Below the pieces are notes generated by a model. The model was not told where the DNA came from, ran no database searches, and was given only the letters and a program-made list of their open reading frames with translations. From positions 1 to 30,215 of IMG/VR virus record IMGVR_UViG_3300029930_000008: a DNA stretch of 30,215 bases; one strand, written 5' to 3'. Both the position numbers and the translations under genes were made by a program. Every line of letters begins with the position of its first letter. The first letter of the stretch is position 1. Origin of the DNA: a virus (Duplodnaviria; Caudoviricetes). Below, one piece after another: positions 1-30,215 of this stretch.

Positions 1-936
1 AGAACCGCTTTCAATGCGGTACAAAGCCTCTTCACGGTAGCGAGCGAAGCCGAGTACGCCGTACCAACCCATTGGGCGGTGACGCATCAACTTGTCAACT
101 ACTGGTCCGACGACTACGTGTGGCTCTTCTGCCACTGCTTCTGCTAGTGCTTGTGCTCCGCAAATAATTGTGCGGTATACACGTGCTGAAGAAGCACCAT
201 CTGTAGCGTTGTACATACGGTTGGTCTCAACATAGTAAGCACCTTCGTATGTTCCAATTTCTCCTGCCCAGATGCGGTCCTGTGCAGAACCGTATTGGTT
301 AGGAAGCAACCATCCTGCTGAACCTGTCTCAGCACGGAGGTCGTGGGATACCTCTGGGTGGATACCAGCCCAGTATAGGTTGCCCTTACGTCCCTTAGCA
401 TTGTTTGCACGTAACTTAGCAACAGCCTTACGGATGTTGGAAGAAGCAAGGGTTGCAGCAGCAGTAATTGTTGCTGTAGATGTAGCAGTAGAACCTGCGT
501 AGATTACGTTGGTTCCGCCACGAAGTGTGGTCATTGCAACCTTGTCAATTGAATCTGCAAGGTTGTATGCAATGATGTTTGCGATTGCTGGGTCTACATC
601 AGCAAGGCTGAAGAGTTCCAACGCACGGGTTACTAGAACAGCATTACCGTACTCAGCAAGAGTAATTGTCACAGATGTCGGTGTTGAAATTCCGACTGAA
701 TCTGGGTCAGTATCTTCTGTGAGTGCAGTTGTTGCTGCGGTTAGGTCAACATAACGTTGTAGAACAACTGTTGAGCCAGGGATTGCCTGTTGGGCTGGGC
801 GCTTATCTGCAACTGAACGAATGAGTGGTTCAGAGCGTAGCGCAAACTCTAGAAGGCGGTCATATGCCTTCTGAACTAGACCAGCGCCACCAGCGGTACC
901 ACCAGGAGTGGTAGTACTTGAATAGACGTTTGCCAT
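1..936 (-). CDS. Major capsid protein (N4-gp56-like, HK97 fold); runs off the window's left edge
   Basis: Not in the ORF track because no stop lies in the window. Translated by hand from ATG at 936 (SD GGAGGTG at 947-953): MANVYSSTTTPGGTAGGAGLVQKAYDRLLEFALRSEPLIRSVADK...EYGNAV...IHPEVSHDLR...GEIGTYEG...GPVVDKLMRHRPMGWYGVLGFARYREEALYRIESGS. Follows a scaffold-like gene. Confidence 0.9.
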   Translation of the reverse strand, partial: MANVYSSTTTPGGTAGGAGLVQKAYDRLLEFALRSEPLIRSVADKRPAQQAIPGSTVVLQRYVDLTAATTALTEDTDPDSVGISTPTSVTITLAEYGNAVLVTRALELFSLADVDPAIANIIAYNLADSIDKVAMTTLRGGTNVIYAGSTATSTATITAAATLASSNIRKAVAKLRANNAKGRKGNLYWAGIHPEVSHDLRAETGSAGWLLPNQYGSAQDRIWAGEIGTYEGAYYVETNRMYNATDGASSARVYRTIICGAQALAEAVAEEPHVVVGPVVDKLMRHRPMGWYGVLGFARYREEALYRIESGS

Positions 937-971
937 TTTTTTGCGTCACCTCCAGTGACTATGAACGGAAA

Positions 972-1445
972 TTACGATTGCGAACGAAGGAAAGCAAGCA
1001 ACTCTTCAGCACTCTGCGCATTGTCTAATTTCATTGCTAGTTCTTCGCTTCTGTCAGGCATAAGCCCGCTATGTGTAATTACATCTTGCTGGCGTAATGC
1101 TGCAAGATTCTGTTCACGTTGTTCATCTTTAGCCTGCGGTTGATATCCGATTAGGTCTCCATTTTCTTGGAGCCATCCGTCCAGAGATTCCTCTGTTACA
1201 TCATTCAGGTCTTTAAGAATAAGACGTGCAGCCTTAGCGTTAATGCCTTTCTTCTCTAGGACTTCTTTGACGGTTCGCTCACGCTGCACCTTGGATAATG
1301 TCTCAAGTTGCTCAGTAAGTTCCTTAATACGTTTCTCATCTGCTCTCTTGGCTTTCCTTAGTTTCTTAACTAAGTCATCACCAGTCAATTGATGGTCCGG
1401 TATATTTTGGTCTTCGTCGTCGTCATCCCAGTAGTTGTTGCTCAT
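972..1445 (-). CDS. Capsid scaffolding protein (putative)
   Basis: Acidic N-terminus and coiled-coil (LVKKLRKAKRADEKRIKELTEQLE), directly upstream of the capsid gene. ATG 1445 follows SD GAAAGGGTGG. Confidence 0.75.
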   Translation of the reverse strand: MSNNYWDDDDEDQNIPDHQLTGDDLVKKLRKAKRADEKRIKELTEQLETLSKVQRERTVKEVLEKKGINAKAARLILKDLNDVTEESLDGWLQENGDLIGYQPQAKDEQREQNLAALRQQDVITHSGLMPDRSEELAMKLDNAQSAEELLAFLRSQS

Positions 1446-1475
1446 AGCAACCACCCTTTCTATTTGTAGTTAGTC

Positions 1476-1561
1476 GCAAGCCACAGTTCTATCCAGGGGT
1501 AGATAGGCTGGCTCTTGCTACCAGTCTGATACACCGTGTGGGGCTGGTCGGTCCACATCGG
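1476..1561 (-). promoter_or_regulatory. Structured leader of the scaffold/capsid genes (two stem-loops, possible pseudoknot)
   Basis: - strand stems CCGATGTGG/CCACACGG and GCAAG-AGCCAG-CTATCT/GGATAG-CTG-TGGCT-TGC. Confidence 0.55.
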
Positions 1562-1570
1562 GATTCTTAT

Positions 1571-2821
1571 TTAAACGAACTTCTCTTCGGCTAATGCGCC
1601 TTTGGCTGTTCCAGCCCTACCAGAGAATGTTCCTAACTCACGACTAATGAGTTTTTCTCTTGCTCTTTTTGCAGACTCAAGACCAAGAAATGCTTCTTGT
1701 TCACCTGTGGTCTGGGTATATGTAATACCTTCTTGAGCGTAAATATCAGATAACTTTGTAGCCGTTGGCAATACTGAGGCTATACCACGATAGCCTTCTT
1801 GAGCAGACTGTTTAGTTACACCAAACTTAGCCAACTCTTCAGAACGGATTCTATCGGCTAGAAGTCCTTGGGTTAAAGCAGCACCACCAATTTCAGCGCT
1901 AACTACCTTTTCCTGAAGCAATGGTAATACTTCCTTTGGATTCAAGAAGTAAGCAACTAAATCATTATCATTAATACCGTAGTAACCCTCAAAGGCTCTC
2001 CGGGTCATAACGTCAGAATCCTTAACTCTATTTACAGCCAGAATTACTCTATCTTGAAATTCTTTTGCTGATACATCTCCACCAATAATCTGAGCCATCT
2101 TAGCCTGACGAGCAGTTTTATCAGTGCCAAAATAATTTGCTTGTCCGTAGGCTTTTAATGTTTCTGAATATGAGTTCTCAAGGGCTAGATAAGCATCTTC
2201 GCTAATAACATTTAATCCAGCCTTGCGGCGTAACTCATTACCATAAAATCTCTTTTGATATCCAATAGGATTACCAGCAGCATCTCTGTTGTACTTAGGG
2301 TCGGTCTTTAAAAGCAAGGCTGCACGGTTAGGGCTAACGCCTTCTTCCATCATTTGTTGAATCATTGGTGCTAGTTCTTCTAGGTCAAACATTCTAAATG
2401 TCATCTCAATTAAAGCAAAAGCATCTGCTGTCAACATATCTGATTCAGAAGAACTTGAACCATACACAGGAGCAGGTACTGTTATACCTGCAAGTGCTGT
2501 TTCGGCAGCAGTTACTTCACCTTGAATTTTAGTTAACTCTGGTTTTAAAACACTAGTAACCGCTTTAGATTCCGCAATAACAGATTGTGCATTTTTAAAC
2601 GCTTGATTATAAGCCTTGCCTGTAGTTCCAGACTTAAGTGCTTCAATAAAAGCATTTAAACCAGCAGTAACTTTAGGAATAGTAGCAAGTGTTTGCGGAA
2701 TACTTTTTTCAGCAAAAACAGCCTTTGCTTGATTTGCTGCTGTTACTCTAGCCTGAGCAGCATTTCTAGCAGCAATAGCCGCATTAATCTCAGCCTGATT
2801 TAATATTTGCTTATCTCCCAT
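1571..2821 (-). CDS. Putative internal virion (ejection) protein, 416 aa
   Basis: Ala-rich helical ORF, translationally coupled within the virion operon. Function inferred from context. Confidence 0.5.
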   Translation of the reverse strand: MGDKQILNQAEINAAIAARNAAQARVTAANQAKAVFAEKSIPQTLATIPKVTAGLNAFIEALKSGTTGKAYNQAFKNAQSVIAESKAVTSVLKPELTKIQGEVTAAETALAGITVPAPVYGSSSSESDMLTADAFALIEMTFRMFDLEELAPMIQQMMEEGVSPNRAALLLKTDPKYNRDAAGNPIGYQKRFYGNELRRKAGLNVISEDAYLALENSYSETLKAYGQANYFGTDKTARQAKMAQIIGGDVSAKEFQDRVILAVNRVKDSDVMTRRAFEGYYGINDNDLVAYFLNPKEVLPLLQEKVVSAEIGGAALTQGLLADRIRSEELAKFGVTKQSAQEGYRGIASVLPTATKLSDIYAQEGITYTQTTGEQEAFLGLESAKRAREKLISRELGTFSGRAGTAKGALAEEKFV

Positions 2822-4272
2822 TAGGCTACCTCACCAAAGGTTTGAAGGATATTAAGAAGATATGAGGCTGCTTCATCCTTTGTCTCAGGTTGTTGTAGCC
2901 ACATAGCCCGAGTTTCTGGATTAGTCTTAACAAGTTTATCAAAGTCTGCCTCATTCATAGTGCCTTTTTGCCCATTGTTTTTCAAAGCCTGCTGAATCAA
3001 AGGATTATTGACAGTAATAGATGTAGCAGCCATACCAGTAAGTTTTGATAATCTGTTTACAAACGGAGTAGCAATATCATAAGCGCTAATATCATCAGTG
3101 ATTACATCGCTTAGATTGCCATATTTAATCTGGGACAACTTAAGAATCTTATTCTTACTAGAATCCAAGGTTAAACCTTTGCGTAGATTCTCTCCGATAT
3201 AATCAATAGCATCTTGCTGTGTAAGTTCAACGCCATACTTATTAGCATAAGCAATAAGTTCATTAACGCTATCGGCAGCCTTAGCACCACTATTAATAAT
3301 CTTTTCTAGGTTGCTGCCTTTAATTGCTTTACCAGCAATTTTGCCTAGTAATAACAACTTATCCGTCTCACTGACTAGTTCGCCAGTTTCATTTTTGCTT
3401 ATTAATCTGCCTGAAGAATCATAGGTATTAGTAGTTTTAACTACATTTTCTTTTTCTAATTTTCTAAGTTCTAGATAGTAAGCATCTTCTTGTTCTTTGG
3501 TAGCACCGTAGCCAAAGTACTGCATAAAGTATCTATCAAGTTCTTCAGCAGCATCTTGCCGTAAAGTAGTAACAGAATTATAAAAAGGTTCAGAAGTAGG
3601 TTTACCTAGTCCACTATTACTACCTAGATAGTCAGTGAATCCACTTATCTGTTTCTGTCCACCGATAGTTATGCTATCTATTTGTTTAACGGAATAACTG
3701 CGGACAGCATAGGCTAATCCTTTATTAAACTCTTGACTAGAAATATCCTTTGAATCAAAGGTAGCCTTACTAATAAGACCAGAAGCGTACAAAGAAGAAA
3801 ATAATCCATTTATACCACCAGCAGTAGAGTTGGCATCTGACAAGATTTTGTTTCTGATTTTGTCATAATCATTATCTATTAAAACTTCATTGTTACCCTG
3901 AGGGTCTCGTTTAGGGCTTAAATAGATAAATACTTCAAGACCACTTGGGTCATTTACTACAGTCCCACCCTGGCTAGGGTTATAGGTAACTGCCAAACCT
4001 TTACTTAATATTTCTCCCGCAATACCAGTAGGTCCAGTAGGTCTTTTGCCTAAATCTACACCGCCGAAAGTAGGGTTTTCCTTTGCCTGTTTATCATATT
4101 CAACAGGGTCAACACCTAAAGGATAGAAGGCTCCATTTCTCATAAAACCAACTGCTTTTCCACTGGACTTATCAAAAACAACATCAACACTACCTGCTGG
4201 TATGTTTTTATCAATCCCTGGATTTAACACATTGGATATATACGTATTGTCGGGGCGTACTCCACCAGCCAT
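2821..4272 (-). CDS. Putative internal virion (ejection) protein, 483 aa
   Basis: TAATG-coupled to both neighbours in the virion operon. No catalytic motif recognised. Confidence 0.5.
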   Translation of the reverse strand: MAGGVRPDNTYISNVLNPGIDKNIPAGSVDVVFDKSSGKAVGFMRNGAFYPLGVDPVEYDKQAKENPTFGGVDLGKRPTGPTGIAGEILSKGLAVTYNPSQGGTVVNDPSGLEVFIYLSPKRDPQGNNEVLIDNDYDKIRNKILSDANSTAGGINGLFSSLYASGLISKATFDSKDISSQEFNKGLAYAVRSYSVKQIDSITIGGQKQISGFTDYLGSNSGLGKPTSEPFYNSVTTLRQDAAEELDRYFMQYFGYGATKEQEDAYYLELRKLEKENVVKTTNTYDSSGRLISKNETGELVSETDKLLLLGKIAGKAIKGSNLEKIINSGAKAADSVNELIAYANKYGVELTQQDAIDYIGENLRKGLTLDSSKNKILKLSQIKYGNLSDVITDDISAYDIATPFVNRLSKLTGMAATSITVNNPLIQQALKNNGQKGTMNEADFDKLVKTNPETRAMWLQQPETKDEAASYLLNILQTFGEVA

Positions 4273-7200
4273 TAGAATCCTTTCACAAATCTTGTGTAGG
4301 TGTCACGAGAATAGAAATTAAGTATTGACTTAAAAATTGCCCTGTCGGCTTCTTTAATAGTCAAATCACCTTCAATAAAGTCTGCAATCAAAGCCTCAAT
4401 TTCAGCCTTACGCTTGCGCTTTATCTCAGCAAAGTTAACCGATTCCCTTAACTGCGGGTCATTGGCTATATTAATAAAGTTTCTAATTTGTGCTGTCAGA
4501 ACTAGTAACTTACTTCTAGTAGCATCTTGAATTGGTATATCTGCATTGCCTAGCATTTCTTCTAGATTTGCAAACATAACCTGTTCAGTAGCAATCTCAT
4601 TACCTGTGCCTGTAATTGCTGCCTCAAGTAATGGGTTAGAAGCCTTCATAAGATTTCTCTGCTGTGTTGCCCTAGCAATGATTGCAGCACGGGCTGTAAT
4701 ACTAGGAGTATTAGCCAACTGTTCTTTTTCAATACGGGCAATATCATAGTAAGCCTGCTTATCACGGGCTACAGAAACATCCATATAGTACTTCTCAAGG
4801 TCTTTATTCTTAATAAAATCAGCAGCCTCAAGGTAGGCATAACTTGCAGAATCAAACTCTCCGGTATGTGGAGCAAAGATAAATGCTGCCTCACCATAAG
4901 TTTTAACTAGATTCTCATTGGCTATGTACCAATCTTTCATAGCCTTTGTTTTCTGAATTACAACCTGTGTCTGCTTTTCATCACGAGATACTGTATAAAT
5001 TAACTTATTAGGGTTTTGACCTACGAATGTAGCCACAGCCAAGTCATATGGGTCTTCAATATCCCCACCAAATTTCTTAGTTACTGCGTTCACTATGTCA
5101 TAAAACTCAGGACGTAGACCTGTTATACCTACATCTAGTAGGTAGTCAGGCACTCCCTTTGACTCCTGAACAGTTGGAGCAACTGGTGAAAACAGACCTA
5201 AAACAGAACGCATAACCATTATGTTATGTGCTGATATACGAACGTTCTTTAAATATTCAGCCTTTTCTGAAGCAGATGCATCAGGTGCTGGCGGATTGCC
5301 AAACGCTGCATTATAAGCAATAGCCTGCATAGCAGCCGTGCTCTCCTGTCTTGACTTCTCATTGACGGGTAGCGCTGCATATACTCTTTGTAGAGATGCA
5401 GGAACTAAAGCCTTGACTACTGTTATACCTTCACCAATAGTTCCTAGTGCCCAGGTATCTAATTCTTCGCCTAGTTGTTTACCGTATGTTCCAGCCTGTC
5501 CCAAGATGGCTTTCATACCCACAATACCCAAGGCTCCAATTGGTCCTGATAGTGATGGCATACCAGCATCAGGGCTAAATGAAGGGTTAATCAAGCGGAG
5601 TCTAAATGTAAAGTCATCAAATAATGGTTGTTTAAATGCTGAATCACCTAAACCAACAACTCTTGCTGCATTATCTACAGCCTTAAAGATGATGTCATCC
5701 ATTGGCATCATTACATAATCTTCGCCATTGGCATCTGTATAAACTTCACCAGAAGCCTGAAGACCAAGATGTGCTAAACGCATACGGAACATAGCCCGTA
5801 GTTTTACATCTCGGAGACGATAGATACGTCGCCAAAAATCTTCAGTTGCTCTATAAAAACGACCAGTATTGCGGACTGACATTGCAAAATTACTGCGGAT
5901 ATTTGGATTATCCACAAACTTTAATACTTCATCGGCAGCAAACTGCAATCCATATTCAGTAAACTTACGCTCTGTTAACTCAGTAGCATTTTTCTGAATT
6001 AGTTGGTACTCACGCTTGCCAACTTCACGACCACTTGCTGCTATCTGAGACAATCTAGAGTTAATTAATTGATTAACGTGCTGTCTTTCTAGACCTGCAA
6101 GGTTCTTTCTCCAGCGTAGATAGCCAATCATAACTGCAGGCTGGCGGAAGATAGCCATAACCTGACGGTCCATAATGTCCATCATCTCATTGCCTAGTTT
6201 TTTCCAGGCTGCCTCAATATCGGTTATGCCTTCTAGGTCTAAAGTTGTATACATTCTGCCCCGAGGATTCATACCTTTAGTTAAGTCAATGAATTCATCA
6301 GCAGTTACGCTCTGAACAGCCTTATTCCATTTGCCAGAGATATTAATACCCTGTGCTATCTCATCGGCTTCTAAAGTTCTATATGAAGTACGGATTCTAT
6401 CTAGCAATGCTGTATTAAATCCGTCTTTACTTCCGTGGAAAGCCTTGTAATAATCAAGAAGGATACGGTTAATCTGGTCTTTGGCTATATCAATATCATT
6501 CATACCACGGTTACGAAGAACTGTAGTGCGTTGTGACATAGTTAAGAAATCTTTTAGCGCTTCTGCATCATCAATCACATAGCCAAACTTAGGAACAGTA
6601 GCATCTACAAGTTCTTGGCTAACTTTTGCGGCTAGTTTTTCATTACGAACTATACCAACTTGGCGAAGTAAAGTATCTCTAGCCTTGGCAAAATCTGCTG
6701 TAGTCTCTAAAGCATTGTTATCAAAGAAGGCATTGACTGGATGAAATACTCCACGCTCTTTACCATTGATAATTCTAGTGTTACCATAGAAACGACGTAC
6801 CCAGTTTTGATAGTGAACCTTGGCAATTGGGTTATCGCCTAAACTTTGTGCTCTAGCAATCTCATCGGTGCTAAGAACTTTACCGCCTGTGCTTCTAGCA
6901 TCAATTGCTTTTAAGAAATCTTCATAGTTATTTAGACCAATCAATTCCTCTGCAACTTCAGGGGTCTGTCTTGCCGTCAAAGATGCTTTACCAGATACAG
7001 CACGGGCTGAACCTGTTAACAAATGTGTGTGATAAGCAAAGGCTTGCGCCACAAGACGCATCTCTTCATCAGTTAGACGAGATGGAATCATATCGTCAAT
7101 GGCTCTACCGCTAGCCAAAGCATATTCAAAGTTAAATACTGCTTCGTCAGATAGTCCAGTATCTTGAACTACTCTTTCACGAATGGCTTTACGCTGTGGA

Positions 7201-9395
7201 GTATCAAGTAACTCAGATGTTCTCTTACCAAAGATGCCACGGATGCTTTCTTTAACACCTTCAGCAGCCTTACTTCCTGTCCAAGCAGTAGCAAGTCTGC
7301 CCATTCTGTGCCCTTTACGGGCAAAGTATTGAAGAATGTCATTAGCAGGAGCGGTTAGTAAAAAGAAAAAACCTTCATCAATTGCGCTTCGCACACCAAG
7401 ACGAGGGAAAAGCGTAAGGATAGACCAAACGTTTACAAACTCAGAAGTAATTTTACCTTGAGTAGCACCCTTGCCTACCGCAGCAATCAAATCTTTCTTA
7501 GTTTTAATCTCAAATGCAGCCTGTCGTAGCAAGTTATAGTCAAGACTGCTAATTGCTTTAGCCTCTTGGAATGGATGGATAATGCTAGATGATTCATAAA
7601 GCAAATCACCATTATCATTCTTAAGGGCTACGCTATCAATCTCATCAACAAACTTACTTGGAACATCTAAACGGTCAACAATTGCTGCACCTTCAATGTT
7701 GGCAAAATGACTGTCTAAAGTTTTCTGAATAAGTTCACGACCTTTGGCTGTTCCATCTAGCCCATATCGCTGCATAATTGCAGTGTAAAGACTTTTTAGA
7801 ACTGCAACTTGGTCGTTAGCATCTGAGTTAATAAACTTATAAGTAACTAGGTCTGCTAAATCTCTAGGCAAAACCTGACGGGCAGTATCTCTAAATACAT
7901 CTGCAGTCTTAACTGCATCATCGCCCAACATAATATTGCGACCAAATGGTGTCCTACCAACTTGGCGAGCAATCTTTTCTTTACGAGACATTCCTTTATG
8001 GAATGCAAGAATGTCATCCATCAAAGGATGGAATGTTTCATCACCTTTACCTACATTTAGTAGGCTATCCCAGATGTCATCTCCAGCCTGCTGAATCTCA
8101 TCTAGCGAGCCATAAGAAGGATTAAAGAATCTATCAATTGCATTAGCAATTCCGCCTGTCAACATACGTTGATTGCGGGCAGTGGCAATACCATTTCTGA
8201 AGTACTGAGTACCTTCAACTCTACCAGCAAGCATATTGACTGCTGCATCTACATCATCGCTAAAAAACTTTATGGCAGAAGTAGAATCAAAGATTTCATT
8301 TCTATCAAGAAGCCGTAGCCATTCTTCATTGTCGTGTCCACGGTAAGTATCGCCAATCTCTCGGCGAATGGCTGTTTTCTCAGCCTCTGACTTAGCGCCA
8401 TTAAGGCGCTTGACCATTGGACCAATTTCACTATCCCAGTGTTTTGCTACTTCTGGATATTTAGCAAATACATCTTTGACTCCAGTACCGCCATACTTAA
8501 CAATACTTTCAGCCATCTGTTGCCCATTGGCTAGAGCACGAGAACCTAGTATTGGAATCTTTGAAGTACCAAATGTAACCCAAGTTAGTGGGTCAATAGC
8601 AATCTGATAAACAAGATTTATACCAGCAGATACGTTTTTTCCAAAAATCTTTTCTGGCGTAAAATAATCTGTATATAAATTATTGTTACTGCTTGTCGGC
8701 TTCTTCTCAAACATACGAGAAATATCATTGCCAGGATTTACCTGAGCATATTTAACCGCATCAAGAACTGTCTTGAACTCTTCTGGTTTATTAAATGCCT
8801 CTGATAAGGCATCAAGAAGTTTCTGGTCTAGTTGACCATAACCTTCAATAATCTCGCCAGGTTTCTTGCCAGCAATTAAACCCTTTGCTACTTCTACTTT
8901 TTCTTTTCCAAAATAGTTAGCAGCATCGGCTAAAAATTTATTATCAAATACTCTGCGACCATCCCACGCATCAGTAAATGTTTGTTTATTAAATAAGCCT
9001 TCACCTTGGGCAGCCTGTCTAGCAACCAAGTATGGTGTATTGATTATTCGGTTCCAAGCACCTGCTGCTTTGTATAATGCAATTAATGGGCTACCTAAAA
9101 ACTTTGCCGTACCTTTTACAACACCAATTGCTCTATCGCCTATAGTTGGTGGAGTAGCAGCATAGCCAGCATCGGGATAAAGAAACTTGAGCATACCTTG
9201 AACATCTTCATCAAGATTATCAAAAGCCTGCTTTGCCTGTTCATCAGATAGGCGCAACAGTTCTCTGTTCTTTTTGATAGTCCAACTAAACTGCTCAATT
9301 TGTGTTTTCTGAGTATTGTTTAAGTTAGCCTGTGATGCCGCCTTGTAAAGATTAGGACTTACTGTGGCTACAGCATAATTTAATTTCTGAGCCAT
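4272..9395 (-). CDS. Large putative internal virion/DNA-ejection protein, 1707 aa
   Basis: Very large ORF in the structural operon of a phage with no recognisable tape measure in this window, as expected for podoviral core proteins. Confidence 0.55.
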   Translation of the reverse strand: MAQKLNYAVATVSPNLYKAASQANLNNTQKTQIEQFSWTIKKNRELLRLSDEQAKQAFDNLDEDVQGMLKFLYPDAGYAATPPTIGDRAIGVVKGTAKFLGSPLIALYKAAGAWNRIINTPYLVARQAAQGEGLFNKQTFTDAWDGRRVFDNKFLADAANYFGKEKVEVAKGLIAGKKPGEIIEGYGQLDQKLLDALSEAFNKPEEFKTVLDAVKYAQVNPGNDISRMFEKKPTSSNNNLYTDYFTPEKIFGKNVSAGINLVYQIAIDPLTWVTFGTSKIPILGSRALANGQQMAESIVKYGGTGVKDVFAKYPEVAKHWDSEIGPMVKRLNGAKSEAEKTAIRREIGDTYRGHDNEEWLRLLDRNEIFDSTSAIKFFSDDVDAAVNMLAGRVEGTQYFRNGIATARNQRMLTGGIANAIDRFFNPSYGSLDEIQQAGDDIWDSLLNVGKGDETFHPLMDDILAFHKGMSRKEKIARQVGRTPFGRNIMLGDDAVKTADVFRDTARQVLPRDLADLVTYKFINSDANDQVAVLKSLYTAIMQRYGLDGTAKGRELIQKTLDSHFANIEGAAIVDRLDVPSKFVDEIDSVALKNDNGDLLYESSSIIHPFQEAKAISSLDYNLLRQAAFEIKTKKDLIAAVGKGATQGKITSEFVNVWSILTLFPRLGVRSAIDEGFFFLLTAPANDILQYFARKGHRMGRLATAWTGSKAAEGVKESIRGIFGKRTSELLDTPQRKAIRERVVQDTGLSDEAVFNFEYALASGRAIDDMIPSRLTDEEMRLVAQAFAYHTHLLTGSARAVSGKASLTARQTPEVAEELIGLNNYEDFLKAIDARSTGGKVLSTDEIARAQSLGDNPIAKVHYQNWVRRFYGNTRIINGKERGVFHPVNAFFDNNALETTADFAKARDTLLRQVGIVRNEKLAAKVSQELVDATVPKFGYVIDDAEALKDFLTMSQRTTVLRNRGMNDIDIAKDQINRILLDYYKAFHGSKDGFNTALLDRIRTSYRTLEADEIAQGINISGKWNKAVQSVTADEFIDLTKGMNPRGRMYTTLDLEGITDIEAAWKKLGNEMMDIMDRQVMAIFRQPAVMIGYLRWRKNLAGLERQHVNQLINSRLSQIAASGREVGKREYQLIQKNATELTERKFTEYGLQFAADEVLKFVDNPNIRSNFAMSVRNTGRFYRATEDFWRRIYRLRDVKLRAMFRMRLAHLGLQASGEVYTDANGEDYVMMPMDDIIFKAVDNAARVVGLGDSAFKQPLFDDFTFRLRLINPSFSPDAGMPSLSGPIGALGIVGMKAILGQAGTYGKQLGEELDTWALGTIGEGITVVKALVPASLQRVYAALPVNEKSRQESTAAMQAIAYNAAFGNPPAPDASASEKAEYLKNVRISAHNIMVMRSVLGLFSPVAPTVQESKGVPDYLLDVGITGLRPEFYDIVNAVTKKFGGDIEDPYDLAVATFVGQNPNKLIYTVSRDEKQTQVVIQKTKAMKDWYIANENLVKTYGEAAFIFAPHTGEFDSASYAYLEAADFIKNKDLEKYYMDVSVARDKQAYYDIARIEKEQLANTPSITARAAIIARATQQRNLMKASNPLLEAAITGTGNEIATEQVMFANLEEMLGNADIPIQDATRSKLLVLTAQIRNFINIANDPQLRESVNFAEIKRKRKAEIEALIADFIEGDLTIKEADRAIFKSILNFYSRDTYTRFVKGF

Positions 9396-9823
9396 TAGTA
9401 TCCTAAGTCTTTAAGTCTCGCTAATACCAATTCTGTATCACCACTAGGGTCATACTTCGCCATTTGTTCTAAAGTCTGAGTTAATGTTGGTTGTCTATTA
9501 GGAAGCGGAGCCATAACCTCTGGACCACCACCGTTAGGTGTAGCAATTCCAGTTTCAACATTTTCATCTCTACGACGGCTTGGTTCCATTAAACCAATAA
9601 TTTCTTGTTGAGGAATTGCTTTTGTTTGGTCACCAGCCATAGGTGCTTTTGTTTGCGTGTTATATGTTTCGCGTCCCTCACCAAAAGGCAAACCTGGAAT
9701 ATAAGTAGCAGGTTGAGTAGGACTGCCATCTGTTCTGGCAGACAATTCGCCAGGACCTGAAACAACAGCAGGTTGTTCTGGCTTTCTGTAGCCACCACGG
9801 TCACTAGGTTGTGTCATTGACAT
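9395..9823 (-). CDS. Hypothetical Pro/Gly-rich protein, probably virion-associated
   Basis: SD GAAGAGGA; stop overlaps the next start. Confidence 0.6.
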   Translation of the reverse strand: MSMTQPSDRGGYRKPEQPAVVSGPGELSARTDGSPTQPATYIPGLPFGEGRETYNTQTKAPMAGDQTKAIPQQEIIGLMEPSRRRDENVETGIATPNGGGPEVMAPLPNRQPTLTQTLEQMAKYDPSGDTELVLARLKDLGY

Positions 9824-9922
9824 TTAATCGTCCTCTTCATCTTCGTAGATATCATCATCTTCAATATGTGGAGAAGGTAATCCCCAGGCTGGTTCAGGAA
9901 TAATCCGACTAGTCGTCATCAT
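9824..9922 (-). CDS. Small acidic hypothetical peptide (32 aa)
   Basis: MMTTSRIIPEPAWGLPSPHIEDDDIYEDEEDD exactly fills the gap between two genes. Confidence 0.4.
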   Translation of the reverse strand: MMTTSRIIPEPAWGLPSPHIEDDDIYEDEEDD

Positions 9923-10166
9923 CTTCGTCTAACATTTTGCGAATCTCATCTTCATTCGGTGAGCGATACTCAACCCAATTTGGATAAGAAGTTTTATCCA
10001 TAACAAAACTCAATGCTAACTCTGACTTAAATCCTGCTTTTAGTAAAGACCTGTAATATTCATTTAGCCAAATGCAATACATCTCAAGGGCTGTATGTTC
10101 TTCATTCTCTACAGTTCTTGGCTTTCTAGCATTTCTTTTTCTGATAGGTTTTTTTCTTGGGGGCAT
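9909..10166 (-). CDS. Hypothetical protein (basic N-terminus, acidic C-terminus)
   Basis: SD AGGTAGG, directly downstream of the portal gene. Confidence 0.7.
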   Translation of the reverse strand: MPPRKKPIRKRNARKPRTVENEEHTALEMYCIWLNEYYRSLLKAGFKSELALSFVMDKTSYPNWVEYRSPNEDEIRKMLDEDDDD

Positions 10167-10172
10167 ATCAAC

Positions 10173-11924
10173 CTACCTTCTCATTGTTGTTCGTGCGCTA
10201 GCGCTAGCCTGTCCGCCTGCTGTCAAAGAAGACAACAAACTTTGTAGTGTAGGTGCGCCAGTCATAGGAGACGGAGAGCCTCCTGCCAGCGCAGCGGGAG
10301 CAGGGGACGGTTGCTCAACCATAGAAGGAGCGCCAGCAGGAGGTAATTCTTCAGGCTTGAATGTAGTTTCAATAGCATCTTCAAGGGCTGTACCCTTTTG
10401 ACGAGCCTTGATTACATTTGCAATCTTACGAATTGTATCTGATGGGTCAGTGCCTGAGGCAGCCATCTGTGGGATTACTTGAGCATACTGTTGTAGAGAA
10501 GCCATAAGCGCTGTGCGCAAATCTTCTACTTCAATCTTTTCTTGCTCTTGAGTTACGTTAATACCAAATGGTAATTCACGCTGTGCTAAATCTTTAGAAA
10601 TTAATTTACCACCAAGGGCTTGTAGCATAAAGATAAGACCCTGTGCTGGATTAAGTCCTGCCAACATACCGTAGCGGACATCAGCAGAGTAATCACCTTT
10701 AATATCTTTAGCAGGTGTGTAATCAATACTATATGGGGAACCAGCATCTACACCACGAATTGTCTTTTGTTCATTGAAATACTTCTCATCAACTTCAAAA
10801 CACAAACTAATTACATCGCGTAGTGCTGCAGCAAAGATAGCCTGAGCAGACTTAACTTGAGTATCAAATCCACCCATAAGGGCTTGAACGCCTTGACCCG
10901 TGATAATGCTTGCGTCAACATTACCAGTACGTCCCTCTGGATAACGGGTTCCGGTTCTAAGTTCTTGTTGCAGAATTGCTTGTTCAGTAAATGCTCCAGG
11001 TGGAATATTCAAATCCACACGACGAACTGTTTGTGGACTTGCGGTGCGGATAATCGCATCAGGTCCAACCTGTAGTTCATTTACATCTTGAGGCACGACA
11101 ATTGGAGCCTGGACGGATTTCTCTGCTGCTTCCATCGCAAGTAATGCGAACCTATTGCGAAGCAACTGAATTCCGAGCACATCGTCAAACTGTCCACGCA
11201 TCTCACCATCAATAGATGGTCGTCTTGCAACTACAACCATCATCTTACCTAGTGGATTCTTTGCCTGTGATAGCACAAGGTTATTTCTAGCAGGAACATA
11301 CACAACAGATTGTTCTTTATCGTAATAACGAATAATCTCTAGTTGTGCAGTAAGGTCTTGTTCATAACCTTCTCTGCCTAGAATTTCAAACTCGTACTCA
11401 GGGAAGTTCGCTACTAATTCGCCTATTGACATATAGTAACGTTTTGCAAAGGCTACGCATCGCCCATAGCGGTCAAACTCTGGGTAAGCGCCCACTGGGT
11501 TTTCTATACGGATGCGCGGTAGCCCCGCTTCTTCGTCAAGTTCTACACAGAACGGGACGAAACCAAATGTGATGTACATATCTGCGCCTTGGTACATCTG
11601 CACTTGTAAATCAGAATTTGAAAAATAATTAGCAGCAATGCGAGTGCGCTTATCAGCAAAAGCACGGGCGCGGTCAGAAACCTGATTCGCTGCCGAACAG
11701 TTAACGGCTGGTAGTGGTGCCATAACTTCGGATAAATCGCGGGCAACAATGTCAATAAAATTCGCAACGACATTTGCATCTACACCTTCGGGAAAGAACT
11801 CAGGGTATACAGAAGAAATCTCACCTTTACGTACGGCAAGAACATCTTGCTGCCGTGCATCACGGCTAGCAGCACGATAACGTAAGTTATCTATACGGGC
11901 TGCAATCTGATTTATTGATAGCAT
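10173..11924 (-). CDS. Portal (head-tail connector) protein
   Basis: 583 aa, directly after the terminase, with portal-like helical segments and a low-complexity Pro/Ala tail. Confidence 0.85.
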   Translation of the reverse strand: MLSINQIAARIDNLRYRAASRDARQQDVLAVRKGEISSVYPEFFPEGVDANVVANFIDIVARDLSEVMAPLPAVNCSAANQVSDRARAFADKRTRIAANYFSNSDLQVQMYQGADMYITFGFVPFCVELDEEAGLPRIRIENPVGAYPEFDRYGRCVAFAKRYYMSIGELVANFPEYEFEILGREGYEQDLTAQLEIIRYYDKEQSVVYVPARNNLVLSQAKNPLGKMMVVVARRPSIDGEMRGQFDDVLGIQLLRNRFALLAMEAAEKSVQAPIVVPQDVNELQVGPDAIIRTASPQTVRRVDLNIPPGAFTEQAILQQELRTGTRYPEGRTGNVDASIITGQGVQALMGGFDTQVKSAQAIFAAALRDVISLCFEVDEKYFNEQKTIRGVDAGSPYSIDYTPAKDIKGDYSADVRYGMLAGLNPAQGLIFMLQALGGKLISKDLAQRELPFGINVTQEQEKIEVEDLRTALMASLQQYAQVIPQMAASGTDPSDTIRKIANVIKARQKGTALEDAIETTFKPEELPPAGAPSMVEQPSPAPAALAGGSPSPMTGAPTLQSLLSSLTAGGQASASARTTMRR

Positions 11925-11931
11925 CTATTTC

Positions 11932-13818
11932 CTATCCGTAGGTATCTTGCCATTGCTCGGCAACCACATCATCAATGTTAATCGTATAGCGTCTTTCCTT
12001 CTGTGCTCTAGTAGCCCAGCGGTTATTCGCCCACTTTTGTAGATTAGAATTTTGTTGCATAAACTCACGGCATCGGAGTACCCCGAACCATAAAGCCATC
12101 ACACAGTCAGTCTTACCTCTAGTGCTTGGTTTCCAAGTCAATAGTTGTTGGACTAAAGCCTTGAGTCCCTCAGAACCTTCAGTGCTTGGTAACTCCAATA
12201 TGTTGTTTTTTTGGAACTTTCCTTCTCGGGTTGTTCCGAAAAGTGTAGACATTGAAGCGACTCCGAAGTTTGTGTCCCATTTGTTCTTGCCTGTAAAGTG
12301 AGCATTAATCCGTACGCCGTATGAAGCAAGCCAGTTTCGTAGGTCATCGTCAAGGGCGTATGCTTTTTGGTGCGCATTGATTTCAACTCGGAACTCTTGC
12401 GGTTTATAAACCTGAGTAAATGCTTCAATTGTCTCCCTAATCTTTTGCGGTGTTGGTTCTGACATATTCAAACAATCCAACACATAAATCTTGCCATCTG
12501 CTTTATTGAACGTCATAGCAACAAACGCAGCGTTCCCAGCCATTGCAGGGTCAAAACCAACAACGGTATATCCCTCAACCCTTTGAGGATGTCCAGCAGC
12601 ACCAGGACGTAAGTTGCCCTTTTTGCGCATACCGTTGATAGAACCTTGCACTAATTCAGCAGGGAAGATTGAATCTTCAACTACATCTTCCTGCTGGTAA
12701 ACCAGTGCCCAGGTAGATGGAGTTACTTCACCTCTGCGTCGCGCAAGGGTTGGTCCGTCCCATTTGGGAAATAATCCTTCTTCGTCAGGAACATCATCAT
12801 CCCCATCCCACGGAGCGTCCGACTTTGCCCATAGGGTTTTCCAGTCTTTAGTATCTTCCGCATACTCCAAGACAGCAGGCATACCCATATAAGTAAATGG
12901 GCTTTTACCCCCTGACCAATGCTTCGGGTCACGGAGTTCTTTATAGAAATCAGTTGGCGCAATTCTTGTTCCCACCACTAACAACTTACCGTTTTTACCT
13001 AAACGGGTAATAACTTCTTTTTGCAGCCAATTGATTTGCTTCTCATACTCGTGAGCATTGGCGGTAGTAATACAGTCATCTAAAATTATTAGGTCGGCAC
13101 GGGCACCGTAGATTTGACCACCCATACCGAGTGCCTGGATAGTCGGGTCCTTCTCTGATGAATTACGGGCATCACTTCCCAAGTAGACGGTATCAACACG
13201 CCAGGTATCAGAGTCTTCTTTCCATCCCCCTTCTGGTCCAAATGTTGTTTGCAACTTTAACCAGCGCGGGTGGCTTAACCTTTGTTTGATTGCGTACACG
13301 AATTCCCGTGCTTTGACTAACGTCTTAGAAACTACGATGATTCTAACGTTGGGGTTTAGCGCGATGCGATATGTAGAGTAGTTCACCGTGATAACGGTGG
13401 ACTTAGCGTGCTCAGGCGGCACGTTCACAAGAAGGCGATTTGGGTCGCCCTTCTCATAAATCATATTTGGGTGGAGCCAAGATGGCTCCCGTCCTTCTAA
13501 CAGGTCTACCCAATCTTGGTGATGGGGAAAGACCCTTTGCTCTAGGAACATTTCAGAAAATTGCGGAAAGGATATCTCGTCCCTGGATATCCCTAAAGCC
13601 GTAAGGCTGCGCTCTTTAGCGTCTTCTTTTGCTTGGGCAAGGTCTGCTGCAAACTTCTTGTCCCGCATCATCCAGATTCTTATGGTGTCTGGTTGCTTAC
13701 CCACCTCAGCCATTGCTTTGTGGGGAGCCCAACCTTCAGAAACAAGGGCTATTACTTTAGCCTTTGCTGCTGCCATAGCCTCTGTTCTAGGGTTGTTACT
13801 TCCCTTCTGAAAAGTCAC
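11932..13818 (-). CDS. terL: Terminase large subunit with N-terminal HTH-like extension
   Basis: Walker A-like VPPEHAKST, GGQIYGARADLIILDD (Walker B), coupling motif VGTR, RNase H-like nuclease VGFDPA...TDCVMALW. Confidence 0.93.
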   Translation of the reverse strand: MTFQKGSNNPRTEAMAAAKAKVIALVSEGWAPHKAMAEVGKQPDTIRIWMMRDKKFAADLAQAKEDAKERSLTALGISRDEISFPQFSEMFLEQRVFPHHQDWVDLLEGREPSWLHPNMIYEKGDPNRLLVNVPPEHAKSTVITVNYSTYRIALNPNVRIIVVSKTLVKAREFVYAIKQRLSHPRWLKLQTTFGPEGGWKEDSDTWRVDTVYLGSDARNSSEKDPTIQALGMGGQIYGARADLIILDDCITTANAHEYEKQINWLQKEVITRLGKNGKLLVVGTRIAPTDFYKELRDPKHWSGGKSPFTYMGMPAVLEYAEDTKDWKTLWAKSDAPWDGDDDVPDEEGLFPKWDGPTLARRRGEVTPSTWALVYQQEDVVEDSIFPAELVQGSINGMRKKGNLRPGAAGHPQRVEGYTVVGFDPAMAGNAAFVAMTFNKADGKIYVLDCLNMSEPTPQKIRETIEAFTQVYKPQEFRVEINAHQKAYALDDDLRNWLASYGVRINAHFTGKNKWDTNFGVASMSTLFGTTREGKFQKNNILELPSTEGSEGLKALVQQLLTWKPSTRGKTDCVMALWFGVLRCREFMQQNSNLQKWANNRWATRAQKERRYTINIDDVVAEQWQDTYG

Positions 13819-13843
13819 AGACCTATCCCATCTACAAACTATT

Positions 13844-13988
13844 ACTGATAGTACAGACAGTTAGAACAGCCTGTTAGAAACAGACTGAATTACAGTATTG
13901 TAACGGAAGCCCTAAAGGGCTTCCTACTATCAGTGGGCACTTTGTGCCCCTATATAGTATTAATCCGTTCAAACAGCCAATCCGAACG
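13844..13988. repeat. Cluster of inverted repeats upstream of terL (candidate late promoter/leader or packaging region)
   Basis: ACTGATAGTA/TACTATCAGT (13844/13925), GGAAGCCCT/AGGGCTTCC (13905-13924), GGGCAC/GTGCCC (13935-13949), CGTTC..GAACG (13966-13988). Confidence 0.6.
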
Positions 13989-14090
13989 CTTTTATGGCAA
14001 AATGTAATGTAACTCACAGAATAGACCATACCAAAATAGGACATATTAGGGCAGTGCAGGGGGCTAATAGTTTGTACCAGAAAATCTTTT

Positions 14091-14100
14091 TGAGAGTGTA
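14091..14100 (+). repeat. 10-bp direct repeat TGAGAGTGTA, left copy
   Basis: Identical to 15422-15431. Confidence 0.7.
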
Positions 14101-14111
14101 CTGTATAACTC

Positions 14112-14748
14112 TCAGCCAGTTTATAAACCGTAGGGTCATTTAGACCCTACAGGTTTATGGCTACGCCCTGATGGTTCCTGTTACAGTGCGCTGTTCAGGG
14201 CTAACTATCTGGCTGGCTGATAGGGGCGCTGAGTAGAACAGTTTAGATAAATAGAAATGCTGGCTCAACGAGCCCATTTCTGTTTATCTGTTCTGGCTCC
14301 CCGCAAAACAAGGTTGTCTTTTCAGCCTTTGTTTTGCCGGAGCGGAACACCAGAAACAAGCCAAGGACTGAGTGGCTTTTGTTTCTGATTTTGTGTTCCA
14401 TCAGTCAGCACCGGAAACTAGCCCCCGCAAGGTTGCTTCGGCTCGCTGTTCCGAGCAGAGGATAGCAACGCTGGACGCTGTGAGCAGTGTCCTGTGAGGG
14501 GCTATGAAATCTGCTCTATCCTCACATTTCTGCGCCCGATTTCGCGTCTTTGCGAAATCCTGAGCACTGCCGCTCTTAGCGGTCTGCTCTGATTTCTGAC
14601 CGAAAGTTCGGGCTTGTCAGGATGGAGCACTTCGGTTCCATTTTCTGACAACCTGCCTTCTGCCGCACGGGCTGTGAACTTGGCAGCCTACCACGCAAGC
14701 GTGGTTTTTGGGCTGCCGTTCACGCACCGTGCGTGACAGAAAGCAGGT
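14112..14748 (+). ncRNA. Candidate large structured non-coding RNA or leader (~640 nt; could instead be folded ssDNA)
   Basis: Nine or more back-to-back stem-loops and multibranch domains, with recurrent G.T pairs on the + strand and no credible ORF. Confidence 0.65.
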
Positions 14749-14753
14749 AGAAA

Positions 14754-15104
14754 ATGAAACACGAAGTATCCTTCCAAGCAGCCGAACTTTCCGGTCTGGA
14801 AATCAAGACCGCAAAGAACGGCAAGGATTACGCAAAGGGCGTAATCGTTCTTAGAAATGATGAGGGCAGATTTCAAGCATCCCTCCCATTCCTCTGCTTC
14901 ACAGCAGCGGTTGCTAACCTCCGCTCCTTGGAACAGCAGGAGCACTCAGCCGACCTTGTCGGTGGAGTTTCCGTTACTGAGGCTGATGGAACTAAATCAG
15001 AAGCCAAAGAGCCACGCCCTGTGGCTAATGTTTCTGGCTGGTTCCGCACCAGCAAAACTGAAAAAGGCTGGACAACCTCGTTTATGGTGGAGAGCCTGAA
15101 CTAG
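14754..15104 (+). CDS. SSB/PriB-like OB-fold protein (putative)
   Basis: Alternating beta-strand pattern (LEIKTAKNGKDYAKGVIV; VANVSGWFRT; TSFMVESL); similar to 16483-16788; followed by a terminator. Confidence 0.55.
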   Translation: MKHEVSFQAAELSGLEIKTAKNGKDYAKGVIVLRNDEGRFQASLPFLCFTAAVANLRSLEQQEHSADLVGGVSVTEADGTKSEAKEPRPVANVSGWFRTSKTEKGWTTSFMVESLN

Positions 15105-15109
15105 ATAAG

Positions 15110-15140
15110 AAAAGGGCTGGTGTTGAGCCAGCCCTTTTTT
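15110..15140 (+). terminator. Intrinsic terminator
   Basis: AAAAGGGCTGG-tgttgag-CCAGCCCTTTTTT just after the stop at 15104. Confidence 0.75.
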
Positions 15141-15184
15141 ATTATCTAAATGTTCTGGCTTCCTTTATGACTGATGTCCTAGCC

Positions 15185-15417
15185 ATCTCCTTACCATCAG
15201 GCGTAGCCTATCGTTGGCAAACGATAGCAAGGTTACCCAATGATGGTATTGAGATTCAAAAGAATCCTGAGTGTCTTACGAGTCCAATGAGATTAGGTAA
15301 GAGAGCGCACCAAACTACCACAGGCAGGCATACCCGCCGTCAAGTGGTCGCTCCTGATAGCAACGATGGCTCGCACTTGACTGCGGTGCCAGCCTGTGGT
15401 GAGAGAAAAGCGCTCTC
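15185..15417 (+). ncRNA. Second structured non-coding domain (three long stem-loops)
   Basis: Stems 15185-15255, 15268-15298 and 15301-15417 (GAGAGCGC/GCGCTCTC, ACCACAGGC/GCCTGTGGT, GTCAAGTG/CACTTGAC). Confidence 0.55.
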
Positions 15418-15421
15418 AAGG

Positions 15422-15431
15422 TGAGAGTGTA
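15422..15431 (+). repeat. 10-bp direct repeat TGAGAGTGTA, right copy
   Basis: Identical to 14091-14100. Confidence 0.7.
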
Positions 15432-15451
15432 GGTAGATAAAGGAGATTGAT

Positions 15452-15631
15452 ATGTTGAAAGATTGGTTTATAATAGGTGCTAGATTATGTTGTAATTGTA
15501 AGGTTGATATAGATGTAAAGAATGAAGGTATTGATTGTGAAGATTTAGGTAAAGAACATAAGTGGCACAATGATAGTTGGGAAGATATGTGTTGCGTATG
15601 TGGTAGAGATTACGAAATGTTATATAAATAA
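15452..15631 (+). CDS. Small Cys-rich hypothetical protein (59 aa)
   Basis: SD AAAGGAG; MLKDWFIIGARLCCNCK...MCCVCGRDYEMLYK with two CxxC-type pairs. Confidence 0.75.
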   Translation: MLKDWFIIGARLCCNCKVDIDVKNEGIDCEDLGKEHKWHNDSWEDMCCVCGRDYEMLYK

Positions 15632-15639
15632 AGGAGACT

Positions 15640-15909
15640 ATGATGAAAGTATATAAAAGAGGCAGTGAGCCTAAAGGTTGTACCTATGTTGGTAGAGGTA
15701 GTGATTGGGGTAATCCTTTTAGGATTGGATATGATGGTACAAGAGCCGAAGTTATTAGTAAGTTCAGGCTCTATGCTATACAAAGAATAGCAAAGCAGAA
15801 AGATTGGCTAGTGCCGTTAGTTGGCAAAGACTTGGTGTGTCATTGTGCGCCCAAGGCTTGTCACGGAGATGTTATTATTGAACTTATTAGAGACCTACGA
15901 ATCGGATAG
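15640..15909 (+). CDS. DUF4326-family protein
   Basis: YVGRGSDWGNPF...LVGKDLVCHCAPKACHGDVI family signature. Confidence 0.85.
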   Translation: MMKVYKRGSEPKGCTYVGRGSDWGNPFRIGYDGTRAEVISKFRLYAIQRIAKQKDWLVPLVGKDLVCHCAPKACHGDVIIELIRDLRIG

Positions 15910-15963
15910 CCCTGACAACGGGTGCCAGGGCTATCCTCACAACGATATATAAAGGAGACTAAA

Positions 15964-16404
15964 ATGAAAGAAGTTGTGGAAGTATCTAATGGTATGGCAA
16001 TTGTAACAAGTTGTTATGATTGTCAGACTTTATCCGACTATGAACTGAAGTGTAGAGTTTGTGACGAGTCGGATGAGGCTAGAGTAGATGAGTTAGCCTG
16101 GAGTCACAGGGCTGATGAACGCTTGGCAGAAGATGATGTGATTACTGATATCAAAGAAGAACCATCTGGCTCAGACTGGATTGGTAGTGAGACAAGAGTC
16201 AAAGGTAGTAAGCGTATTCGCAGTGAGTTCAAGCCTAGTACCTATGACCTGCGAGATAGATGTCCAAGTACTTACTTCCTAGGTAGTCATATCTTTGATT
16301 TAGATGAAGATGAGGGACGTTCTCGGATTCATATGTTTGAAATAGTATGCCCAAAATGTAACTTGGTGTATCCTAAACGAACAGGTTGTTTAGAATGTAA
16401 GTAG
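15964..16404 (+). CDS. Hypothetical Zn-binding protein
   Basis: ATG 15964 after AAAGGAGACTA; four CxxC pairs. Confidence 0.75.
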   Translation: MKEVVEVSNGMAIVTSCYDCQTLSDYELKCRVCDESDEARVDELAWSHRADERLAEDDVITDIKEEPSGSDWIGSETRVKGSKRIRSEFKPSTYDLRDRCPSTYFLGSHIFDLDEDEGRSRIHMFEIVCPKCNLVYPKRTGCLECK

Positions 16405-16482
16405 TTTGTATAGCGGTTCCCGCCCGCAGGCGAGGCGGGAGACCGCTCCAAGATAAATATAAACAATATAAAGGAGACAGAA

Positions 16483-16788
16483 ATGAATACAGTACAAGTA
16501 ACAGGTTATATCAAGAATGTTCAGGAGCGAGGCTCTGGTAACTACAAGGTTATAACTGCAAACCTTAGCCAACGAAATGATGAAGGCAAGTGTGTCTTTA
16601 CAATGCCGTTGGTGTTTACTTCTCCAGATACCAAGAATACATTGGCTAATGTTTCTTGGGTTGATGGAGTATCACAAGTCGTAACACTAACTGGAAGATT
16701 AGTTACACGATTTGACCGCCGACCAGGGATTGATAATTCTGAGCGTCGCGCACCTTATACACAGATAGAAGTTGTATCTGTAAACTAA
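16483..16788 (+). CDS. Single-stranded DNA-binding-like OB-fold protein
   Basis: MNTVQVTGYI...VTLTGRLVTRF...YTQIEVVSV matches the SSB pattern (MNxVxLxG; VxGxLxxR; TxIxV). No acidic tail. Confidence 0.7.
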   Translation: MNTVQVTGYIKNVQERGSGNYKVITANLSQRNDEGKCVFTMPLVFTSPDTKNTLANVSWVDGVSQVVTLTGRLVTRFDRRPGIDNSERRAPYTQIEVVSVN

Positions 16789-16848
16789 CCTAGGAACGGT
16801 GGGGCTGGAACTACCTGCCCAGCCCCACCTCTAATAAAGGAGACTAAA

Positions 16849-17004
16849 ATGTATTTAGATACAAGCACGCTAGTTGCTGTAGTAATAGCACTAGTATCTC
16901 AATTGATTATGATTATAGTTCTATTTCGTTCTACTTATAAGTGGGAACAACATTACAGAGACGCAATCCGCATACTCAAAGCCGAAAGGATAGCACGCAA
17001 ATGA
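16849..17004 (+). CDS. Small membrane protein (51 aa)
   Basis: SD AAAGGAGACTA; MYLDTSTLVAVVIALVSQLIMIIVLFRS... single TM helix; ATGA overlap with the next gene. Confidence 0.75.
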   Translation: MYLDTSTLVAVVIALVSQLIMIIVLFRSTYKWEQHYRDAIRILKAERIARK

Positions 17005-17243
17005 AGACTGTATATATGACAAAGCGCTGCCCAGTATGTCTAAAGGTGGGCAGTCTTGTAGTAGATGAGCACGAGTTGTTTGCTTATCTACGTGGTAGTT
17101 ATGTACAAGAAGCATTCAAAACTCTTAGCATTCCTTTGAGAGAACAGATAATTAGTGGAGTTCATCCACACTGTTGGGAGGAATTGTGGGGAGAAGAAAG
17201 AGTCAACGAAAACATAGGAGACTACAGTGATGTCAATGACTAA
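17001..17243 (+). CDS. Hypothetical Zn-binding protein
   Basis: ATGA-coupled start; CPVC...REQIISGVHPHCWEELW. Confidence 0.75.
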   Translation: MKTVYMTKRCPVCLKVGSLVVDEHELFAYLRGSYVQEAFKTLSIPLREQIISGVHPHCWEELWGEERVNENIGDYSDVND

Positions 17244-17370
17244 AGAAGATAAGTATTTCAAAGCAGAATGTCAGAAGTGTGATTGGCAGTTGGTTATTCC
17301 AGTATGGGATAAGAATGATGAAGACTATTATCTCTGCCAATCTTGTGCCTTCAGTAAGGTAGGTATGTAA
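17230..17370 (+). CDS. Small zinc-ribbon protein (46 aa)
   Basis: SD AGGAGACTA; CQKC...CQSC. Confidence 0.7.
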   Translation: MSMTKEDKYFKAECQKCDWQLVIPVWDKNDEDYYLCQSCAFSKVGM

Positions 17371-17543
17371 TGAGAGATGAAAATTATCTAAAGAATCTAG
17401 CCGAAGTAGCACGCTGGCTAGATAGTTTGATAGCAGAAGTCAATCATATAAACGAGACAGTTGAAGACTTGATAGCAGAAGCGCCAGTATCTCTGGCAGC
17501 CTGGGATAAAGTAGGAGAGGAACTATGGACGCAAAAGAAGTAG
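17370..17543 (+). CDS. Hypothetical protein (57 aa)
   Basis: TAATG coupling, SD AAGGTAGG; MRDENYLKNLAEVARWLDSL... Confidence 0.65.
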   Translation: MRDENYLKNLAEVARWLDSLIAEVNHINETVEDLIAEAPVSLAAWDKVGEELWTQKK

Positions 17544-17704
17544 CAAAGATAAGAGGACTAGCAATGACTTACGCTAAAATGTTTCTAATGCACAAGTATA
17601 AAGAAGAATATGATGAACTCTATAATGCTTATCTAAAAAACAGAGGTTTATCTACCAGAAAGTTTCGTGAACCTTTGATAGATGAGAGGACAGTAAGTGA
17701 ATGA
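17525..17704 (+). CDS. Hypothetical protein (59 aa)
   Basis: SD AGGAG; MDAKEVAKIRGLAMTYAKMFLMHKYKEEYDELY... Confidence 0.65.
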   Translation: MDAKEVAKIRGLAMTYAKMFLMHKYKEEYDELYNAYLKNRGLSTRKFREPLIDERTVSE

Positions 17705-17792
17705 AGTTATCATTCCGCACATCTCAACACCAATCACCTGGCTATACCTCATTGCAATTGGGTATTGCCTATACAGAGGGATTATTAAATGA
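17697..17792 (+). CDS. Small membrane peptide (31 aa)
   Basis: GTG start after GAGAGGA; MNEVIIPHISTPITWLYLIAIGYCLYRGIIK; ATGA overlap with the next gene. Confidence 0.55.
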   Translation: MNEVIIPHISTPITWLYLIAIGYCLYRGIIK

Positions 17793-18214
17793 GAAACAAA
17801 TTAGCGATGCTATTGAGTTGGCTCTTAGCATTTTCATCAGCAGTATTTCCAGTACAGTCGTGGGCACTCAAAGCAAAGAAAGACAACTACGAGCCCACCA
17901 GGAATCATCAGAACGAGATTCGTTGGACGAAATCCTTGAGCAAGTACTATGCGAAGGCACTCATCTCAGCACAGTATGAAGAGTGGGGAGAATCAGAATT
18001 CCGTGCGTTGAAAAAACTATGGGGTAAAGAATCTGCGTGGGACCATACTGCAGATAACCCGAAGTCAACAGCGTATGGAATACCGCAACTGTTAGGACTG
18101 GCGCCAAATACGCCAGCCCCCGAACAGATTGCACGGGGGCTGGCTTACATCCAGCACCGATACGGCAAACCATCAATTGCTTGGGCACATTGGCGCAAGC
18201 ATAAGTGGTACTAA
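17789..18214 (+). CDS. Secreted SLT-type lytic transglycosylase (lysozyme-like fold, actinobacterial type)
   Basis: Signal-peptide-like N-terminus; catalytic KESAW, ADNPKSTAYGIPQ, QIARGLAYIQHRYG..AWAHW..HKWY. Confidence 0.8.
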   Translation: MRNKLAMLLSWLLAFSSAVFPVQSWALKAKKDNYEPTRNHQNEIRWTKSLSKYYAKALISAQYEEWGESEFRALKKLWGKESAWDHTADNPKSTAYGIPQLLGLAPNTPAPEQIARGLAYIQHRYGKPSIAWAHWRKHKWY

Positions 18215-18235
18215 ACAATAAACAAAGGAGACTAT

Positions 18236-18658
18236 ATGGCAAGAAGGAATCAAGGCATCAATGTCAAAGTGCCTAGAGCCAAAGTAATCAAGGCTCTTGA
18301 GCAGGCATTGATTAAGTTAGAAACTAACTACAAAAATCAAGAAGCAAATGAAAAGAAATATGATGCTGCTATAGATAAGTGGCGTAAACAAATTGCTAAA
18401 TTAGCACTAGCAAAAATCAATAAGGCTACAAATCTTAGAGCAAATGTTCGTTATAATGGTATTATAAATCTTGATTTTGATTTACCAGCAGGCTCAATAA
18501 ATCTACCAACAGAACCAGAGAAAGACTATGAGGTTATGCTTGAATGGCAATACAAAGATAACAAGGAAGAAATTGAGAATGCTATTCGTGTTCTAAATAT
18601 GTGCGATGATGAACACATCAGCACTGCAACCTATGGCGGAATCAGTAAGTATCTATAA
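18236..18658 (+). CDS. Hypothetical protein
   Basis: SD AAAGGAGACTA; 140 aa. Confidence 0.75.
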   Translation: MARRNQGINVKVPRAKVIKALEQALIKLETNYKNQEANEKKYDAAIDKWRKQIAKLALAKINKATNLRANVRYNGIINLDFDLPAGSINLPTEPEKDYEVMLEWQYKDNKEEIENAIRVLNMCDDEHISTATYGGISKYL

Positions 18659-18668
18659 GGAGACAACA

Positions 18669-18878
18669 ATGATAATCAAACATCTAGTGGAACTAGAGAC
18701 AGTAATCAATGAAGAATCAGATGCACTACCAGCCAAACTAATTCTAACTATGCCAGAAGAAGAACGCAATAAATTCTTTCAAGAAGCAGGCGAAGGAATG
18801 ATTAGTCAATTTCTTGAGACGGCTAATGAAGGTAATAGTTGGGCATTCATACGCATAGCAAAGAAGGCTTCAGTATGA
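18669..18878 (+). CDS. Hypothetical protein
   Basis: ATG 18669 after AAGGAGAC. Confidence 0.7.
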   Translation: MIIKHLVELETVINEESDALPAKLILTMPEEERNKFFQEAGEGMISQFLETANEGNSWAFIRIAKKASV

Positions 18879-19873
18879 CAACAGATACAGTGATAGCAAC
18901 AGTTCCTTTGAAGAACCTAAGCAACTGGGTAAAGTCAGGCAAAGCAGTAACAGCCACTTCAGCCAGCGATGTAGCCAGACAAGCAGGACTTGACTGGTCA
19001 GTATCTCTGCACGAGATGTCTGCTTCCTATGCAATACCAGGAACAGAACAGTCCAGAGTGTTAGAAGTCCGCAACAAGTTAGCGGTAGTCAAGACAACAC
19101 CATTCGGTGATACCGATGTTATTGGTGTAGTCGGCAAACGGTATCAGGTATTCCAGAACGGTGAAGTATTCAGCGCTCTGGATGCATTGATTGATTCAGG
19201 TGAGGCTCGCTATGCAGCAGCAGGCGAGTATGACCACGGAGCAAAGGTATGGATGTTGCTTCAGTTGCCTAATGAAATCAATATTGCTAATGACCCACAC
19301 GCTGCATTTATCTTGGCTAGAACTAGCCACGATGGCAGCAGTTCAGTTATTATCAAGCCAATCATTGAGCGTTTGTTCTGTAGAAATCAAATCAACAAAA
19401 TATTCAGGAACAAAAATCAGTTCACATATACCTTGAAACATACTAGCAATAACAAGTTAGATGTTTCAGACATACGCAATATCTTGCAATTGTCTTACCA
19501 AAACATTGAGGCTTATACTCATATTGGTAATGAACTAATTAGTAAAGAAGCATCTAGAGATAAAGCAGTTGATTATTTCAAGAGGGTGTTTCCTTTACCA
19601 AGCAAGATAGAGAATGCTCCCATTTCTCTGCTATCTGTTGGAGAAAAACAGCAGTTGACCAGGGCAAATGCAGCCAGACACAAGGCTATGGAAATCTATA
19701 CAGCCAGCCCGACTCAAGAAAATATCCGTGGAACAGAGTTCGGTTTGTGGCAGGCAGTTGTGGAGTATGCCGACCACGGCAAACAGGATAAAGGTACAAA
19801 GACAGGAGTCAGGGCTATGTCAGGTGGCTCTGATAATCTCAAACTTCGTGCCCTTGAACTACTAACAGCATAG
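18875..19873 (+). CDS. DUF932-family phage/plasmid protein
   Basis: AGLDWSV, GVVGKRYQVFQN, G..VW, TSHDGSSS, RLFCRNQ, HT, GT.FGLWQAVVEYADH motifs; ATGA-coupled start. Confidence 0.88.
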   Translation: MTTDTVIATVPLKNLSNWVKSGKAVTATSASDVARQAGLDWSVSLHEMSASYAIPGTEQSRVLEVRNKLAVVKTTPFGDTDVIGVVGKRYQVFQNGEVFSALDALIDSGEARYAAAGEYDHGAKVWMLLQLPNEINIANDPHAAFILARTSHDGSSSVIIKPIIERLFCRNQINKIFRNKNQFTYTLKHTSNNKLDVSDIRNILQLSYQNIEAYTHIGNELISKEASRDKAVDYFKRVFPLPSKIENAPISLLSVGEKQQLTRANAARHKAMEIYTASPTQENIRGTEFGLWQAVVEYADHGKQDKGTKTGVRAMSGGSDNLKLRALELLTA

Positions 19874-19883
19874 GAGACTAACA

Positions 19884-20039
19884 GTGATAGTAACTAGTAA
19901 AGATGCTGACAAGATTCTTAATCTTGTTAGTGGCAGTAGCAATCCAGTTCTTCAAAAAGTAGATGAAATAATTTGCGCCATACAAGAAGGCGACGAAATT
20001 GAATACCAAGATGAAGACTACGAAGAAGAAGGAGACTAA
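19884..20039 (+). CDS. Small acidic hypothetical protein (51 aa)
   Basis: GTG after AGGAGACTAA; fills the intergenic gap. Confidence 0.65.
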   Translation: MIVTSKDADKILNLVSGSSNPVLQKVDEIICAIQEGDEIEYQDEDYEEEGD

Positions 20040-20041
20040 CT

Positions 20042-20476
20042 ATGGAATACATATACACAGATAAAGACGGTAATCAAACCAAGTTTACCGATGAGATGGT
20101 CAAGGCAGCGCTAGATGAGCGTGCTCAACTACGTATTGACTTGGAAGAAAAAGATAATTACTTTCATAATCAACGCACAAAACTGTATCAAGTACGAGCA
20201 GAAGTGTATAACTTTTTCTCAGAAAGATACAGTCCTGGCGATGAAGAGATTGTATGTAGCAAAGATGATGTCAATGAGTTACTAGAATCTATTGGCGCAG
20301 ATAAACTCAAGTCTATGTGGACAGTCAGTGGTCGTATTGAATTTACAGTGACTGATATTGAAGCAGAGACAGAAGATGATGCTCGTGACCAAGTTGAAAA
20401 CAATTTGACCGTAGAGTTTGACGGTAATATTGTTGACGATTACTCAATAGATATCAACGACGTAGACCAGCAGTAA
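20042..20476 (+). CDS. Acidic hypothetical protein
   Basis: SD AAGGAGACTAA; 144 aa. Confidence 0.75.
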   Translation: MEYIYTDKDGNQTKFTDEMVKAALDERAQLRIDLEEKDNYFHNQRTKLYQVRAEVYNFFSERYSPGDEEIVCSKDDVNELLESIGADKLKSMWTVSGRIEFTVTDIEAETEDDARDQVENNLTVEFDGNIVDDYSIDINDVDQQ

Positions 20477-20480
20477 CTAA

Positions 20481-20651
20481 ATGCCAAAGATTGCAGACCA
20501 CAACTATGTTGAGGCACTGCCATCTGGTAGTTGTCTGGCAGGCAAACACTCGGAGTGCAGAGGTTCTTGGGTCGGAATCAAAGCACTTAGGAGACCGTGT
20601 GATTGCCAATGCCACGCCGATGAGAATGGTGTCATATCCTCTTCCGTCTGA
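20481..20651 (+). CDS. Small Cys/His Zn-binding protein (56 aa)
   Basis: MPKIADHNYVEALPSGSCLAGKHSECRG...RRPCDCQCHADENGVISSSV; weak SD. Confidence 0.55.
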   Translation: MPKIADHNYVEALPSGSCLAGKHSECRGSWVGIKALRRPCDCQCHADENGVISSSV

Positions 20652-20706
20652 TACCATTCGCACAGAGCACGGGCTGGTTTTTGATTAGTCTCCTTTATCA
20701 GCCCGT
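20624..20706 (+). ncRNA. Tandem hairpins with anti-Shine-Dalgarno loops (candidate regulatory RNA)
   Basis: GAATGGTGTCA[TATCCTCTTCCGTC]TGATACCATTC and ACGGGCTGGT[TTTTGATTAGTCTCCTTT]ATCAGCCCGT. Confidence 0.6.
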
Positions 20707-20733
20707 CTCTCTAACTAAGGAGACAAGGATTTA

Positions 20734-21519
20734 ATGAGACAAGAAATTGATAGAGACCGCTATGGTCGTCCTTTAGTAGTACCTAATAAGGGAGGCAAAC
20801 CAGTCGCTTATACTAGGGCTACTACAATTGCAAACAGTCTTGATGATGCAGCAGCATTGACAGCCTGGAAAATGCGGATGGCAGCCATTGGTCTTACAGT
20901 TCGCAAAGATTTATTACTTGCTATTAACGCAGCGCAAGATGACAAGATGGCTATTAACAAGTATATAGAAGATGCTATGGAAGTAGCAGGCGCTAGCAAG
21001 GCAGCGACTATTGGAACAGCACTGCATAGTTATGCAGAGCGTTTAGATTTGGGACAGGACATTGGTCTTGTACCAGACGAGTGGGCAGGGGACATACTTG
21101 CTTACGAGAAAACAACAAAGCAATTAAATAAAATCTTTATAGAACAGTTCTGTGTACTAGATAAGTACAAGATTGCTGGAACACCAGACAGAATTGTTGA
21201 GTATAAAGGTGAAAGATTTATTGCTGATATCAAAACAGGTCGGATAGACCACCCAAATAACATAGCAATTCAGTTAGCAATATATGCACACGGCTCCCCG
21301 TATGACATTGCTACGGGTCGCCGTGGTACTTGGGGAGAAATCAACAAGGAGAAAGCCATTATCATCCATTTACCTGCAGGTACAGGGCTATGCAAATTAG
21401 TATGGCTTGACATTGCAGAGGGTTATAAAGGGCTACAATTCGCAATGAAAGTAAGACAGTGGCGAGACAAAAAGGGTCTTGCTACTCCATTTGAAGAACA
21501 GGAGACAATCAGTGGCTAG
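20734..21519 (+). CDS. PD-(D/E)XK exonuclease (RecB/Cas4-like)
   Basis: GTALHSYAE, IAGTPDRI, IADIKTG, IQLAIYA motifs. Confidence 0.88.
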   Translation: MRQEIDRDRYGRPLVVPNKGGKPVAYTRATTIANSLDDAAALTAWKMRMAAIGLTVRKDLLLAINAAQDDKMAINKYIEDAMEVAGASKAATIGTALHSYAERLDLGQDIGLVPDEWAGDILAYEKTTKQLNKIFIEQFCVLDKYKIAGTPDRIVEYKGERFIADIKTGRIDHPNNIAIQLAIYAHGSPYDIATGRRGTWGEINKEKAIIIHLPAGTGLCKLVWLDIAEGYKGLQFAMKVRQWRDKKGLATPFEEQETISG

Positions 21520-21982
21520 CACTGAAGCACCAATCAGTATCACAGTAAAGTCAGGCGCAGGTTCATTAATTACAATTCGTGCAGAGCACGGAGATGAACT
21601 AGACCAACTAGTAGCAACATCACTTGAAGCAATCAAGTCTGCATATACAGAACTTGAATCAGCAGTTAGAGGTGCAGCGCCAGCAGCACCAGCAATGTCA
21701 ACTAATCAAATTGCAGCAGCACTTGGTGCATCTGTAATTGACAACTCTGCAAATCTAACAGATTACAATGCGACAGGTTGGGCTACTCCAACATCATCCA
21801 TTGGTGGCAAGGCTTGTCCTCACGGCAAGATGACAGCCATTCAAGGCACAGGTAAAGACGGTAAAATGTATCGTGGTTACTTCTGTCCAGCACCAAAAGG
21901 TGCACTAGATAAATGCAAAAATCAGTATGTTCGTGCTGGTTCAGCCGAGTGGAACACATTCATAGCCGATTCGGTTAAGTAG
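21512..21982 (+). CDS. Hypothetical replication/recombination-associated protein with C-terminal Zn motif
   Basis: GTG 21512 after AGGAGAC; CPHG...GYFCP...C; lies between the exonuclease and helicase genes. Confidence 0.6.
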   Translation: MASTEAPISITVKSGAGSLITIRAEHGDELDQLVATSLEAIKSAYTELESAVRGAAPAAPAMSTNQIAAALGASVIDNSANLTDYNATGWATPTSSIGGKACPHGKMTAIQGTGKDGKMYRGYFCPAPKGALDKCKNQYVRAGSAEWNTFIADSVK

Positions 21983-22800
21983 TGAGAACACTCAAACGCA
22001 GTATTAGCAAAGCAGAGGTGGGTGGCGAACCATTGCCACCCGCTTTTGCGGCATTTGAACGGGCAGGAATTATCTTGCGCCGTGCAGAAATCACGATGGT
22101 TGCAGGCACTCCAGGTGCAGGCAAATCATCTATAGCACTGGCAATAGCAGCCAGAGCAAAGGTGCCAACGCTGTATTTCAGCGCAGATACTAATGCTCAT
22201 ACGATGGCTATGCGTCTAGTTGCTATGTCTGCAAAGATGTCGCAGCAAGCAGCCGAGCAATTGCTAAAAAGAAATCCAGAAGAAGCAGAAGAAATTCTTA
22301 CCCTGAACAATCATTTGTTCTGGTCCTTTGAGTCAACACCCACTCTAAAAGATTTAGACGACGAGGTATCAGCATTTGAAACTGTATGGGGTAGAAGTCC
22401 TACGCTTATCGTTGTGGATAACCTGATGGATATTGCAATGGATGGTCACGAAGAATTCCAAGGTATGCGAGCGGCAATGAAAGAGTTGAAGTATCTTGCA
22501 AGAGATACCAATGCAGCAGTGCTTGTTTTGCATCACACCAAAGAAGGTTTTGATGGTTATCCTTGCCAACCACGCAGCGCTATCCAAGGTCTAGTTAATC
22601 AGATTCCAGCAATGGTTCTGACTATTGGACAAATGAAACAAGGAGACGAAACCTATCTATGTGTAGCCCCAGTCAAGAACAGATACGGGCGAGCAGACCA
22701 GACTGGTAATAACTATGTCAGCCTTGCTTTCAACCCAGACAATATGTATTTAGATGATGTCCAAGTTAAGTATATGCAGGAGACAGTATATGGAAACTAA
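21982..22800 (+). CDS. DnaB-like (RecA-fold) helicase/ATPase
   Basis: Walker A GTPGAGKS, Walker B LIVVDNL, LKYLARD...VLHH, VKNRYG arginine finger. Confidence 0.88.
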   Translation: MRTLKRSISKAEVGGEPLPPAFAAFERAGIILRRAEITMVAGTPGAGKSSIALAIAARAKVPTLYFSADTNAHTMAMRLVAMSAKMSQQAAEQLLKRNPEEAEEILTLNNHLFWSFESTPTLKDLDDEVSAFETVWGRSPTLIVVDNLMDIAMDGHEEFQGMRAAMKELKYLARDTNAAVLVLHHTKEGFDGYPCQPRSAIQGLVNQIPAMVLTIGQMKQGDETYLCVAPVKNRYGRADQTGNNYVSLAFNPDNMYLDDVQVKYMQETVYGN

Positions 22801-22966
22801 AGTATGGGATTGTTCTTTCTCTAAGGAAGATATAGAAGTCTTTCAAGGAAGAGCAATAACAGAAAGTGAATGGAGTATTGTTGTTGATGAGTTGTATAAC
22901 GATGATGAACTCTATGAAATAGTACAAAAAGCAGTAGCAAGAGTAGCAAATAAAGCACTTGAGTAG
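22790..22966 (+). CDS. Hypothetical protein
   Basis: ATG 22790 after AGGAGAC. Confidence 0.65.
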   Translation: METKVWDCSFSKEDIEVFQGRAITESEWSIVVDELYNDDELYEIVQKAVARVANKALE

Positions 22967-23303
22967 CGCAGCCAAACGCAAAGGTAGCCAAGCAGAACGA
23001 GATGTTGTTGCTTGGTTGAAGGCTAATGGTTACAAGTATGCAGACCGCAGACTTGCAGGAGCAACCTTAGACAAAGGCGATATAAGCGGTGTGCCAGGTG
23101 TAACTATTGAGATTAAGAATCACGCCAAAATGGACCTTGCAGGATGGCTAGCAGAACTAGAAGTTGAAATGAAAAATGATAATGCCTGGACAGGTGTTGT
23201 CTTACATAAACGAAAAGGGAAAGGAGACGTAGGCGAATGGTATGCAACTATGCCTGCAAAAGTATGGTTGGCATTGCTGAATCAAGCAGATGGAAAAACA
23301 TAG
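22959..23303 (+). CDS. Holliday junction resolvase (Hjc-like PD-(D/E)XK)
   Basis: KRKGSQAERDV...DKGDI...IEIKN. Confidence 0.8.
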   Translation: MSSAAKRKGSQAERDVVAWLKANGYKYADRRLAGATLDKGDISGVPGVTIEIKNHAKMDLAGWLAELEVEMKNDNAWTGVVLHKRKGKGDVGEWYATMPAKVWLALLNQADGKT

Positions 23304-23682
23304 CATTGAAGCATATTTAAATTATATTGGCGCCACCGTGCCCTCCCGTGGACACGGCTGGCGCAAAATAAAATGTCCGTTTCATTCAGATAAACACGCA
23401 TCAGCAGGTGTTAACTTTGATGAAGGAAGATTCAAGTGCCACGGATGTGGTGTTGGCGGAGATGTATACGATTTGATAATGTACAAGGAAGGAGGTAACT
23501 ATCGTGAGGCTGTCAAATTCGCAGAGACAATTTCTCCTACAGGCAACTCAAGAGTACGCCCAGCACATACATCAAGCAGCAGATTATCTGGCAACTCGGG
23601 GTCTGTCGGTAGAAGAAGCCAAGAGATTTCATTTAGGAGTAGTGGACAATCCATTGCCAGGACACGAAGGCTACAAGGGTAA
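23290..23682 (+). CDS. DNA primase zinc-binding (CHC2) subunit
   Basis: CPFHSDKHASA...FKCHGCGVGGDVYDLI. Confidence 0.85.
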   Translation: MEKHSIEAYLNYIGATVPSRGHGWRKIKCPFHSDKHASAGVNFDEGRFKCHGCGVGGDVYDLIMYKEGGNYREAVKFAETISPTGNSRVRPAHTSSSRLSGNSGSVGRRSQEISFRSSGQSIARTRRLQG

Positions 23683-24136
23683 GTTAGTAATACCTTACAT
23701 AACACCGTCAGGTGTAGTAGACATTCGGTTCCGCAGTATCAATGGAGAGGACCCGAAGTACATTGGTTTGCCAGGAGCAAAGACTTCAATGTATAACGCA
23801 CAAGCAGTGCTAACAGCAGAAGGTTATATCTGCGTCACTGAAGGTGAGATAGATTCTATAACAACAATAGTAAAGACTGGACACCCAGCAGTTGGTATTC
23901 CAGGTGCTAATAATTGGAAGCCACATTACACAAAAATACTTGATGATTTTGAAACAGTTATTGTATTAGCAGATGGTGATGCACCAGGGCTAGAGTTTGG
24001 TAAAAAGATTAGTAGAGAATTAGGCAATGTAAATATAGTTCAAATGCCAGAAGGACACGATGTAAATAGCATTGTGCTACAAGAAGGAGGCGAGTGGTTA
24101 AATGAGCGGATTAGAAAATGTTTTTCGGGACAATGA
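23504..24136 (+). CDS. DNA primase TOPRIM subunit
   Basis: YLATRGL, VTEGEID, ADGDAPG, DVN motifs; own SD GGAGGT before GTG 23504. Confidence 0.88.
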   Translation: MRLSNSQRQFLLQATQEYAQHIHQAADYLATRGLSVEEAKRFHLGVVDNPLPGHEGYKGKLVIPYITPSGVVDIRFRSINGEDPKYIGLPGAKTSMYNAQAVLTAEGYICVTEGEIDSITTIVKTGHPAVGIPGANNWKPHYTKILDDFETVIVLADGDAPGLEFGKKISRELGNVNIVQMPEGHDVNSIVLQEGGEWLNERIRKCFSGQ

Positions 24137-24410
24137 TGAGTTTTGGCAATATGTTAAAGAAAATCCTAGGATGGTTGGAATACCAGTATCGGAGAATAAA
24201 GGTCTGGATTTACTTGGCGCACTTAGGGATGTTAGAGAGGCTTACCAAAAAGACACAGAGATAGGCGATACAATGCTGACGCTGCTAGGTACCCTGTTGA
24301 TGGGCACAGCCAACGGTGACGGCGAACAGATGATAGAAGAAATCATAGTTTCAGAGGCTATGGTGGATATAGATAATGGACTGAAAGAGGTACTAGATGA
24401 AGAGCATTGA
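24102..24410 (+). CDS. Hypothetical protein
   Basis: SD AAGGAGG; in operon. Confidence 0.7.
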   Translation: MSGLENVFRDNDEFWQYVKENPRMVGIPVSENKGLDLLGALRDVREAYQKDTEIGDTMLTLLGTLLMGTANGDGEQMIEEIIVSEAMVDIDNGLKEVLDEEH

Positions 24411-24702
24411 TAACTTGGACGAGATTCTTACAGAACTCAAAATCACTATGGTTCAGAAACATCAAGACTATGGTCCCTACAATATAGCCCACGCTCCAGG
24501 CGGGGCTATGAATGGGCTACTGGTGCGTATGCACGACAAAACAGAACGACTTCAGAATCTTTACTTCCATCGTAAGGGCAACACGCCGAACTATGAATCT
24601 ATTGAAGATACCCTAAAAGACCTAGCAAACTATGCCATAATAGGACTTATGGTACAAAGAGGTTATTGGGAAGGTCTGAGTGGAGCCGGATTACATAACT
24701 GA
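24397..24702 (+). CDS. DUF1599 / nucleotide-modification-associated all-alpha domain protein
   Basis: KHQDYG...VRMHDKTERL...ESIEDTLKDLANYAII pattern. Confidence 0.75.
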   Translation: MKSIDNLDEILTELKITMVQKHQDYGPYNIAHAPGGAMNGLLVRMHDKTERLQNLYFHRKGNTPNYESIEDTLKDLANYAIIGLMVQRGYWEGLSGAGLHN

Positions 24703-25333
24703 ATATGAAGCCTTAGTGGCTTCATTGTCGGTTGAATACCACCGTAAGTATCCAATGATTGAGTCATTGGATATACAGCAGACCCTTTGGTTATGGTTTA
24801 TAACTCATACTTCTAAATACTTTGAATGGTCAGAGTTAGAACAAAAGGACAAAGATAAATTAATTGCAAAGTCTTTGCGTAATGCAGCCCTAAAGTTTTG
24901 CGAAAAAGAGAAGGCTAAGTCGGTGGGCTACGAGTTGCTTGACTTGTACTACTACGACTCATCGGTAGTTGAAGCCTTTATGCCCAGCATTATTGCTGAG
25001 TCATATGAAATACCAATTAAAATTAAAGACTTAAATCATAAGTTTAATAAATCAGAAGCCGTCAGTGATGGCAACAACTGGCTGGTATTGCGTAGCGATA
25101 TAGCAAATGCTTTCTTCAAACTAACAGAGGCTAAACAGAATGTGCTTCGGGTTAGATTCAGCACGGATAACAACGAGTGGAATCTGGTGGCAAAGGATTT
25201 AAATACAACAATAGATGGCGCTAGGATGAAAGTTCAACGGGCTGTCAATTCATTAATCAGAAACCTAGGTGGATGGAGACCATACCCCGATGATGAAGTA
25301 CAACAGGCAGACCAGAGTGACGAATCAGAGTAA
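24680..25333 (+). CDS. Sigma-factor-like transcription regulator
   Basis: Region-2-like DIQQTLWLWF...LRNAALKFCEKEK; region-4-like HTH LTEAKQNVLRVRF...VAKDLNTTIDGARMKVQRAV. Confidence 0.7.
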   Translation: MEPDYITEYEALVASLSVEYHRKYPMIESLDIQQTLWLWFITHTSKYFEWSELEQKDKDKLIAKSLRNAALKFCEKEKAKSVGYELLDLYYYDSSVVEAFMPSIIAESYEIPIKIKDLNHKFNKSEAVSDGNNWLVLRSDIANAFFKLTEAKQNVLRVRFSTDNNEWNLVAKDLNTTIDGARMKVQRAVNSLIRNLGGWRPYPDDEVQQADQSDESE

Positions 25334-25553
25334 AGATATTAGGGAGTTGCTGCGTCGTGTGGACTACAGCAAGTCAATGGACCTACGGGATACGCCGATA
25401 GGTGATATCTGTGTATGTGGTTGTGAAGTATTTGTAATGCTAGGTGGCTTTGTAGATGGAGAAGTAGCCTTTTATTTTCTAGATGGTGAGTGTGCTTCTT
25501 GCGGAAGTATGGTCACCCTGCCTACACCAAAGGATGACGATGCCAACGTATGA
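25317..25553 (+). CDS. Small Zn-binding protein (start uncertain: 25317 or 25376)
   Basis: CVCGC...CASCGS. Confidence 0.65.
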   Translation: MTNQSKDIRELLRRVDYSKSMDLRDTPIGDICVCGCEVFVMLGGFVDGEVAFYFLDGECASCGSMVTLPTPKDDDANV

Positions 25554-25713
25554 TTTTATCTGCCCTATTTGTAACAAGATAGAAGAGAAGTTTTTTTCTG
25601 TTTACTCTAATCACACAACATTCTGTGATGTATGTAAAGTAGAAATGGAAAAAACTTTTCAGCCAACTCCAGTGCATTTCAAAGGCACAGGCTTTTACAA
25701 GACGGGCGGATAA
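25540..25713 (+). CDS. FmdB-family zinc-ribbon protein
   Basis: MPTYDFICPIC...CDVC...FKGTGFYKTG signature. Confidence 0.85.
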   Translation: MPTYDFICPICNKIEEKFFSVYSNHTTFCDVCKVEMEKTFQPTPVHFKGTGFYKTGG

Positions 25714-26111
25714 TGAAAGAACAAGACTTATTTGAGTATCTAAAAACTACTCACTTCCCTGATTTAGTTCGTTCCGAAAATGTATTTGACCACTTTGATT
25801 GCACTACAAAAACAAATAATCTATACATAGAACTTAAATGTAGACATACCCATTATCCAGATTTATTAATTGAAGAAATAAAATACAGACGATTACTGGC
25901 TCAGGCTGATGGTATGCTTCCTTACTATATAAACTCAACACCTGAAGGTATTTACGCATTTGATTTATCAAGCACACCAGAACCTGAATGGTCAGAAAGA
26001 TGGATGCCTAGAACTACAGAGTTTGTAGATACAAGAAAGAAGATAAAGTTAGTAGGCTTCCTTAAACTAGAACACGCCCAAGTATTATCTAAGTCCGATT
26101 GGAATAACTAA
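25713..26111 (+). CDS. PD-(D/E)XK nuclease-fold protein
   Basis: E...FDC...YIELKCR. Confidence 0.6.
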   Translation: MKEQDLFEYLKTTHFPDLVRSENVFDHFDCTTKTNNLYIELKCRHTHYPDLLIEEIKYRRLLAQADGMLPYYINSTPEGIYAFDLSSTPEPEWSERWMPRTTEFVDTRKKIKLVGFLKLEHAQVLSKSDWNN

Positions 26112-26599
26112 TGGAAATAATTCTTGATAAAAAAGAAATAGATGAAGCATTAAACTTTGTGAATACTATGCGTCAAGATAAAGTTCAATATAAAGTAATA
26201 GACAGAAAATTTGACGCCAAGAACACATCTTGGGCTGTTAATCTTATGGGCTATCTAGGTGAGAAGGCGGTAGCCAAGGCGTATCAAGTACCAGTAGATA
26301 ATAGAGTTCTTACTGGTGGAGATGAAGGTCACGACTTGGTAATCAATGGCAAAAAAATTCAAGTCAAAACATCAACCCTAGATAAATTAATATTCAATGC
26401 GTTAGAATTATTTACTGCAGACTATGCTATCTTAGTTACCTTGATTGGAGATAGGCAGCAACCTCATATAAATTCTAAATTTAAAATATGGGGTGCTATA
26501 TCTAAAGAAGATTTTAAGCAGGTGTGTTATCAAAAAGACTATGGTTATGGTATGAGATTTGTATGTAATACCGAACATCTAGCCCTAAAAGATTTCTAG
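26111..26599 (+). CDS. PD-(D/E)XK nuclease-fold protein
   Basis: GYLGEKAV...GDEGHDL...IQVKTS. Confidence 0.6.
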   Translation: MEIILDKKEIDEALNFVNTMRQDKVQYKVIDRKFDAKNTSWAVNLMGYLGEKAVAKAYQVPVDNRVLTGGDEGHDLVINGKKIQVKTSTLDKLIFNALELFTADYAILVTLIGDRQQPHINSKFKIWGAISKEDFKQVCYQKDYGYGMRFVCNTEHLALKDF

Positions 26600-26622
26600 C
26601 CAGTTAGGGGAAGACTGGATAG

Positions 26623-26669
26623 AAAGCAGAAAAGACCCCCTCTACCTATCGGACTAGGCGAGGGGGTCT
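26623..26669 (-). terminator. Intrinsic terminator between convergent operons
   Basis: AGACCCCCTC (26633-26642)/GAGGGGGTCT (26660-26669) stem followed on the - strand by TTTCTGCTTT. Confidence 0.7.
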
Positions 26670-26707
26670 ATTCGTGTCTAAAAACCGCCTTAGAAGGCGT
26701 TTAAAGG

Positions 26708-26914
26708 CTATCGCAAGCCGAACTCCTGCTCGGCTCTATCTGCCCACTTGACTAGTGGGGCTGTCAATCCACCAATGAGGACTGCATATTCAGGTGCTAG
26801 GTCTGTAGCAAAAGCAATACCCATAGTTACTGCCGATGCTAGGACTGCACGGAGATAAGACTTAAATGCAGCCTTAAACTCTTTGCTCTTTAGTTTCTTG
26901 ATTAGGTTATCCAT
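26708..26914 (-). CDS. Holin (putative)
   Basis: 68 aa, two hydrophobic segments, directly after the endolysin. Confidence 0.65.
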   Translation of the reverse strand: MDNLIKKLKSKEFKAAFKSYLRAVLASAVTMGIAFATDLAPEYAVLIGGLTAPLVKWADRAEQEFGLR

Positions 26915-27393
26915 TACGCCTCCTTAGGGCTAGGGATATCTTTCTTCTTTGCTTTCTTAGATACTGCAGCCTTTGCCTTAGCAGCAAGGCTAGGTTGTTT
27001 ATCTATGAAACCAAACCAGGGAGAAGTGTCATTGCTATGACTACTCCGAATAGAAATATGTAAATGCTTATTGTGAGGGTTACTACCAGTATAAACTCGG
27101 TTGCCTTCTTGTCGTCTTGCCCTTGACCAAATCTTTTTATTAAAGATAAGGTAATCAACTCTTTCATCTTCTTTAAACTTTTCAAAAAAGAATGCACACT
27201 CAACCCCATTCTTGGGGTCATTCGTGAGGTCTACTGCTAGCCCAGTATTGTGGTCCGAATTCGGGCTTTGTTTGATATGTGCCAGACTCGGTAACAATCC
27301 ATCGCTGGCTTTGTTTCTCTTCGGAAATAGTTCCGTCGCCTGACGGAGCACAGCAATTGCAGCAGGTGTGGCTTTCTTGGCAACAGTTGTCAT
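26914..27393 (-). CDS. Endolysin, Zn-peptidase (M15/Hedgehog-DD-peptidase-like)
   Basis: H-x6-D (HNTGLAVD) and HxH (HLH) metal-binding motifs; basic tail; flanked by membrane proteins. Confidence 0.7.
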   Translation of the reverse strand: MTTVAKKATPAAIAVLRQATELFPKRNKASDGLLPSLAHIKQSPNSDHNTGLAVDLTNDPKNGVECAFFFEKFKEDERVDYLIFNKKIWSRARRQEGNRVYTGSNPHNKHLHISIRSSHSNDTSPWFGFIDKQPSLAAKAKAAVSKKAKKKDIPSPKEA

Positions 27394-27597
27394 TCATTTC
27401 CTCAATGCTTCCTTAACAAACTCGGTTAGTAAATCTACCTTTTCTTCAAGATGATTAACTTTATCTTTAATACTTGACCCACCATTGGGCTTTAATTCAG
27501 ATAGATAATGTTTAGTCAGGTGCTTAACACCCATTGACAATGCACCTATTAATGTAGTTATGGCTACGGCTAAACCAGCCCAATCAGCAGGATTCAT
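27394..27597 (-). CDS. Small membrane protein of the lysis cassette
   Basis: N-terminal TM helix, PNGGSSIKD motif, then coiled coil. Confidence 0.65.
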   Translation of the reverse strand: MNPADWAGLAVAITTLIGALSMGVKHLTKHYLSELKPNGGSSIKDKVNHLEEKVDLLTEFVKEALRK

Positions 27598-27598
27598 T

Positions 27599-29815
27599 TT
27601 ATACAGTCCTTAACGTTACTTCAATGACTCCCCCAAAACCAGAAAACCTTTTATCAGGTGGAGTCAGACGGGTAAATGACAATTGTTCAATAGTTACCTG
27701 ACGAGCCTCACCACTAGATGTAGTTAAGTCTTGCCAAGTGAGCACGTCGCCATTTTCTTCCGCCTCTTCTAATGCTAGAAGTCTGTCTAGTGCTCTGCCC
27801 TCATATCCTGTGACTACATTGAACCTATCGGTTTCAACGTCATAACAGAATACGGGAAATTTAAGTACCCGCTGACGCGGGGTAGCAATTGTTGCTTTTA
27901 CCTGATAGCCCTTGAATGTAGGACCAGCGGTTGAATCTGTCCCGTCTCTTGTCAAAGTAAACTTAAAAGATACAAACTCTTGCGCTGCTTCTGGCTGAGT
28001 TGTAGATACTTCTTGTGAAGGAATAGAAGAGTCATAAGTAATATGCTCATACTCTGTGCCATCTTCTGTAACTGTCTCAATGGTCATTGAGCCATAGTCA
28101 AAGATACCTCTGCCAATAATACGGCGGAAATTTTTAGGCTCAAGAGTTCCGTATCTAATATTACCTGTCTGAACATAACCTGTTGCAACTAGGTTAGAAC
28201 TTGATTCAAGATAAGAATAACCAGGCTTACCGACAAAACCACCACTAACCGCAGCAGATGCAATAGTTCCTGACGATGTAGTTGTATAACTAATAGTATT
28301 GGTAGTTGTAGAAGTAATAGTCCAAGCACCATCAAGCGCTGCATCTACACCAATTACATAAATGTAATCACCAGTTGTATACCCGTGGGCTGCTGATGTA
28401 ATAGTTGCTGTGCTACCTGTACGTTCTTTATTAGTTACAGATTTTTGGTCTACTGCTTCTGTGCAAAAAGCAAGTCGGTTAGTCTCTCCCAAGAAAGCAC
28501 AAGATGTAGTTTCTACACCTGATACTCCTGCATAGTAAAGGTCATTAGCATAAGCAAATCTAAGAGGTGTTATCTCAGCGCCAAGGTCTATACGAACTAC
28601 ACCTGGTTCACCAGCAACGCTAGTTGCACACCAAACAAATCTATCTCTAGCAGCAAAGTCATAGCAAGGTTGGCTAGTTTCTACAATTAGTGGACCATAA
28701 GATATAGAACCATCCTGGTCATTGACTGTGGCTGCACGGACACCTTTGTTGGTTCCAATTAACATATAACCAAGATAGTAATAAATCTTGTGTATCTTTT
28801 CACCAACTGGCATTTCTGCTGCAGTAATAGCAGTAGTCAGGGTAGGCATAGTACCTGTATTGCTTAAAGTAAATTTATAAATAAACGATTGAATACCACT
28901 ATAAGCAGAGATATAAATAGCAGGACCTGATGCTGTGATAGATGTAAAAACTACATCATCATCTGAATGGGTATAAAGAGCAGTAGGCAAAGCACCCGCT
29001 GATGTAGAAAATTCATATATCTTATTGTTGGCACACATAACAATACGGTCTTTTACATATTCCATAACCGCATTAGTTACCGTGACAGCAGCAGAAGTAA
29101 ACATAACTGTAGCCGCTGTACTGGCATTGCCAGTTAATGCTTTCTTATTTACTTCTAATTTTCCAGAAGGACCAGTGTCATTAGTTACCCAATATGCTGT
29201 AGTTCCATCATCACAGATAGCATATACCTTGTCATCTGAGCCAGCGTTATAGTCAATAAAGTGAGTCTCTGCACCAGTAGAATCAATTTTATCTACATCA
29301 TAACCATCGTGTAATAGCACGCCATTTGTGCCACTCCATTGAATAGAACGCAACTGTTGAAAAGAACGACCATTAGTATCAAGTGGATAGGTAGTTACGT
29401 GAGCCTGTGTTGTGTCTTTAAGAAGATTTACTTGTCCTTTGGTCCAGACATTAACACCTTTAGAATCTTTAAATCTATAAAGGATAGTTTCACCAGCGGA
29501 TGGGTCATAAAAATTAATTCCAGAACCATTATGGAAGGATGACTGGCTTCTTAACCACCATCCTGTAAGAGACTGCTCGCCTGGTTCTGAGCCATTATCA
29601 AACTGTTCTTTACGAAATGGTGCGGTTTGTCTAATGTAAGGACGTGCATCTGATATTGCATAAAAGAATGGCAAACCACCAATAGCCATATCATAAGATA
29701 CATCTGTGTTTTCCCAAAGAGATGCAGAAGAAACAACACCAAGGTCTACGGCAATTGCATAGGATGTATCAGTAGTAGCAGAACCACGACCTTCGGTAAT
29801 ATCACGACTTACCAT
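27599..29815 (-). CDS. Tail structural protein (nozzle/stabilisation-like, beta-rich)
   Basis: 738 aa, beta-strand-rich, SD AAAGGAG, upstream of the lysis genes. Confidence 0.6.
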   Translation of the reverse strand: MVSRDITEGRGSATTDTSYAIAVDLGVVSSASLWENTDVSYDMAIGGLPFFYAISDARPYIRQTAPFRKEQFDNGSEPGEQSLTGWWLRSQSSFHNGSGINFYDPSAGETILYRFKDSKGVNVWTKGQVNLLKDTTQAHVTTYPLDTNGRSFQQLRSIQWSGTNGVLLHDGYDVDKIDSTGAETHFIDYNAGSDDKVYAICDDGTTAYWVTNDTGPSGKLEVNKKALTGNASTAATVMFTSAAVTVTNAVMEYVKDRIVMCANNKIYEFSTSAGALPTALYTHSDDDVVFTSITASGPAIYISAYSGIQSFIYKFTLSNTGTMPTLTTAITAAEMPVGEKIHKIYYYLGYMLIGTNKGVRAATVNDQDGSISYGPLIVETSQPCYDFAARDRFVWCATSVAGEPGVVRIDLGAEITPLRFAYANDLYYAGVSGVETTSCAFLGETNRLAFCTEAVDQKSVTNKERTGSTATITSAAHGYTTGDYIYVIGVDAALDGAWTITSTTTNTISYTTTSSGTIASAAVSGGFVGKPGYSYLESSSNLVATGYVQTGNIRYGTLEPKNFRRIIGRGIFDYGSMTIETVTEDGTEYEHITYDSSIPSQEVSTTQPEAAQEFVSFKFTLTRDGTDSTAGPTFKGYQVKATIATPRQRVLKFPVFCYDVETDRFNVVTGYEGRALDRLLALEEAEENGDVLTWQDLTTSSGEARQVTIEQLSFTRLTPPDKRFSGFGGVIEVTLRTV

Positions 29816-29824
29816 TATGCTCCT

Positions 29825-29917
29825 TTAGTATAAATCAATTGCTTCAAAGTCATCTATATGGTCATCTATCGTCCGCTTAACGGGGAAGATAAAGTCCGCT
29901 TCTTGAAACATTCCCAT
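29825..29917 (-). CDS. Small acidic peptide (30 aa)
   Basis: MGMFQEADFIFPVKRTIDDHIDDFEAIDLY bridges the gap to the tail gene RBS. Confidence 0.35.
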   Translation of the reverse strand: MGMFQEADFIFPVKRTIDDHIDDFEAIDLY

Positions 29918-30215
29918 TTTTCTTTTGTGCCTGTTCTTTTAATTGGTCTTTGACGTGTTCCATACCCCAGTAAAGAGCGTAGTATCCAAAGTCAAGACTA
30001 AATCGCTTCATATGTTTAACTAGCGCACCAGTGTGTGCCTTAAGTTGTATGCCTGCTTCTTTCATCTTGCGGAAGAAGATGATGTCTTCGCCTACAAATT
30101 CATTGTCATCACCATTGCCGTGGTCTTCTGCAAAGAAAGACTTGCTAGGTAGTTTCTCTCGCATCTTCTCAACTACGCTACGGTGCATCATCAAGATACC
30201 AAAGCCAGCCAAGTC
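29877..30215 (-). CDS. Glycosyltransferase-like (GT-A fold) protein, C-terminal part; starts outside the window
   Basis: AGFGILMMHRSVVEKM...GEDIIFFRKMKEAG...HTG..VKH pattern of GT2-like proteins. Confidence 0.7.
   Translation of the reverse strand, partial: DLAGFGILMMHRSVVEKMREKLPSKSFFAEDHGNGDDNEFVGEDIIFFRKMKEAGIQLKAHTGALVKHMKRFSLDFGYYALYWGMEHVKDQLKEQAQKKNGNVSRSGLYLPR

Follow-up and report, generated by a model that had tools for sequence, protein, structure and literature searches.

Gene content of the locus

The window, a stretch of 30,215 nucleotides of viral DNA, has a podovirus context and carries genes for the terminase large subunit (terL), portal, helicase and primase. The closest cultured matches of terL belong to the Streptomyces cluster BF podoviruses (approximately 46% identity), and about 420 relatives were detected in IMG/VR. 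The following features were assigned in and around the region between terL and the early genes.

11932-13818, minus strand: terminase large subunit, with which the leftward late arm begins (phrog_38, E 4e-66)
14073-14101: TGTAC..GTAC boundary motif, conserved in rod-bearing and rod-less relatives
14099-14205: candidate short direct terminal repeat of ~105 bp, containing a conserved GGGTC hairpin (14123-14158)
14235-15156: imperfect rod of ~920 nt, an upstream antisense arm paired with the complete SSB-fold gene plus ribosome site and terminator
14235-14695, minus strand: non-coding arm, a degenerate inverted copy of ribosome site, gene and terminator, predicted to serve as a surrogate partner strand
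14685-14693, minus strand: extended -10-like box TG-n-TAGGCT in the 3' arm beside the apex
14690-14705, minus strand: rod apex with the minus-strand loop CTTG
14754-15104, plus strand: SSB1, a 116-aa OB-fold protein without an acidic C-terminal tail
15114-15140, plus strand: terminator-like (intrinsic) hairpin with T run; mirror copy at 14245-14289
15157-15300: variable spacer of short hairpins, overlapped by an 85-codon ORF (15167-15424)
15301-15417, minus strand: hairpin 2, Frpo-like candidate promoter (TTGACG 15343-15338, TAGTTT 15317-15312)
15422-15431, plus strand: second copy of TGAGAGTGTA, whose match to the first copy at 14091 is probably coincidental
15452-15631, plus strand: first early gene, 59 aa, Cys-rich
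16483-16788, plus strand: SSB2, a second SSB-like gene outside the rod

The ORF at 14754-15104 had been proposed to encode a single-strand-binding-type OB fold, and structure prediction bears this out. The AlphaFold model (pLDDT 80.8), whose chain ends at the last strand, retrieved bacterial SSBs as top Foldseek matches (E 3.5e-5, TM 0.51-0.62), and at the level of these models SSB1 shows an SSB-type OB fold like that of SsbA and SsbB. Judged by its fold, the protein would bind single-stranded DNA (ssDNA). No match was obtained to a Pfam or PHROG family, Pfam SSB included. The 20 SSB1 homologues differ by in-frame indels and many of them lie on short contigs, and SSB1 adjoins terL wherever the flank is long enough. 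SSB2 shows a weak local likeness to SSB1 and is present at all 10 SSB1-bearing terL loci; the first-pass annotation had missed it, as it had the gene-length rod and the promoter boxes.

The distance from the SSB1 stop codon to hairpin 2 ranges from 232 to 567 nt in relatives. The 85-codon ORF that overlaps this spacer was rejected as a gene; it is frameshifted in a near-identical relative, and in other relatives only its last 20 codons, corresponding to the hairpin arm, match. The start of the first early gene is located 62-73 nt past the TTGAC of hairpin 2 in all 29 variants listed, and the cargo of this slot varies, with DUF4326 in several relatives, NADAR in one relative and small Cys-rich proteins (Pfam).

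A gene-length rod on the template strand

The region 14091-15431 had been described as a GC-rich, heavily folded island. GC counts of 35/60 in 14641-14700 and 16/60 in 15481-15540 were reproduced, the GC content of the island is 0.51 versus 0.42, and folding and GC both fall abruptly after ~15420. The five hairpin arm pairs reported within the coding region exist (14792/14806, 14826/14839, 14949/14958, 15010/15021 and 15037/15048). Sliding 200-nt windows gave z-scores of -22.8 (plus strand) and -12.9 (minus strand) at 14601, compared to a window median of about -1 (8 shuffles each), and 76% of the nucleotides of 14091-15431 are paired in the minimum free energy structure. The heavy folding thus stands, but its description as local stem-loops does not. 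The free energy is -315.6 kcal/mol when pairing is unrestricted and -193.1 kcal/mol when pairs are limited to at most 60 nt, and 337 long-range pairs have a mean probability of 0.94. The dominant structure is one long-range rod (z -28.7 on the plus and -65.3 on the minus strand, 12 shuffles).

The plus strand had been thought to be selected for folding, and this assignment has to be reversed. The rod mismatches of 32 non-duplicate loci, read on the plus strand, comprise 92 G.T versus 289 A.C and 64 A.G versus 495 C.T, and this excess of A.C and C.T places G.T and G.A on the minus strand. With DNA parameters, the minus strand folds to the lower energy in 9/9 representatives; with RNA parameters, the plus strand is the lower one in L004 (-683 versus -670) and L014 (-718 versus -717). 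The strand favoured for folding is the minus strand, which is the template of SSB1. Loops of the cGNAg type are specially stable in DNA, and they occur at 6 of the 22 minus-strand apices. Nine further apices contain CTTG, CCTG or TTTA, which are DNA type II loops according to PMC9975016. The apical loops of the minus strand are mostly DNA-type, and we infer that the folded molecule is DNA rather than RNA.

Rods were found in relatives down to 37% SSB1 protein identity, the range examined, and the most distant of these still differs between strands (-409 kcal/mol for the template versus -375 kcal/mol for the coding strand). For P0037 and P0024, the SSB1 homologues that have diverged furthest, the surrounding DNA yielded no locus. 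The best-scoring match of each arm is its own gene in 12/12 representatives, and the arm pairs with 72-84% of the gene (nine representatives). A 24-nt gene deletion in L003-L008 is mirrored in the arm; in L001, the gene retains these 24 nt although they are absent from its arm. The longest perfect helix measures only 10-13 bp, which is below random placement in 8/9 representatives (P<0.03), and unpaired gene positions are distributed evenly over the three codon positions (212/243/232); short helices and even distribution together argue for selection and against decay.

A structured region together with the OB-fold gene recurs in relatives. SSB1 and rod are carried by only 10 of 45 terL relatives with long flanks, a count that combines tblastn calls of SSB1 with a self-alignment score, which on its own is too permissive for long sequences. 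The region is not folded in a relative at 62% terL identity. Neither hairpin 2 nor the folded regions seen in rod-less relatives represent a gene duplication.

Promoter-like boxes in hairpin 2 and at the rod apex

In the folded minus strand, the two boxes of hairpin 2 are separated by a 20-nt spacer with a 3-nt bulge, the template side spans 17 nt and TAGTTT lies in an open bubble. Covariation was seen in 12 of 24 pairs, which have changed on both sides; 96% of cells are paired, compared to 28-52% in slid controls. The 3' arm of the minus strand contains TAnnnT in 22/22 distinct copies with a spacer of 19-21 nt in 21/22, in a survey whose pattern had TTGAC built in and allowed the -10 box at 10 spacer lengths, and whose 22 copies are related. 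The template-side length is 16-17 nt in the 20 copies scored. Read as a rightward double-stranded promoter, hairpin 2 has a -10 box in 0/22 copies. Rod and hairpin 2 are both conserved with compensatory substitutions and indels. Judged from the sequence, the boxes of hairpin 2 appear to be correctly arranged only when folded, which is the logic of Frpo-like ssDNA promoters. Folded TTGAY..TAnnnT hairpins upstream of terL were detected 15 times on the minus versus four times on the plus strand, and eight of the 15 are found in rod-less relatives.

On the gene side, a bulge interrupts the partner copy of the -10-like apex box. Apex boxes of other clades read TATAAT, TTGATA-16-TATGAT or TTGACG-16-TATGCT, and those of L016, L101 and L110 have a 15-16-nt spacer on their own strand and could also fire leftward from ordinary double-stranded DNA. 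Analysis of the boxes predicts that both hairpins would act as Frpo-type promoters, with starts at ~14721 and ~15412. A conventional promoter (TTGATA-16-TATAAT, 15447-15474) occurs in just two of the 10 loci checked, and one further locus of the 10 has a weaker TTGGTT-17-TATGTT in its place.

The likely early end of the genome

Two exact copies of the 10-bp sequence TGAGAGTGTA, at 14091 and 15422, had been taken to bound the island. The copies exist, but the repeat is seen in this window only; 10/10 relatives have no more than 4-7 nt in common between the two boundaries, and 13 ten-mer repeat pairs were observed in 13500-16000 versus 4.3 in shuffles. On visual inspection, the conserved TGTAC..GTAC motif is similar to the junction at the experimentally determined end of cluster BF genomes, and it probably marks the inner edge of a terminal repeat, which would place the early genome end at ~14099-14102. 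Contigs start at window-equivalent positions 14101 and 14105 (two contigs) and 14055-14057 (two others). Among 52 truncated terL contigs, nine end at window-equivalent 14203-14217, compared to 0.34 expected if ends were uniform, and this cluster spans five sequence types; it could also reflect an assembly break at a conserved-to-variable boundary. Contigs and BF synteny together suggest a short direct terminal repeat at 14099-14205. Because cluster BF genomes end at the syntenic place and contigs stop near 14205, the rod region is likely to be the early genome end, with the 3' end of the minus strand near 14100. This agrees with one option of the first-pass annotation, a genome end resembling plasmid leading-region ssDNA promoters, which BF termini, contig ends and Frpo-like hairpins now favour over the others. 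The contig depth, which is flat and not doubled, speaks against a terminal repeat that would cover the whole island (9.7 versus 7.5-10.5 in X1 and 12.8 versus 8.4-13.3 in X4, contig values from runs that are possibly the source of this DNA).

Comparison with known systems

The Frpo and ssi elements of the F and ColIb-P9 leading regions also use an imperfect template-strand hairpin that rebuilds -35 and -10 boxes upstream of ssb and early genes, as described in PMC9849209, PMC11541004 and PMC12672017, and Frpo2 of F drives ssb from ssDNA (PMC9849209). The template strand of F upstream of ssb was itself found to fold into a long bulged hairpin of similar build, in which the box pattern search matched none of F's own boxes. 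DUF932 is encoded near both, in the F leading region and in the early arm of the phage. As candidate counterparts of the ssb and anti-defence cargo of plasmid leading regions, the locus has SSB1, with NADAR in one relative and DUF4326 in several. In contrast to these plasmids, the phage is a tailed double-stranded DNA phage with a podovirus context, with neither a conjugative step supplying ssDNA nor an oriT-adjacent, relaxase-transferred strand; no relaxase family was recognised among 30 annotated ORFs scanned, and the island had no blastn match in 72,556 plasmids (E 0.01) or in annotated phages. Folding is confined to the promoter in Frpo, whereas the fold here extends over the whole coding region and the terminator, which pair with an arm of their own.

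Cluster BF podoviruses (Beephvirinae: FlowerPower, Immanuel3) share the location of terL at one end, early genes that face inward from the other and ~1.4 kb of non-coding DNA before the first early gene, and have terminal repeats of 253 and 275 bp at the syntenic place. However, their terminal non-coding region has no annotated gene and is not unusually folded (most z-scores between -2 and +2, with one window at -6.6). Phage N4 has template-strand hairpin promoters at its entering end, which depend on ssDNA and SSB and have cGNAg-type loops; template-strand placement and loop type are shared. N4 is described as using its own 3,500-residue virion polymerase, whereas the boxes here are of the host sigma type. 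A virion RNA polymerase was considered as hairpin reader and the candidate, a 1707-aa virion protein, was rejected for want of a family match; it matched unnamed clusters only among Pfam, PHROG and cluster searches, and its resemblance to LPD38-bearing proteins is a lead only. The ssoA-type single-strand origins of rolling-circle plasmids are long imperfect DNA hairpins read by host RNA polymerase, but they are non-coding and much shorter, and no rolling-circle initiator was recognised here. Obelisks and viroid-like rod RNAs share a rod of ~1 kb in which an ORF is paired with the rest of the molecule (PMC10827157). These are free circular RNAs, whereas the present rod is found beside terL in phage DNA contigs, has signatures of the DNA type and codes for an SSB with an OB fold. 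The top-ranked results of a literature search contained no description of ssDNA promoters or of a gene-length DNA rod in such a phage.

A model for single-strand-activated expression and its alternatives

The locus is probably a gene cassette that is activated by single-strandedness and lies at the early end of a podovirus genome. Once single-stranded, the minus (template) strand would fold into the 920-nt rod and the second hairpin and rebuild host-type promoters, from which host RNA polymerase would read the SSB gene and the first early genes. The arm would stand in for the non-template strand, so that the gene is read as a duplex, with a functional terminator and release of the mRNA. Interruptions every ~5 bp may prevent recombination or extrusion of the repeat in double-stranded DNA, and may also let SSB or the returning plus strand melt the rod, which would amount to self-shutoff. 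Among the possible routes of strand exposure, an entering end that host enzymes resect 5'-to-3' or unwind would account for nearly half of the explanation and is favoured, a gap from end replication or strand displacement would take a share almost as large, and a tail that is already single-stranded in the virion would contribute a small remainder.

A replication or end-repair device, with the folded minus strand as a single-strand origin and SSB expression as a secondary matter, is unlikely, though it has several points to its credit. Host RNA polymerase would synthesise a primer at the hairpin promoters to convert a displaced or unreplicated terminal strand to duplex, or the folds would guide how terminal repeats are duplicated at packaging. 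Priming of DNA synthesis is a further activity of Frpo (Masai and Arai 1997, as cited by others). Family A, B or C DNA polymerases gave no match in 5/5 near-complete relatives, which carry a DnaB-like helicase and a primase, so these relatives would depend on the host polymerase and face the end problem. The minus strand would be the lagging template for a fork that reaches the end, and the GC skew turns at ~14000-15200, a flip that also tracks gene orientation. However, priming does not need a gene-length rod, rightward primers would leave the terminal 600 nt uncopied, and the ribosome site and start codon of a gene lie at a fixed 62-73 nt past hairpin 2.

It is improbable that the folded molecule is an RNA, either a transcript whose rod hides the ribosome site and coding region of SSB and so silences or meters it, or a minus-strand leader or antisense RNA from the leftward boxes. 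RNA contigs cover the arm (14269-14525) in 1/4 runs and the ORF in 2/4; these are similarity-chosen contigs with small shares, blind to strand and carrying no level, for which DNA carry-over is possible and gaps are uninformative. The rod has terminator-like hairpins at both ends, apex boxes of some clades are properly spaced for leftward use, and CUUG is a stable loop in RNA too. On the other hand, the favoured strand is antisense to the gene, which also disfavours the large plus-strand ribonucleoprotein suggested initially; G.T makes up only ~3% of rod pairs on the better strand (289 versus 10,466 Watson-Crick pairs), cGNAg triloops recur, and Rfam 15 returned no match at gathering score and, by E-value, only sub-threshold, unrelated ones. 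Hairpin 2 contains its own promoter boxes, which their transcript would lack, and its spacer is correct only in the folded form.

If the SSB gene had been duplicated in inverted orientation long ago and gene conversion had kept the two copies alike, the fold being functionless, this would explain the arm as a degenerate inverted copy that includes the terminator, and gene conversion can produce concerted evolution, but this reading is largely refuted by mismatches that are C.T-dominated and strand-biased instead of being symmetric transition types, and it is very improbable given also the capped helices, the lack of an excess of unpaired third codon positions and the folds of hairpin 2 and of rod-less relatives, which duplicate no gene. 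Equally remote is the reading in which TGAGAGTGTA delimits an excisable satellite or ssDNA circle, or in which a kilobase cohesive or terminally repeated end covers the whole island: the repeat of this window, the higher GC content, the patchy distribution (10/45) and the many homologues on short contigs speak for it, but the repeat is unconserved, contigs bridge both copies at flat depth without a 15431-14091 joint, SSB1 keeps its place beside terL and late-side contigs stop near 14205 and not 15430.

Implications

So far, ssDNA promoters are known mainly from conjugative plasmids, which travel as single strands, and a tailed double-stranded DNA phage has no obvious reason to possess them. 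A bolder, tentative extension of the cassette model is that a clade of double-stranded DNA phages deliberately lets its entering end be stripped. The exposed 3' tail would be the start signal of infection and would form by itself a DNA structure of about a kilobase, which would protect it, restore promoters and give the gene a complete surrogate partner strand; the gene would be transcribable only while single-stranded and its product would shut it off. If the promoters work, the genome end of a common freshwater phage group would pass through a single-stranded stage that has gone unrecognised, and host end-resection could, it would seem, serve a phage as a trigger instead of being blocked. 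With the partner arm that spans the gene, natural evolution would have produced a covarying DNA fold almost a kilobase long, and with it a novel route to gene expression from ssDNA.

A single rod spans the SSB gene

The dominant fold of the cassette is a single rod in which the ribosome site, the entire ORF and the terminator of the single-strand-binding (SSB) gene are paired with a non-coding upstream arm.

Features of the cassette and its surroundings in the window
11932-13818, leftward: terL, in the late arm, which also contains the portal gene
14235-15156: rod, with its apex at 14696-14699
14754-15104, plus strand: SSB1, the SSB-fold ORF
15301-15417: hairpin 2, a second fold beside the rod
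rightward: early arm with DUF4326, DUF932, exonuclease, DnaB-like helicase, split primase and sigma-like factor

Under DNA parameters the rod reaches -296.7 kcal/mol (plus strand) and -315.6 kcal/mol (minus strand) versus approximately -137 kcal/mol for 12 shuffles. The 10-bp direct repeat, five local hairpins and GC contrast described in the first-pass annotation were all present in the sequence. Its island-wide folding was borne out in that folding goes far beyond the shuffles, but the main fold is one long rod and not the local hairpins (just -193.1 kcal/mol with pairs limited to 60 nt).

Bacterial SSBs are the best structural matches of the SSB1 protein model (pLDDT 80.8), and 20 homologues at 53-97% identity were found in addition to more distant ones. 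The SSB-like gene SSB2 (window 16483-16788) has the RNDEG motif in common with SSB1 and was covered by RNA contigs in two of four runs; its slot in the rod-less relative G004 (L157:5075-5398) holds a different small protein.

Conservation of the rod

Loci for comparison were collected by SSB1 and, separately, by terL. The rod was found in every aligned SSB1 locus with sufficient flank, and its alignments comprised 32 non-duplicate sequences, 12 clade representatives and three at 37% identity. The own gene was the best-scoring partner of each arm in all 12 representatives, and in the cross-clade comparison the arm was more alike to its own gene than to the arms of other clades. A 24-nt gene deletion in L003-L008 has a mirror deletion in the arm; against this pattern, L001 combines a short arm with a long gene. 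Perfect helices are capped at 10-13 bp, which in 8 of 9 comparisons is shorter than when these interruptions are placed at random, some bias from alignment scoring being possible, and the unpaired positions of the gene are spread evenly over codon positions. The rod is thus a maintained, deliberately imperfect duplex rather than a gene copy in decay. Neutral gene conversion is an unlikely rival explanation.

For terL, 70 of 80 loci were analysed, the other 10 lacking the gene start. SSB1 was present in 10 of the 45 terL loci whose flank reached 900 nt or more and was accompanied by SSB2 each time (10/10). Among rod-less loci, 13 of 14 have a 200-nt window at z <= -5 in the same zone (a rough value from five shuffles), and unusual folding was absent from a relative whose terL is 62% identical and from two genome ends of the Streptomyces podovirus cluster BF. 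Hairpins are gained and lost among relatives in the spacer that separates the early genes from the SSB terminator, where G001 has an additional 200-nt imperfect inverted repeat (L155:13284-13485).

The favoured strand

The first-pass annotation had the plus strand selected to fold, and this assignment is reversed here. In plus-strand letters, the rod mismatches, totalled over related and non-independent sequences, are C.T (495), A.C (289), G.T (92) and A.G (64); A.C is commoner than G.T in 10 of the 12 representatives, and C.T outnumbers G.A in 11. With C.T and A.C in excess on the plus strand, the better-tolerated mismatches G.A and G.T fall on the minus strand. This strand has the lower folding energy in 9/9 under DNA parameters; with RNA parameters two loci slightly favour the plus strand. 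The favoured strand serves as template both for SSB1 and for the early genes. The loop cGNAg, whose stability is specific to DNA, was found in 6 of 22 minus-strand apex loops, nine contain CTTG, CCTG or TTTA, and seven are of other kinds. Type II DNA loops, as described in PMC9975016, include CTTG, CCTG and TTTA. Together with the mismatch bias and a G.T share of only about 3% of rod pairs, these loops point to single-stranded DNA as the folded molecule. The rival reading, an RNA rod, finds support in one RNA contig over 14269-14525 and two over the ORF, all of them strand-blind.

Promoter-like boxes

On the minus strand of hairpin 2, a candidate promoter hairpin, TTGACG is paired in the stem, the 20-nt spacer includes a 3-nt bulge and TAGTTT lies in an open bubble. 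TAnnnT was present in all 22 distinct copies, the spacer was 19-21 in 21 copies and 16 in one, and the template side was 16-17 in the 20 copies scored, in a search of kindred copies that had TTGAC built into its pattern and permitted ten spacer lengths. A -10 box on the rightward double-stranded copy was found in none of the 22. The stem covaries, both sides having changed in 12 of 24 pairs, with 28-52% pairing in slid controls; structure and test share one alignment. In all 29 listed variants a gene start lies 62-73 nt further on, and the cargo changes, including NADAR.

At the rod apex, the minus-strand 3' arm of the window carries TG-n-TAGGCT, and other loci have TATAAT (L015, L042), TTGATA-16-TATGAT (L016) or TTGACG-16-TATGCT (L101, L106); in or next to the -10 there is a bulge or a mismatch. 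In some clades the apex boxes may additionally be able to start leftward transcription on duplex DNA. Scanning upstream of terL yielded 15 folded boxes on the minus strand versus four poorer ones on the plus strand, 8 of the 15 from rod-less phages. Eight rod-less relatives (L083, L102, L114, L119, L124, L125, L126 and L146) have other minus-strand hairpins there, with the TTGAC box paired and spacers short or open; by their sequences these are possibly further ssDNA promoter classes. A conventional promoter at 15447-15474 extends into the first early ORF, and its conservation is poor. GC-rich strong hairpins without T tails (window 15904-15936 and 16414-16447) stand directly before early-operon ribosome sites and are possible RNA processing sites.

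Position of the genome end

Direct terminal repeats of cluster BF are given as 253 bp and 265 bp in PMC9753666 and PMC13097060, respectively, and measured 253 and 275 bp here. BF genomes start 620-680 bp ahead of terL, and at their other end approximately 1.4 kb separates the terminus from the first early gene facing inward; the island in the window matches this terminal region in position and size. Of 52 terL contigs ending within 4 kb, nine stop 360-385 nt from terL, where a uniform distribution would give 0.34; the nine correspond to window 14203-14217 and represent five sequence types. Three of them share the end base and differ in C/T tails, which are expected at a physical end in a 3'-tailing library; alternatively, the assembly may break where conserved sequence gives way to variable sequence. 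Contig starts were located at the equivalents of 14101 and 14105 (one each) and of 14055-14057 (two). We infer a direct terminal repeat of about 105 bp, from approximately 14100 to 14205, and the left boundary proposed in the first-pass annotation would therefore lie roughly at the early genome end, with the minus-strand 3' end there. The 10-mer pair that was thought to bound the island is lacking in 10/10 relatives, and at the level of contigs depth is flat across the island. An excised circle is not supported by the contigs, which bridge both 10-mer copies and show no joint.

The CGTTC..GAACG inverted motif at window 13966-13988, about 150 nt upstream of terL, is strongly conserved in all clades viewed and is a possible packaging or regulator site. 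Summed contig depth over the terL segment 13150-13450 was high in 4/4 RNA runs and in the majority of DNA runs; the segment is conserved, and contigs of many related phages probably add up over it.

Phage and host

The host of this 30.2-kb phage record is probably a freshwater actinobacterium, since two complete relatives encode WhiB and the nearest cultured terminases (46%) belong to cluster BF. The relatives G001, G002, G003, G004 and G006 are near-complete (37-40 kb) with helicase and primase present; no Pol A, B or C match was found among them (0/5 each), and they apparently rely on the host polymerase. The primase consists of overlapping zinc-finger and Toprim ORFs (window 23290-23682 and 23504-24136) and is also split in G001 and G004. 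The 1707-aa product of window 4272-9395, a probable ejection protein, had no Pfam or PHROG match; its nearest named Atlas cluster bears LPD38 (score 0.92), a lead only.

Proposed mechanism and relation to known systems

In the proposed mechanism, the plus strand would be stripped off or displaced across the first ~1.3 kb, leaving the minus strand to fold. The apex promoter would then read rightward on the duplex of gene template and arm, releasing SSB mRNA with a stop at 15114-15140. Transcription from hairpin 2 would run on into ordinary duplex; this would account for the end of folding at about 15420 and for the partner arm being needed by the SSB gene alone. The folds would be melted, and the cassette switched off, by SSB or by the plus strand once restored. 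The analysis shows the folds, the strand preference, the promoter-like boxes and the SSB fold; promoter activity, the terminus and the ssDNA source are the proposed parts. As the source of the ssDNA, host resection on entry is slightly favoured over a replication gap. The folded minus strand might instead represent a priming or end-repair device, a less likely rival to the proposed role in gene expression.

The arrangement follows the logic of Frpo, the ssDNA promoter of the F plasmid leading region, which, according to PMC9849209, PMC11541004 and PMC12672017, takes shape when ssDNA folds, re-forms the -10/-35 boxes, directs ssb expression and is silenced by duplex conversion. The cassette would work alike but is no member of the Frpo-controlled leading regions, as it has neither homology nor a conjugation context. 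No match was found in plasmid sequences or annotated phage records, nor to a known family in Rfam, a search that the first-pass annotation had proposed. The literature matches listed include no such element in a dsDNA phage, and no precedent was found among them for a gene-length surrogate partner strand; the promoter part is of a kind already known, placed in a new context. In L015 the first cargo after hairpin 2 is a NADAR-domain gene (L015:3670-4245). NADAR reverses the DarT modification of ssDNA, and this cargo would suit a single-stranded stage.

What the first reader, a model, noticed from the sequence alone, without database searches (positions are those of the whole stretch)
20669..20706. 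Hairpin loop is the exact antisense of the early genes' extended RBS: candidate phage anti-RBS RNA for early-gene shut-off
Seen: a 10-bp stem (ACGGGCTGGT/ATCAGCCCGT) presents TTAGTCTCCTTT in its loop. Positions 20685-20698 are the perfect reverse complement of ATAAAGGAGACTAA at 15949-15962 and 16834-16847 (14/14). They also match 13 nt at 15628, 11 nt at 16468, 18224 and 20029, 10 nt at 19872 and 9 nt at 17216. At 15436-15451 the 16-nt pairing is complete, with both differences being G.U pairs. Downstream replication genes carry the weaker GGAGACA variant and late genes use other SDs. The hairpin sits at the early-to-replication boundary. Inference: a trans-acting RNA that blocks translation of about nine early genes through a shared RBS tag. 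An alternative or additional role is a cis switch, since GTCTCCTT (20688-20695) can pair with the exonuclease SD AAGGAGAC (20717-20724).
Basis: partly seen in the sequence, partly recalled or inferred. Interest (0 to 1): 0.85.

Follow-up and report, generated by a model that had tools for sequence, protein, structure and literature searches.

The report
Phage leader RNA opposing early genes
Just ahead of their DNA-replication genes, a family of freshwater phages keeps a hairpin whose loop is the mirror image of a ribosome-binding sequence shared by each phage's own presumed early genes and changes in step with it, so as RNA it likely turns early protein synthesis down once the replication genes are transcribed.

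Summary
The stem is longer than reported (20664-20710, 14 bp, 18-nt loop). The hairpin is present in 254 of 254 evaluable loci, the window included (exonucleases down to about 60% identity), with compensatory stem changes and G-U pairs favouring the + strand. An extended -10 motif sits just upstream and no U-tract follows, so it is most likely the 5' leader of the replication-operon mRNA, not a separate small RNA. Across 60 non-redundant genomes the loop tracks each genome's own early-gene RBS tag (class permutation p<5e-5), tracks the adjacent exonuclease SD only weakly (p about 0.08) and does not track downstream genes. Cultured Planktophila phage E7 has an equivalent hairpin matching a different tag on six genes of the opposite strand, so any pairing there must be in trans. 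Best reading: a trans-acting anti-RBS leader that damps early translation (0.6). A cis role is not excluded; no expression or repression data exist. No Rfam match and no description in my literature searches. This scan noted similar anti-SD hairpins before in other phage genomes. Side lead: the lone reverse SAS of K1 mycobacteriophages also lies in a predicted hairpin loop, but that loop does not track SAS elsewhere in cluster K.

The parts
20649..20657 (+). Extended -10 promoter motif (TGA-TACCAT, TGnTAnnnT); predicted +1 about 20664
   Evidence: 49 of 51 distinct hairpin variants have the motif in the 32 nt upstream versus 2.7% of random windows; 4-10 nt to first paired base in 239 of 246. 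Promoter function inferred.
20664..20710 (+). Leader hairpin, 14 bp (20664-67 plus 20669-78 paired with 20697-20710)
   Evidence: -21.3 kcal/mol, z -5.4; 8 of 10 consensus pairs show compensatory change in 33 sequences; G-T 21 versus A-C 0
20679..20696 (+). 18-nt pyrimidine-rich loop, antisense to the AAAGGAGACTAA RBS tag
20624..20659 (+). Optional upstream hairpin whose 3' arm contains the -10 motif; variable loop, no consistent own-genome target; missing in some clades
   Evidence: -14.7 kcal/mol, z -6.3
20717..20724 (+). Exonuclease SD AAGGAGAC, 8-nt complement of the loop (possible cis partner)
20734..21519 (+). Exonuclease (Cas4-like), first gene of the replication cluster
   Evidence: phrog_466 E 1e-61
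21982..25333 (+). Downstream replication cluster: DnaB-like helicase, RusA-like resolvase, primase (two ORFs), sigma-factor-like gene
   Evidence: PHROG hits
15436..15451 (+). RBS tag of ORF 15452 (16 nt, 88% complementary; -18.3 kcal/mol)
15628..15640 (+). RBS tag of ORF 15640 (13 nt)
15949..15962 (+). RBS tag of ORF starting 15964 (14 nt)
16468..16478 (+). RBS tag of ORF 16483 (11 nt)
16834..16847 (+). RBS tag of ORF 16849 (14 nt)
17216..17224 (+). RBS tag of ORF 17227 (9 nt)
18224..18234 (+). RBS tag of ORF 18236 (11 nt)
18657..18664 (+).
19872..19881 (+). RBS tag of ORF 19884 (10 nt)
20029..20039 (+). RBS tag of ORF 20042 (11 nt)

Best explanation
The hairpin is conserved directly ahead of the replication genes, is predicted to be the 5' end of their mRNA, and its loop, which is complementary to an extended ribosome-binding tag shared by about ten presumed early genes, likely pairs with those mRNAs in trans and would block ribosome loading. 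Shown: structure conservation, strand bias, promoter motif position, loop-tag complementarity and their joint change. Inferred: that the motif is a working promoter, that tagged genes are early, that pairing occurs, and that it represses (occluding an SD blocks initiation is established knowledge). The RNA would act as the leader of the full mRNA or as a processed 5' fragment; making replication proteins and damping early ones would then be coupled in one transcript.
For: Hairpin in 254 of 254 evaluable loci (253 directly before the exonuclease; L233 one inserted gene upstream). 8 of 10 pairs compensatory; G-T 21 versus A-C 0, + fold more stable in 75 of 105. Extended -10 in 49 of 51 variants versus 2.7% background. 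In the window 10 of 18 upstream starts pair at -15 kcal/mol or better, against 2 of 14 downstream and 0 of 14 minus-strand positions. Loop versus own early RBSs, 60 genomes, 635 starts: longest match 6.72 versus 5.91 nt for other loop classes, energy -11.86 versus -10.23, no permutation of 20,000 reached it; downstream genes p=0.57 and 0.33. Where the loop reads GGAGATA, 37 of 58 early RBSs have it and none has GGAGACT or GGAGACA; where it reads GGAGACT that class leads, 58 of 165. Loops lacking CUCC (L216, L231, L233) go with upstream AAGAGAGA-type sites while the next downstream SD stays AAAGGAGA. Loop predicts the commonest sixth tag base in 52 of 60, with concordant changes on about four separate branches. 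Phage E7: 9-nt match at 7 of 68 called starts, six on the opposite strand, none among structural genes.
Against: No expression, pairing or repression data. The exonuclease SD pairs as well as the average early RBS (-12.2 versus -11.9) and shows partial tracking (p=0.08 by match, 0.077 by energy). Tracking is limited to two tag positions and weak in the largest clade (59 G versus 77 A of 171). 8 of 60 genomes disagree at the sixth base; L028 disagrees at the seventh; F5's loop differs by one base from E7's while most of its tags do not. Own loop class is best for only 4 of 10 genome classes (5 of 10 on top four sites), five classes are single loci, and classes are not phylogenetically independent. 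Typical pairings are only 8-12 bp. How a housekeeping-type promoter would be delayed is unexplained. In three cluster K phages an analogous loop diverged while the tag did not.
Confidence: 0.6

Rival explanations
1. Cis switch only: the loop forms a pseudoknot with the exonuclease SD a few bases downstream, or the 3' arm sequesters that SD, tuning exonuclease translation.
For: Exonuclease SD pairs at -12.2 kcal/mol on average; stem end to SD is a median 3-9 nt by class; in E7 the exonuclease SD carries the full 9-nt tag; in the window a longer fold offers a near-isoenergetic SD-sequestering alternative.
Against: Loop tracks exonuclease SD poorly (7.21 versus 7.08 nt; own class best in 1 of 10); a median of 5 early RBSs per genome bind better, only 3 of 57 have none better; the hairpin dominates in 59 of 59 leaders and the 3'-arm alternative is weak (-1 to -9 kcal/mol); does not explain why upstream tags track the loop.
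Confidence: 0.15
2. DNA-level operator: the tag is a binding site for a phage protein and the inverted copy just after the promoter is one more site; loop and tags change together because the protein's specificity changes.
For: Predicts the same joint change; the inverted copy sits just past a promoter motif; the wobble-asymmetry test was inconclusive (30 of 227 versus 2 of 48, p=0.085).
Against: The inverted copy is always in the loop of a covarying stem with G-U rather than A-C pairs; tags coincide with SD position; no candidate protein was identified.
Confidence: 0.1
3. Generic anti-SD RNA aimed at host mRNAs (host shut-off); the match to phage genes is a by-product of all SDs being similar.
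For: The loop core resembles the 16S 3' end (recalled, no call); upstream hairpin loops are also pyrimidine-rich without clear phage targets; cluster K loops stay pyrimidine-rich without tracking SAS.
Against: Loop tracks phage-private bases outside the SD core, clade by clade; strongest predicted victims are the phage's own genes. Host RBSs were not tested.
Confidence: 0.1
4. Merely a 5'-end stabilising hairpin or terminator whose loop is a neutral inverted RBS copy.
For: A stable stem at a predicted +1 could protect the mRNA end (established knowledge).
Against: Loop is more conserved than the stem and changes with the tags; 0 of 59 have 5 or more T in the 8 nt after the stem.
Confidence: 0.05

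Closest known systems
c4 antisense RNA of phages P1/P7 (PMC12197685, passages read)
   Same: Phage RNA with complementary sequences likely displayed in loops that pair near a ribosome-binding site and block translation.
   Different: c4 targets the ant mRNA in temperate-phage immunity; here one loop matches a tag on about ten genes and appears to be an mRNA leader. No Rfam match at the element.
Cuckoo / RSs0680 sRNAs of Alphaproteobacteria (PMC4615179, passages read)
   Same: Variable stems with a conserved anti-SD-like loop.
   Different: Cuckoo RNAs are cellular sRNAs with 2-4 hairpins and a fixed CCUCCUCCC loop; here the loop is clade-specific and follows the phage's own tag.
T4 RegB endoribonuclease (PMC3014915, passages read)
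   Same: Same inferred job: inactivating early mRNAs through their GGAG-containing translation initiation regions.
   Different: RegB is a protein nuclease needing S1; here the reader of the tag would be an RNA and no cleavage is implied.
Start-associated sequences (SAS) of cluster K mycobacteriophages (PMC3203893 and PMC11373665, passages read)
   Same: An extended, phage-specific RBS repeat before many genes, function unknown, with one reverse copy in K1 phages; that copy lies in a predicted hairpin loop in the gap where Adephagia late transcription appears to start.
   Different: Different sequence and phage family; the K loop does not track SAS in Amgine, Krueger or Phrank, and no reverse copy was found in the right-hand parts of TM4 or Pixie fetched.

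Membership tests
Any Rfam 15 family (including C4) | Covariance-model match over the element | tested here: not met
   No hit at 20600-20740 at E up to 1; 0 gathering hits in 7 related loci
c4-like antisense RNA | Loop complementary to target RBS region | tested here: met
c4-like antisense RNA | Demonstrated repression by pairing | not testable with these tools
   needs reporters or infection
Cuckoo RNA | 2-4 hairpins each with CCUCCUCCC loop | tested here: not met
   none of the loop types listed has it; definition
Trans-acting base-pairing sRNA | Own promoter | tested here: inconclusive
   extended -10 motif in 49 of 51 variants; no start site mapped
Trans-acting base-pairing sRNA | Discrete 3' end (intrinsic terminator) | tested here: not met
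   0 of 59 with a U-tract after the stem
Trans-acting base-pairing sRNA | Targets on a different transcript | tested here: inconclusive
   six best-matching E7 starts are on the opposite strand; in the window targets are upstream on the same strand; pairing not shown
Cluster K SAS | 13-bp GGGATAGGAGCCC before start codons | tested here: not met
   window tag is AAAGGAGACTAA; SAS definition
RBS of a minus-strand gene | Start codon at SD spacing with an ORF | tested here: not met
   1 of 60, 14 codons
RegB-type shut-off | Phage-encoded GGAG-specific nuclease | not tested
   no RegB-like hit among the 35 proteins scanned against PHROGs, but no dedicated search

The most novel reading that the evidence does not exclude
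Phages barcode a temporal class of genes with a private extension of the Shine-Dalgarno sequence and read that barcode with the 5' leader of the next class's mRNA. The leader's loop may also hold the exonuclease SD in cis until longer-pairing early mRNAs capture it, making one reciprocal RNA switch (early off, replication on). The same logic would explain the start-associated sequences of K1 mycobacteriophages, unexplained since 2011.
Probability: 0.25. Interest if true: 0.92.

Novelty: new variant of a known kind. Interest (0 to 1): 0.78.

Why it matters
Early-gene shut-off in lytic phages is known through proteins such as T4 RegB. An mRNA leader that silences a whole gene class through a co-evolving RBS tag would be a protein-free way to stage a phage programme, in an abundant group of freshwater actinophages. 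Two cultured relatives with a cultured host exist (E7 and F5 on Ca. Planktophila LanE-43), so it can be tested. It also gives a concrete, testable hypothesis for the open question of what cluster K start-associated sequences do, although my evidence there is mixed.

Tried and rejected
Public RNA runs: only assembled contigs, small shares; they show no start, end, strand or level, so nothing was concluded. Upstream hairpin loop as a second antisense seed: best window match 8 nt; 8-9 nt to the scaffold SD in 2 of 5 complete relatives only; rejected as unproven. Wobble asymmetry: p=0.085, inconclusive. Intrinsic terminator and minus-strand RBS: rejected. Motif-free hairpin finder failed on bulged stems and was replaced. 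Careful tree unfinished; the quick tree was used. Distant exonuclease loci: hairpin screen positive in 1 of 33, the positive being low-GC L286 at 73% identity, so the element is family-limited. Cluster K covariation: failed in Amgine, Krueger, Phrank. Host-target test dropped: the only Nanopelagicales-labelled genome reached (G006, about 4 Mb) is unlikely to be a representative host. Supplement of PMC5737381 could not be read; in PMC10690425 three loop sequences were not found, but three listed files were not searched and three others were unreadable, so the element may be among those candidate RNAs.

Full report
Context. The window is a 30,215-base virus record. PHROG scans give terminase, portal and other large genes on the minus strand and, on the plus strand, a run of mostly unknown small genes (14754-20651) followed by exonuclease, DnaB-like helicase, RusA-like resolvase, primase and a sigma-factor-like gene. 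Its closest named relatives in the phage collection are OX376640 and OX376641, labelled LanE43-AprE7 and AprF5: terminase 61%, portal 73%, helicase 57% identical. These names match the two phages cultured on Ca. Planktophila in PMC10202952 (part 1 of 2 of the text and one passage read). An actinobacterial, probably Nanopelagicales, host for the window is therefore inferred. Calling the small upstream genes 'early' is inferred from position and content only.

Observation. The stem extends to 14 bp (20664-20710; -21.3 kcal/mol, z -5.4) around an 18-nt loop, so 12 of the 14 matching bases are in the loop. The 14-mer antisense appeared in 0 of 300 shuffles. Using the loop as a probe, 10 of 18 upstream starts pair at -15 kcal/mol or better, against 2 of 14 downstream plus-strand positions (two of these 14 were set a few bases off the true start) and 0 of 14 minus-strand positions.

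Conservation and structure. Four scans of viral contigs returned the best 80 loci each out of 175, 308, 235 and 570 relatives, giving 256 distinct loci plus the window. Three were too short upstream. Of the other 254, 253 have the hairpin directly before the exonuclease (250 by the automatic finder; three repaired by hand), and L233 has it one inserted gene further up. In 33 sequences (window plus 32 of the 51 variants; the GGAGATA clade and a few others left out) 8 of 10 consensus pairs show double-sided changes. Isolated non-Watson-Crick stem positions are G-T 21 times and A-C never, and the plus strand folds better in 75 of 105 unique hairpins (loop limits came from plus-strand folds, a mild bias). 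Among 33 loci from genome contigs and other distant hits only L286 (73% identity, low GC) has such a hairpin.

Anatomy. An extended -10 motif, TGnTAnnnT, precedes 49 of 51 hairpin variants against 2.7% of random windows; it is missing in 5 of 254 loci and lies 4-10 nt before the first paired base in 239 of 246 (4 is the floor of the method). In the window it is 20649-20657, putting +1 at about 20664, the base of the stem. No U-tract follows in 59 of 59. The simplest reading is a 5'-terminal leader hairpin of the replication-operon mRNA. A second hairpin (20624-20659) overlaps the motif in the window's clade but is absent in others and has no consistent target.

Does the loop follow the tag? 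With 36 non-redundant loci, genomes whose loop predicts GGAGACT have that class first (58 of 165 sites), those predicting GGAGATA have 37 of 58 and no GGAGACT or GGAGACA, those predicting GGAGACA have 25 of 62 and one GGAGACT; GC content is similar, 0.39-0.46. With 60 representatives of the 125 loci having at least 3.5 kb upstream, and starts called without using the loop, the longest loop match to own early RBSs is 6.72 versus 5.91 nt for other loop classes (top four sites 8.91 versus 7.23), unmatched in 20,000 class permutations; for the exonuclease SD 7.21 versus 7.08 (p=0.08); for downstream genes 5.42 versus 5.36 (p=0.57). Energies agree: -11.86 versus -10.23, -12.23 versus -11.29 (p=0.077), -10.05 versus -9.70 (p=0.33). 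On a quick tree the loop predicts the commonest sixth tag base in 52 of 60, with joint changes at the deep C/G split, in a six-genome T clade, in L081 (A) and in L208 (T inside the G clade). Loops that lost CUCC (L216, L231, L233) go with upstream AAGAGAGA-type sites while the next downstream SD keeps AAAGGAGA. Against: eight genomes disagree; L028 disagrees at the seventh base; in the largest clade the predicted G is found at 59 of 171 sites against 77 A, and positions beyond the seventh are not tracked; the own class ranks first for only 4 of 10 genome classes, five of which are single loci; classes share ancestry, so the p-values overstate independence.

A cultured case. E7 has an unrelated exonuclease but a 56-nt hairpin in front of it (-29.9 kcal/mol, z -7.2). 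Its loop is complementary to a different tag, GACAGGAGA, found at 7 of 68 called starts: six small genes on the opposite strand and the exonuclease; structural genes match 6 nt or less. Any pairing with the six must be between separate transcripts. F5's loop differs by one base while most of its tags do not, and I saw no canonical extended -10 directly before the E7 hairpin.

Mechanism. I commit to a trans-acting anti-RBS leader (0.6): once the replication operon is transcribed, its end-protected loop would pair over 8-14 bp with tagged start regions and block 30S loading. Pairing, repression and timing are inferred. A cis contact with the exonuclease SD may coexist, because that SD pairs as well as the average early site, though a median of five early sites per genome pair better and the hairpin dominates the fold in 59 of 59 leaders. 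A DNA operator would also explain joint change and the wobble test did not separate it (p=0.085). Host targeting was not tested. How the promoter is delayed is unexplained.

Known systems. Rfam gives nothing at the element or in seven relatives. It works like c4 (loop against an RBS; PMC12197685 passages) and cuckoo RNAs (anti-SD loop on variable stems; PMC4615179 passages) but fails their sequence tests, and its inferred job parallels T4 RegB (PMC3014915 passages). Cluster K mycobacteriophages carry an unexplained RBS repeat, SAS, with one reverse copy in four K1 phages (PMC3203893 passages). In Anaya that copy lies in a predicted hairpin loop, as in 4 of 10 further hits fetched; three more have the hairpin with a diverged loop and three show none. 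In Adephagia it is in the gene 92-93 gap where late transcription appears to start (PMC11373665 passages). But Amgine, Krueger and Phrank keep SAS unchanged while the loop diverged, and the right-hand parts of TM4 and Pixie fetched have no reverse copy, so this is a lead only.

Novelty. Nine literature searches (listings and abstract starts seen) showed no description of this element or of an mRNA leader reading a phage RBS tag. The library lacks most subscription papers, and supplements of PMC5737381 and part of PMC10690425 could not be searched, so it may be listed there as an unnamed candidate RNA. This scan's index holds 23 word-matching notes, eight shown, describing similar hairpins in other phage genomes and none on look-alike DNA; they are unchecked and I used them only as leads. 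Verdict: real, conserved, structured element with good comparative evidence of specificity; new variant of a known kind; interest 0.78.

Noticed in passing
L273:31871-31883 (Anaya); L277 (Adephagia record 58682); L276, L279, L281: The single reverse SAS of K1-type mycobacteriophages sits in the loop of a predicted GC-rich hairpin, in Adephagia within the gap where late transcription appears to start; loop diverges in Amgine, Krueger and Phrank although SAS does not.
   Followed up: partly
L271:31633-31688 (phage E7) and the same element in L272 (F5): Cultured Planktophila phages carry an equivalent hairpin matching GACAGGAGA; a long TA-rich run lies just upstream, possibly a replication origin.
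   Followed up: partly
window 20624-20659: Optional upstream hairpin overlapping the -10 motif; loops vary (CCTTTC, CCTTCC, G-rich in some clades); could be an operator, a processing site or a second seed.
   Followed up: partly
window about 15110-15141, 16413-16446, 16798-16829: Three further GC-rich hairpins between upstream genes; the first has an A run before and a T run after, like a bidirectional terminator.
   Followed up: no
L081-L113 group, about 100-150 nt before the exonuclease: A conserved small hairpin motif (CCCGCC...GCGAACACGGG) upstream of the promoter motif in one set of clades.
   Followed up: no
L286:5850-5990: Variant leader with three predicted hairpins; the anti-SD loop is in the first, about 120 nt before the exonuclease, whose own SD is different.
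   Followed up: partly
L233, about 270 nt before the exonuclease: An extra small gene is inserted between the hairpin and the exonuclease, so the hairpin follows the operon start, not the exonuclease.
   Followed up: yes
window 24680-25333: Sigma-factor-like gene (phrog_354) within the replication cluster, a candidate late-gene activator.
   Followed up: no
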